A stretch of DNA of 64,000 nucleotides, from assembly GCA_036172245.1 (NCBI GenBank), contig JAYWIR010000005.1, positions 806,001 to 870,000 on the forward strand, read 5' to 3'. Made by a program: the position numbers and the translations under genes. The notes under the pieces were generated by a model. That model did not search any database. It saw nothing but the letters and a program-made list of their open reading frames with translations, and was not told where the DNA came from. Below, in pieces: positions 1 to 64,000 of the stretch. Origin of the DNA: Raillietiella orientalis (taxonomy: Eukaryota). How positions within the stretch are numbered: the stretch's first letter is position 1; each line of letters starts with the position of its first letter.

Positions 1-3000
1 CAGGGGGAAAGTGCGCGTCCCCGTCTCTCAGGGCAACGGAGGAGGGATGGGGGGGAACTCCGAGGCATTTGCAGCGGAGCGCGCCGCCGCAGCGAGGCGG
101 GGTGGTTTCTTGGATAGCGGCCAGAGGGCCAGAGCGCGCGCGAGTCACGAGGGATTCTGGATCTGCGCAGGCCACTCCTGGGCTCCGGCTAGGCCACACC
201 TCTGAGCCCGGGCGGACTCCTTCGCTCCGGCGGCGGTCCGCAGCCGCCCGAGTTTTCGGAGAAGACCGTTTGCGGTTACTCTCTCGTCCTCGGTCTCTGG
301 ACGCCACCGGCGACGAGGACACGCTCCTGCTGGTGCCAAGAAGCCCATGAGAGAGTGACGAAGGACGGCATCCCGTTGCCGCGGCGACGTGAGCGAGCGG
401 AGTTTCTTCCTTGGTTCCGCCGCTTCCCGCCAGGGACGATGGGGAGGAATGTTGGGAGGTCGTCCTCCTCCCTGCAGCTCAGCGCCGGTCAAGGAGTGGC
501 ACAGAAGCATCTCCGCCCCCATCCTCGCATCGCCATCCAGTTCGGAGCGGCACTGTCCCTCCCGGGGGATGGCTCCGCACCCCTTCCCGGCCTCTCGGGA
601 GTTCCCGGCTTACTTTAGGGAGCTGCCCGGCAGATCCCTGAATTCCTCCGGGGAAGAAAGGAGGGGGAGAGGTGCGGCGGAAGGACGCCCGGGGCAACCG
701 TCTCCCCTACGTCGTCGTTACGGCCCCGTCCCGTGAGCTGCGGGACGAGGGGAACCGGCGCGCGCGCGCGCCCACAGAACGCCCGTCGTCCGTGGCGGAA
801 ACTGCGCTCATGCTCGCTGCCGCCCTCGGCTGTCTGCGGGGAGGCTGAGGGACGAGGCGTGGGGGATTTTCGGACGCATCTGTACCCTCCCCCCATCCCC
901 GCACGGATCACAGTCCGAGGGGGAAAGCGCGGAGGGGGGGCTGCCATTCGCGGGGGCGAGACGGACAGACGAGCGGTCACAGAACAGGCCGCGTGATTCG
1001 AAGCCGGACGCTGCCCCGTCACCGCGGGAGACCTCTCGGGGGAGGATGAAAAGGGGAAGCGGAAATTTCCTTTGACATCTCAAGAAGGCGACGGACGATC
1101 TCCGCTCCCGACTGTTCAGCATCGACGATGCGATCTTCAGGAGAGCTGAGAGGAGCGCCCTTTCCTCTCCCCCTTTGCTCGCATCCGGCCAGAGAGTCAG
1201 CGGCTGCCCGGTGAAGCGAGCGTTGCCGTCTCCAAGCGACGAGTCCCGGGGGCTTGCCGCCGCGGGCCACTGTCTCATCCTCGAACCCAGGAGCTATCTG
1301 ACCCTACTCCACCCGCTCCTTCCCTTCTGGAGGGAACAACCTCGGTGGGGCGCAATTCTTTTTCCCTCCCTTCCCTCCCTCTCCCCGAGATGGACTCGTC
1401 CGCGCACATGCGTGGGAGGTCCGTCGCAGCCGCCACCGCTCTCGCCTCGTGTGGCAAAGGGGCAGGGGCCTCCCCGTCCCCCTACTTCATCCTGAGCGCC
1501 GTCCTGCCGGGTGGGAGGCGAGCCCCAGCCCTTCCGAGGGAGGGAGAGGGAGGAGAAGGACGCGCTTGGAGGGGGACCTTCTGGAGAGACCGACCCCACC
1601 CCGAGTCAATGCCCGACGCCGCTTCCCGCCAGAGGGCAGAGGAGGGTCCGGGGGAGACCGCATGGGGACGACAGAGTCCCGGAAGAAGAAGACGCAGGCC
1701 TCCTGTCACCCCTAGTTACCGGAAGGAAGGTTTCGACGGAACGGCCGACTGACACTCTCCGCGGTGGTTGAGCAGCTCTCGTGGGGTCACGCCCCGGCGA
1801 GAAGGCGCCGATCCCGGGTCGTGGCATGAGAGGCGCGAGTGAGAGAAACGTCTCTCTTTCTTGGTTCCCATCCACTTCCTTCTCGTTACCTGGAGACGAG
1901 GAACTTTTTCCACTGCTTCCTTCTGTGCATCGCGGGGCGAAGGCGGCTGCAGGAATGGGAACGCTCGGGAGCGCGGCAGGAGTTCCCGAAACGCGCGCCT
2001 CTTCCTCCCGTGTTGCTCGCGTTGCCTAGGCGACACTGCCCCCCACCCCACCGCTCTCCTCGCTGCGAGCAGACGAGCGCGTGGGGGTGGCGCCTCGCCG
2101 CGAACAGACGAGGAGGCAGAATAAGGAACAGGGCAGCTGAAGATGGCGGCGGTGGAGGTGGCGCCGACCGGCTGAGCTGCCGCTGCGCGGCCGGAGAGCC
2201 CTCGAGGGCGAGGGCGCGAGACCGGTGCTGGGGACGAAAAGTTCCGCCTGTCCAGGGCGCGCCACAGGGAGCGTGGGGAGGGGGGTGGGGTGGTTCTCGT
2301 CCCGGAGGGAGCACCGGCAGCCGTCCTGGAGCCGGTGGGCCTTGCTGACCTTCCGGTGTCCGCCCTTGCGAGGCGGGAAGGGATGGTCGCTTCCCGATGT
2401 CCTCTGCCGGCCCGAGCGGCGCAGCGCCATCCCCAGGCCTCTCGGAACCGCAATCCGGGCGCCCGCCCCCTCTCCCTCTTTCCACCCTGGTCCTGCGCTG
2501 TCGCCCTCGTCCCCGGTGCGAGTACCCTCTCGCGACTGTGACCTGCGAGGAGGCGGAAGGGGGTTGCTGAGGCGACGGAAGCTCTTCCTCCCGCTCTTCT
2601 ACGACCTGAAACGCCCAAGCGGTGTGCCCTCCCTTCACTCCCAAGCGGTGCGGCCGGAGAGGTCCGAGGGCTCTGGTGCCGGAGGAGATGCGGGTGGCCT
2701 CTCGGGTCTCCTCCCTTTCGTAGCCTCCTCACGGAAGAGCGTCGCCACCGGCTGGCTGGCGGCGCTCATCCTCGCCGGGAGGGGGAGGGACGGGGAGAGG
2801 GGAGAGGAGTCCACCCATGTCCTCCATGCCACTGACCCCGTGAGCGCCCCTGGTCCATGCCGAGAGATGCGGTCTGCCCTCAGAGGGGCGCCTGCAAGGA
2901 GCCTACCCGTTTCCCTGACTCCCGGGAGGGACCAGCAAGGACGTCCCCCCCTCCCGTTCGCTTCAGGAGAGAACTCGTCCGGACCGGGGTGCAGCTGTCA

Positions 3001-4508
3001 CAGCTGCTCCCCCTGACGCGCGCCGGAGCGAAGTCTCCCTGCCTGACCGGTGAGGCGGGGACTCGCGCGCCGCACTGCGCAACGGGGAAGCTCACCGACT
3101 CTCTCTCCTCCTCGCCCCCCCCCTTTCTCCCGGCAGTTTTCCGCCGCTTGCCTCAGCTATCTGGGAGGACTCCACTCCGCGCGCCTCTGTCTGCCTGCGG
3201 GAGGGTCGCTGCTGCCTTCTTCCTCCGGAGATCCTCGCCGCGCCTCTGTGGCCGAGAGGGTCGGGTCCTCTCCGCGCGCCACGGTTCCTCCTCGCCACAT
3301 CTGCCGCTTCGCGCGCGGTCATGCGGGACAACGGGACGCTGGCGTCCCTCCGCGGGGTGGACGAGGGGAGGAACCCTGCCTGACTCTCGATCGACCGTCT
3401 GCCGGTTAGGGGAAGAGGCGTCGGCGTCCGGAGCGCATCCGCCCAACCCCATTAGCGAAATTAATGCTTTCGCCTTTCGTTGTTGTTGCTGTTTTTTCTT
3501 TCTTTTCTTCTTCTTCTTCTTTCCATTTTTTGCTTCTCCTTCCTTTTTTTCTTCCCTTTTCTTCTCTCTCTTTTGTTTTTTTTTTCTCTTCCTTTTTTTC
3601 CCCTGCTTTCTCGTCCTGCGACCGAAGGCGAGCAAGGCGCGTCCGTCCTCCGTCACGTGACAACAACACGTGCGGGGAGGCGAGCACCTCCCCCCGTTTC
3701 TCGTGCCCGCGTGTCGTTCGCGTGCAGCCGCCGCGAAGCTCCTCGCCTCCTCCTTTGACTCGAGGGAAGGGGGAGCAAAGGGAGGGAGCAGAAAAGTCTT
3801 TTCCTCCTCTCCCCGTTTTCGTTTCCTGCCTGAGCGGAGGACGCGCGACGTGGCGAAGGGCGCAGGCGGGGTAGTGGGGGGAAGGGGTAACAGGATGCTT
3901 GCCCGAATCTTCCTGCAGAGTACGCGCGCAAAGGCGCCGGAGGCGGGTAGGTGAGCGAGCGGGAGGGGGGGAGGGGACGGGTGCGCCCGTACCAGATGAG
4001 AGCCCCCTCGCCTCCGCCTGCTCTCGGCATCTGAGCTGCGCGCGTGTCGCGAGCAGGCGGCGGCGTCAGCTTCCCTGCGCGGCCGCCTCTTGCGCTGCGG
4101 CGGCCGCCGTCGTCGGCGAGACGCCACGCCACTCGCTGCTTCAGCTCGGCGGTGATCGCACGTCGTCGTTGTCGCCGCGTCCGCGCCGCTGCCCGTAGCC
4201 GTCGCGGCACCTCGGCCAGCAGCAGCCAGCCGTGCCGGGAGAGCTTGGGACCGCCCACGTTCGTGACTCGCCCAGCCGCCGGCTCGCCCGCGCCTGTGCG
4301 GCCGCGGTTCCTTCGCCCGGGAAGAGGGCAAGCCCCTCCCTCCCTCCTTTCCGGCTGGTGCCACCCTCCTTCCCACGCAGCGGCAGCCGCCCCGGAAGCG
4401 CCCTCCTCTCTTCCTCCTCCCCCTCCCTGCCGGCTTCCCCCGGTTCGTCGTCTCCGCCTCCCCACCTCCGGCCCATTTTCGTCACCCCTTTCTCCCCCCT
4501 CCCCCCAG

Positions 4509-4564
4509 CTCCGGCGGCGAGCGCCCCGGGACTCCTGACGCAGTAGCGTCGCCGCCCGTCGACC
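4509..4564 (+). other. Probable spliced 5' UTR portion of integrin exon 1 (non-coding exon upstream)
   Basis: Pyrimidine tract ending ccccccag at 4508 (alternative ctgacgcag at 4543); candidate upstream donor tag|gtgagc at 3951. Confidence 0.35.
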
Positions 4565-4725
4565 ATGGCGCTGGTCGCAACGGCCGCAGCGATCCTCCTG
4601 GCGTGCCTGCGGGCGCCCGGCGGCGCCTTCAACCTGGACGAGCGCAGCGCCCTCGTACACCGCGGCCCCGAGGGCTCCATGTTCGGGTTTGCCGTGTCCC
4701 AGCACACTGACCAAGGAAAGAGCTG
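4565..4725 (+). CDS. if: Integrin alpha exon 1: signal peptide and start of propeller
   Basis: gacc[57 protein letters not shown](W); donor TG|gtgagt. Confidence 0.93.
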
Positions 4726-7700
4726 GTGAGTCTCTCCCCCTTTCTCTTTCGCGCTCCCGGTCCGCCTCCCTCACCTCCCTCCGGGGGTGCCCCGTCCCCC
4801 TTCCTTCGAGTGCGCTTCGTCCTGCCGGCCCAGGAGCGGGAAGGGTCAACGAAGCTTCCGGGAAGCGTCTTTGCCTTCCTGTCCCCGGCCCGTAAGACCG
4901 GAGGAGTCCCGAAGGTGCGCGCGCAGACGCCGTCCCTCGACCTCGAGAGGGCTGCAGTTCTCCGGGGTGTCCTCCTGCGCGCACCACGGGCGGAGGGGGT
5001 CCCGTTTGCGGCCTGCCTCAGATGTCCTCGGGGTGGGCGGGAGGTTCAGCAGCCCCGCGTTCCTCCCAGGAGCTGGGAAGTCGGCGCGCACAGCTGTGCA
5101 CAGCTCTTTGTGGCTCCTGGGGCTGAGCAAGGGCCGAGCCAGCGGTCGCCTTCGTCTTCAGTGGGAGTCGACGGCCCGGTCCGCGCGCGCAGGCGCCTGG
5201 AGCTTACGCGGCGACCTTCCTTCCGTTCAAAATGGTCCATCGCAAAACCCGTGCAAGGCAGTCGAGCCTCCTCCCCTCCCCCGCCATATGCGCCGCTCCT
5301 TCCCGTGGCGCGGAAGTGGACCGCCGTGCGCAGCGCACGCGGAAGCCTCTGCTGCCTGCCTGCTTCGCTCCCTCCCGGGGGTCTCAAAGCCCCGCGTGGA
5401 CTCTCTGCGGACTTGCTCCCCCCCTCACCCACCCACACTCGCTCGCTCGCGCGCGTGCTGCAAGTGCTTAGCCCCACGTTTGCTTTCCTTGGAGGGAAAG
5501 GGAAGGTCAAAAGGAAGGAACGAAGGCAAGGAAGAAGAGGAAGAAAGAAGGAATTTTCCTGCGGCGCTGGAACCGCGGAAGCGTGCCGCATCCCTTCTGA
5601 GGAATCGTCCGTCCTCCGTCCGATGCACATTTGCGGCAGAGGGTCGGCACCGGGCAGCTTCGGTTCTTGCTGAAGGCGTCTAACCGAGCCGGGAAAACAT
5701 TTTTCGCATTCGGCACTTTTCGCATTCGTGCCAGGGGGGGCAGTTTGCCTGTCAGGACAGCGGGCAACGTGATGGTACGCGTGCCATCGGATGACACGCG
5801 CGGTTGCATACGCGGTCGGAGTTGGCGCACTGCCCTCACCGGTGTCGATTGCGTAAACAAATTGTAGTACACAGCTTGCGGTACGGTGGGCTGTGTCGTT
5901 TCAGCAGCACCAAAAGTCGTAATCAGATGTCCAAACTGAAATGGTTTATGGAAGCTTTAACAACAATAATAAAAATACAACTGTACAACAGAGTAAGTAT
6001 GTACTCGAGTCAGCCTCGCAAGCTTGCAGAGCAGCAAACGGGGTCACTTGTTCCCAATCAACAAATTTCCTTTTTATGTAGCAGGTACAGCACTTGTCGC
6101 TATAATTCCCAGTGTGTGACTTTTTGTACGGGGTTCGCCATCAACGTACGGTAAGCGTGTGGCACCTGAGGTTTTCGCGCGCAATCAACCCCAGTCCACA
6201 AGAGTTACGGGTTTCGGATTTCCATGTTGGTTTGGGATCCCTGCTCTCCTTTGCTGGCACGTGTCGGAAGCTTTGCCTCCATTGTTGTCTCCATTGCGGT
6301 GCGCGACCCAGGGATGCCACGTTTTTTCGGATCAAGCCCCTGACTAATTGCGCTTCTTGTAGACTGTAAAGCGTGTATAATTTGTAAACGTGTCTTGGGG
6401 ATATGCCCCTCCCCCCCCCACTTCTCATTTGTAAGAATTTCTTCTCAAGCAAGGTTTTTAAGGCAGTGTAATGGTATGTAGGTTAATTCTGTCTAAGGGT
6501 TGAGGATTCGCTTAATCTTAAGTTATTATCTTTGGAAAGTTTCCGTTTTCTTTTTTTCCTGCAGTGTCAGCGCGAATGGTAGCATTCATCGAAATGATTC
6601 AAAAGATGTGCTTTCGCTCTGAGGGAAGTTTTCAAGGTATGTTGCCAATAAGTTTTTCGAATACCTTGAATTTGTCAGAATCAGCTGAAAGTATGGGTAT
6701 GAAATAAAGCACGAAGATTGGGTGTGTGTTTTCCCCTTCTTCCTCTCTCTCTTTCCCTGTTTGATTTTCCCAGAGGCTTAATTTATATCGAAATTTGAAA
6801 GAGAAAAAAAGGGGGGGGGAGGAAGAGAAGAAAGTAGCGGCTCACTGCAGGTCTTTGTACGGGACTGCCTGTGCCAAATCCGCATCACGAACCTTTCCTT
6901 TACGTGGCTCACGAAAAGAACACTCCAGTATCTTTTCTTCAACACGAAAGTTTATGATTTCGTTGGAATTCGTTTCCCTTGATCATCGAGGAAGTTTCCT
7001 TAACCGTCGTCATTATTGAAGATTTCGAAGATAATCCTTTCCTTTCATTTACTGTCCCGAAAAATACTCTCGGGCATCGGGAGCAGCTGCCTCACTTTAT
7101 TACGGAAAGGCACGAAGCACACGGAACGCCTCTCAGTGAGCGAGTTTTCTGGAAGTTTTCGCCGGATAGCTTTCCTTTCGCTCGGCTGCGCCCGTTTTCA
7201 CGGAATTCGGGGACTTCCCGCGCGCGCGCTCCTCTCCTTGGGAAACGGTCGCGTGAGGTGGCCGAAGGAGGGAGAAACTGCAGGGCAGGAGGGGAGGGGG
7301 GGGGTTCCACTTCCAGGGTTCGTGCCGTGCGCCCACTTGCTGTGCCATCTTCCTTCCGCTGCCCTGTGGAGCAACTGCGACGGACGGGTTGCCCGGAACC
7401 TTTCCTCAGATGCTGCTTCACTTTCTCGGAGCGCACTGATTAGACCTTCTGAGAATTTTTGTGCATACAATGGGACGTTTTTCCTCTTAATGGCCGCGCC
7501 TTTCCCTTCCGCCCATTTTACGAGTAGGGAGCTTAAGTTTCGCCTCAATTTGCATGCGGAGGTGCTTCGGGAAAGTCTGCCGCGCGCGCTCTGATTTTTT
7601 CCTCCCTATTGTTCTGCCAGTTGCGGGATAGAAAACAAAACGAAAGCAAACACAAATACAACAAAACAAAACCAGGGGGGGAGAAGGGGGGGGAGTTTTT

Positions 7701-10700
7701 TTTTGCTTCTTCTTCCTCGCTGTTGTTGTTTTCGCGTCTCTTCCTCGCTTTCTTGCAGTGCGTCCGGGTGGGGAGTTCTTGACCGCAGATCGCCGCGGCG
7801 GTTCGTCTTCGGGGAGGCTTTTTTTTCCCTTCTTTTATTCTCTGCCATAGGAGTGGAAAGCCTGGCGGAACGCTCACCTCGAAGACGATGACGCGCTTCC
7901 TGTGTTTCGCGACGCCGCCGCTTCGCGGAACCGCGGTCCGTCCGACGAGTTCGGAGAGCGCGCGCTGCGGCTGCTAATTGCCGCGAATGGACTGACGTGC
8001 AGGTGTGAATCGATACGCCGCCGCGGCGGAAGGTCCATTCTTTTCCGAGGTGGCGCCGGGGGCATCGGGAAACTTTTCCTTCTTTTTTCCCCTCCCCGGC
8101 CCGAGCACAGGATCGTCTCGGTCCGGGGCGGACGTTCCTGCGCGTGGTTTCGTTTCCTCCTCCTCCTCCGGCTGCTTCGGGAGGAGGGGTCGGCGCTCGG
8201 GCGAGGGAAAGCGGCTGCCACCCACTCGCGCGATGCAAACCCTCGGGCCCGTAACCTTCCTCTTCCCTCCCCCCCCCCCTCTCCCTCCCACCGCATTTGG
8301 CAGCACTCCACCCAGCAGCCTCCTTTCGGCGGCGGCCGGTTTTCGGGCTCCCAGCGCGGGCGGGCGCCGGGGAGCCCACGACCGGATGCCGACCGGTTCG
8401 CGTCCCTCCCCCGCGTGCGAGCGAGCGACTCGCCCGGAGTCGCACGGCAGGTCGACTGGCGGCGGCACGCGCTCTCTCTTGGCGCACGCGTTTCGTTGTC
8501 GGTCCCTCGGGCTGCGTCGCGCCCTCGAAAGAACACCGTGGTCCAGCTGGTGGTGGAAGAGAGAGGAAGTCAGCCAGGAAGACTGGCGCGGAATGCTGGG
8601 AGCGCTGCTCGCGACCCGGGTTCGCGCAGGTTTCCCAGAATTCCGCCGCTCGCCTCAGCGCTCGACTTTCGAGGAGGGGGGAGGGGTGTTGCAGGCGTTC
8701 GCCCCTGCTCCGCGAGTCGCTCCGGTGGCGACCTCTGTGCGGTCCTGCCGATCTGCCGGTCGTCGTCGCTAGGTGGAAGGAAGGACAGGTGGCGCTCGGC
8801 GAACGCCAGCGCGGACCGACCCGCTGCAGGGGCGAGGTCGCAGCCGCTCGTCCCCCCCCCCTCCTCCCCCCTCCCCTCGGCCGCCCGAAAGTCGAGTCGA
8901 GCCGGTGAGCCTTTCCCCGCCGAAAGAGTCTCCGGCGCCGTTCGCTCCTCCTCTTCTCCGTCTGCGCCGCGCCGCCGCCGCGGCTGTGCAGGCGCGCGCC
9001 CGTGCAGCTCGCGCACCCAGCAGCTCATCGCGCGGTGGAGACAGGAGAGGTCTCTGGGGCACCAGGGTGGTCCGAGGCCTTTATTTTTTCATCCTTCGGA
9101 GCTTTCACTCTGGAAGCGGGTGGGCGGGCGCTCCAGTTTGTTCCTCCCGATGTCCTCAAAAGGCACCCTGGGCGTGTTTCTTCTTTTCTTTCTTCTTCGT
9201 GCGTGTTTTTTTCCCCCCACTGCGCGGGTGCATTTCCGAGCCCGACCACCAGGATGCGCTCCAAGTCGCCGCGCCTCCGCCGCCTTCTATTTCGGGAGCG
9301 AATCGCAAGTTCGGAGGGAGGGAGGGCGTCCCAAAAGTGTGTGCCGATGACCCAGTTCGCTAAATAGGTCGAACCTGTTCACCCATTGGTTTGGGGAGAT
9401 CGGAGGGGGACCGGGGAGTAGGGATGCGCAGCTGTTCTGGAGGAGGCGGCCCGTCGGGCGGGATTAAGGGAAGGGGCTCGCGAGGGATTGCGTGCGACTC
9501 CGCAAGGGGAGAGTGCGCTTCCTCATGGGACGCCCGCCGTTCTTGCCCGCGGGGCCCGCCCTTGAGCGTGGCAGTCGGCGCCGCTGACGCCGGCCACCTT
9601 TCCGGAAGCCTCTCTCGAGGTTGTCTGGGCGGGGATGCGCGGAACGGGGCGAGGGCCCTGGCCCGATCGGCACTCGCCTTCTTCCGTCTTTCTTTCGGCG
9701 CGAGCAGGAAGCGGTTGCCTTGCCAACGTATGTCCTCTCGCGGCCTGAAGACGCGTGCGTGCGTTACGCGCGCCCTGCGCGTCTCTTGCGCTTCGCCTCC
9801 CACCTCCTCCTCCTGCCGCCCTCGCGACTGGCAGCCAGACCAAGGCTGCAGGCGCGTGCGCACCTTCGGCCGGGCACGCGGCGTGACGGTTGCTGGCGCG
9901 CGACACGCGGGGAGCTCCGCGCCATCTTCGCGCCCCCTTCTTCTCCTCCGTCAGGAACACTCCCGGGTGCACATCCTGCGAAGCGCACGCTCCCTCTGGA
10001 GGCGTCCAACGAAGGTCACAACCCTCCTCTGCCGCCCACGACTGCAGATGACCTTGCAGAAGAAGAGAGAAAGCGGAAGCAGCAGGCGACGCCGACGCCC
10101 GCCGCTTCTGGTCTCCGCAGCAACATGCGAGCAGGCACGCTATGTCCCACGCGGGAGGCCTCGCCCCCGGTTCTCCTATTCTCTCCACCATTCTTCTTCC
10201 GTTCCCCGTCCGTTCTCCCACCGTTCCTCGTGCGTTCCTCCTCCATTCGTCGTCCATTCTCTCATTTCCTGTGCGCTCCCGTGTGCCAGTTGCTTCCTCC
10301 TACTCTTCCCCTTTCGGTTTCCTCTCAGGCCTCTCCAGGAGGCGTTCCCGCAGGATCCGTCTGCGAGGGCCCGCAGACGCATGCGCAGCCGCGTCACCCG
10401 TCTGGCCTCTCGCTCCTCTGCCGCAGACGCGACGCCCTCCCTGCTGCATCTGGTCACAGAGTCGGCGGTGGCGGAGGATGAACATCTGCGCCTCTTCCCC
10501 CCTCCCGTCCCCTTTCCTCGCTCCCCGCCTCATCTTCCCTGCGTCCCGCGCGTACCTTATCTCTCGGTCGTCCGCGGCCCTATCGCCGGACCCCCTCGCG
10601 TCTCCCCCGATGGACCCCCACTGCTTCCTCGGATCTCCGGGAGTGCGGCGGGACTGGCTTCTCCTCCTCAGCGGCGGTCCTCCCTGACCTCCGCTGTAGG

Positions 10701-13700
10701 TTTCCGTTCGTCCTCCGCCTCAGGCAGTGCCCGCATGCTCCCCTTTCCCGGGAGAATTCGCGCGCGTTCGCGTGCCGCCTTTGTTCCTCCCGCGCGGAGC
10801 ATGCGGTCGCCGCTTCCGGCTCCTAGGCTGCCTGCGACGACGCTCTTCGTCCGCAAGGTCGCCCGCAGTTGCGGGCGGAAAAGGGGGAGGGTGTGCGAGC
10901 ATCTTCGTATACCTGACGTTGCCCGTGCCACCACCACTTCAGGGAGGGGGTGGTTGCGGCGGTTTGCGAGATTCGTTTTCCCGCCGCATGGTGCCTGCTG
11001 CCCCCCTCCGCCTACTCGCATCGTTTCCCGTCGCCCGCGGCGATTCCCAGCGCTTCGACCTTCCTCGCTGCCTACCCGCGCTCCTCCCGCACGAGGATAA
11101 TCTGGGATTTCCTGGCCCCGTGGGCGACTCTGCTGTCCCTCGCCCCCTCTCCCTCCTCCTCCTCCGCGTCCTCCCTCGCGCACATCCGCCGCCACGCGAC
11201 TGGCGGCCTTCATGGCGGCGGGCGGGAGGACGCCCCTCGCAGGAGCGCATGCAGCCACCGGACTGGGGCGGAAAATCTTTGCACGTCCACGGACTTCCTC
11301 GCCGTCTCGCTTGCAGGTCACAGGGGAACCTTTCGATCCTCAAGGCAGTTCGCTGCTCGCCCTCTCCTCCTCCCCATCCCACCCTTTTTCTACTTCTCCC
11401 CCACTACAGTTCATTCTTCTCCCATTCCTCTTCCTCCTCCACTACGCGTCTTCGTCCTCGTCTATTCCACCACCACTTCTTGTCCTTTGTCCCTTTTGTC
11501 TTTGTCCACCATTTGTCCTCTTCCTTCACCACTCTTCGTCCATTTTCCATTTCTCCATCCCTCTTCATCCATTCCTCCACTCTTCCTCCGCTATTCCGTT
11601 TCTTCACCCTTCTTCATCCATTCCTCCACTTCTCTTCGTCCATCGCTTTCCTGTTCCTCGACCACTCTTCGTCCATTCCTCGACCACCCTTCCTATGGTT
11701 CGCTCGTCGGCTCGGTTTGCAGTTGCCCCGTGGCCGTCTTCTTCATCCGCCACCTCCGGGTCGACAGAGCTGCGAGGCCCGCTGCGCCGCCTCCTCCCTC
11801 ACCTTCCCGAAGTCCATCGTATCCGTACGCTGGCGTAGGGGCGCGGTTGGTGTATGCAGGCCGCCGCCTTGGCGTTACCCCTCGAGCCGCGAAACATCCG
11901 AGGGGGGCCGCTGCCTCCCCCTTGGCTCTCGCTGGTCCGCGGCCTCGCCGCTGCTGACCCGGGGCGCGGTCGGCCGACTTGCCGCAGCGCTACGCCGGTG
12001 CCTTGGCGCGCCGCGGGCCGGGCCCGCTGCAGCAGCTTCTGCGGGGGCGGCTCCGCCCTCCGGACCGCCCCTCGGCGAGCGGCCTCGAGTTGCTGGCGGG
12101 AGGCGAAGAGCCGAGCGGCCGGGGGCCGCCCGCGCTCCTCCCCGGCCGGAAGCGGCGGCAGCGCAGCGGGTGGAGAGACGTGGGCGGACGGGTGCGCGTG
12201 GGTGTTCGCGTGGGGGATGCTCGACCTCTCGCCCCTGCTCGCGGCTGCCGCTTCTCCACCCCATCGCGAGGGGGTGCAGGGGAGCCTCGTCGCGCGACGC
12301 TGCCGCTGCGCGCGCGCTGAGGCGAAAGCCACCGGCCCGCGGGCGCGGCCATCTGGTGCCCAGATGGCCTCGCCAGCTTCTCCCCCCACTTCCTGCGGCC
12401 CCGCGAGAAGGAGCAGCCGTTACCTGGTTGTTTGCTTTCCCCCGGCGTCTCCTATTTTTAGTCCGAGGGTCGGCGTGAGACTGCACCCGTGGGGGCGGCC
12501 GATGCCGATTTTTCTTTTCTTCCCCTCCCCCCCCATCTTCGTTCGTTTGATCTGGGGGGGGGGATAGGTGGGGGACCATGCCAGTTCGCGCGGTTCTTCG
12601 GCGGGAGAGGCGAAATGGCGGCGTTCCTTTCGTTCGACTGCGTCTGCGCGCGCGGACCGGCTGCGAGGAGGCTGAGGCGGCAGCTCTGCCTCGCGGGGCG
12701 GTTGACGAGTTCCTCCCCCCCTCCCCCTCCTGCGCCTGCTCTTCCAGGATTCGTCCCCTCCCTCCCCTTCCGGCCCTGCGCTTCCCTTCTGGTCTCAAGG
12801 ACAGCGTCTTCCAGCGTTCCGTCTCCTGGTGACGGAAGGGAAAGCCGGAGGGGAGGGGGGACGCGACCCCTCGGGAGCGCGAAGGCGCGTGGGCCGCAGC
12901 AGCCCTCGCAGGACAGGCCAGCGACCAATCCAGAAGAGGGCATCGCGGTGGTGACGGCGAAGGAACCCCGGAGGGCGACCCGAAAGGGTGGGGAGCTGCC
13001 GAGGGGCGCCGCGCGTCTCCTACGCGTCATCACCTGAGCGGGCAGCTGCCGCCGGTGACGGCAGCGTCATCCCTCTGTCGTCCCCGTTCCCCCGGCGGCG
13101 CGGGAATTCAGCGAGAGCGCGACCGCCTGCGCCCCCTTCCGGAAGCGAAACGCCGTGCGTAGGCGGCCGGGTCGCCTTGGATGGCGCCGCTAGGGAAGGC
13201 GCGACCCGTGCGTCATCGAATGTGGCGTGGGCGTGGCAGCGGCAGCTTCTCGAGCGCCCACGTGCGGCGGCAGCGACGGCTGGGAAGCGAGGCGGTGATG
13301 CACCAGGACGCCCACGGCAGTGGAGGAGGAGGAGCAGACGGGGTGCTCCCCTACCCTCCCCGTCGGCTGCCGGCCCCGGGGACGCTCGACCGCGGTCTCG
13401 GAGACGCCCGACATGTCCGCTCGGTTTGCGCGCGCCGCCGCTTTCCCGCCGCGGAGCCACGCTCATCCTGCCACGTCTGCCGCTTCGCGGTCTCCGCGAG
13501 GAGCTGCCACGCGCAGATTCGGGATAGGCGAGAGGGGTGGGGTCGGGAGGTGTAGTGGTGTCGTGCCCCTCCGGTTCTACCCCTTTTCACTCCGGCCGGG
13601 ACCCCTCCTGCGCCTCCTTCACTCCCGTTGCCGCCGCCGCCTTCTCAGGCAGCCGGGAGGCTGCGGATCTTTTCTGGGACGCCCGCCTCTCCCTCCCCCT

Positions 13701-16700
13701 TCCTCCCCGGCCATGCCCCGAGTTTGACGGATGAGGGAGCTTCGAGAAGGAGCGCGCGGTCGTCCGCTCAGGAGCAGTCGGGCGCTCTCGCACGGGGGAG
13801 CACTGAGGCGGGGGGTGGAACGATGGGAGGATGGGAGGAATTCTCTCGCGGAGACGGGAACTCCGGTCTGCACTTTCAGGTTGCCATGGAAAGCGGGAAA
13901 AGTCGAGCGGAAGGGGGGGGGGTGAGGGGGCCTCACATGGGGGGGAGGAGTGGGACGAGCCTGGAGGCCTTGGTCCGAAGGGGGGGGGGACAGCAGCAGT
14001 CTCTTTCCGACCGCCGAAACGGATGGTTCTTCCCCGATCGGAAAGGACGCGCTCTCGCGATCCCAGCCGCCGTCTCCCTGGCAACGACCCCTCCCTCTTC
14101 GCCCCCCTTCCTCTCCAGGTTCCGAGGGAGGGAAAAAGAGGGCAAGCTGGGGCAGAGGGCGTCCCCTGCAGGAACGCCGCCAGCGCCTCCCACAAGCCGC
14201 TTCTGCGGCGCCATGCGCCTCCGCGACCCCTCTGAATGACCCGTCCCTTCTCTCTTCCAGGGTGCTGGTGGGCGCGCCAACCGCGCAAACCGACCAGCCG
14301 GGAGTGGATCGTGGCGGCTGCGTCTTCCGCTGCAGCACCGAAGCGTCCGACCTCTGCCAGCAGATCCCCTTCGACAGGACAGGTGGGTTGGCCTTGCTTG
14401 CGGGTCGCGAGGGGGAGGGGAAAGGCTGCAGCAATAAGAGCGGAGGAAGGGGGAATGAGGAGGAGGAGGAACAAGACACGGAAGAAAAGGAGGAAGGGGG
14501 AAGAAGAAGAGGATGAAGAAGAGAAAGAAGAGAAGGTCATCACCACCATCGTCCTCGTCTTCACCTCTGCCGAGCACCACCACCACAATCCTCACCAGCT
14601 CGACTCTCTCACCACGTCATCATCACTATCGTCGCTGTTGCCATGACCACCGTCCTCCTCCTCCTCGTTTTCATGCCTGTCCCACCACTCCTACGATCGT
14701 GGTCGCCGTTGCCACCCCCGACGTGGACTCGACGCCGGGGACGCACCCTGTGAAGGGTGAGGAAGGACTGCAGGGCGTGGGAAGGAGACGAAGGCGGGAA
14801 AAGCGAAGGTGGGGTGAGGTCAGCGGTCTCCTCCTGTCCTCTCCACGCGGCGGCGGCGACCCTCTTGGAACGCTCGTCCTCCCCGTAGGTGGGCGCTGCG
14901 TTTTTCTTCTTCTTCTGCTCCCCCCCTCCCTCGCCCCCTTCCTTTCCCGGAAGCGCCTCCTTCGTCCTCCGGGCGGGGGCGACCCTCTCCTTCGTCGCAC
15001 GTGGGCGCTGCGTGGGCTGGGCAGCTCTTCCGCCCATCCCTCCTCCATAGCCTCGCACTGGCCGCGCATCCCTGGGAATCGGAGGGGGGGAGAACCGGAT
15101 CTTCCGAAGCCCGAGGCGGACCCGCGCCTACCGGGAACCGACGTGGCACGCTCCAGCCTCCTTGGCAACCGCCCTCGGGAGGTGCCGCCCGCTCTTGCCT
15201 GTCTCCTTGGAAACAGCGCTCCCCGGATGTCGCCCGCGCTGCCTCCTCCCTCTTGCGCTCCCCCTCGCTGTGAGATGCCCGAGGGGATCGCACTGTCCTT
15301 TGCTCGGCAACCCGAGGTCGTCCCCTGGCACGTGTCCCCGGAGAGAGAGGTGCCACGGGACGCTTTCTCCCACTCCTCCCTGCCGTCCTCATCCGAAGGC
15401 TGCTGAGGAGGCGCCGCGCTGCCTGGAAGATGCCGTGGCCGTGGATACGCCTCCGCGACGCCTTCCGCGCGTCTCCATCTCTCGGGGTGCGCGAGCTAGA
15501 TGCAACCGAAGCTGGAAAAGATCCAATCCTCCCCCCTCCTCCCCCCCCTTCCGGGGCGGCTAAGAATAGCAGGGAGCTCCCCCGCCCGGAGGTGCGGGCA
15601 CTGGCGGCGGCGGAGTGCCGGCGTGTTCGCCCCCGTCTCCCCCGCGTGCGGGGGTGGCCCTTCCGGTCCGGATCCCCTCTTCCCACCGCCTGCCCTTTGC
15701 TTCCGTTGCGTGGTCCGGCGACCGCGGTCACCGGACAACTACCGACTGCTCCTCCTCCCTTTTCCGCGCACGCGGCGGCCTCTCATCCGCTTCGAGGCAC
15801 CACAGCGCCGACTCCGCCTCGCTGCCGGCGGGCTTCTCCTACACCTCACCTTTTCCAGGCAACCAAAACGTCTCCAACCAGCAGCTGCACCAGAAATCCG
15901 CGCAGTGGTTCGGCGCCACCCTGGTCAGCACGGGAGAGATGGGCGCAGTCGTGGTGAGTACGCCCGCGGGCGCGGGCGCGGCTCAAGATGGGAGGGGCGC
16001 AGCCCCAGAGGGCGCTCGGACCCTCCGGGAGAGATGGTCCCGCCGAGATCAGGAAGCGGGGTCATGACCTTCACCCTGCAGTGCCATCTCCGAACCCGCC
16101 TCGAGCGCTCCCGTTCCCTAGGGACGCCCGTTGGGAACCCCCATCCATGGTCTCCCCCCGGCATTCGTTGCCCCTTCAGCCGCCCCCGCGCTCGTCGTCC
16201 TTCGCCACGGACGGATAGTCCGCAGCGACGGGGTGCGCTCGCGTCGGAGGGGAGGGAAGGTCGCGCGACGGGCGGGCAGCGGCAGCGAGTCGCCTCCATC
16301 GCGGAACGCTGTGGATGGCCATTCCCTTGACGGGGACCGTGGGGCGGGCGCTCCTCCTGAGGGCACGGCGCGCACTCTCTTCCCGCCGCCCACGCGCCCC
16401 GCAGGCGGGCTCGGCCAGGGGGTAAAACTCCGCCGGCCGCTTTCGGCAGTAGACGGCGAGAGGAGGACGAAGGTCATTGAGGGGTCACCTCCCAAGGTGC
16501 CTGCCGGCTTCCGGCCGGGCACTCCGACGCCTCCGTCAGATCGCGCCGCGGAAAGGAGTCGCCCGGGGGCAGGGAGGGGCGTTGCTGGGGTAAAGAGGTA
16601 CAGGTCGGAAGGGCGGGGGACGCTGCTGCTCCGAAGGCAGGGGCCTGAGAACCCTCCACTGGCCGACGGGGCGGAGGGGCTGGGGAACCCTTCATATGTT

Positions 16701-18176
16701 CCCGGGTTCCGGGATCTCCCCTGTGGCACCGTCCGGAACACATCGCGCTCTTGCCGAACCCGCCGGAGGGTGAGGGTGGGGGGGCGTGACCCTTGGCGTC
16801 TCTGCAGGGCGCGGGTGCTCTCGGACCATGGAGCGCGCGGCGAGCTGACCCGAAGGGTCACCTTTGTGTCTCCGCAGGCTTGCGCCCCAAGGTACGTGTG
16901 GTACACGTCCACGGGCAAGAGGAGGGAGCCCGTGGGCACCTGCTTCGTGTCCAGCAGCACCTTCGACCAGTTCTCCGAGTTCTCCCCCTGCAGGACCTGT
17001 GAGTAACGCGCACGCGCGCGGCTGGGTATGAGTGCTCTGCCGCCGGGTGGCCGGGATGGGGAAAGGAGGGGGAAGGGAGAAGAGCCGGCTGCCCTGCGCC
17101 GTGTCCGGCGTCCCGAAGCGAGTGCCGGACCCCCCTCCCTTTTTTTTCCCCGGCTTTCCCAACTCCGCCCCCTTCCCTTCCTCCGGGAACATGCGCCCGG
17201 GATGCTGCCCCCGAATGCCGCAGCCGTTTCCTTGCCGATCGGGGGTTCCTCGTCGGGGAGTAGGGGCAAGGCTGTGGAGGAGGGAGAAAACCCATGTCCG
17301 GAGCGCCGTCGGGTCGCACGCGTCGTACAAGCCACGACGGCGGCAGCGACCTACGGAGAAAGGCGAGAGCGGCGCGCATGCTCTCGGGGGATGCGGCGTG
17401 GCGGCAGGCGACTGCGGGCCGCGGTCGAGCCTGCGCGAGGGGCTCGCTGATGGCCGCGCGGCAGCCTTGGCAACGCGGAGACGCTCGGAAGAACCTGTTC
17501 GGGCGCGAGAGAACCGAGCTGTGTTCTTCTCGACTCCCCCCCCCCTCCTGAGCTCGTTTCGTTCCCACGACGACTGAGACGGCGGCGGCGGCGCTCTATA
17601 TAAATAGCATGTGACGAAAGAGCCATTCGGAAGGAAGGCGACACCGCGCCTTTCCTGCGCATCCAGCGCACGTGGGAGTGTATAGGAGGGAGAAGGGGGG
17701 AGTTCGACGGCGCGTGCGGCTCCCCACCCAGCCCTGCCTGCCTCCTGGTGGGGATGCGCGTGGCCCGCGGGCCCCGGGGGCGTGACGGGCGGCGGAGCGG
17801 AACGAAGCGACCGGGCGCGCGAGAGAGCGGGCAGGTCGCCCGGCGGCTGCTCGGCGGGGCGTCGTCATCGTTGCACGCCTCTCCTCCCCTACCCGCACAG
17901 CGAACCCCGGGGGCCGTTCGCCGGTCACTTCGCCCCCGGAGGCGACCGGCAATCTCCGGGCGCGGAGGAGGCTGGGTGGAGGGAGAGGGGAGGTGCGACC
18001 GCTTCTTCGGCACCTCCGAAGACGTCGGGTGCTGCATGCTTGCTGTTGTGGTTCCCTGTTTTCCGTGTGCTCACTGATTTCTCTGTCTTCCCGAAATCTT
18101 TCCCCCAGGCTACTGTCGCGGTAAGTCCTCACAGATGCTTTTTTTTCCTTTTTGGTTGCCGCCGTAGTCGTAGCGG

Positions 18177-18207
<31 letters not shown>

Positions 18208-21200
18208 TACTGCCGGCTTTGCTTGTTGCACGGCTTTGTCCGAGGGAGGCCGCTGGCGCCGCTGCTTGCCGCGCCGCAGCGAGCGACGGGCACCACTCAC
18301 TGATGCATTTCTTGTCTCCTAGCGTCGTCATGGGGATACCACAGGCAAGGATCGTGTCAGGCGGGCTTCTCGGCGGCCATTAGCCCGGTTGGTGTGCCGC
18401 GCATAGCGGGGGGGTTCTGTTCGAGGGCGCGACCGCGCGCGCGCGCTCCGGTTGTTTGCCGGGAGCAGAGGGGCAGGCATTGCCCGACCCTTCCTTTCCC
18501 TGCTGCTCCCCCGCTCCTGTGACCTGTTCCCCGCGCGTCCCTCGCGCTTTCTTCGCGCAGCGATCGCGCCGCCCCGCGCGTTGACCTCCAGGTGACCTCC
18601 GTCTTTCTCGGTTGCCCCCCCCCAAGGACAAAGAGCTCCTCTTCGTGGGAGGAGCGGGAAGCTACTACTGGCAAGGTATGCGCTCCCGGGTTGTGTGCGG
18701 TCTCTGGAGTTAGTTTGCGTGTCCGCCAGGTCAAGTGTTCGTCAGGAGGCTGCTGCTGCGCTCCCCGACCCTCAGCACCAAGGAGGGACCTGCCCACGAT
18801 GACGATAGCTACCTGGGATACTCCATGGCCGTGGGGGAGTTCTCCGGGGACGGGGCGCGCGACCTGGTCGTCGGCATGCCCCGCGGCGCCAACCTCACCG
18901 GAAAGGTCGGTTCTTCCTGTCCTTCGCCCCTCCTCACCTTTCTGGGCAGATCGTGCTATACAATTCGAACCTGACCAACCTTTACAACATCACCGGGGAC
19001 CAGTTGGGTTCGTACTTCGGCTACTGCGTTGCCGTGGGCGACATCAACGGGGACGGCCTCGACGACATTCTCATCGGCGCGCCCATGCACGCCCACCCCA
19101 ACAACGAGAGGAAGTACGAAACGGGAAGAGTGTACGTCGTGTACCAGAACCGACGGGTGAGAGCGGGACGCGCCGCGATGCCCCGGGCTACCCACCATCC
19201 CTCCCAGCGCTCGCGAAGAGGCCGAGCTTGGCGGCGTCGTGACCCCCAGCGGACGGGGCGCCGTCACGCTCGGTCTCCCTGTTAACAGCCGTCTGACGCT
19301 AACCTGGACGCCCGTAACCAGACGGTATGCCTGCCCTGACACTTTGACCGAGGTCACCTCACTGATGCAGTGTTTTTTTTTTCTCTCTCTCTTTCTCTCC
19401 CGCCTGCTCCCCGACCGATCGCGCCCTCCGTCCCTCCCCCTTCTCTCTTTCTTTCTCTCCGCTCGCTCCCTCCCCGCCGACGCCGGCGCCCGGACGAGCA
19501 GCACCGCTTCCGGCATTGGAGCACCCTCGACGGGAAGAACTCCAAGTCCCGCTTCGGGATGGCCATCACGTCGCTGGGAGACATCAACAAGGACGGTTAC
19601 GGAGGTAAGGTTCCCTTCCCCCCCCCATTCCCCCTCCCCCCTCTTCCTCCCTCTCCTTCCTCATCGTCTTCCCTCTCTTCCTTCCTTTCTCCTCCTCCTC
19701 TTCCCTTCCTCTTCTTCCTCCCCCTCCTTCCTTCCTTTCCTACCTCTTCGTCTTCCCTTCCTTCCTTCCTTCCTTCCTCCTCCCTTCTTCCTCATCTCCC
19801 TCCCTCCCATCCTTCCTTTTCCCCTCTTCTTTCACCCCCTTTCGGAAGCAGCGACACACGCAAAAAAGAACAAGAGGGGAACACAGGTGGGTCCGGTGGA
19901 GACGACGCGTAGGACAGACGCGTGGAGAAGGGGGGGGGGAGGAGGGAGTGACGTAATGCCCCGGAGCGCAGCGGCGTCCGACCGTCCTCCCGCCCGCGCC
20001 GGGGAGGAGGTGCTGCTTCCGCGCGCGCTGTTCTCGCTGCGAACCCGGGGCGCTGCTGTCCTCTTCCTGCGGCTCCTCCTTCGCGTACGACGGCTGGAGG
20101 GAAGGAGGGAGACAGGTACACGGGAGGAAGCGAGGCGAGCGAGTCTGAATGTAGAGGTCGGAGAGCCAGGGCGACGCCGCTTTCCGGAGGGAACCTGAAG
20201 CGTGTGGACCAAAGACACCGGCATGACGAGGCCAGAAAGGCGCCTCCCTCGACCCTGGCAAGGCCAGGGATGGGGGGGGGGGGATCGGAAAAGACGCTTG
20301 CGCAGGGAGGGGGTGCGACGGTCGGCCACGGGGACTGCGGAGGATAAAGTGGCGTCTCCACGCGGGCCGCTAGCAACTCGCGGGGAGACGGGCGGGGGGC
20401 TGCGCTCGCGAGGTGGCGCTCGACGGAGTCTCCCCTGGAAGGATGCGCTCCTTTCCCTCCCCCCCGGCCACCCATGTCGAAGAGGTAGCGGAAGCCGCTG
20501 CACGGGGACTCTTCGCGGCGGGCGCATCCTGGAGGGACGGGGGCCTCCCGGTCCCAGGCGTTCTCTGGTCACCTCCTCCCCCTACGCACCCCCGCGAATC
20601 CTCCCTCCTCCCCCGCTCGGCTCTCCTTCGGACCCGACTTCTCCCTCTGTTCCTTCTCCCAGATTTCGCGGTGGGCGCTCCCTACGACGGTGGAGGCGGG
20701 GCCGTGTACGTGTTCCAAGGGTCCCCCAGCGGGGCAATGGAGGAGCCGTCGCAGGTGCTGTTGGCGAGGACCTTCGGCCCCAACCTGAGAACCTTCGGCT
20801 TTTCGCTGGCCGGCGGCGTTGACATGGACGCCAATGAGTACCCGGACCTCCTGGTGGGCGCGTACGCCTCCGACGCGGTCCTGTACCTCCGGTACGCCAC
20901 GTCGCCCCTTTTAGCGGGCGGCCAGCGGCAGCAGAACCCCCTTCCTCTTTGCAGAGGCCGTCCCGTGGTCGCCCTTCTTGGACACCTGGAGTTCGCGTCC
21001 ACGTCCAAGCAGCTGGACCTCTCCGAGAAGAACTGCGAGCTCCAGGACCGCACCGCGGTCTCCTGCGTGCGGCTGGACTACTGCTTCAACTACACCGGCG
21101 TGGGTGCCTCCCGCAGGATGGGTGAGCGAGCATTCCCCGCTCCTGCGAGACCGCCTTTCTTCCAGATTTTCGCGTCCACTACAAGCTGGACGCCAAGAAA

Positions 21201-24200
21201 GAGAAGAACCCACGGATGTTCTTCCTGAACCAGGAGGGTCAGAGCGTGCGCAACGCCACCGTCTCCCTGGACAAGGTCTCCTACTTCTGCAACAGCACCT
21301 TCGTGTACGTGAAGGTCAGTGGGTCGTTGCCCCCGAGGAGGCACCGCGCTGACCCGTCCTCGCCCCCCGGGGACTCCTGCAGCCGGGCGTGCGCGACAAG
21401 CTCACGCCCATAGTGGCCGAGGTCCACTACAGCATCGACGACGCATACGACGGGCACCTGCAGGGGCAGCGGCAGCTCACGCCCGTCCTGGACCTGTCGC
21501 GGCCTCCGGTGCACAGCGACACCATTCATATCCAGAAGAACTGCGGAAGCGACAACCTATGCATCCCAGACTTGCAGCTCCTCGTCCGGTCGAACCTGGA
21601 CGCGTATCTGCTGGGCTCGCTCGACAGGATGGAGTTTGACGTGCTTATCCGGAACGAGGGGGAGGACTCGTTCGAGTCGACCTTCTACATGTCCATCCCG
21701 GAGGGTGTCAAGTTCATCAACGTCAACAGGACGGAGGTCTCCAAGGAGGCGATCCTCTCCTGCTCCGCGCCGGTGCCTCGCCGCCACGTCCTCAAGTGCG
21801 ACGTGGGCAACCCGCTGCCGGCCTACGGGCACACCGCCTTCAAGGTGTACCTGCGCCCTCAGCAGGGCGTCGAGGCGCGCCACAAGGCCTTCCGCTTCGA
21901 GATGGAGGCCAACAGCACCAACCAGGAGCTCGATGCCAGCAAGGCGGACAACGTGCGCCTCTTCGACATCCCCATCCGGGTGGAGACGGATTGGAAGGTC
22001 ACCGGGTGAGCGCGCGCTGTCGGCCGTGATTTTCTGGTGGCTCTGCCCTTTCCCCAGGGAGGGGAGGGGGACCGGACGGTGGCTTCCGCGCTGGCCCATC
22101 CCCTTCCTCCTCCTCACCATGACGCGCCACCACCTGCTCTTCCCGGGTAGCGGCGCCGAAGACCGTAGCGGCGGCCAGCGTTCCAATGCCGCCGCAACGC
22201 GGGTGCGCTGCGGGGAAGCGGCGGCCGGAGAGGAAGATGTGCGTTTCCAAGGACGACGAGACGGATCTTGCGCGCGCGCCCTGCGCCCCGCCGCTGCATT
22301 CTCTGCTTGCGCCTCCTCCTCCTCCCCCCCTTATTTCCCTGGAGGAAAGGGGGAGCCAAGCTCCCTCTTCCTTTCGGGGAAAGGAAATCCTGATAGACCT
22401 CCTCCCTCCCCGTTCCCCTTCTGAGTTTGCTTGCATGACCGCAGGGCTTCCCGGCCGGACTCCATCAACTACAACCTCTCGGACTACCGCATGACAGACC
22501 ACACACGAGAGGGTCACGTGGGTCCGGAGGTGGTGCACCTGTACAGCGTGAGGAACCTGGGACCGTCGGATATCGTGCAGGCGGAGGTGTTCATCCTGTG
22601 GCCCACGCGGACCCTGAACGGTAGCCAGCAACGCGCCTCTGTCGGCCGTCTTCGCAACAACCGCCCCCTTCTGTTGCAGGCGAGCCCCTGCTGTACCTCC
22701 TCGAGCAGCCTGTGGTCCAGGGAGCGGGAGAGTGCGAGACCGTGAAGGACGTCAACTACCTCCGGCTGCAGGTGAGCGTCCACGCTCTCCTAGGGTGCCA
22801 AGGGGGTGGTGGGCAAGGGATAAGCGGGCAAGGGACGTCGCGTCTCGCGGCGCCACCTTCCGATGAGCGCGGAAGCGCCCCCTTCTCTCCTGCAGCTCGA
22901 CCACAAGAGGCTGCCTGTCTTCAGCGCGTTTACCGAGGTGGAAGCGGCAGCGGCAGGGGCATCGGACGAGACCCAGAGCGTCCATCTGAACAGCTGGGGC
23001 GAAGGCTCCCGCGGGCACCTCTCCACAGGGGGGAGAACCCACGGTAGGCGACGGAGGCCGCGTTTTCCCCACTCGTTCCTTTCTGTCCGCTCTCCCCTCT
23101 GCTGTAGAAACGCGTGTCATAGGGGACCACGAGGAATCCTGGAACGTGCGCCGGGAGGAGGTGGCAGAGAAGGAGGAGGAAAGCGCGAGTCAGCACCACC
23201 GCCGCGTCGGTGGAGGCACCAGGGTAGCGCACAGACAAGATGGAGGCGCTTCCTCCCTCCAGAAGCAGCACCATCACCACCACTACCATCAACAGCAGCA
23301 GACTATCCTGCGCGAGAAGAAGCCTCTGGCGGCTCCCAGGCCTGCAGCTCCGTCCCAGCCACAGCTGCCGCCGCCATCCTCATCGATGACGTCGCAGGTT
23401 GCTCGCGAGGAGTGGCAGAACTCCGGCGTCGTCTGGCAGCCGGAGCACGGCGCCACGGAAACCGAGGAGGCGACGAAAGGAGATAGCGCGCTTCAGTTCC
23501 CGCTCGTTGGATCCGACCTCTCGCGGGGCGAATACGAGGGCTACGACAACGACGATTTCTACGACTACGACGACGAGAGGCAGTACGACGACTACGGCGA
23601 GGACCACGGCTTAGCTGCGGGGCAGGAGCTCCCGGCCTCGTCCAGTGGCGTGCGGGACGCGGCGGGTCTCCAAGGCCACGGAGCCGCCTCGGGAGAGACG
23701 CACAGCGGTTACGACGCGAGCCGCGGCACCGAGTCCTCGTCTTTCTCGTCCCGCGGGTCTGCCATCGGCCACCAGGAAGAGATCCTCCACTCGTCGTCTA
23801 CCGGGCTCCGAGAGGGTCAAGAGCATGTGTCCTCCGACAGCGTCCGTAACGCAGATCTCCAAGGCTACGGGAGTGGTCAAGGAAAGACCTACGGCTCCTA
23901 CGAAGGAGGCTTCGTCGAATCGTCGTCTTCCTTCACGTCCCACGGGTCTGCTGTCGATCAGGGGGAAGAGACCCGCGGATCCTCCACCGATCTCCGGAGC
24001 CAGGGACGTCAGTCTGTTCAGTCTGCTGGCGACGTCCGTGACGCAGATCTCCAAGGTCACGGGAGCGGTCAGGGAAAGACCCATGGCTCCTACAGAGGAG
24101 GCTTCGTCGAATCGTCGTCTTCCTTCACGTCCCACGGGTCTGCCGTCGATCAGGGGGAAGAGACCCGCGGATCGTCCACCGATCTCCGGAGCCAGGGACG

Positions 24201-26105
24201 TCAGTCTGTTCAGTCTGCTGGCGGCGTCCGTGACGCAGCTCTCCAAGGTCACGGGAGCGGTCAGGGAAAGACCCACGGCTCCTACGGAGGGAGCTTCGTC
24301 GAATCGTCGTCTTCCTTCGCGTCCCGCGGGTCTGCTGTCGACCAGCGGGAGGAGGCCCGCGGGTCGTCCACCGGTCTTCGTGGTCAGGTGGCTGCGGCCT
24401 CGTCCGGCGGCTCCTGGGACGCCGCGGGCCTCCGGGGCCACGGAGTTTCCTCGGGAGAGACGCGTGGCGGCCATGACAGGAGCCGCGGTTCCCAGTCGTC
24501 GTCATTCGCGTCCCGTGGATCTGCCATCGAGCATCGGGAGGAGGCGCGCGAGGAGGACGTCGCAGTGCGTCATTCCGCGGACGAGGGCCGCTCCGATCGA
24601 CAGCAGCCGTCGAGGAGCGCGTCCACCTACGGGAGCCTGTCGGCCTCTCGCCATCGGTCGGCCGGCCGCGAGGGCACGTCACAGCGAAAGGATTACTCCT
24701 GGAGCACCAGCACGGAGTCCACCGTGACCTCGAACTACAGCAGGGACGGCTTCCAATACTCGAGCAGCCACCGCGAGAGATCTTCCGCGAGCGTGTCGTC
24801 TTCCTCGTTCGGGCTGGATGGCGGCGATGAGCGGACTGATGTCGCCGGGGACGGAAACCGCCGCTGGACGGCAGCGAAGCAGCAGCCGCAGGGCGAAAGG
24901 GGCACCGCCGCCGTGCACTCCGGCAGCCAGTCGGCCGAGTCGGTAGCGGGCGACGGTGGTGAACTCCGACTGGGCGGTGAGCCAGACCACACGGAAGAGA
25001 TGAACCGCAGGCTGTATGGGAGCAACCAGTTCCGGTGGTCCGCCTTTGACCTGGGAGAGGGAGGTGCCGACCCGGATGGCGCCAACGCGGTCGACGTCGA
25101 CGGCGTTCCCGCGAAGGGTCGCCCCGATCAGTGGCAGGGCTTTCTGGAAGGCGCGTCCGCCCAAGTGGGCTCCAAGCGCCAGCAGCAGCAGCACCTCCTA
25201 CGAGGCTCGAGCGAAGCCGGCGGCCAGGAGCGCTCGTCCTCCGCAAGCGCTGCTGCAGGGGCAACTGGCCAGAGGAAGACCTACGATTTCCAGTCGTCGT
25301 CGTCTGAAGAGCGCAGGGAGGAGTTTCACGGCCACAAGACCCAGCGGCACCCGAATGCTGGAGACGTCGTCCAGGAAACCTGGCACTCGTCGTTCAAGTC
25401 CGAGTTCTCCGGTCTCCACCCCACCAGGAAGAGGTACGAATTATCCCCCCCTCCCGATTACACGTCCTCCCATCCGTCTTCACTTCCTCTTTCTGCTCCC
25501 AGGCGAGGAACTGACGGGCAAGGTCGGCGCAGCTACGAAGACGAGCTTCAGTGCGGTTCCTCCGAGTGCACCTTCATCCGCTGCGTGGCAGGTCCCCTGG
25601 CGAAGGACCAGCACGTGCTCTTCGGCGTCCGGTCGCGGCTCTGGGCTCACACCATAAGCAAGGCAGGAGGAAGGGGGAGGGCTCGGCCGCGTGACCTTGG
25701 CCCTCCGTCCTCTCTCGCAGCTCGGCTTCCAGAAGGTGGCCATCGTCTCGAAGCTGGTGACCAAGGTGACCGAACTTCCCCACAGCGTGGATCCCGGGTA
25801 CCTCGACTACCAGGTGCAGGAAGTGCACACCATGGTCAACCCCGAGGAGGGCTACTACCAGCCCAAGCCCATCCCGTGGTGGGTGATTCTGCTGGGAATC
25901 CTCGGAGGGTTGCTGCTCCTCATGCTGATCGTGCTGGGCCTGTGGAAGGTGAGCGGGAGGATCCTCGCTCGAGGCTCTGCCCGACCTCACCCCTCCCCAC
26001 CAGTGCGGGTTCTTCAAGAGACAGCGACCGGACGGCGGCGCCGGCAACGACAGGGAGCCCCTCAACCGCAACGGCCACTGCCACCCGGAGGACCAGTCGT
26101 TGTGA
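4565..26105 (+). CDS. if: Integrin alpha subunit, alphaPS2/inflated-like (RGD-binding class); 20 coding exons, 1832 aa
   Basis: Exons 4565-4725, 14261-14382, 15859-15953, 16878-16998, 18323-18387, 18627-18675, 18730-18905, 18950-19156, 19502-19604, 20663-20891, 20955-21121, 21166-21314, 21383-22005, 22445-22620, 22680-22771, 22896-23043, 23108-25433, 25503-25662, 25721-25948, 26004-26105 sum to 5499 nt with consistent phases. Signal peptide followed by FNLD; FG-GAP repeats ([73 protein letters not shown]); [17 protein letters not shown] as in Drosophila alphaPS2; [14 protein letters not shown] genu; TM segment; KCGFFKR. Confidence 0.96.
11380..11695 (+). repeat. Pyrimidine-rich degenerate repeat (CTTCRTCCATT-like)
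   Basis: Recurrent cttcgtccatt / cttcatccattcctccact units; a similar patch lies at 10180-10265. Confidence 0.6.
14261..14382 (+). CDS. if: Integrin alpha exon 2
   Basis: ttccag|[42 protein letters not shown]|gtgggt. Confidence 0.93.
15859..15953 (+). CDS. if: Integrin alpha exon 3
   Basis: ttccag| [31 protein letters not shown] |gtgagt. Confidence 0.93.
16878..16998 (+). CDS. if: Integrin alpha exon 4
   Basis: ccgcag| [41 protein letters not shown]|gtgagt. Confidence 0.94.
18109..18120 (+). CDS. if: Candidate 12-nt alternative microexon of the integrin (S replaced by CYCRA)
   Basis: Long pyrimidine tract then tcccccag|GCTACTGTCGCG|gtaagt; phase 1-1, frame-preserving, no stop. Confidence 0.65.
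18184..18207 (+). repeat. (TGC)8 microsatellite downstream of the microexon; candidate Muscleblind (YGCY) cluster
   Basis: tgctgctgctgctgctgctgctgc, with further tgct/cgct motifs nearby. Confidence 0.8.
18323..19604 (+). CDS. if: Integrin alpha exons 5-9 (propeller blades 3-6)
   Basis: 18323-18387 [21 protein letters not shown]; 18627-18675 [17 protein letters not shown]; 18730-18905 ..[30 protein letters not shown]..; 18950-19156 ..[25 protein letters not shown]..; 19502-19604 [34 protein letters not shown] (tandem gagcag acceptor). Confidence 0.93.
19615..19842 (+). repeat. Nearly pure polypyrimidine (CCTT/CCT) tract in integrin intron 9
   Basis: About 220 nt with very few purines. Confidence 0.85.
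20663..23043 (+). CDS. if: Integrin alpha exons 10-16 (blade 7, thigh, calf-1, start of calf-2)
   Basis: [125 protein letters not shown]. All introns GT-AG. Confidence 0.94.
23108..25433 (+). CDS. if: Integrin alpha exon 17: 2326-nt exon encoding a low-complexity S/G/H/Q/E-rich insert in calf-2
   Basis: ctgtag|AA ACG.. in frame with ORF 23146-26109; open for 2.3 kb; ends RK-AG|gtacga; phases match the flanking exons. Confidence 0.85.
23650..24543 (+). repeat. Coding tandem repeat, five units of ~192 nt (64 aa)
   Basis: Units start at 23650, 23842, 24034, 24226, 24412. The inner three are near-identical ([63 protein letters not shown]); the outer two are diverged and resemble each other. Confidence 0.95.
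25503..26105 (+). CDS. if: Integrin alpha exons 18-20 (light chain, TM, cytoplasmic tail)
   Basis: 25503-25662 ..[30 protein letters not shown]; 25721-25948 ..[27 protein letters not shown]; 26004-26105 [33 protein letters not shown]. Confidence 0.93.
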
Positions 26106-26338
26106 CTAGGCGGGAGGGACGGCGTCATCTTCGCCTGGTGAAGGAAGGCAAGCAGCAGCAGCAAGTCGTCGCCCGAGATTGCGCTGACCACCGTCCTCTG
26201 CGCGCCGCCGACGCGCGCCATCCCCTCGTCGCCGTCCCAACAGAGACTTCGCATCGCCGCCGACGCCGACGTCAGCGAGCGCTACCAATCCGCCCTGCGC
26301 GAGGACTCGCGCGCCACCTAGTCCAGTCCAATGATGAT

Positions 26339-26344
26339 AATAAA
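26339..26344 (+). terminator. Polyadenylation signal of the integrin gene
   Basis: AATAAA ~230 nt after the stop codon in otherwise GC-rich sequence. Confidence 0.7.
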
Positions 26345-28743
26345 GAAAAAACGTTTCCGTGTCCCCCCTTGGCAGCTACGGCCACGCCCTGGAGCTCGCT
26401 CCTGCGGTGGTGTGGGGGGGGAGCAGCGACGAGGACTCCGGCACACGGACTCGGTGGATGCATCACCACATAGGACCCCAGGGACGTCTCTGACTTCTCT
26501 CCCTCCTCCTGAGCGACTTGACCTGCGGCCTCCTAAGGAACCTTGCGGCAAACGGTGTTCCGATCACTGTCCAGAGATGCCCCCACCAAGGGTAGGATGA
26601 GGTGATCAGCGGTTAGCCATTCCGTAGGGAAGAGAGCAGTATCTTTCTACCGGGGGGTCGAGCCGATGGCACTTGAGTGGGTGGCGGAGGGTCCATCGTC
26701 TTCGCTCACTCTCGAAAAGGTCGGTCGTCCAATGGGCACTATCGCCTCCTTGCTCACCTCTGGCCGCGAGCTGCGGCAGCCAGCCAGTCTCCTCTCTCCG
26801 CCGCCTCTAGGCGCCACCTCACGCCTACGCAGTCAGCGAAAGTGGCGACATCTCTTGGTTAAAGGCACCCACCCTCCCACAGAGAAAGCCATCGGAAATG
26901 AGGAGGGGAGGGAGCGCATCCCTTCTTCCCTCCGGAGATATCCTTTCGGACGTGCCAGAACGGATAGATCCGCCCCCTCCGCCAGTCCGCCCGACCTGTC
27001 TTCCATCCGATCCCTGCCCATGTGGGGAAAGGCGGACCGGGTGCCCCCTGGCGGCGCAGAGCTCCTCACGGGTATCCCTCTTAGCGGGTTGTTGCTGCAG
27101 GATTCCGAGTTTCCCATCTGGTCCTTGAGGGACCTCTCCAGGTGCAACGACCTTGGCTTCTCTTCATTCCTAAGACCACACGCAGATCTCCAGCCGAGTC
27201 TACTGATAATTCATCCCGGAGGTTAGAAGAGATTCGCGTCCCTGCTACTCGTGACGTGACTGCTCTCTCTTGATCCCCCTCCCACCGTGAGCGGATTCCC
27301 CGAGGGGCCGAACCCGAACAGGATTTGCAAGGACTCCACTCTGCGCGACTGGCGCCATGGGTGGAACGCACTCCTCACTCGACCCTGCTGGCGCAGAGCT
27401 CCGACCGCCTCCCGAGCCGCTTTACTCCAGGGGCACGATGGGTCGGTGGTCAGTCGGTTCGGAACGAAGGGAGCACGGGATCTCCCTGCCCGCTCTTCCC
27501 TGCGCGAGCTCCTGACCGTGTCGAGAGCAGCTGCAAGCTTTGCGGCGGCCTTCGCGGGTCGCGGACCCCCCGCTTCGGGCTCCCAAGGGCTTCTCTGGCG
27601 GGGGCAGGGAGGCGACCCAGCGAGCGGCGATTCCAGGCAGTTCCTCGCTTTCGAACCCGGCGCGCCCCTGGGCCGCGCGCGACCGCACGCGCGAGGGAAG
27701 GTGACCGGAATCTGCAAGCAGCAGCCCCGGCGACCCCGTCTCCGTCCTCCTCGCTGCGCCGCCCTCCCGAAAATCTCCGTTGGTGGCCAGCCGCGGCGTC
27801 TCAGGGGCGGAAGTCGATCGCCGCGTCTCCCGTGGTCCTTGCGAAGAGACGACGCCGACGGGCGCCTTCAGGGAGGAACATCGGAAGCTGAGGGTCGAGA
27901 GCGTGAGCTGCTTGATGCCTCCGCCGCGGAGGCGGATGGTCGCCGCTCCCCGCTTCGCCGCTCCGGAGGGCGTGCGTGAAATGGTCACCGGAGCGACGAC
28001 GCCCACACAGGAAACGATGGTTTCCTGCGCGCGGTGACGGCAAAGCAGTTCTTCCTCCATCATCCTTCATCCTTAATCCGCTGGCGTTTCAAGGAGAGAA
28101 AATACCCTTTCGTCCCCTCCCCCTCGTCCAGCGCCCTTCGCCGCCGGTCGACTCGCTCGACACAAACGCCTGCTTTGGGAGCAGCCGGGCGTCCCCAACT
28201 TGGGCGCATTTGGCCGCAAGGGAAACTCCTGGGCTGTCCGAATTTGGGCCGTCGAGGTTGCTAGCGACCGTCCGAGGGGGACCAGCGTCCTGCGCATAAA
28301 TCCGGAGAGGTCTTCGTGGACGTCGGCGTCGACTCGCGGGCTTCGAGAAGGCGGGAAAGCGACAGAGACGAATGGTTTCTCCGTTCTTCTGTCGGTCCCG
28401 TTGCACCGCCGCCGCGCCACACTCGGCGTCGGGGTCACTCCCCGAACTTCCCCAGACGCCATCTGTGCCGGTCCGAGGTACCCCCTGGCGGCCTGCTAAC
28501 GCGCCCACTTCGTCCATTATTAACACGTCGCATGCATGGATTTGCCAGCGCGCATTTTTCCGCGCGCAGGGACCTTCCGGCTGCGTGGACCGGCCACGCC
28601 TCGCAGGCTCATAAATCAGGGATGCGCCGCGTCGTTTGGGGAGCGGCCACACGTCGTTGTCGCTGAGCGAGTGTGCTCGAGGAAGCGCGTTCCCTGTCTG
28701 ATTTATCCTCGCGCGCGCTCCTGAGGTGCAGGGACCGCTCGCG

Positions 28744-29679
28744 ATGGTGCCCAGGGCGAAGCGCCGCTTGGTGGGACGCTGGCAGTGGAGGGACACCAGG
28801 AAGTCCTTCACGGATGTTTCCAAGCCCGTGTTCGTCTGCGGACTCCTGTTCTCCGCGTGGAGTGCCCGTGAAGGCTGCCGCAACGCCTATTCCTCTCCCT
28901 GCTCGCCACCGAAGATTCTCCTCTTGCTCCTGAGGCTGTACAACTTCGCCCACTCCGCCGCGTTCCTGGCGTGCTACGCCCTGGAGGCGTCGCGCGTCTG
29001 CTCGAGGGAGGGGTGGACGGCCAGGGAGACGATACTGGCTGCGACCCTGCTACTCGCGTACGCGCCGTACGGCCTCAGCGCATGCCTCGGCAGGAAGCGG
29101 TCGGGCGGATTCTTCGCCGGGATGGAGCTGCTGGTCCACGTCCACAGGGAGTCGTGCCCACCTTCCGCAGCGCGCTGCAGGTGCTTCCAGGAGCTTTCCA
29201 AGAAGCTTCTCCTGGCAACGGGAGCTTCCGTGCTGCTCCAGTGCATCCTCAACGCCCTGGTTTTCCCCTGGCGCGTGCCCATGGTGGTGATCGCCCTGGT
29301 GCAAACGACGCTGGACCAGTTCACCGTCGCAGTCGTCGTCCTGTACGGCCGCATGTTTGGCCGCGGTGTCCAGGCGGTTTCCGAGGATATCGAGGAAGCG
29401 CTCGTGACGAGGCAGGAGCACCACCTCCTGGGGGTCCTGGAGGCTCGCCGACGAACCTACTCGTGCCTGAACGTGGCTTTCATCCTCCTGGGTTCGTTTG
29501 CTTCACCCCCTGCCATCGCGCTGACGTTGTCGTCTCTCTGCTTCACCGTCGGCTACCTGTTTGCTGGTGCGAAAGGGACTCTGCCGACCGCGGAACTCGT
29601 GGCCGCCTACCTGCTGATCCTCGTTCGGCTGCTGAATTTGATCATCTTGTGCTGCAGCGGGCAGAACGTCTCCGACAAG
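28744..29679 (+). CDS. Gr exon 1 (TM1-TM6)
   Basis: 312 codons with several hydrophobic helices, ending ..LVRLLNLIILCCSGQNVSDK|gtaaga. Confidence 0.85.
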
Positions 29680-32600
29680 GTAAGAGCTGCCCGCGGTTTC
29701 TCTCTTCCACCTCGAAGGAGCCCGTATCTTGTCCCAGAGAGATGCCGCCGCCGCATCGCATCGCGGTTCTGTCTGCGCTCAGAGGGCTTTTTTTTTTTTT
29801 TCTGAGAGGGAGCGGCTTTTAGCGAAGGAAATTTTCCGCATCAGGAGGAGAGCAACGTTCGACGCTGCTGCTGCTCGCAGGGGCTAGGGACGGCGGTTTC
29901 CTCGTGCTCCAGAGGTTCACTCTGGTCAGGGTTGCCACGATTTGCATCCCCCGTCGTTTCGACCCGGTTCGAAAATGCGCTTCGCGCGCGCGCGCACGCG
30001 AAAGGAGCAGAAGCAAAAAGATGGGGGAAAAAAAGGAAAAGCGAAAACTCTCGGACGGTAACGTGGATTCGCGACGTTTCCGAAACGCCATGCGACGCGT
30101 GCGAAACCAAAATTAGCGACATGAAAAATTCTTCCCAAGCGCGAGCAGGGCGACGTGCGCGGACCATGGCAACGCTGTTGTTGCCAGACGTTGCCAATGG
30201 GTGCTTGACAATCGTAAATTCCCATCAAAAGTCAGAATGATGCAGCGAGCGAGGGCAGGAGAGAGGGAGAATCACTTGTTTTCCTGCCTGACTACGTCCG
30301 TAGACGTTTCCTCCCAGCTCCGCGGTTGTGAGGGAACGCTCGTTCAGACGATGATGGAAGCAGCAATGACACTCGCGGAAGAGCGCTCGGAGCGAGGCAC
30401 CCGCAGCATCCGGACCGCTCTGCAACCAACGTTCCTTCCGCTTCTTCGGGAAGCCCGAAGGCCCGGTCCCTGGATCCCGGACTCCCTGCACACGACTCCC
30501 ACCGCGGGGCGGGGCGCATCGCAGAAGGACGCACTTGCGCGCAGCGGCGTTCCCGGGGTTTCGTGCTGGACGCACGCGTGCGCGCGCGCCGCTCGCACGC
30601 CGAGACCTTGCAGGACCACACCGCGAGCCGCTCCTCTTGAATATTTCACGCCAGGTCGTTCGGGACCGCTTCGCGTGCTTTCCGTTACGACGATTCCTGT
30701 AACGATGCTGGTTGTGTCGAAACGCTGGGGATATCGGCACACGTTTCCATATTTCATGTAGGAAAAGAAGCTGTCTCTGCAGTAGTGGCGATGAGTTATG
30801 ACCTGGCACGCTCGTGGCTGAACACGGCGCCCGCGTCGAACCCCCCTCCCCCGCGGAGAGAGAAGAAAGGCGCCGTTTCCGATGCTCCTCTTCGCTCACC
30901 TGCCCGCCACCAAGTGAGGAAGGCAGCAAACTCAGGAAGGTTCGCTCTCCCACCGCGAGATGGCGGTTCCCGCGCTCACGGGAACGGGTGCGAGTAGGAG
31001 AGAGGGATGAGCAGGCAACTCGGCTACTCCTAGGAGTAGCCAAGGTTCTTCCCCCTGGGAGGGGGAAGAACCGGGGAAAATCGAAACGAAGGTCTCCCGC
31101 GCGCATCTCCGGCGCTTCCGGAGCGCCTCCCGGGTGCCGGGTGGGAGCAGGGAGGAACGGCCTCAGAGCGTGAGCCTCGCCTCGTGACGGAGGCGCGGCC
31201 CGCCTAATCTCCAGACGCAGCCAGTCCCACGCCCGTGGGAAAGACTCACGAGAGGGTGGGGGAAGGAAGCTGAAGTCCTCTCCTCCCTTTCGGCCTGCCT
31301 TTGCATTCCCTCTTTTTTTTTTTGTCGATCGGAGAACTGCTCTGCCCGGGGAGCGTAGTCTTCGAGGACTGCGGGACTGCCAAGGACCCATGCCTCAGGG
31401 ACCAATGGCGCCGATCATTCCCACGTTCCGGCGGCCCTCCGCTGCCACCCTCGGCAGCGGGACGGGGCTTCCTGGTCTCCACCGCAACCCCGAGCCGACA
31501 CCGGAAGAGGGAGCGGCGGCCCTTTCTCGCCGACTTCCTGCAGGTGCCGCCCTCTGAGCTAAGCCAGCGGAGGCGCCTGTGTCCCATCTTCCAGAAAGGG
31601 CACCTGCGGTAGTCACGGAAGAAGATCCGAGGAGTAGCCGAGCTGACTGACAAAGTCCTTCCTTGGGGGGCCTCTGGAGATGACGGGACGACCCCGCCGG
31701 GTAGTGAGGAGACACCACCCTGGCCCTTCCATTCCGCCCGGAGGGGCGCGCAGGAGCAGGGCCCTGTGTGGGGTACTCGCAGCTCCTCTCCTCGCTTCTC
31801 CCGGAGGGCGGGACCAGGGCAAGCTCTCCCGCACCCGCGGCGGTACTGAAACCGGCGTGTCTCGCTCGCCCTTCGAGCGCAGGTCATTTCTCCGCGGCGA
31901 CGCAGAGGTCCCTGACTTCCCAGACCGACTTTGGGGGGAAAGTGGATTTGTCAACAGGAGAAGTCCACCCTGTCACCTCCTCCCCGGACACGATAGGCCG
32001 GGGACCCTCTAGCGTGAGCGGCGTGTCGATTCGTTGCATTTTCTCCCCGGCAGAGGATCTTGCAGAGGGTGCATCCCCCCTCCTTTCCCAGGTGTTCACT
32101 TCCAGCAAGGGGGGGAAGGGCCGAAAGGAGTGCAAGGATCTCTTGACCCCCCTCTCCCTCGCCCTAACTTTCGCAGGAAGTGCCCCACCCACCCACGCGG
32201 GCGTAGCCCGAGGCGTTTTCCAGGGCCTCGCCCTTCCGTCTAACCTTCCTACCCACCCTCGCCTTCGCGTGGGCTCACTGCCGCCAATGGGGGGCGGCGG
32301 GATCCCAACGCCCTTCCCTCACTGCCCTGCCACGTTCGACCGCAATCGGCCAGGAGGGCGTCCCCATGTAGACCGCCGGCCGAGCCGCACCGGAGAGCGA
32401 GCGAGGGCGAGGCAGTGCCTCCGGATACCCTGCGGCCACTTCCCGTTTCCCCGAGCGCTGGTCCTCCCGTGAGCTTCTGGCAGGGAGAAAAGAAGGGAAT
32501 GAGGCAAGCAGGGGAAGGGGCTTTGCCTTCCGGGAGGGTCCAGCGACCCCTCTCCCCCTCTGCCTCCTCCTCCTTCTCGCGGACTGACTCACTCGCTCTT

Positions 32601-35600
32601 CTCTTTCCAGCAGCGGGACCTCGCCGCCTTCTTGAAAAGGCTGCAGCCGTCGCTGGAGTTCGATGGCGACAGCGGGACGTCGGCCGTGGACGGCAAGGTA
32701 CGCCGCCATCCTCTTCCTGGCAGCGATGCCGGGGAGTCTCCTTGGTGACCACCGCTCTCCGGGGCGAGGGAGGGCAAAATTCAGATGGGGAACGCGCGAG
32801 AAAGGAGGGCGACGACCTACTCCGTAAAATCCCGGATGACCAACAGCTCCCCCCCCCGTTTCCTTGAGAACCGGCGTCTCGGCACGCCTCTCTCCCGTCC
32901 ATCCTCCCCTCTCCCCCTCGAGCGAGAGGGGAGGGGTGGACTCTTCGGGATGAACGCCGACGAGGTCATGTGGGGAGGGCGGGGGCGAAGGGAACCTTCG
33001 GGGGCAGTCCCCGCAACAGATTTTGACCCCCTGTCAAGGACTTTGCGGAACTCCCCGTCCCTCCGGAAGGGCAGCGCAGGCTCTTTCGCTCGTGGCGCCC
33101 TCACTTCGCCTCTCCTGTTTCCAAAGCAACCCGTCCCGAACGCGGCGAAATGCTGTGCTGGCGCCGCGGGAATTCGCTTCGCGCAGAGGGGGGTCGACTT
33201 GTGGACTCGGACCTCAAGGAGATAACGGGGAGGAGGGAGGGTGCCCTGGGGCTGCTGACCGCGGGCAGCAGGGGACTGTTTGTTCCTTTCCCACAGTTTT
33301 CGCCGCAGGAGGATTTCAACCTCTCTCTCCGCCCCACCCTTCGGAGTAGAACGGTCGGATGGTCACGCCGCAGGCGAGCCATTCTCCCAAGGAGGCGCGC
33401 GTCTCCTAGGGAGTGACCACCAAGGAAAAGGGGGGCGAAAGTCAGGAACGGAAAAAGTGAAGAAGGGGATCGGCAGACCCAGTGGCTCTTGTGGCTTCGG
33501 AGCGTCTCCCGAAAAACTTCCCTGTTGACGAGTGCAAGAAGCGCGGCAGCGCCGCCTGCGGGAAAATCAACGCAACCGAACGTCAAGTGTGATCCCGAGA
33601 GCACGCAAAGAGAGAGGAGAGACAGGCGTGGAGTGAGGGAGGGTGAAGTAGGGCTTTCCACTTCGCGAGAAAAGATCCATCCCACCTTGCCCCTGCCACG
33701 CGCCTCCGAAAAGGGCGACGCGCTCACGAGCTGCAGAGGCAGGGAAATGGAGCCTCCTCCATCTAGCGACGGTCCCGAGAAGCTCCTTCGTGCTAGCAGG
33801 AAGGTCTACCGAAACGGGCTGCTGATAAAAGAGAGTGCCGACTTGAGGGGAGGGGTAGGATTCTTGCCGGGATGAGCCGGGGAGGAACCGCACCCACCCC
33901 TCCTCCCTCCTGAAACGGCACGCACGAGAGAGCTGCTGCTGCCACCTCCAGGTTGCATCGTGATACGGGCGAGGCTGGACGGAGGCGCTGGCGCCGATGC
34001 CCCCTCCTTCACCTGCACCGGCGTCACGAAGTAGCTTCTCAGCCAACCATAGGGAGCTGAGTCGTTGGGTATTCCTCGAGGGCAGGCCGAGCCAAGTCTC
34101 CGGAAGACCCTTTGCGCGTCCCCCGCTCTGATCTCCTTTTGCTCGCTTTCCTTCGTCCGAGTGCAGCCTCCTCGGGAGCGGGAAGTCGAGGGGATTCGAC
34201 GGCGCTTCATGAAGAGACGGACGCTGCCAGGTCCTCCCAATCTCCCCGCGAGGCAGCACCACCCTCGGAGAGCAAGGTTTTGAAAAACGTCGTGGAGTGC
34301 GCCATCTGTCTCAACCTCTGGCGGAAGGCCGACCCTTCGCGAAAGTTATGCCACGAAGACCTCGAACTGAAACTCTGCGCGCTCCCATACAGGAAAGAGC
34401 CCCGTTGCCTTGCCATCCTTTGGGCTTCGTGCCCTGCCCTCGAGGAGTCTCTTCCGACCCCTTTCTGCAGGCTCTCCTCCATCCCGCTATCTTCCGGCTG
34501 TTGGCCGGAAGCTTTCAGGGGAAACTGTACCGGGCCTGCCACGATCTACCACTTGCACCCCCGGCATGGCCCTCAATGGTTGCCTAAGATGATTTCTTCG
34601 AGCAGTCGCTCATGTTCCATTATTGCCGCAAGGCTGTCTCCGCCATTCCTGCAGTGTTTAGCATCATTGCTGAAACCAAGATTTTCGCCATTCTCCCTCT
34701 CCATCGCTATTTTTTATCCACTGCTGCAGCCTTGGAGCCCCTGCCGTCAGCATTTCTGTCGCTGCTCCTTGCGGTTGCTGCTGTCGCCACTTCGCTTTAT
34801 CTTGCCGGCGTCATTGATGTTGCGATGGCTCACCGTGCTGCGATTTAATGCCACATCCCCTTCCTTCGGTTAGCTCCCCGTTTCCTCTACGCAAAAGTTC
34901 TTTTCCTTCCGGAGAAAGAACAGCTTCCGGAAACTTTCGTCGCGCAAGCCATCTTGGCAGGAGCTTCGCTTTCCGGGCATCTGCTCTTCCTTTTTGCCAT
35001 CGTTTTCGTGCTGTTTACCAGTCGATGGTATGGCACCCACCCCCACCTGCAGCGCAGTGGTGCAATCGGCGTAATGACGGTTTCCTCATCACAGACTGGG
35101 GCTACAGGATCCCGAACTCGCCAGATAAGGCTGCTTTCAACATCCACGACCCGCCATTACGAACGGAACAAGATGCAGACGACGGAGTGATTCCCCCTTG
35201 GGCTCAACAGCTTCTGCGTGTCCTTAGACCAACGCCAGACCATGCCGAGCGGGGCAGTTCGTCCGGGTTGGATTATGTTGTAGAAAAGACAAAGTGTCTG
35301 GCATGGTGCGTTGGGGGGGGGGGGGGATGGAAAAAAAATGGAAAAAAAAAAAATGCACGGGGAACTGCATTTGCTAAACCCGCAAAAAATACGATTCCAC
35401 CACCGCGCCCTCGGCAGTGTTTTGCGGAGGCACGGCGTTTTGCTGGAAGCTACTCGAAGTTTTGCTTTCCCGCTCACGGCATGACGGTGGGATTCCCGAA
35501 CACGCAAACGGAGACATAGGGAAGCTTCGATCCAAGACGCATGAGCAGAGACAGGAGGAAGCCCTAGCGAAAAAGCCTCCGAACTGGGGATGCTAATAAT

Positions 35601-38600
35601 CTCAATCGAGGACCTGGAGGGGATGAAGAAAAATGAACGCCAAAGGGGACAGTGAAGTCCCTGCGAGCTGTCCCTGGCAGCCATGAACGCACAGTAGTCG
35701 TACAACAACGATGAACCATACCGACTCTGTCTTCGTGAAAGGGAGGAGCCAGCCGCGAGTCCCCGAGTGCCGGCATGCCATTGATTCATTGATCAATCAA
35801 GAGATGGCGAGGTCGATCGTTTCGCGCTCCTGTTCGCTGCACGTACGGCGCAGAGAACGGTAGCGCTTCCACGCGGCCTTCCGGACTTCGTAAAGCGCCC
35901 GAATTTTTCCACATCCCAAGGGTGCACCCTGACTCCGGGTAAAGGCGGAAGCACTCTTGAAGGCGTCGAAGGAAGTTTCGCCCGTCGAAGAAACGAAGGC
36001 GTTTCCTCCTCTTCGGACAGGAGAAGAAGCCGTCTCGTCCGTTCGGAGGACCATTCTGCTCCCGGGTCAGGGCACAGCGAAAGCGGAGGGTGCGTCTCCA
36101 TGATGGCGCCCCCTGATGATGGTCACTTCACGGTGCAGCTGATCATTGAATTCCTGTCGCCGAAGGGAGAGTCGACCCGCACGCTAAGCGATGCCCTTTC
36201 ACCCCTCGCATAGGTTGCTCACACCCTGCAGCACGCCCCCGACTCCGTCTTCTACCCCAGTCGTCTGCACTGACCTCGAGCAATGCGCGATCTGAGACGT
36301 CCCACCCGTCGTCCGCGCCGTAGAGGCTTTTGGATCTCGCCCGCCACACACCCCTTTTCCTCCCTGAGGGGAGGGAGGAAGAGGCAGTCTCTGCCTGACT
36401 CTCCCTGGAAAAGAGGCAGAGCTTTCTCGGATACCACCATCATCGAGCCAGCACCACGCAGACTCATCTATCACCGAAGGAGAGGGAAGTAGAAGGCGGC
36501 GGTGCCCTACCCGCAGTCGCGGATGCAGCTGCAGACCCTCCGGAGAAGAGTGGTGGGAGGGAAGAGCCAACAGTCTCTCTGTGCTCCGCCCCAACGCCAC
36601 CGGCGGCGTGTTTCAGTCCAAGAGCGCATGCTCAGCTCCCTCGCTCTCGTGCAGGAAGAATGCGACTGTGGCACCACCTGGCGCGCGCTCCCTACGCGCC
36701 TACTTAAGGGGCGGGACCGTGACGTTTCTCCCGACGGTCCCACGGTCTCCAAGGGCGGATCTCCACGAGGAAAACCTCCGGGGAATGACGCCCATCCGCG
36801 GGCGTCGGTCACTGGATGGTCTCCAGGGAGTGGCACGCACTTCCTTGGCGACGAGATCCGCAGGAGCAAAGGTCGCTGGGGTAGGAGAAGACGCTGCGGT
36901 CACTCTCTAGGCAGGGGACAGCAGCACTGTGCGGCAGCGGGAAGGATAGAAACGGGGAGGGGAGGGGTGTGGTCCACTGACGACGAACGGGTTGGGCGGC
37001 GGCTTTGAACGGCATCCGGAGCGGAAGTGCGCGCACCCACGTGGAGGAAGTGCAGGACTTCGCTCACGAGGGAAGGGAAGCGTCGATGGGCGGGAAGGCG
37101 CGCAGACAGCTTTGGCGACAACTCAGAGTCCTGGAGTTGGCACCCCGGTTCCGAAGGACTGCAGGAGCAGCAGCTGGGGCGGAGGAGCTTCCCGTTGCCC
37201 CTCGTTACTGCACAGCGCTGCTACACTCTGCTCGGAGAGTGGTTGCAGCAGCTTTCCCTCCTCCAGGGAACTCTCGTCGCCTTGGCAGCAGCCCTCGCCG
37301 TCGCCGCCGCGTCCGCCTGGCAACCAGACCAAAGCCTCCCTCCTCTGCAAGCGACGCCGTGGCGTGCTCCCCGAGTTACCGCCGCTCGGAGCGGCCCTTT
37401 CGCTTGTTTTGCCCAGGGCTGCCCTTCCATGCAGTCTCATATTACCCCTTCACTCTTGGACGCGTCTGGCAGACGGCCACATCCCCGTCCTCCCCCTCCT
37501 CCCTCGCCACTTTTGCCGCCATCTACGCGGTCCGACTTTTGGTTCCGCGGAACGGCGGAGAGATGCCGTATTTAGAAAGTCTGAGGTGGCCGAGGTGCCC
37601 GTCGTTCCCAGGACGACGAAAAGGTCATTTACGAGGCACCTCTCCTGCGCAGGAGGAGGTTCGTCCTAGGCGCTGTCCTTGCGATCCCTCGTGCCCCTAT
37701 AAAGGCAGCAGCCGGGGGCAGATCACGCGCAGCACTAGCAGTGCCTCCCACCACTAGCTGCCCGAAGTTCCAGAACGCCCGGGACGGGCATCTGGGAAGG
37801 ACTGCTTGAGGAGCTTCCGCGCTTCCCGAACGCGGGTACCGGCCTCCCCGTGGGCCATGTCCGGAGGACTTCCGAGGGAGGGCTCGTCCGCAAGAGAAGA
37901 AGAGACGTTGCCGGACCCGGCTCTCCCTCTATCCGTCGGAGCTCTTGCGGGCCAAGAGGCATCGAGGCGCCCCGCGCTCCACCATTCCGGAGACTGCCTG
38001 CATTGTGGCAGTGGCGTTCACAGCGGAGAGCGCGGAAACTCTGTCCGCCGTTTCGGTGAAGCTGTGCCAGAGGCAATGCCACCAGTGGACGATTACCTGG
38101 AAGTCAGGGCAGATTTGACGAAGCCGTTCCCTATCGGCGGAGGGCGCTGGAGAGAGGAAGGAGACTGTGCGAACCGGTCACCGAGGCAAGCCGTCCTTAC
38201 TCCCTCTCGATTCCTTCCATCTAAGGACCGGGAGGAAACTCGGGGAAAGCCAAGTCCCCTCCCTGGTGACTTCTCTTCGACCCTACCTGCCCCGAGGGAA
38301 CCCGGAAAGCAGCTCCCGGGATCGCTGAGGATACTGTGGCGGCTCCATTCGCGCTGGTGGCACCAGGCGCTTCGATGACCACCAGTCCGTCCCAGCACTA
38401 CTGACTGGACCTTGACTCCACCTCACAGCTCCTCTTCCATCGCCCTCGGTCCCCTTCTTGCTCACCCGCGGCTTCCCGGTCAACTTCCGGTCCAGATTTT
38501 CCCTGGAATACCCTCCTCCCTGCTCTCTTTCGGAACCATCCCTGCCCACCCATCCGGCAGGGATGTTTTCCACCTGTTTTCACGGAGACTGCGTCAAACT

Positions 38601-41361
38601 CCTCCATTCAATCGGGTTCGCTCCTCTCACACCCTTCCTTCCTTCCCGGAAAATGTGGCACCGCACCCACCCTCGAGTGTTTCGCGCTCCTGGAGCCAGG
38701 CGGAGCACTCGGGAAGAAATCCGAACGTCGCCATTTTGCAAATGTCTTCGGAGTCTGACCGCGCGACGGGACGGATCGCAGCGCCATTGAGGGCCGCTCC
38801 CACCACATAAGACCTCACATACGAGGCAGTGAGCTCGCTTAGTGAGATCTGCAGCCCCCAAAGCACGAGCTGGCCAAAGGCGTGCGTAAGCCACAAGAAC
38901 ACTGACCGTAAGATGGGTGGAGGAGGATCCCTCTGCACATATGGCCCCTGCGAGCACTCCCGCTGGCTTCGCATGGAGTCGAGGCAGCATCAAAAAGCTT
39001 CCCGCTGAGAAAAACCAGGAACCCCTTCCTCTCCCGGGACACCGTAGGCCACGGCCGCCAGTTTCGCAGCGCCTCTCGCGAGTGCACGCACTGCAAGGTC
39101 AAAAATGGCTCCCACAATGCCTCCTGAAAACTGGCAACACGGCGAGAACACGACCGAGATCCACCGGGCTTCTGGCCGCGGCAGAACAGCCTGGCCTCCG
39201 CGAGAACAAACTGGCGCCACAACCGCTGCCAGTCCGGACACGTCTGCGTACCTGAAAATCACACATATCGCCCCCCCCCCCCCTCTTCTGTTCCCCGTTA
39301 AACGGAGAGAAGACCCGTGGCGGCAAAGCTGCTTTCTCTTCCCGGTTCCGATCCTGGTTAACTCCGCGGAACGCGTTCCCCCACAGAATCAGGAAATGGG
39401 CTGCGTCGCAGCGCTCGGCCACTTCCGCCCACCGAACGGCCGGAACCGCATGCGCCGTTCCGGTGGTCCCTGTCGTCCAACGAAGAGGCCGATCGCAAGC
39501 AGAATTGCAAGTTGGACGGCGGGAAAGCAGACGCCACCGGCCGAAGATGAGCAGATGTAAAGATCACGAAGAGGTGGTGACGTCGATGCACTTTTCCGCA
39601 TTTGCACCAAAAGAACGAGAGGAACGAACGTGGATCGCCTTCGTCGGTCTCAGTTTGGCCGCCCACGTTCCCTTATAAGTCCCGAGTGCGCACATCGCAA
39701 GCGCAAAGGGAATTCGAGGGTAAGCGCACCTGCCAGCACCTTTTGTACTTCCGGTTTCCGCCTTGTTGAGAGGGTCCGGCCGGCTGGGAGCTCCCCCGTC
39801 CGCACTACCCGCACCGATTCCAAAAGTCGAGGCGATGTTCCGCTCCCGAATGGTTGTGAGGAGGAAGAGCCGCTCCCGAAGGCGCGAGCAGCTCTTCCTC
39901 TTTCTTTACCCGTCTCCACCCCGAACGGCAGCTGGGTGTGCGTACGCTGCAGGCGTTCCCGAAAACGAACTCTGCGTGGAAGGTGGCGGTGCGCAAGGAA
40001 GGTCTCTCCAGGCTCACTCGATCCAGCAGGGGGAACTTTGGGTCTCGACTGCTCCTGCGAGTCTTCCGCGATCTACTCAGGGGTACCACCGATGAACCAT
40101 GCAGCGTCTCCGCTGTCCTCCTGCGTTGAAGGCACCAAAAAAAAAAGGGGGGGGGGAAGAGATGGCGCAACTCAAAAAGAGGCCTCCCGCCCACACGGAT
40201 TTCCTTATCTTCGGAGATGACATCCGGACCCTGCGTTCCCCGCGCATCCCAGCAACGCTTTTTATCAGAGTCCATCGAGATATCGTGGAGCGCATCTGAA
40301 ACAGGATGCCGTCGGCGGCACGAGCTTTCAAACCACTTGCGCAAAAGCTTTCACCAACTGCGCGGAATCTTCAATGGAATGAGAAGGAACGCGCGTGGAC
40401 GAGTTCTCGGATGTGACGTCATATCCGTCGTCAAAGGATGGCGTTGCAGGGAGAGGGAAAGAGAGGGGAGGGAGGGAGGGGGTAGACGGCAAGGAAGCTC
40501 CTGCGAAAAGCGAAGGGAGGGAAAGGGGGGCTGCACAATCGATCGTGGGGTCAGCTGAACTCGGCGACGGGTACGCCGGAGGCAGTAGACGGAGACTGTG
40601 GCGCTCCCGGACCACGTGCACCTTCCTTGGCTAGCTTTCTTGGGCGTCACCAGGGTGGCAGCGATTGATGGCTCAAGCGCTGGCCGGAGGAAACGGCGAC
40701 GGGCACCTCAGTAGCAAAGGTCGCCTTACAAGACGAAGGACACGGAGATCGGGCAAGGTGACTCGAGCTTAAAAAGTTTCGAGTCACGGCACAGACGCAG
40801 CCAGCCCTGGGGGACTGACTGGGGGGAGGAGGTCAAGAGGGAGCTGGTCTCTTGACACGAGCAGGAGGCGCTTCCGGGGCACGTGACAGAGTGCTGGACA
40901 AGCGATGGAAAGGCGCCTGCTTCCCTACGGCACCCACGACGACGGTCGCAACGTGCTCCCCACAGCTTTCCCAGGGATGTCGCGGGACGCAGCTGAAAGC
41001 AAGAGGGGAGGAGACACGTCGCTGCCGTGGGAGACCCTGCGACCAATGAGGAGGGCACTCTGGGAGATGAGGACATGACCTTTCCTCCCTTCCAGGCGCT
41101 GCTCTTCCTCAAGTCCGTCCAGCGGAACCCTTCCCGCATGACGGCTGGGGGCTACTTCGATCTCGACAGGAAGTTCATCGTGCAGGTACGTGGAGCCTCC
41201 TCGACCTCTCTCTCTCCCTCGTCTCCGATGGCAACTGCGGCTGCGAGAGGAGTTCCGCTGACCTCTCGTGCGAGAGCACGCAGATCCTTAAGTTGTTCCC
41301 CCCTCAGGTAGCGACGACGATGACGATATACGTCCTGGTGGTCCTCCAGTTTCCGGACTGA
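28744..41361 (+). CDS. Gustatory receptor family (Gr / 7tm_7 chemoreceptor), 4 exons, 388 aa
   Basis: Exons 28744-29679, 32611-32697, 41096-41185, 41308-41361 (1167 nt). A long hydrophobic first exon is followed by three phase-0 introns, the typical arthropod Gr layout. C-terminus LLFLKSVQRNPSRMTAGGYFDLDRKFIVQVATTMTIYVLVVLQFPD matches the TAxGxFxLD..(T)YhhhhhQF signature. Confidence 0.88.
29927..30177. mobile_element. Possible MITE (hAT/P-type termini) in Gr intron 1
   Basis: CAGGGTTGCCA (29927-29937) and TGGCAACGCTG (30167-30177) form a 10/11 inverted repeat; A-rich interior with tagcgac/ggcgac motifs. No target-site duplication is visible. Confidence 0.4.
32611..32697 (+). CDS. Gr exon 2
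   Basis: ctctttccag|QRDLAAFLKRLQPSLEFDGDSGTSAVDGK|gtacgc; 87 nt, phase 0-0, strong splice sites (cagcag tandem acceptor). Confidence 0.75.
41096..41361 (+). CDS. Gr exons 3 and 4 (41096-41185; 41308-41361), TM7 signature
   Basis: ALLFLKSVQRNPSRMTAGGYFDLDRKFIVQ|gtacgt ... ccctcag|VATTMTIYVLVVLQFPD*. Confidence 0.9.
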
Positions 41362-41798
41362 AACGTCCCGCCCCCTGTCTTCCTTGACCCCTCCCGGAGA
41401 GGAACGCACGATTTGCAGGTCTGCCGCCGCTGTCGTGGTCATCACAGATAGGGGTGCTCTCCCCACTGCCCGCTCCCAAGCATCGGATTCCACGGGAACG
41501 CTGGGTGCCTACCGCTAGGCCGCTGGACTCGAAACGTTCCCAACGGTCGGCCTTTTTTGCCGTCCCGACTGACTCCTCATGAAAAATTTGGGGAAGCTCG
41601 CAGAATGGCCTCGAGCGGAGCACTCGAAGTGCAGGAGCGCGCCAAGATGAATGGGCGGCTGCCCACCCGACGTCCCTTGGCCTCGAACTGTGAGGAAGGA
41701 GCGAGGTGTGTGTATGTATGTGTGTGTGTGTGGGGGAGGGGGCGGCTGCTGCAGACGACAGTGTTTTTGTGTGCTTGCAGCGAGACACCCGCAACAGA

Positions 41799-41804
41799 AA
41801 TAAA
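41799..41804 (+). terminator. Probable Gr polyadenylation signal
   Basis: First AATAAA noticed after the Gr stop codon. Confidence 0.55.
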
Positions 41805-42030
41805 AGGCAAACGACGAAGGGAGGCACTCGAGTGGTTAACATTTGACAACAAACGGTTTTACTTTACAACAATCTAGAAACTGCTAGGGGCAAGAGCTAG
41901 GATGACCCTCCGTGATGTCGACTGCGGCGCAGGCGCGCGGATTCCCTGCGAAGAGCTCAGTGGTGCGTGGCGTTTGCGAGGAGGGCTCATCGGTCCAAGA
42001 ACCAAGCTACAGAAGCAATCCTCGACGGCC

Positions 42031-42096
42031 TCAGGCGTTCCTCAGTGGGGCCTGGTTGATGTTCAAGGGGAGACTTTCGGCGCGTTTCACTGGAAC
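42031..42096 (-). CDS. Cobl: Cobl-like last coding exon
   Basis: Long pyrimidine tract then ctgtag|VPVKRAESLPLNINQAPLRNA*; completes LKKV. Confidence 0.72.
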   Translation of the reverse strand, partial: VPVKRAESLPLNINQAPLRNA

Positions 42097-45000
42097 CTAC
42101 AGAGAAGTAGAGAGAGAAGGGGGGAGGGAGAGGAGGAAGAGAGAGTCCGAAATCGCATCGCAGTGCTACGCCGCAACAGCGAAACGTCCGGTTGCACGCT
42201 GCGCGAACGCGGAGCCGAACACGGGACCTCGGAACACCATCGCGGTTCAGTTGGGAGCAGTGGGGCGGGGAAGGGAGGGAGGGTTAATGCAAGACTCCAG
42301 GAAGCTGCTGTGCTGGTGAGACCCCCTCGTCTTCAAGAACTCATTCGTACCTCGACCAGGGAAAGATTAGTAGATGGAATTTTTCGCAGGGTGTCCTTTA
42401 GCTCAGTGGGGTCCAGGGGAAGGTTCGGCACGACGTGCAGCACCATTCTGAAGGGGATTTCGGGTGTTTCCTCGTTCAAGCAGGCGAGAGAAGTTCCGGT
42501 GCGCGTACGCATAAGTGGGTATGCAGGAAAGAGAAAAGAGCGTGGCGGAAACGGGGCCCTCTCAAGAGCAGAGGAAACTCCCGGCATTGTGCGTTGACAA
42601 AGTTGAAATGGGTTTGGTGGTGGAAACGGACACACGACGGGTCGCGTAATTCGAGTCGTTTGTGCATTTCTTTTCAACCATGCATGCGAGAACACCCGAA
42701 AACACCCATCGGGGAAAGGAGAGATAAGAGGAGTCGCGTGCCTTTTCGAAAAAGGAAAGGAGATGCAAATTTCATCTCAGCCGAAATGCCGAGAAACGAG
42801 CGAATCGATAGGGCCTGCACGACCTTTAGACGAAAAATCGAAAGTTCCTCCAATGACCGAAAAGTGACCACGAAGAAAAGGCTTTCGATATCTGCCCGGC
42901 CGACTTGGACGTCCCGCACCGTTCGGTCGGCAGAGGAACGCTCTCCATGCGACCGGTCGCTGACGCGCATCCGTGCACCCAGAAAAAAGGGGTTGAAAAA
43001 AAGGGGGCCGCGCGGATGGGGAATTTTTTCCGGACGGGAAGCGCGCAGGAACCGCGGATTTCGGAGGGACGTGGGCGGTTTTCTCCGCGTCTCTTACACG
43101 CAGGCGACAGGTAGCCTCGCCACAGCACTTTTCCCTCTGGGACGTTGGAAACGGGAAAATTTGGAAACACTTGCCTTTTTCAGGTTGGCCTGACCCCCGA
43201 AGTTCTTTATGGCTTCACAGAGCTGATGCCTCGCTTCCATCTGCGTAACAGGTTTCGGGACTCGGAATCCCTTCTGGGATCGGGGATTGTTCACAGTAGC
43301 ACAAATGACCTTCACGTTATTTACTTCGGCTTTCAACCCTTCTCCCGGTTCGGCGGACGAAAGCGTTACCACGGATCGGTAACGAACTCCGGGTCTGTCG
43401 TCGCAGGGTTTCTGGGATTTGACTTCTGTCTGTTCGCAAGCTCGAGCGACGTTGGCCACTGACGCTTCGATCACTATCTTGCTACCATCCAGCTGCGGAT
43501 CGGCTTGCGACCCTGAAGGATGGCGCGAGTTGACTTTCAGTTCACGACGCAGTTGATCAAAGCATTCGGACTTTGAGGCTTCGGCGTTTGGAGGAACGGT
43601 TCTCCTTTGTTCCAGCGTGCTGTGGCTCGGTGCGCCTTTTGCGGATTCCTCCTGAAGGTGCTGCGTGGACTCGTATTTTGTTGTTAAGTGGTCCAAGGAG
43701 ACGGGCCTTCTGATCTGCATTTTGCTCGTCGTGGTGGTCCTGAATTCGACTGCATTGGGGCTTTCCTTGGAATCGAACGAAGACTCGTGGAGTGTGTGCA
43801 GCTGCCTGCTGACCGGCTGCGGCACTTCTTTTCCTGCCTAAACATTTTAAAAAACAAAAAAAATTCAGTTTTTTGGATGGAGAAAAAAGTAGGATGCGCA
43901 AGCATGCTTTCCGGATGCAACACGGATGAGGAGCATCATCACCACTGATCGGACGCATTGGGCAGGTTTGATTAAGGGCTGAAGAATAATAGCGACCTAC
44001 CCCGAGAGAATACGGAAGCAACACAAAATCTAGGAAGATGCAGGTCGAAAATACTCTTTCGGGAAATTCTCTAAGGGGACGTGTAACCGCGAAAGGCTGG
44101 CAAAGCAGGAGACAGTGTCGCAAACAACGGTTCTTACCTGTCTGCTGGGGCAACAGCAGCAACACCCACTTCCTCTGTTAAGCGAAATCTGAATGCTAAT
44201 CATGATGAGGTACAGACAATATTGACACAGAGAACAGAGTGTGACGGAGTTCCGCAACCGAATAAAGCCGCCTGGCACACGACCATCAACACGTAGCTTT
44301 CAAGGCGCAGCGTTTCAGTAACGACGCCAATTACCACTTGAACCAGACGGCACACCGCCTTCTATTTAGTGTACCACATGGAAAACGAATCGCCTCGCCA
44401 CTGCGTATTCTTCACATCGACCTTTCTATGTACACGCGCGGGATTACCAATCCAGAGACTGCACAGACCTTGGGTTTCTGCTGTCCCCCCCCCCCCCTCC
44501 AAAAAAAAAAAAAAACCCGTTCACGGAACACAGAAGTTTGAGCAGTACAGGAACACAGAGGAGAGCTTCCATTCCAGATCCAAACAAACGAAACAGCAAC
44601 GAATGACCTTCCTTCAGGGTTAGCGAGCACCTTCGGACAATGAAACGTTAGCCGAGGAGTAGAAGCCATTAGGTGGGACGATTTGCCAGGTGGAAGGCCG
44701 GCAGGTTGGAGCGCTACGTGTTGTGTCGATAAGAGGCTGGGTCAGGGTGCATGAGGATGGAAGAAGAATGAGAGCTTCGATCGAACAGAAAGGGAAGCTG
44801 GCTGGGGTCGGCGGTGCAGTCGAAAGCCCTGCAGAGGTCAGGAGGGGTGGAGAAGGTGCGGGTGCTTATGGGGAGGGCTGGCAAAAAGCGGAAGTCGCCA
44901 GAGCATGTTACTGGAACCGGCCGTCAGACGGGATCACTGAAGTCGCACGAGGAGTTTCGCAAACTCCACGGGGGGTGAAGAGCGGTTCGGGTGGGGGTGG

Positions 45001-48000
45001 GGGAACGGAGCTTCCTTTTGGTGCCGGCTAGGATCCGGAAGCGTCTCGCTGTCTGAAGACACAACAAGAACAAACAATTCCCCGCGGACAGCGCAAACGG
45101 ATCCGTGACGAACTGCACCGGGAGGAGGAAGCCAACGGACGAGGGGCTGCTGGTGGTGGTGGTGGCGGTGGTGGGTAAGCGCGAGACTGCCCGTCATCGA
45201 GCCGAAAACGCTCGCCGCACAAAAATTTCGGAAAGCAAGGGAGGGGGAGGAGGGAAGGGAGGGGGGACAAATGTGGCGAGATACGCACTCCACCCCGCGC
45301 TGCGTTCCTCTGTCTGCCACTGTCGCTCTTGGTTTGCCGCTTCGAAGTTACCCTCCCTCGAAACCAATAGCGGGGGAAAGAAGATGACGGCCGGACCGGG
45401 CTGCGCGTGCAGGGGGCCAGCATCGCAAGCAAATGGGGGGATGGTTGCGAGAGAGAGACTCACGGAATAGTTAGCCCTGCACCTGAGGGCAACTTCGGGG
45501 GGGCGGGGGCGTCTGTCCCGAGCAGGGTCGATGGCTACTGCAAGAGTGAGCTTTAGCGGCAGGCGGTGCACAGGGCTGTACGTACGGTTGGTGGCGGAGC
45601 CGGGCATGCTCTGGAGGCGGAAGGCCTTCGCCCGCAAGCAGGCAGCGTCGTCCTCTGCTTGGTCGTGCGTGCCGGAGAGGTTCTGCATGGAGACGGTCTT
45701 GGAAAAGCGGCGTTCCCCGGTGGGCAGCAGAGACGGCAGCGTGGCGTACTTGAGGTCCTCGTTCACGGAGTTGCTGCGGCGCACGATCCAGGGGTAGTTG
45801 AACTTGGGCCGCGGAGGAAGGGACGGGCCTGCTTCCACGTTCTTGTGCGCCCTCAGGAGGCTGGCGCAGGGAACCGCCACCGGCGCCGGCGCCTTGAATG
45901 CTTCCCGAGTCTGGGGGCGGATCTGGACCGAGAACGATGCGGACCTCTTGGTCCGCGGGAGCGTGGCGGAGGTGTGGCGGACCAGCCTCTTGTGGTAGTC
46001 GGCCTGCTCCAAGCATCGGTCTTCGTACGTGGAAATGGAGAAGTTGGCGAGTGGGCTGATGGCGATGCCCATGGCCGTCATGTCGCGCGTGTCGCACGCG
46101 ACGTCGGACTTTTTGACGGCTGATGCGGACGCGGTGGCGGCAGCGGCTACTGTCAAGCACAGAGACTGTGTGTCGACGGCGCTGTCCCGGACGTCCCTCT
46201 CGACGCGGTCGGTGGCCTTGCTTGCTCGGAGAGGAAGCTGGAGAGCGGAGGACGAGGAGTCGCCGACGTGGTGCGTGGCGCGCACTGCTGCTTTTGCTCC
46301 TGCGGCGGCTGCGGGAATCGAGGAGCAGTCGTTCAATTGCGGGGCATTTCCTGCTCTCTGGTCATCTTCGGACAGTCTGTTGTTGGTGCTGCTCGAAACG
46401 CTTCCGGCGAGCTCTGCATCCCCGACTGCGCCACCGTGTGGTGTGCCAGAAGCCGCCTGCTGCTGCTTCTGCGCCTCTTGTCCACATTCCGAGGCTGCGG
46501 TGGAGCGCTGTTCCGCACCTGTGAGATCACAGGAAAGTTTCGGGCAGCTGGGCGAGAGGGAGGCGGAGCAAAAGAGTCCCCTGAGCGACTGCAGGGTGGC
46601 GAGGGAACGTCCACGGGCGGTCCCCGCCTGTCGTCGGCGACCACGGCGCGCGCTTGCACCCCTCTCGAGGATGCCGCTGAGGGGGAGGTCCCTCTAGGGA
46701 GTCTACCGGGAGGCGCACCCTTCGCTCCCAACTGTTGGTCCGCAGGAGAGCAGCAGCAACGGTTTCCGGGTTCCTGTGCCGCGGCCGCCTCTCTCCTCCC
46801 CCCCCCCCCGCCTGGGCCTCTCTCTGCCGACGCCCTGCTTGCGAGGCGATGGTGCGCCCGGGAGAAGGGGAGGAAGGCGTCAGAAAGGGGATGGGGATGC
46901 TCGGCTAGGAGGAAGTTCCGGGGCGCTCGCTGGACCTTCCTGAGGGAGGAGGTGGGCGGAAGCGAGGAAGGGGCTGCAGCGCCTCGACGCTTTCCACCCG
47001 CGTCCTTGCCGGAGACGAACCGAAAAGAGGCGCCGAACGGGCAGGACACCTCCCTACCCCCGTGTCGCCGGGCATTCGCAGCAGCAGCAGCTTTCCCTCG
47101 AAGGAAGGTGAAGGGCAGAAGCAGGGAGGAAGAGAAGAAACGAGAAAAACTGTACCTTCAAAGGGACCGTTGGGCAGCGGCCCCTCATCTCCGGCACCGT
47201 CGCTGCCCGCTGGCAACATCCTCAGCAATGTCGGACGCGCGTCCAGAGGCTGCTGCTGCTGCTCAGAAGAGGGAGGCGGAGGGGGAGGTTTCTTCCTGCG
47301 CGAGGCTGTCGCCGAGGCGAGCGACGAGGTGGAGGCGCTGCTGACGCTCTGCAGGTTGGAGGCGATTTCTGCTCCGACCCTGGGGGAAGACACACCGCCC
47401 TTTGGTTTCGGATCGATGGCGCTGGAGCTCCAGTCCCTTCACACCCTGACGACCCGAGGCCCCCAACCTAAAGCAGAGGGGAGATACAGAGCGCGGTCTG
47501 TCTCCCCCGGGAGGGCGATCGACGGCCGGAGGCAGCGAGGGAACGCCCCACTACAGATGCGGGCAAGGAGGAAAGGAAGGGCAGTTTCCTACCCGCCTGA
47601 TCCGCACAGGCAAGGACAGGAGGGGATGTCTTCCTCCCCCCCCCCCCCCCCCCGTTTTCCGAAATCCCCAACTTACGTCGTCACCCTGGCGTCCGTGGTC
47701 TGGTCGCCGCCATCACCGGTAGCAGCGAGCGTGCACGGAGGGACTGCAGAGGCAGCATCCGGAGGTGGAGGCAGCGGATCGGCAGCCTTCACCTGAAACG
47801 ACAGCAGCACAACAATCCAAACCCTCAAGGCTTCTCCTTCCTCCCCCTCCCTCCTTTCCTGCGTGTTTTTTCTTTTTTTTGCCTCTTTTTTTTTTTTTTT
47901 TCCTTCTTTCTTTTCAGGTGTTTACCTCAGGTGGTTTGGGGGCGGGACGCTTCTTGTGCCTGGGCAGGGAGGAGGCCTGCTTCTTGCTGAGCGGCATGTA

Positions 48001-51000
48001 CACCGCCGGAGCCGGCGCGTTCGGGGCCTCTGAGGGCACGGGAGAAACTTCCCGGCTTTCCATGCCGTCGTTGAAGCTATCGCTACTGGCACTCGAGTCA
48101 CCGATGCTCTGTCGATAAGATAAAGGGGGGCGGAAGAGGGGGGGGGGGATGGAAACAGTGGCGCCATCTCCGAGATAAGCGCGAAAGCACACAAGCGAGG
48201 CGCGTGCTGAGCAAGCGCATGCAGCCGGGGACGCCCGCACCCCGCCATGGTTTCGAGAGTTTCTTCGCCGCCGCCCTGCCCCTTCCCTTCCACGCATCTC
48301 GCCACACTCCGCGCGCCGTCTCGGCGGAAGCGAACCGCTGCTGGACGAACCGCCCAGTCGCGTGGCGCAAGCAAAGAGGGGGGGGGGGGATGCGTGGCCG
48401 CCCCAAGAGGCGCTGCAGGCACACGTTGCGCGCGAACCTCTGCAGGGAGGCGGGGTGGGAAGGGAGGCACAAGCGGAGTGCAAACGCACCCTGCGGGTGG
48501 GTCGTCCTCGTAGTCATCCATCCCCCCGGCGGTGCGGAAAGGGGGGGGGAGGGAAGCGCAAAGCGCACCTGCATCCGCCGCCGCGTGCGAGCGCCCTGCT
48601 ACGTGTGCTGGACTTACGGATTTGCTCCTCCGCAGCATGGCTTTGCCTACGTCACCATCCCGCATGGCTCCGGGATAGAGCAGGGCGCCGAGGGTCCGGT
48701 TCGAGATGCACGCGAGACGCACCTCGCTGATCTCGTAATCCCCGAGCGTGTAGTTCAGGCACAGCCTCTCTTCCGGATGGACTGGAACACACGAAAGCAC
48801 GTCTCTTCTCTGGGGGACGCGTTGCCGCCGCCGTGCGTTCTTCCGTTCTATTCATTTGTTTGTTTTTTCCTCTTTTACGCCGCTCCCTCCCCGACCGCCG
48901 ACGCGAAAACGGGGAAGTGCTTCCGGGAAGACCCGGAGCGCGCGCAGGCCCGACCAACCAGGGTGGGTGCCCAGAAGGCCAACTCGCGCACGGAGCATCC
49001 CGGCGTGGCTGAAGCGTTTTCGTGGGAGGTGGCCGCGCACGGACGGAAGGCGGCGGCGGCGGCGCATGGCGTAGCGTACTCCCTCCGAGATGCGAGGAAT
49101 TTCGGTGCTGGGATGGCGCGGCACAGCGCGCGAAAACATCATGGCAACCGACCAGAGTCCCGTCCATCTGATAAACACCGGGAGATTATCTAATCAGTTT
49201 CCCTTATCACGGTGGCCGTTTAAACATTCCGGGACGTAGTCGTGCCGAGGTAAACACATCGGACTGTCATCGCCCGCTGCCGCAGAGTGCGCATGCGCGC
49301 GCGCAAGCATCGGATCACGTGGGTGTTGTGGAACGTCGCATGCGCAAAAGCGGCGCGCGCGCGCGCGCTCCCGTCGTCCGACTCGTTTCGTGTGTGCGTG
49401 TTGTGTGTTTTGCTTGCCGGCTTCCGAATGACCACCCTGGTTGTTGCGCCGGCGAAGACGATGGATTGCTACTTACTTGGATGGCGCAGCTCGTATTTGC
49501 TCACATCTAAATCTTTTTCGTCGCAAATCTTGTAGAGGACGTCTCCGAGATTGGTTTTGGGAGTTACCCTAATCACGTGTAACTGATTGCAAGGAAGGTG
49601 TACCTGGTCGAAAAAAAAAAAAAAAAAAAAAAAGGTATCGGTGCCTGCAACCTCCTTGCATTCCCTCCCCCCCCCCCGAAAAAAAAAAAAATTCTGTTTC
49701 GCAATTCAACAAGTTTTTTTTTTCTTCTTCCCATCCGCTGAACAACTTCGGAAGCCACGCGCATTCCACTCGAAGTGCTAACAAATCATCCACTGTCATG
49801 GAATACACACACCAAAAAAAAAAACACCCACTGCGTCATCACTCCTCCTCCGTAGGGGAAACGGAAACTGTGTGTCACGGGAAATCATCATTGTTGCGCG
49901 AAACGCTGTGAGGATACGTCACATGCACAGGAGTGACAAAACCGCCGTCACCATAGCGAGAAACGTGTTGTGTGCGCGCGCGCAAGCGACTACTGCAAAG
50001 CTCTTCTGTCCTTGCTTCTGGTCGATCCTGAGAACGCTGCTTTCCGTCCCAGGCTCTCGCCAACCACACTTGCATCTTCATAGGATGAAACGTCTCCTCA
50101 CGACTGAGAGCACACCGTGGAGGGTGCCATCGAGCGTTGGGACTCAACGGCACGCTGGGGGGAGAGTTCCGACGAAAAATCCGCAACGCGCGGTGCAGCG
50201 CCTAAACATTTCTGTGCCTTGAGCGCGAGTCCATGGGGACCTCCATTAGCAGTTCCTGGGGAAGCCGGGAGGACGTCACGGAAGGGTCAAAGAAAGGACC
50301 CCTTCATTCACTGGGAACACCAAAGTCGTGCCTTTCGTCCCGGCAAGTGAGAGCTGTATGGACTGCGCACTAGTAGGCAGCACTTCCTTGGCTTCAGAGG
50401 AGCACGACGGATGGGCTTGCTGCAAGCTTCTACCTCCACCGGATCCCGTTCACGCACGGAACAGGTCAGAATGGGTCAAGAGGACTGGCCGGGAACCCTC
50501 GGCTCTAGCTCCGTCGCCACACAGAATGGCACTCGCACACCGCAGGAGGCGTGTCGCGCTAACCGTATGGTGCGTGCGTGCGACTCCCCGAAATCTTCGC
50601 ATGTACGATGACACCTGGTACACCGAAAATGTACGGCATGCCGATGCGTCTCGCCCAAACTGATGTTGGAAGTTCCGTCGGCAAATTGCACGCAGCCATC
50701 GAACGTGGTACAATGGCGGGCACGACTTAGGACTCAGCGCTCGCGACGCAAGGATTTTTCTGATAATCTTGTTCTGGAACGACCACAGTACGAAGAGAAG
50801 TTTAGGGAACCCCATCTGTGCACTGAATCTTGCAAAATCCTTGCCCCGTTCACGGTGCGGTCGTTAACGCACAACTCGAAACGTCGGAAAACCCTGGCAA
50901 AAAATAACGAAGGCCCGACAACCAGAAGGCTTCCCACGAGAGAGGGAAGCTGAGGAGAAAATGAGCAGTAGCATCTGTACCAAGACTTGCCTTGGACAAT

Positions 51001-54000
51001 GAGCTTCAACAGGATCTGACTCCGGAATGAACGTTCGTTGGAGGAGCTACACGCTGGGGTGCCTGCGAGGAAAGATGCACTTGTGAATGGAGGATGGACG
51101 GCTTGTCAAGGAGAAACGGATGGAGAGGACGATGCAACCCAATAGGAGACCGAAGAAAGTTCCCAGGACCATAAAAAGCCATCAGTGTTGCCCCACGAGC
51201 GCAGACATACGCAAGAACACTCCGCTCGTGCACTAACAACGAAAAAAAAACTTCGTCTGCTTCAGGCCAACTGGTTGGAAACGGTGCTTTGTGTATAGTT
51301 GGTGTTCGTTCGCACCACCATCAACGGTCAAGCTCGACGTGCGCCATCGTGCATTTGCCACTAGAGATGTTGTCTGGCGCCTGTTCTTCCGGCAGGCCTG
51401 TGCGGGACGAGTTGCAGCAGGTTATATGTCACCAGCTCCAAAAGAAGAGAAAAGACTTTGACCGCGCGCCGCTCTCGAGGATACAACACGGCAGAGACAG
51501 ATGCTGCACAATGAAATGATGTCCAGTGAGACGAAGCTTCCGTGTCTGCAAAGCTCATGGCACCACATGCGGTGATTGCAGGAAGAACCGAGGAGAAACG
51601 GGGACTCTAGCAGAATCGAAGAAGTCTCTCCAGAAGGATCTCGGGGAAGAAGAGCCATGGGGGAGACGACTGTCTTTTTCATGTGTCAGAGCACCTGCGA
51701 TTCTGGAAAACAAGCTTCCAAGTTCTTCCCCTGCTGGGGAGGACGGCGCGTGCTCAGGAGAGATGGATCAAGGTCGCTTGGGATCCCCAGACCTAACATT
51801 CTTCGAGGCAAATGCTGAGAGGAAATCACATCGCGGCAAGGCAGGAGAAAAAGTGAGACCATTCTAGATCTTCGCAGAGGTTCTCCACCTTCTGTGTCTT
51901 CTTCTCAAAGGTCCGTGAGACCACGTGTCCCTGATGTTTCCGCGGAAGGACTTGGTGCGCCAATCACAAGCAGTGAGAATTAAAGTGTTGGAGAGGAATT
52001 CCTCTTTACTCTTTTCCGTTCTTGTTTACTGAGGTCTGAGCATCTGCTGCGCCGAGCAGTCCCGCCGGAACTTGGTGCAGGAGATTGGTGGACAGGGAAT
52101 TTCGGGATCATGCGATCGCCGTTTCACCAACATTCCTAGGCAGTTAAGCGGAGGGCATTCGGAATGCCAACTCGTGGGGGATGCACCGCCTGCTACGCCA
52201 TCTCTTATCATACGAGCCTCCTACCTGCAAGCGAAAGCTGTGCTGCAGTGCTTCCACCTTTGGAGGTCGGCTGCTCACCGCCTTCTCGGGAGCTGCTTTC
52301 TGTCCTTTCGTCTTCCTCACAACGTAAAGGGTGGACGTGTTCAGCGAGCCTACGACAAACACGAAGACACGTCACGCACTGCTGTGGAAGAAAACGGCGC
52401 GCACTGAACCGCCTTATACATCAAGAAGCACGTAAGATGTGCTTTCAAATTCGCAGCTGCCCCACGCTTAGTTTGAGCGACCCCGCGATAGGGAGGGAAG
52501 CCGAGAGCTTGCAACCAATTCTCTCAAACGATGAAGTGATTCTAGATGGGTCGAATTTGATAATGTTGAAGTTTGAGTGCTCGCACGTCCAGAGCCACTG
52601 GTTTGCGACTGACCCGGTCTTAAGGGAGGGAGAGTAGTTACCGTCTAAGAGAACATGGAGGAAGGGGGACGTGATTAGTAGAACAAGTCGAGGGATCGAG
52701 GTTCAGTTGCACCCTATAAGGTGACGGTTGAGTAGTAGGAGGGTGGTGTATGAGTTTGCGTAGTAGGGGTGTTGAGTAGTAGGGGTGTTGGAAAGAATTA
52801 TTAGGCAAACTGTGATTTCAATTGTTGTGATGTGGTCGTGGAGGGAGAATGAGGTGGTCCATGAGAAAGGAATATGTTTTGGAACATGAGTGGGAGAGTT
52901 ACTAAATATTATATATGGAATTTAAGTCCAGTGCATTAATAATTCTGATGTATTAAGATGATGATGGGAGTTCTGGGAATGAATGGATTGTGGAAGGGGA
53001 GTTACGAAGTCATTCCAATGTAACGTCATGAGGTGAGATGGTTGATGGTTGTTTGCTGATAAGTTTTTCTAGGATGATGAATATGAAGAGATGAAGAGGA
53101 CGGGGGAAGATAGCAGATTTCATTGGCTAAAGATGTCTGGAGGAGGATCTGAACAGCGTCATGGTGTACCTATAAGTACTTGGAAGTGTTGAGGTAAGAA
53201 GAAGGCTTATGTTTACTCCAATGAATACTGGCATGAATGCCACGTTGAGTAAGTAAAGAGTCCTGAAGACGTCATTAGAGGACGTAAGTGGGTAAAGTCA
53301 GAGATGATTGTAAATGCAAAGCGCGCGTCGCCAATACAGCAAAAGAAAAGAGAAAAAAAAAGGAAAAAGAATGAAACGAAACACCAGTGCATGCACAGAA
53401 AGGTATTAGCAACACTTTTCGCAACGAAAGCTACTCATTATTAATAGGAGAAACCGTGCGATTCCGCCGTTGATTGCAATCAAGACGCAGATTTCGAACA
53501 GACGCAGATTTTCGAACGGACGACCCAGAGCTCACGACGGAGGAAAACAACTGCATGGAGTTTGCTTCAGCATCGAGACGTAATCAAAAAGACAGAGGAT
53601 AAACAAATAAACAAACGGTTTCCATCGTGGGATCCCATGCTCTCGGCGTGCAAAAAAAAAAAAGTCCTGCGTGGCCTGCATAGTTGTGTGATCTCGAACC
53701 ATCGTGTAGATGGCAGCAAGGTGCAGCCATTCCGAGAAACCAACCGCTTCAATTCATAGAAGAGTCCTTTCGCAATCGCACGGACTTGGCAACTATTCCT
53801 TCCGCGTCTCATGGCACCTTCTGGGAGTTCAAGCTCACAATAACTCTGAGGGCGTTCTCTCGAAACTGCGAGGTCGCCCAGCACCTGTCCATCAGACCGA
53901 CAATTCGCTTGACCGCGGGTGCTAACTACGGTATTCAGTCCCAGAACGGGGTCAATTTCGGCAGTTCCTTGTTGTGCCTTTGAAGAACAGGCAGAAGATA

Positions 54001-54409
54001 AGGGATATCTTCGCGTGTTGCGTCGTGTTGCTAATACCAACCCTGGCGAAACATCTCATTCCTGAGGTTCCTGCGCAATGATGCTAACAAGAAATGCCCA
54101 CAAGCAAATGACCCGAGAGAGGGGCAAATTCGAGGAATCTTCAAGACCTGAAGGATTGGGTCTGGTTGCCTTGATGAGCACGCCGACGAGTACGGTCGCA
54201 CGCTCAAGCAAGTATGACGGGATGAACGCCACCGCAGCAGTGTGCCGATTCTTGGAAATGAAAACTGGACCGGCTTCCCAGGCTGAGCAGTGAGCGTATA
54301 GGGCGGAAAGGTTTTTGGTCTTCGTAGTGTAAAGAACACGGAAACGCCGCAAGCCGACCATGGTGGTGCAGAAAACGACAGCCCCGCGAGAAAATTACGG
54401 CGAGTGCTC

Positions 54410-54444
<35 letters not shown>

Positions 54445-56229
54445 GATTTGAAACTCGTCCACCCAAAATCAAAATATTCTGCATCCACCGCCTTTGGGTC
54501 TGAGCCAGAAGAAGGTGGCTCTGCAGGGCAGATTGCCCCGGTTCATCTGTATACGAAAACAAAATGGAAGCATACCAATGGGAGTACTTGGTTTGTGAAA
54601 GCCCTGGCCGTCTCCGTGACTTTGGGAAACCTGGATGGCATGACTCGATGGGCTAAACTTGTAGGTGGTGGCGATCTGCACCAGGATATCCATCAAGGGC
54701 GTGCTGAAAAGGAATAAGTTAAACATCTCCGGATGGGGGACTAGGTGAGATCACAGCAAGCCATGCAACAAAAAAGAAACACCCTCAAGGCTAACATCAT
54801 CGCATATCCCATAGGTACATGACGGACCAAGGTGCTCAAGCTTTCACTAAAAGGCCACTGAAGGAAAAGTTTGCGCCTTCCTCAAGGACCGAAGGGGCCA
54901 GAAAAGAAGAGTTATCAACCCATAACTGATGGCAGCCTTCAAAATTCTGGACAGAAAGATTGAAAGCAGCCTTAAAGAGCTGCTTGCTACTGACGCCTAA
55001 TCGACAACAAAAACCGAAGTGATCTTCAGAAAGAATGTTCGTGGCAGGTTGGACGAATCAGTGAAGAGCCTGACAAAGACGCCCCCCGTTCGAGAGTTTT
55101 TGTGGCAATAGAAATCATCTCTGGCGAGGGAAGTCCGACGCACTCTTGAAAACGGACTTCATGCTTCCTGCACTTACCTGGCTTGTTCCCCTAAAGTTTC
55201 CTACCTAGGATGCAAAAACCGCTTGCTTCGGAAAGAAATACGAGTCATCCAGAGCACACCCGCTCCTAACAGAAGATCCGCTGCCGGCTGCAAAAGGACA
55301 GGATCGTCGCCTCTGGGGCACGTTTCCATAGCTTCCCCGTCGGAAACCGCGAGTCCATCGAAAGAATGGACGAGTGCAGCAGCTCCTACTGAATCGGCCG
55401 AGGGTGCACTGCAGATGACCAACCAGATGGAAGTCGGGACCCTTCCTTTTCGCGCGCGACTCGCGATCAAATTGGTTCCTCGAACACTTCTTTTGCGCGT
55501 CCTCAAGATGCGAGCTACAGTGAAAATCTTACTCTACGCCACGGGCAAGTGGCATGACGTAGTCACTACACAGGAATTCTTCTGGCCCAAAGCCACGTTT
55601 TCATTTGTGACGACTTTTACACGAAATGAGAAGAAAAGGTGGCAGCAGTTGACAGACTTCAACTGTGAACATTTACAGCATGCGCAAGACAACAGATTCG
55701 AAAAAGAAAAAAAAAAATGCGCAGATCAAACGTCATGCTCGTTTCTTTCCTGGATTCGCTGCCTCGTCCGGCATTCCGCCGCTTGCTGGCTGGAACTTGC
55801 CTTGGGCTTCGAGCGAAATGGAGCACACGCTTTTCGAGATCACTTCTCGGTAGGTGGATGTCCACGCGGAAATGAGCGGAGTAAGTCATCCGGTGGCCAT
55901 GAGAACAAAACGCGCTCCTTCGCACTGGAACCTCACAGTTCGATATCCTGCATTCTTCCAAAGGCAATCTTCCGTGACAGATGCATGCAATTCGACATCG
56001 CCGCTTTTGAAAAAAAGATGCGCGTTAACCTCAATTTGGAGCAATCATGTTATTAGAAACGAATAAGAAGCAACGGAATCGAAGCAGCATGCAACGAAAA
56101 ATGAAGCGCAACAACACACCTTTTATCAACTTCCATCTCGATTTCCGTTAAATCAGGTAGGAATACTGTGATCTCCATATACTTTTCATGCATGTTCAAG
56201 AAGGGGATTCCATCGATGCGTGACGTCAT
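42031..56229 (-). CDS. Cobl: Cordon-bleu (Cobl/COBLL1)-like actin regulator: ubiquitin-like Cobl domain, KRAP motifs, C-terminal WH2
   Basis: Exons (minus): 56120-56229, 54576-54703, 52225-52349, 49477-49603, 48618-48781, 47926-48108, 47677-47792, ~47156-47436, ~45483-46518, [unresolved 44600-45250], 43175-43837, 42031-42096. Spliced N-terminus MEITVFLPDLTEIEMEVDKSTPLMDILVQIATTYKFSPSSHAIQV..HKPSTPIGSLNTSTLYVVRK..HSFRLQVHLPCNQLHVIRVTPKTNLGDVLYKICDEKDLDVSKYELRHP..LNYTLGDYEISEVRL; KKRPAPKPP; WH2 ARHQLCEAIKNFGGQANLKKV. Confidence 0.85.
43175..43837 (-). CDS. Cobl: Cobl-like penultimate exon with most of the WH2 motif
   Basis: 663 nt, phase 0-0; ends ..MEARHQLCEAIKNFGGQANLKK|gcaagt. Confidence 0.8.
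45483..47436 (-). CDS. Cobl: Cobl-like central low-complexity exons (~47156-47436 and ~45483-46518)
   Basis: ..SSASTSSLASATASRRKKPPPPPP..GPFE G|gtacag joins in phase to ctcacag|GT at 46518, which continues into ORF 45194-46336 (..NFSISTYEDR..RRSNSVNED..SKTVSMQNLS). Outer boundaries are uncertain. Confidence 0.6.
47677..48781 (-). CDS. Cobl: Cobl-like exons 48618-48781, 47926-48108, 47677-47792 (end of Ub-like fold, KRAP motif)
   Basis: HPEERLCLNYTLGDYEISEVRL..LRRSKS|gtaagt; SIGDSSASSDS..RHKKRPAPKPPE|gtaaac; VKAADPLPPPP..RVT|gtaagt. Confidence 0.8.
49477..49603 (-). CDS. Cobl: Cobl-like exon (second ubiquitin-like fold)
   Basis: poly-T cgaccag|VHLPCNQLHVIRVTPKTNLGDVLYKICDEKDLDVSKYELRHP A|gtaagt; too short for the ORF track. 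Confidence 0.92.
52225..52349 (-). CDS. Cobl: Cobl-like exon (Cobl domain)
   Basis: tcgtag|GC SLNTSTLYVVRKTKGQKAAPEKAVSSRPPKVEALQHSFRLQ|gtagga. Confidence 0.88.
52535..52890 (-). pseudogene. cox2: NUMT: decayed 5' half of mitochondrial cox2
   Basis: MFQN..LMDHLI..HDH..LLNRHLMGCNWTSIPRLVLLITSPFLHVLLD..SPSLKTGSVANQWLWTCEHSNFNIIKFDP, versus consensus FQ..SPLMEQL..FHDH..WT..P..LD..GHQWYWSYEYSDF..FDS. Confidence 0.9.
52897..52958 (-). pseudogene. trnL2: NUMT: mitochondrial tRNA-Leu(UUR) remnant between cox1 and cox2
   Basis: tcttaatacatcagaattattaatgcactggacTTAAattccatatataa; anticodon arm TGGA-ctTAAat-TCCA with TAA anticodon at 52924-52922. Confidence 0.8.
52953..53317 (-). pseudogene. cox1: NUMT: decayed 3' end of mitochondrial cox1
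   Basis: Invertebrate mitochondrial code: AFTIISDFTHLRPLMT..VFIGVNMS/FFLPQHFQVLMGTPWRCSDPPPDIFSQWNLLSS..FIILEKLISKQ..LEWLRNSPSTIHSFPELP..TAA, versus consensus FIGVNLTFFPQHFLGLxGMPRRYSDYPD..WN..EWL..PP..HS..ELP. Contains indels. Confidence 0.92.
54413..54440 (+). repeat. (GA)n microsatellite
   Basis: Uninterrupted gagagaga run of about 27 nt. Confidence 0.9.
54576..54703 (-). CDS. Cobl: Cobl-like exon (Cobl domain)
   Basis: ttttcag|C TPLMDILVQIATTYKFSPSSHAIQVSQSHGDGQGFHKPSTPI G|gtatgc. Confidence 0.9.
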
Positions 56230-56257
56230 CAGTCGATCGGTGTCATAGCAGAAACTT
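56120..56257 (-). CDS. Cobl: Cobl-like first recognisable coding exon (in-frame ATG at 56229)
   Basis: tgtttcag|..MTSRIDGIPFLNMHEKYMEITVFLPDLTEIEMEVDK AG|gtgtgt. It has an acceptor, so a further upstream exon exists but was not located. Confidence 0.8.
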
Positions 56258-59200
56258 CTGAAACACAAAAAGAAAGCAGCGGTTACACATACACGTTGTG
56301 AAAAGTGCATCACTCTTGATGACGGGTCCGGAAGAAGGTTTTTAGCTGTGGCTTCGGACCCCGAGATTCTCGATGGTGCATCCGCACCGTCCTGGCGTGG
56401 ATGTATTGTGTACAAAGAATGTGACTAGGCGGAATGACACGAGCGGCTGCCGGCACGGCAGAAACCGAGGAAGTACATACGCGAAGGTAAATACAAATTC
56501 GAGCGAGGGCCCTTCAGGAGGGCAGTGGAGAATCTCTTGAACCGCGTTTTCATCCGGGAAGAAAATCTGCAGCCTTTTTCACTTTCACGCACACCACGCA
56601 GTTTCCTCCTCTGCAGGCATTTCTCTACAAGAGCAAAGTAATTGCAGTCCTTAACTAAAGCCTCCTTAACTTGAAATCCCTACGGAGGGTGGGTTTGAAA
56701 AAAAAGGAAAGAGATGGCAGGAGTTCCATCGCGCACATACGAGAAATGGGTGGGCAGGCGACAGCAGAGGACTTTCGCTTTTAGAGGAAAAACTAATTCT
56801 AGAGCTTGGCTGTTGCCGACGGTAAAATTGACCAGCAGCTCCATCTGGGCTAATCATTGGGACGCCTGCGATACACAGATGCAATCCGAATTTGCAGAGG
56901 AACAGGCACATTTTCGTATCACAAGAGAGGTGCAATGGAACCACACGAACTGCACACCGATGGTGGTGGCGGCCGAGCCGAACGTTTCCCCTTTTGCGTC
57001 TTCTTTTCTTTTCTTTTTTGTGTGTTTTGCTTCAAGGAAACAGTCGCTTTGTCTGCGCTGAAGTGCTGCAAAGGCCACAGCTCTTGGGACAGAAACAGCC
57101 CGTTCTGACAACTGGAACCTGTTCTGCGAGGGACCTTCCGATGGGTGACGTCCGCGCGCACAAGATCCACGCGTCGAAGGCGTTCCTGTTTTTTTTTTTT
57201 TTTTTTTTTTTTTTTTACGAGAGTTGGCGTTCACCCCGACAAAACGTTTTGTCTCTCTCTGCGGACGTTTCACATGGCGTGTGCTCACCGTTCGACTCGG
57301 CGACAAGCGTACGACACACACCCTCAACCTCTCTCTGAGAAAATGTTCACATGGTAGCGGGGACCCACCGTTCCGCGAAACCGCGGTGGGCAGGGTACCA
57401 GCGGGATGCTGTTGCCGGGCGCGAAACGTTCCCGGTTGATGCTTACAATCAATACGCAGATGCGATCCAGCGTGATGTTTCCGAGCAAAACACAGAACCC
57501 AGATGCCCTCCTCTCCCTGGGAGCACACAACGCCGTTTGCGAAACGTTCATTTTCTTTGAGCGCAACGACCTCTGCCGAGGAGCACTCCTTTCGCAAAAT
57601 GGCGTTTAAGAGAAGCCATTACATTTAATTTGCTCACCCACATTTATAACTAGCTTGGCTCGCCTTCGTTACAGACCGTGGTCCCTGACCGGCCTTTACA
57701 CTTCGTGAACTCTTCCCTCCGGATTTTTTTTTTTTTTTTTTTTTTTTTACTCACACAATCTTAGGATGTTCCCGTCAAGGATCATCATGTTGTGTTGGCA
57801 TTCAATTTGAAACGCATTTGACGTGACGTCAAATGTTCATTACATATATATAATTTGCAAACGCATGCAAAAATCGGAAATGAAAATCAAAGGATGCGGC
57901 ATTCATCCGAAATCGTTTGTGACAAGAGCAAACGTGCAAACATCCGTGACTACTGTTTTGGGGAAGATTCCCCACTTGCCGGAACGAGCGCGTGTACACA
58001 CGAAAGACACGGAAATCCTCCACTCGGTATAGCCTCTCAGGTACAATTTAAGTGTCCCAACAGATTACTTGTTTCGAAAAGTGGGTCCTGAGGAAATATT
58101 CGTTTCGGCCCTACCGGATACGAGCAGCTGGCGCAGGCTCCTTCGCTGAAAGGCCACTGGCACGAACACTCTCAAACAAACACCGCCACGGAGCATTCCT
58201 TCCGCTGGATAATCAAGGGCGGCCAAGAAGAATCCATCGCTCCCGACACGCACACTGCTTTCACCTCATGCAACGATCCTCTGCCGTGATCTTCAACTCC
58301 GGAATTCCTTAGATGGCCACAGTCCGGATTCCGACCGAGTGCCTCTACACACCTCGAGCATCAATAAAATACTTTCGCTTTCCGATTAGGTTTTTCTCTC
58401 CCCCCCCCCCCGTCGTTGCTGTGAATCCCAAGAATTGACTTCGATTGGAGGCATGGTCAAGGTCAGCCAAGTCCATGGAAAAATTTGGAATCGCTTACTC
58501 ACACATGCGTTATTGGCGACTAGGAAAGAGGATGGGAAAGATGCTTTCCGAACAAATTATCTGTGCGCGGGTTGACGAGCGTGCCGCTGACTAACTGCCC
58601 CTTAGCATTTTCCAGATTTCAGTTCTTGGATCGCAAACAAATCTCGGCATTCTTCCTTGCGGTTTGTTTTTGTTTCTGTGATGTACCTGCTTGTTTTCAA
58701 TGGGTTTGAAAAGTACCCCCACTCTTTCATGAGCGACGGTGCGCTCGAGGCAGCCAAGCGTGGCACGGCGAGACGACTTCCTCCTCACGTACCTCCGAGG
58801 AAGATCGATCAGCAAGAATCCTCTTAAACGCACACAATCTCGCACACCCGTTGCGGCGGGAATGTGGCCGATACGAAACTCACATGTGCCGCAATGCTGT
58901 CACACACGCGTGCTGGCAAAACGCTCGTCCACAGGCGGCGGGCGGGCAGCTGGAGCCACGCTCTATTCTTCCGCTTGCATCGCTCGTGGCAACTGGACGG
59001 CTTTGCACAGCAGCTGTCAGTAACTTGAAAGAGTTTTTTTTTTTCCCCCCCTCACTCACAGAAATCGAAATAACGCACGAGGGAGCACGGAGGCACCAGG
59101 AGACACGAAGGGCATTCCGACACAAAGTGATCTTCCCGCACTGACCTTACGCTTCAAAACATAAAGGAATACCGCCGAAAAATCTCGAACTGCCGTCTGT

Positions 59201-62200
59201 TGGGCGAGGCAGGGACTACAAAGACAACGACATAGCTCACCGGTTCACCGAGTCACTGAATCTTCATTTAATTTACATGCTTTCGTCGGTTTACGTAGTA
59301 CGTGGTGAAACGTGCCTCAGGCGGTTTGGAGAGCGAGCGACCTTGCCGGGGCCCTAAAACTTCAGCAAACTACGTCCGAAATAAAACCCGATGCGACCGA
59401 CCGGGCCGCAGGGAGGCAAAACACTGACGGGAACATCGTGACCTGGGAATGCGTTGACGGCCAAGAGTGTTTCGCTGATGACCCCAAGTGCGGATTCCCG
59501 GTGATATTCGCACTCATTTCACGTCGCGAAGCGCGACAGCAATTCATACAGGAAGAAGAAGACCGTTTCGAAAAAATTTTCGGGACTGCGGAGGGACTTC
59601 TCGACTGGGCGCGTGAAGACGTGAAAACAATTCTTTTGGAATTCGAAAGTTGCAGATTTTGTAAACAGAAGAAAAAAAGGAAAAAACTCCTCGATGTAAA
59701 AATAGGAAATTTTGCACATGGAAGCGATTTCGGTTCTGTACCATTAGCGCACGTGATCTAATCACATCATTGTACACGGAATACAAGATGTGAACATAGC
59801 CTTTTATCCTCAACAAAGAGTACTTTCTGGCACAGCAAAACACACACACACACATACACGTATGACAATACATACGCGCACACAATCTTACAAGTGGGTT
59901 GATAGGCCCCACGTATACAACAGGAACATTGCAAAGGAATACAACACGCCTGAACACAGAAACCTGCGATTCCCTGGGACATGATTCCTGTCCCATGAGA
60001 AACTGGAGCTGCTGCTCTGATCTGCACCTCGCAGCGTCTGAGTTCCTTTTAGTAACAACAGTTTTACTGATGCGATAGCACGTGAATGGAAGATGAAATC
60101 ATCGGTTTCCGTGATCCGAAATGTCATCTGATATTGAGATACTGACTGCAGATGCACATCGTTAAATCGTGGATCGAAAGAACGCGACGCCCTCGAGCTG
60201 GTCGCTTGGGCTGAAGCAAAACACACACACGGAACGTGCTTTAATTTTTTCTTCTTCTTCATCTGCTGCACGCGGCTGCAGTGAATCGTGAATTTCCTAT
60301 TGCACCTCATTCGCCACAATGAGCGCTCAGGGGTTCCAGACCTCCCTATTTATCGTACAAATTTACTCCGTACATCAAATAAACCCGCACACGAGGAGAG
60401 AGAGGAGAGAAGAGAAGAAAAAAAAAAAAAAAAATGAGATCGGTGCGCGTCGCCAAGCGTTCCCGCTGTGCAATGGCAACCAAGTGAAATCTCAGCTTCT
60501 TGAGCTCGTGCGCTACGACCCATCAGCGCATTCCATTAAAACCGGACGGTCAAAGGACAGTGTCAAGGAGCATCCAAGACTGTAACCACATCTGCATCCA
60601 AAGCGCGACTTGGACTTGGATGGAGTTCTCGATGAACCACAAACACCAGAAAGCGAACGGAAATCCAAGACCAATTTCATGAACTGGAGCAGGGTTGCAC
60701 GCACGCACGGACAACGCGCGATCTCTTCGCAAACGGCGGATAAACGAACCACACGCTGCACAGAAAAGTGCTTAATGACCACCTTAATGCAAATACGGAA
60801 ACGGGTCAGTGCTACCTAAAGATTTAGCGCCCTACTTGCCACTTCTCTCCGCTCTGTAACTGAGGAAGTACTTTACTTTTTCAGAATGGTCTTTTGGTGG
60901 AAGCGCCAGCAGCAAAGCACGTCGAACATAGCCTGTTGAGATGGACGGAAGTATGTCCCCAACATCACTCATGAGTGCAAGATGGCGACCGGAACTCCAC
61001 TCCTCTCATTTGCACGGAGGCTCGACGCTCGCTTTTGCAAAACACTTTTTCCCAGAAGTTTCGGAACATCGGTAACCTCAAAATTCGCTCGAGAGAGTCG
61101 CCTCCTGCACTGCCGACCGCTTGCAGGGAGGATTGCAGGGGGGACTGCGGTCAGAAAAACAACTGCGCCAGCCTACCTCCGGCGGCGCGTCTCACGCGAG
61201 TGACGTAAGCTTCCTCCTACCCTTATGCGCTACTGATGCAGCTCTCGTCCACACGGAATCACCGCTCACCGTGCCCACCAAGCAAACGGAGGAGGAGGAG
61301 ATCTCCACAGACACGCCATCGCCGTCCGTAAACTCGAGAGAAGATGCGTGCGGTGTTCTATCGGATAACGTGGACGGAAACAAACACGAAAGATCTACGG
61401 GAGATCCAGATCGGGAGAGTCGGTCCGAGGCATTCCAGGGACTGCGACCGGATGTGGGGGAAACCGTTCGTTGGTAAACGGCGAGCAAAGGAATGCATTT
61501 CGGTTGGATTCGCTCGTTTGCACGTTTCAGGTGTTGCCCCTTCGGACAGCCTCCCGTGTGTTCTTCCCATCCCAAAATTCATGCTCCAACAGGTCCACAA
61601 GGAAACACCGTCAGTAAAACACAGCTGACAAAACACTGTTCTCCGTGCAAACTTTGGAAGAATGCTCTTCAGGAAAGAGTTTGCTTCCGTCTCGCAAGAA
61701 AAAAAAAGCAAAACAAAAAAACTAAAAAGGGAAGACCTAATTTACTGGTGTTTGTGATGAAGCACTGAGGTTCACATCATCTGTAATCCCACTGCATCCT
61801 GGGACAGTTCGAAATCTGCGAATCAGATCTCTTCGTGAAACACATCCTGATGAGCGGCGACGAGGGAGGAGGGGGTCACACATTCCTTCTCCTATGGGCG
61901 CTGGATGAGCTCCTTCCTTTGGCCCAGCAGACTCATTCTGATATGGGTTGATCCTGACCACTTGTGGCGAGAAGGCATCCAAGAACGCGAGGGCGAAAAA
62001 AAAGAAAGAAAGAAAACCTCGAGGGCGTCGAAGAAATCCAAACAGCTGCCGAGCAACCTGCTTGAATGCGCTCCGCGCACCGAGGGGTGGCTGGGAACAC
62101 AAATGAAGGGCGACGGTTTGGAAAATCTCCCTCCTATGCTGTGCACATACCCCGGACGCACTTCGGTCTTTGTCAAGCTGCTGTATCCAAAAGATACAGC

Positions 62201-63312
62201 AACTCTACTGCTAGGAGCACGTTCGTTCCTGGCAACGAGAGAGACGCTGAAAGCCGAGACGGGAGGGAGGGAATCCATCGAACATCAGGACAAGGCGATG
62301 CGAGGCACCCGCGTCGCGGGTGAGGAAGACGAACTTCTGGCGTGAAAGGACAACAACAAAAAGCATTTCGTTCCAAAGAAGGAAGGCGCGCAGCGAGGGT
62401 CCCCGTTCCTCAAGCACGGCACGCAGCGACCTCCGCTCTCTGCTGTCGAAAGCACTGCACGCGGGTGCCACGTCGTTTATCGCAGACCTGTCCACAGCTC
62501 CATCAAGAGCGGGAAGCTTTCTAAAGAGAAAGGATGGCACCCGGAGCACGGTGTCGACGGAGCTAGCAGACGGATGGGATGTGGAGAAGTGGCAACGAGT
62601 CGAGAGGAAGAGAGAAGGGGGGGGGGGGCGGTCTCTGGGTATATTCGAGGCTGAGGTGTTCCTCGCCCGGTTTCCGCTTCGCTCCGAGCGTGGTGACCTG
62701 GCTGCACACACACTTCCGCTTCTGGACGGAGTCGTCCGAGGCGGCGGCAGCGAAGGCAGACGGGATCCTCGAGAGATTCCTCCCGAAAGCGGCCTCTTGT
62801 TGCCAACGGCAGCAGAGAAACGGAGGGTGGAGATGTCTTGGGAAAAGCACGCACGCCCTTCCCGAGGGGAAGGCAACCTTCCTCCTCCTCCTCCTCCTCC
62901 CCCTCCCCCTCCCAATTGAACCTCGCACGTCTTTGGTTTTTTTTTTTGTTTGACAGCCCTTCGAGAATTCCGCGTGCCCGAAAAGCGGCGAGGGAAGCAT
63001 GTAGTGTGGACTCGTTTCCGCCTACACAGATCTTTCCGTGCTTCTTTCGTTTTTTTGCAGAGGAACCGCAGCATCCGGGACGACGCATGCAGGGGAGTCC
63101 TCGCTGGGGATACCTCCTGTCCGCATCACAATATAACGCCCAGATCGTTCCCCACTAAGCGCTACGGAGAATTCCTTAGCGGGGGAGAACTGGGGGGGGG
63201 GGGATCCGAGAAGCGCGCCAGCTGCCCGAGCGCATCCGCTAGTGTTCGGGACGCGTGCGTGAACTGGCCGATGAGGTCACGTGATACGGAATCGCCGTCC
63301 CCCCCCCCCTCA

Positions 63313-63336
63313 GCACGCACGCACGCACGCACGCAC
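63313..63336 (+). repeat. (GCAC)n tetranucleotide microsatellite
   Basis: gcacgcacgcacgcacgcacgcac. Confidence 0.85.
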
Positions 63337-64000
63337 GGACGCGCGACGAGAACGCAAGGGACCGGCGCGCTTGCCTCCCTCATTTCCCCTCCCCCCCTCC
63401 CCCGCACGAAATGGGAGGGAAGCAGTCCCGGAGAGCGTGGCTGCCGGGAGCGTCGCCATCGTGCGCCGTTCGGAAATGGCGTTGCCGAGAGCGGAGCACT
63501 CCGCACCCCCCTGAAACGAACGGGCGAGCGGGAGGCGAGCACGCACTCCGGAAGTTCAGCGAGCCGAGGGTTCGTTCTTCTCCGGGAAGGCGCGAAGAGG
63601 GAGAAAAAAAAGCAAACCGAAGCATGGCCGGCTGCACTGCCAGGAGGGTCGCGTCCCTCCCGACGACGGGCGAGCGTGCGAACGAACGCGGCGGCGTCGG
63701 GCTGCAGGAAGGAAGGCGGGCACGCGTCCATGCCTCCCGGCGGCCCCTGCTTCCAAGGACAAGTCCCTCCCGCACCCTTTTCCCACAAACCTGCAGAGCG
63801 GATCGGCGAACCCTACCCGAGGCTCGGCCGGGACAGGATGCGCGCGCAGCCCGGGGCGGAGGTTCGGTCTGACCGGTATTCGGTCAAGCGACCCTTGGAA
63901 GCATTTTTTTTTTTTTTTTTTGCCTCCACGAACAACCGTGGCATCCGTTACGCGGCGCCAGCGCAGCGTGCGAAATAGGAAAGCACGGGCTGCTTTGCTC

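Follow-up and report, generated by a model that had tools for sequence, protein, structure and literature searches.

At the muscle attachment sites of arthropods, the RGD-binding integrin is alpha-PS2. In vertebrates, the integrin alpha chains alpha6 and alpha7 carry alternative propeller exons, known as X1 and X2, that tune ligand binding. These differ from the candidate 12-base microexon described here in belonging to the laminin-receptor subfamily, in affecting a different loop, and in being larger, mutually exclusive exons. Alternative splicing of Drosophila alpha-PS2 (inflated) produces the PS2C and PS2m8 forms and, like that proposed for the candidate, acts on the extracellular propeller, where in Drosophila it shifts ligand preference. 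According to an excerpt of PMC2148222 that cites Graner et al. 1998, laminin alpha1,2 (Wing blister) is bound only by the PS2m8 form together with betaPS4A. The Drosophila cassette follows Tyr-Trp-Gln-Gly of blade 3, whereas the candidate is located in the blade 2-3 loop. A PS2C/m8-type alternative exon is found at the Tyr-Trp-Gln-Gly intron in insects, decapods, and Artemia. At the present locus the intron at this site is only 54 bases long (18676-18729), and the classical PS2C/m8 cassette therefore appears to be absent; the 54 bases contain an in-frame stop. A full-text literature search returned no description of a microexon or alternative exon at the position of the candidate in alpha-PS2 or another arthropod integrin. 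If real, the candidate would be a new case of the known alternative splicing of integrin alpha ligand-binding loops.

An alpha-PS2-like integrin gene

The window (the whole 64-kb stretch of DNA that was analysed) contains one gene of this family, for which the following features were laid out.

4553..26106 (approximate), + strand: integrin alpha-PS2-like gene, placed by tblastn of arthropod alpha-PS2 proteins, inferred junctions, and the Pfam domain Integrin_A_Ig_3
16878..16998, + strand: exon 4, 121 bases, ending in phase 1, one base past the Ser-Pro-Cys-Arg-Thr codons
16999-17004, + strand: exon 4 donor, GTGAGT
18323..18387, + strand: exon 5, encoding the Trp-Gly-Tyr-His...Cys-Gln-Ala-Gly part of the loop, with its best-scoring 3' end at 18387 and an alternative at 18393
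22990-26106, + strand: open frame of 1039 codons, covering the 3' part of the gene

Protein matches, tblastn, structure alignment, and Pfam agree that the gene encodes an alpha-PS2-type (RGD-class) integrin alpha, the identity already assigned to it when the DNA was read without database searches (hereafter the sequence-only reading). The 40-residue translation of exon 4 gave 120 protein matches, mostly named integrin alpha-PS2, with identity of at most 76% and a span that takes in insects, crustaceans, chelicerates, and other invertebrates; the source species and near relatives were not among them. By tblastn of arthropod alpha-PS2 homologues, about 1000-1200 residues were mapped at 45-50% identity, the top overall match being Artemia franciscana alpha-PS2 (about 49% identity over some 1000 residues). 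A Daphnia homologue (P0127) aligns with the alphaV and alpha5 structures at an E of 1e-150 or better. The homology on which assignment to the RGD class is based extends across the propeller, thigh, and calf domains.

Eleven introns of the gene were fixed by junction search, while the 3' exons past about 22730 are only partly laid out. The boundaries of exons 4 and 5 first proposed, 16998 and 18323, proved to be correct, and intron 4 has a length of 1324 bases. GC content over the gene is about 0.60-0.71. The open frame at 22990-26106 contains Integrin_A_Ig_3 at residues 831-891, in its last part only; the rest of this frame matches in position a long insertion in insect and Artemia alpha-PS2, and the reading frame changes among the terminal exons. 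When 83 of the window's 143 long ORFs were scanned with Pfam, the integrin domain was the only one found. Intron 1 (about 9.5 kb) includes an AT-richer block at 6000-8000, with a GC content of about 0.50, which may be a mobile-element remnant; no Pfam domain was found in the long ORFs scanned across this block. A further GTAAGT is present at 5993. Intron 4, otherwise 65-90% GC, has an isolated TATA-like AT-rich element, tatataaatagc, at 17597-17608, about 500 bases 5' of the candidate microexon.

The candidate microexon and its splice signals

The candidate and the signals around it are as follows.

18070..18078, + strand: branch-site motif CTCACTGAT, containing TCACTGAT at 18071-18078
18079..18108, + strand: pyrimidine tract and acceptor CAG, the first AG 3' of the branch motif
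18109..18120, + strand: candidate 12-base cassette microexon within intron 4, phase 1-1 and stop-free
18121..18126, + strand: consensus donor GTAAGT, one of five GTAAGT on the + strand of the 64 kb
18137..18154 (approximate), + strand: T-rich run after the donor, within a T-rich island at 18001-18244
18184..18272, + strand: YGCY cluster with (CTG)7 at 18186-18206, a putative Muscleblind-type intronic enhancer
18296..18304, + strand: second copy of CTCACTGAT, 19 bases upstream of the exon 5 acceptor

The branch motif, pyrimidine tract, CAG acceptor, and GTAAGT that had been noted around 18109-18120 were all recovered on the sequence. The branch A at 18077 is 31 bases upstream of the candidate AG (18107-18108), with the CTGAT motif at -35; the tract measures 27 bases, and pyrimidines account for 80% of the 25 bases before the CAG. 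Branch motif, tract, first AG, and GTAAGT are thus all in place, the combination by which splice-site competence was judged. At 12 bases, the candidate falls within the size range of microexons (at most 30 bases), preserves the frame, and is free of stops in the host frame. Splicing in silico reproduced the phase 1-1, stop-free insertion of four residues that had been described: the frame is kept, no stop arises, and the junction Ser becomes Cys-Tyr-Cys-Arg-Ala, a net gain of four residues. Inclusion would split intron 4 into stretches of 1110 and 202 bases. From these signals we infer use in mRNA, giving roughly even chances that the alpha-PS2 gene has in these 12 bases a genuine cassette microexon specific to its lineage. 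That inclusion is also regulated, so as to form a splice switch with functional consequences, seems unlikely.

The same signals could instead have arisen by chance. An AG and a GTAAGT would then happen to stand 12 bases apart in a pyrimidine-rich, microsatellite-bearing stretch, the pair would be ignored or used at noise level, and the loop would always be short; we regard such a chance pseudo-exon as a substantial possibility, at something below even chances. GTRAGT occurs eight times on the + strand of the 64 kb, three of these being the donors of exons 1, 3, and 4 and one that of the candidate; within the gene span the + strand has five, of which three are true donors. A scan was made for GTRAGT with an AG 3-60 bases upstream, the 25 bases preceding the AG being at least 80% pyrimidine. 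The candidate was the sole match on both strands of the window (128 kb), and its uniqueness in this much real sequence argues against chance.

The gene's eight longer introns (15.3 kb) were also shuffled in blocks of 30, 60, and 120 bases, 1000 times each. Full criteria added to the hexamer and tract a YTRAY branch motif without an intervening AG, a length divisible by three, and the lack of a stop. Shuffled introns contained on average 0.1-0.3 hexamer-plus-tract matches and 0.002-0.003 matches to all criteria, against one observed, figures that are optimistic because the thresholds and motifs were picked after the candidate had been seen, so that chance would really produce more matches, perhaps ten times as many. 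The expectation of so few full matches under local shuffling speaks against a chance pseudo-exon, while the post hoc criteria and the many windows scanned, which inflate the apparent rarity, weigh on the other side.

A position matrix trained on a small set, the 11 donors and 12 acceptors of the gene, rated the candidate donor at 9.4 bits, eighth among the 1074 GT sites of the gene span. The candidate acceptor, at 3.6 bits, is within the range of the true acceptors but ordinary, being equalled or bettered at 133 of 1249 AG sites. Loose matrix thresholds (donor at least 8, acceptor at least 0) gave six pairs in the introns, of which the candidate alone is divisible by three. The ordinary acceptor and the existence of six pairs at looser thresholds count in favour of a chance origin. 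The same is true of the T-rich islands, which are frequent in the gene's introns and mostly unrelated to acceptors: because only one of the 12 islands in the gene is at a true acceptor, the island around the candidate was dropped as evidence. RNA folding of 18060-18200 paired the end of the microexon and its donor with 18149-18160, with a z-score of -1.8 that was equalled in 10 of 200 shuffles and is not significant.

The branch motif offers a further measure. CTCACTGAT has three copies in the 64 kb, all on the + strand and within 1.3 kb of the gene's sequence; the expectation is 0.33, and three copies were reached in 1 of 100 shuffles. Besides the copies at the candidate and before exon 5, the remaining one is found 136 bases before the accepted acceptor at 19501. 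Downstream of it, about 125 bases of pyrimidine sequence (19371-19493) contain no AG, as is typical where the branch point is distant. That nine bases should be common to the candidate and two true acceptors of the gene counts against a chance pseudo-exon. Before the two accepted acceptors, at 18296-18307 and 19358-19369, CTCACTGAT extends to a 12-mer, CTCACTGATGCA. Origin of the candidate region from a repeat or duplication was considered and rejected, blastn of 17990-18330 against the window giving microsatellite matches only, and the microexon region having only the nine-base motif in common with the exon 5 acceptor region. Since the flanks are otherwise unlike and the region is not a repeat, CTCACTGAT is taken as a shared signal rather than a duplication.

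Taken over the unique scan match, the shared branch motif, and the shuffles, the splice signals of the candidate exceed chance by several partly independent measures, the matrix-rated acceptor excepted, which supports the sequence-only reading on this point.

Signals that look selected, encoding a peptide that has no precedent in the family, might also serve splicing itself. The paired sites would then aid or control the excision of the GC-rich intron of 1.3 kb, stepwise or as a decoy, and mature mRNA would seldom if ever contain the 12 bases. We consider such a non-coding element highly improbable. Recursive splicing has been described for very long introns, and intron 4 is only 1.3 kb. Recursive sites need AG/GT or a regenerated 5' site, neither of which is present here, and use of both sites would leave the 12 bases in the mRNA. 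A classical recursive splice site or RS-exon was rejected on the same sequence, in which GC, not GT, comes after the AG, and no 5' site is regenerated where exon 4 would meet the microexon (CCT/GCTACT).

Returning to the candidate as a genuine exon, its downstream intron (18121-18322) contains 19 YGCY, the maximum among all 202-base windows (mean 5.0, sd 3.05), and a count of 19 was reached only by windows that overlap this intron. The (CTG)7 is the only (CTG) run of at least five units in the 64 kb, on either strand. The coincidence of this sole run and of peak YGCY density with the candidate is a further point against a chance origin. In the part of PMC2853123 consulted, YGCY clusters 3' of an exon go with inclusion promoted by MBNL1, and a cluster in the downstream intron, the sequence mark by which a Muscleblind-type exon was judged, is found here. 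MBNL-activated cassette exons such as INSR exon 11 and ATP2A1 exon 22 resemble the candidate in having a YGCY cluster downstream of a small exon (PMC2853123, in part). Unlike in those exons, the cluster of the candidate is largely a simple CTG microsatellite and is known from sequence alone. It may be a Muscleblind-type enhancer of the candidate.

The insertion point and its counterparts in other species

The insertion falls inside the disulfide-bounded blade 2-3 loop of the propeller, whose two bounding cysteines are both present, in exons 4 and 5. The loop of the Daphnia homologue P0127 is nearly identical to that of the skipped form, and this protein aligns across the ectodomain with the alphaV, alpha5, and alphaIIb chains. 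The loop has its counterpart in alphaV at C142-C155, a segment with D148 and D150 in it, and in alpha5 in the loop starting Cys-Arg-Ser-Asp-Phe. The residues of the candidate would enter directly before Ser-Trp-Gly-Tyr-His, a segment aligned with residues of the alphaV and alpha5 ligand pockets. In alphaV, Asp150 contacts the ligand Arg, and it is named with Asp218 in papers on RGD. For alpha5, the part of Nagae et al. 2012 (PMC3317794) consulted assigns loop residues D154 and W157 to the synergy contact and the side of the RGD pocket. The sequence-only reading had put the insertion in a ligand-contact propeller loop, and this placement is supported by the alignment with the alphaV and alpha5 loop because the insertion directly precedes residues aligned with RGD-pocket positions.

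Between its cysteines, the loop of the skipped form has 13 residues. A recognisable loop was found in 193 of 233 homologous proteins; 173 of these have 12 residues, 13 have 13, and a few are longer. The length thus departs from the mode in 20 of 193, and the loop tolerates a change in length. An extra cysteine occurs in none of the 193 loops. The Cys-x-Cys of the candidate, together with the preceding Cys, would give the string Cys-x-x-Cys-x-Cys. Adding two cysteines to a conserved disulfide loop could do harm, and inclusion may conceivably rewire disulfides or change ligand choice. A chance pseudo-exon gains from these counts, given that the skipped 13-residue loop already fits the family (13 of 193) and that no loop has an extra cysteine.

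The counts bear as well on the version of a genuine exon in which the 12 bases are always included, giving a four-cysteine loop of greater length. Transcription reaches the upstream acceptor first, the branch motif is the same as that of exon 5, and the gene has no better consensus donor than that of the microexon, all of which would favour constitutive inclusion. Loop length is tightly constrained (12 residues in 173 of 193), extra cysteines never occur, and a 12-base exon is hard to define unaided. A constitutive exon is accordingly very doubtful, and its small probability is counted within the even chances given to a genuine exon.

For the cassette itself, the nearest comparison is with Artemia franciscana. 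The remark in the sequence-only reading that no microexon of this kind is known in alpha-PS2 genes should be qualified, as Artemia gene models have a cassette at exactly the same intron, of unrelated sequence. The alpha-PS2 models XP_065564580-83 (X1-X4) differ by a 30-base phase 1-1 cassette in that intron, which adds 10 residues at the Pro-Cys-Arg-Thr junction in X1 and X3 and is absent from X2 and X4. This cassette and a 29-residue region after Tyr-Trp-Gln-Gly occur in free 2x2 combination (P0121, P0122, P0013, P0123). Like the candidate, the Artemia cassette is phase 1-1, follows Pro-Cys-Arg-Thr, takes the place of the junction residue, and makes the same disulfide loop longer. It differs in size (30 bases against 12, 10 residues against 4), is unrelated in sequence, and has no cysteine. 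A search for independent short-protein support for the Artemia inclusion form gave 11 matches; none was from Artemia, and the documentation of this form is therefore confined to NCBI gene models. By analogy, Artemia is a positional precedent for the candidate, and as such it counts against a chance pseudo-exon. As far as literature searches show, the Artemia alternative site at Pro-Cys-Arg-Thr is itself undescribed.

In the model of a sea spider protein (Nymphon striatum, P0175), 15 additional residues stand at the same junction, immediately ahead of Ser-Trp-Gly-Tyr-His; these could represent another cassette or a prediction error. In the isoform sets of nine other species, no variation was seen at this junction, and variation was confined to the Tyr-Trp-Gln-Gly site.

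Metagenome contigs were scanned with the exon 4 segment alignment, which gave 73 loci at no more than 75% identity, none of them from a near relative. Among the 17 transcript-like loci there was no insertion of the candidate type, and a longer loop occurred only in the mollusc-like L038. In the genomic loci, the phase-1 intron after Pro-Cys-Arg-Thr is widely conserved. Seven complete orthologous introns from distant arthropods (about 3.5 kb) contained no frame-preserving AG...GTRAG pair. Under relaxed criteria, 15 partial downstream stretches (22 kb) gave 24 nested matches, all with poor pyrimidine tracts of at most 0.72, and several of these were the real next exon. Because the combined 25.5 kb of orthologous intron sequence has no match of comparable quality, configurations of this kind are not common background. 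The comparison of orthologous introns that the sequence-only reading had called for covered relatives of at most 75% identity over exon 4: the seven distant-arthropod introns have no counterpart of the candidate, and a different cassette occupies the position in Artemia. This lack of a counterpart in other arthropods counts in favour of a chance pseudo-exon. One metagenome locus with 75% identity over exon 4 (L004) has at 470-490 a 12-base AG...GTAAGC pair after ctactgat, about 73 bases into the intron. With a poor tract (0.64) and too little distance between branch and AG, the pair is probably due to chance.

A proposed route to inclusion and its meaning

If the candidate is a genuine microexon, we propose that the spliceosome would handle intron 4 as a pair of introns with lengths of 1110 and 202 bases. 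Removal of the first would use the exon 4 donor, the branch motif at 18070-18078, and the acceptor at 18108; the second would be removed between the consensus donor at 18121 and the usual acceptor of exon 5. Inclusion would lengthen the blade 2-3 disulfide loop by four residues and place two cysteines just before Ser-Trp-Gly-Tyr-His. As the loop would be lengthened beside ligand-pocket residues, the included form would offer the ligand a different top-face loop. The YGCY/(CTG)7 cluster, 60-150 bases past the donor, may act as a Muscleblind-type enhancer and make inclusion tissue-dependent, for example in muscle.

A wider reading, which we rate as rather improbable, would make this junction a second, hitherto undescribed hot spot of alternative splicing in arthropod alpha-PS2. 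Microexons would have been placed independently in the phase-1 intron of the loop that aligns with alpha5 Trp157 and alphaV Asp150, one of 30 bases in Artemia and one of 12 bases here. In the present gene, the Cys-x-Cys insert would give a ligand-pocket variant for muscle, driven by Muscleblind through CUG/YGCY and substituting for the apparently absent PS2C/m8 switch.

Should the 12 bases prove to be unused, they would still be a useful illustration that splice signals may seem complete on sequence with no RNA to support them. If the proposal is true, the gene would have a compact, genetically tractable specificity switch in an RGD-pocket loop, of a kind missed by gene predictors. Together, the candidate and the Artemia isoforms point to a recurrent site of alternative splicing in the integrin head.

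Follow-up and report, generated by a model that had tools for sequence, protein, structure and literature searches.

Large predicted-disordered cleavage loops in pancrustacean alphaPS2 integrins, including a long and repetitive example outside the insects

In vertebrate integrins, a disulfide across the calf-2 loop joins the heavy and light chains of the alpha subunit. An insert in fly alphaPS2 was reportedly described in Bogaert 1987 and early Drosophila papers; no study of this loop was found in the open-licence literature, a scope that the classic Drosophila papers fall outside. In excerpts of more general papers, the PS2-group subunit alpha2 of Spodoptera litura is tabulated at 1567 aa without comment (Table 1 of PMC10379305), a serine-rich stretch belongs to betaPS (PMC11861568), and the excerpted text of PMC11458790 holds nothing on this loop. 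Drosophila PS2 acts at muscle attachments and is needed for strong attachment, as an excerpt of a further study describes (PMC2132760). The best solved-structure matches for the alphaPS2-like protein of Artemia franciscana (P0003, 1505 aa) are the vertebrate RGD-class subunits alphaV, alpha5, and alphaIIb; its alignment to alphaV (query positions 9-879 and 1358-1497) breaks exactly at the loop, where alphaV has a gap of ~32 residues (868 to 901), and none of the solved structures matching this orthologue covers a long loop.

The window, by which we mean the whole 64,000-nucleotide stretch of DNA analyzed here, contains an integrin alpha gene with 21 coding exons, from an ATG at 4565 to a TGA at 26103-26105, as established by splice-site inspection and translation (Table 1). 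Its product is 1836 aa long with a 12-nt microexon (18109-18120) and 1832 aa without it, and its best named matches are integrin alpha-PS2/inflated proteins. Pfam identified FG-GAP (PF01839) and Integrin_A_Ig_1/2/3 (PF08441, PF20805, and PF20806) domains; the thigh and calf-1 are both encoded on the exon at 21383-22005, and the translated cytoplasmic tail carries the GFFKR-type motif KCGFFKR. The PF20806 match to calf-2 is split by an insert running from L850 to R1675, 826 aa with 0 cysteines, most of it on a single exon between the calf-2 strands and RKRR. This bears out the position, size (~825 aa), lack of cysteine, and 1832-aa chain length given in an earlier note on this DNA. RKRR is the sole R-x-K/R-R of the whole protein and is a predicted convertase site in calf-2.

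Table 1. Features of the alphaPS2 gene and its insert, in positions of the window
Feature	Position	Strand	Evidence
alphaPS2/inflated orthologue: signal peptide, FG-GAP propeller, thigh, calf-1, calf-2, transmembrane helix, GFFKR tail	4565..26105	+	exon model, Pfam, best hits, trees
Calf-2 N-terminal part, ending just past Cys837	exons 22445-22620 and 22680-22771	+	PF20806 model positions 7-61 (first exon), translation
First insert exon (exon 17), aa 850-898, 148 nt; skipping gives a frameshift	22896..23043	+	translation
Main insert exon (exon 18), aa 899-1674, 2326 nt, Cys-free, S/G-rich; skipping gives a frameshift	23108..25433	+	translation
Acidic Tyr cluster at aa 1039-1064, a candidate site of tyrosine sulfation	23527..23604	+	motif survey of long loops
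Tandem repeat of five units (60-64 aa each) covering aa 1080-1393, with a 192-bp x2.8 core array at 23841-24377	23650..24591	+	TRF and protein comparison
Candidate site resembling F-x4-[LVA]-D-[LV] of holometabolan loop ends, aa 1537-1550	25021..25062	+	p=0.22, or ~0.006 with post hoc pattern
Furin consensus RKRR, aa 1672-1675; codons split by 69-nt intron 25434-25502	25426..25506	+	translation and motif scan
Calf-2 C-terminal part, predicted light chain, Cys1691, 1696, and 1701; followed by a GC-AG intron	25503..25662	+	PF20806 model positions 134-177, translation
Calf-2 end, transmembrane helix, cytoplasmic tail	25721..26105 (exons 25721-25948 and 26004-26105)	+	translation

The insert consists largely of serine (16.3%), glycine (13.8%), alanine (8.8%), arginine (8.5%), glutamate (8.2%), glutamine (7.0%), aspartate (5.9%), and histidine (5.0%), with 6% aromatic residues, only 2% lysine, and a net charge near neutral; its translation contains HGSG twice, SSSS five times, RGS eight times, and QEE once, and no RGD. 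FoldIndex values are below zero across 92% of the insert versus 22% of the rest of the ectodomain, which accords with the disorder that had been proposed for it. The low complexity and tandem repeats reported earlier were also recovered, both as a TRF array (92% matches) and, in protein comparisons, as five units with pairwise identities of 36-92% that together make up 38% of the insert. An assembly artefact is an unlikely source of these repeats because the units differ by at least 8% at the DNA level. The insert exon is single-copy in the 210-Mb genome, in which contig C11 carries a paralogue whose loop measures roughly 105 aa.

None of 2000 base shuffles and none of 3000 first-order Markov simulations kept the insert frame open, but ORF length alone is weak coding evidence because stop-free frames as long as 592 codons occur in the introns of this GC-rich gene. 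The reading frame is shifted by loss of either insert exon (17 or 18) and also by loss of the two together. All 10 pairs of repeat units give a dN/dS of 0.30-0.63, although the outer units are aligned with less certainty. The synonymous codon score, for which the training set ran three codons beyond the stop, is -0.06 bits/codon in frame; the other frames score -0.24 and -0.35, and 20 intron windows range from -0.71 to -0.19. Given this frame dependence, a repeat dN/dS below 1, and the codon usage, the whole insert is likely translated in every full-length message. We regard it as highly improbable that an internal acceptor or donor removes most of the 2326-nt exon and leaves a main isoform with a short loop. 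In-frame AG sites suited to such splicing lie near the exon end (25399 or 25405, if joined to exon 22680-22771), open frames of this kind occur in the gene's own introns, and two of nine 100-codon blocks, in the repeat array, have scores (-0.43 and -0.18) that fall inside the intron range or at its limit. Against this, skipping of the whole exon would break the frame, the pyrimidine tracts of the internal acceptors are weaker than that of the acceptor at 23108 (11-12 of 17 versus 14 of 17), none of the repeat pairs departs from a dN/dS below 1, and loops of like size occur in annotated insect orthologues as well as in assembled unnamed ones.

To place the insert among its orthologues, we gathered 300 proteins by searches with the calf-1 exon (covering proteins of up to 2000 aa) and with the Artemia orthologue (up to 2634 aa), and took loop length as the distance between profiles of the two calf-2 halves. 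This distance could be measured in 226 proteins, the other 74 being without one anchor; the mis-anchored P0148 was removed from all loop counts, leaving 225, of which 97 were labelled by hand as named orthologues (the unlabelled rows include duplicate isoforms, partial records, and some congeners). Longer loops than those counted here may exist because the search length ranges were bounded and P0126 (2300 aa) lay outside the measured rows. On the profile measure the window loop is 839 residues (826 by the gene model). Among the 225 other proteins, 104 loops reach at least 400 aa, 11 at least 700, and 3 exceed 839; for the 97 named orthologues the corresponding counts are 67, 6, and 2 longer than that of the window. 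All 68 named neopterans have a loop of 365-916 aa in the same place, almost free of cysteine. Loops are 124-140 aa in Palaeoptera (n=4), 121-349 in Collembola, 115-484 in Malacostraca, 35-483 in Branchiopoda, and 37 in a barnacle, and 30-81 in Chelicerata (n=11) and 59 in a millipede. The 17 named non-neopteran pancrustaceans span 35-484 aa, all shorter than the window, and a non-insect pair (P0226 and P0235, with loops of 548 and 801) shows that the window is not alone outside insects.

The window loop, hydrophilic and set between a calf-2 cysteine and the furin consensus, is thus a large example of a shared and little-studied trait, at the upper end of a family-wide range, and the largest and most repetitive long loop found outside Neoptera; its internal-repeat score of 83.5 is the highest of 117 long loops, the next being 64.5. 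The earlier note had presented the gene as an outlier against alpha chains of ~1000-1150 aa and against Drosophila. The fly loop is indeed shorter, but long loops are general in insect alphaPS2, and the comparison looked dramatic because the loop of Drosophila suzukii (365 aa) is the shortest in Neoptera. Related orthologues with an insert of the same size, which that note had named as evidence against its view, are largely what we found in insects, whereas among the 17 named non-neopteran pancrustaceans the maximum was 484. The window gene alone therefore matters little, since alphaPS2 proteins with loops of this length are already present in insect databases. The wider comparison exposes an unstudied feature of a much-studied receptor, a predicted disordered chain that can reach half the size of the alpha subunit.

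Among the long insect loops are those of Cimex lectularius (loop of 916 aa in the 1931-aa P0087), Halyomorpha halys (884 aa in the 1903-aa P0228), Athalia rosae (795 aa in the 1827-aa P0289), Chrysoperla carnea (P0219, loop 765), and Gryllus longicercus (P0058, loop 731). They resemble the window loop in their calf-2 position, lack of cysteine, S/G/R/E/H-rich composition (cosine 0.90-0.97), and, where listed, a terminal furin site, and those of Cimex, Athalia, and Gryllus are also internally repetitive; BLAST found no similarity between the window insert and insect loops past the first 13 residues. In the D. suzukii protein (P0021, 1388 aa) the loop is S/Q/G-rich, includes an acidic Tyr patch and an F-x4-FDLG motif, and terminates in a furin site, but it is 2.3-fold shorter than that of the window and has no strong internal repeat. 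In Artemia the loop is likewise Cys-free and ends at a furin site, but it is 483 aa long and rich in E/R/L/K rather than S/G.

Filaggrin and hornerin are rich in serine, glycine, histidine, glutamine, and arginine, and the earlier note read the insert as convergent with them. That reading did not hold up: the insert composition matches that of neopteran loops (cosine 0.85-0.98, and similar in most groups), so that convergence is unneeded and, judged by composition and similarity searches, the filaggrin likeness is compositional only and that of an ordinary alphaPS2 loop. The insert matched 0 Pfam families at E up to 0.1, no Atlas clusters, and none of the 8000 candidates scored, which spanned 1356-3870 aa (E up to 0.001), the last being weak evidence; full-length human filaggrin, at ~4000 aa, is outside that range. 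In proteins of the filaggrin family an S100 domain at the N terminus is fused to a repeat domain, which in FLG has 10-12 repeats, and the proteins form intracellular granules, as an excerpt of PMC8659386 describes, and their disordered, repetitive character is shared with the insert; unlike them, the insert has no S100 domain, consists in part of five short units, and is extracellular and tethered. Membership in the S100 fused-type family was rejected on the signal peptide and integrin propeller at the N terminus, with no repeat similarity found. A mucin-type PTS domain was also rejected, as the insert has 21% S+T and 2.4% P compared with thresholds of ~40% Ser+Thr and ~5% Pro.

A loop-removed tree placed the window protein with pancrustacean alphaPS2 at 99% SH-aLRT, in trees that carried no PS1 or PS3 outgroup. 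Its nearest named relative is Artemia, with 52-54% identity outside the loop, and it branches outside the insect, malacostracan, branchiopod, and collembolan clades. In a quick tree of 18 rows, a position inside Neoptera was rejected (p-AU 4.7e-7), while one as sister to insects was not rejected (p 0.24). The length of the window loop is probably an independent expansion, because the protein falls outside Neoptera, its loop exceeds those of all 17 named non-neopteran pancrustaceans, and mayflies, damselflies, and most crustaceans are short-looped; given the p of 0.24 for the sister-to-insects placement, this conclusion rests on the short loops of Palaeoptera and Collembola. About one third of the window loop would have been gained by tandem duplication, separately from Neoptera.

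We propose that the 826-residue stretch is an enlarged calf-2 cleavage loop that furin would cut once, at RKRR after R1675, leaving it on the heavy chain as a disordered tail. The predicted products would be a heavy chain of ~180 kDa (aa 22-1675) and a light chain of 18 kDa (161 aa), presumably held together by a disulfide. A tail left on the heavy chain had also been put forward in the earlier note, with which this prediction agrees. Long loops were surveyed as those of at least 300 aa (n=116, or 117 with the window). Cysteine is absent from 109 of the 116, and R-x-K/R-R occurs within the last 60 residues of 103 and is missing there from 13. Only 2 of the 116 loops carry an R-x-K/R-R upstream of that point, whereas composition predicts 51 and local shuffling 73, and averaged per group over 14 groups such an upstream site was observed 0.09 times versus 9.5 expected, statistics that ignore kinship among related loops and groups; neither plain dibasic sites nor an acidic control was depleted in the 14-group test.

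R-X-X-R is likewise cut by furin, and the general recognition pattern of convertases is K/R-Xn-K/R with n = 0, 2, 4, or 6, according to excerpted text of PMC9296861. As RRxR and RxxR are themselves minimal furin sites, residue spacing was chosen as a control. Helix periodicity in E/R-rich loops also depletes spacings 3 and 4. In the 10 groups that lack E/R helix runs, R-x-x-R (Arg pairs at a distance of three) was counted 3.2 times versus 20.0 expected and Arg pairs at a distance of five, also a convertase spacing, 11.1 times versus 21.1, while Arg spacings of 1, 2, 4, 6, and 7 and E/H/K/D pairs three apart were close to expectation. The window loop alone has one R-x-x-R versus 5.1 expected, a small count. 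These patterns indicate that internal furin spacing is selectively depleted, with a signal specific to convertase spacing; the R-x-x-R depletion inside long alphaPS2 loops is new here. It implies that internal cuts are disfavoured, whatever the reason, which the depletion itself does not give. A single cut at its C-terminal end would thus seem to leave the loop intact on the heavy chain, and we read the depletion of R-x-x-R as selection for a loop in one piece. The chain would hang from the membrane-proximal leg, appears to have expanded several times, and is kept clear of internal furin sites. This family-level constraint is what most merits further work, and the loop is directly testable in Drosophila.

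If retained, the tail would form an 88-kDa coil with a radius of ~8 nm (a formula estimate), tethered at the base of the leg beside the membrane. A bent integrin receptor is of the same order of size. Such a coil would crowd the integrin legs and could thereby tune extension, clustering, or matrix spacing at muscle attachments. We give even chances to the view that the retained disordered tail works as a physical spacer or crowder beside the membrane. Of the functions named in the earlier note we thus prefer the spacer to a condensate or cross-linking module. A physical role fits best because neopteran loops stay long although their sequence, and even their chemistry, varies; the loops fall into 12 unalignable groups among 52 (P0091, with 21 Cys and folded-looking repeats, was left out of this grouping only), as would be expected if size and solubility matter and sequence does not. 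AlphaPS2 can work without a long tail, since spiders, ticks, mayflies, damselflies, a barnacle, and decapods have loops of 30-140 aa. A fuller scenario, which we advance tentatively and with somewhat less than even confidence, is that a glycocalyx-like disordered tail of 400-900 residues, enlarged independently in Neoptera, brine shrimp, a woodlouse, and the window lineage and protected by selection from furin cuts within it, sets integrin conformation or spacing at muscle attachments.

The same pattern of variable sequence could instead arise in a loop that tolerates any hydrophilic sequence and grows by slippage and tandem duplication without a function of its own, with selection purging only cysteines, hydrophobic patches, and stray protease sites that disturb folding or processing. 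The range of 35-916 aa in pancrustaceans, the lack of an alignable homologue of the window insert, the fairly relaxed dN/dS of its repeats, the sporadic occurrence of strong internal repeats (11 of 116 long loops), and the shifts in composition (E/R/K/Q-rich runs in 21 of 23 Hymenoptera and none in Lepidoptera) are all in keeping with such growth. Yet we consider this account unlikely, in that no named neopteran falls below 365 aa although deletion should be easy, and internal furin sites are nearly absent although they would only trim a useless loop. A short motif is also conserved in the loops of Diptera, the beetle-like group, and caddisflies, where 6 of 9 rows gave a leave-group-out p of at most 0.013.

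Recurrent short motifs of this kind hint at specific binding, and the tail may be asked to do more than fill space: it could bind matrix or neighbouring integrins through sulfated tyrosines or F-x4-LDL, or self-associate and cross-link in the manner of filaggrin, strengthening adhesion. Acidic Tyr clusters occur in 48 of 117 long loops, the window included, compared with 6.1 after global shuffling, and 43 of 116 loops have F-x4-[VILFA]-[DN]-[LVI] within their final 260 residues, compared with 5 after shuffling. The narrower form F-x4-[LVA]-D-[LV] lies near the loop end in Diptera, beetles, a lacewing, a caddisfly, and moths, and the best window match sits at the corresponding position. The histidine and aromatic contents and near-neutral charge of the insert would also suit self-association. 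Nevertheless, we judge a binding or cross-linking module decidedly doubtful. The motifs are patchy, with Tyr clusters in 15 of 16 Diptera, 0 of 8 Lepidoptera, and 1 of 11 Hemiptera and with the DL motif not found in most Hemiptera, Polyneoptera, and Hymenoptera of the long-loop survey; the window match has p=0.22 in the less biased test, the value of ~0.006 belonging to a post hoc pattern; histidine varies from 0.9 to 7.8% across long loops; and the insert has neither RGD nor cysteine and is poor in lysine. Filaggrin condensates, moreover, are intracellular and depend on the S100 domain and many long repeats, as an excerpt of PMC8659386 describes. Two further candidates noticed by eye were rejected, namely, a "hairpin" motif, G-K-P-V-x-x-W (window p=0.17), and a "DNV" motif (window p=0.05), both of which failed most leave-group-out tests. 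De novo motif scores were above those of shuffled loops only modestly.

In ants, bees, beetles and thrips, the alphaPS2 cleavage loops contain long runs of E, R, K and Q (P0225, P0289, P0017, P0085 and P0210 among the orthologues), with such loops found in 21 of 23 cases in Hymenoptera, 3 of 4 in the beetle group and the single case in thrips; the loop of Artemia (P0003) has a similar E/R/K/Q character that falls below threshold. The runs in ants, bees, beetles and thrips resemble single alpha-helix segments in their sequence, and a rigid extracellular helix within an integrin loop, if present, would be unusual. The orthologue P0091 (1,651 aa) has an 832-aa loop whose 21 cysteines lie in several repeated units that are apparently folded; it is the sole Cys-rich loop among the 116 long loops (≥300 aa).

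Two introns flank the exon encoding the C-terminal part of calf-2 in the window gene. Retention of the upstream intron, which lies within the predicted furin site, would add 23 residues and abolish the R-x-K/R-R consensus. The downstream intron was assigned as GC-AG because no donor other than GC, where the calf-2 exon ends, would keep the reading frame. The microexon places two extra Cys residues in one of the propeller loops; an identical addition was found in none of the 144 other proteins in which the segment was readable, and Artemia P0003 has 10 additional residues at this position.

Features of the window and of contig C11 of the same genome
Feature	Position	Strand	Details
Microexon	18109-18120	+	12 nt; reading frame kept; strong splice sites
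Intron	25434-25502	+	69 nt; in frame, without stop codons; interrupts RKRR codons
GC-AG intron	25663-25720	+	after calf-2 exon; GC donor
Second integrin alpha gene	L002:1498-3009 (G000:C11)		cleavage loop ~105 aa, includes RERRRR
Hydrophobic ORF	28744-29679	+	312 codons; GT donor at its end
Stop-free frame, intron 1	10700-12478	+	592 codons; C/T-rich low-complexity DNA
Stop-free frame, intron 1	9364-11100	+	578 codons; C/T-rich low-complexity DNA

The second integrin alpha gene is, judging by its sequence features, presumably alphaPS1-like. The hydrophobic ORF had no Pfam match at an E value of 0.01, and it looks like a first exon of the long kind seen in gustatory-receptor-type genes. The two stop-free frames in intron 1 are probably compositional in origin.
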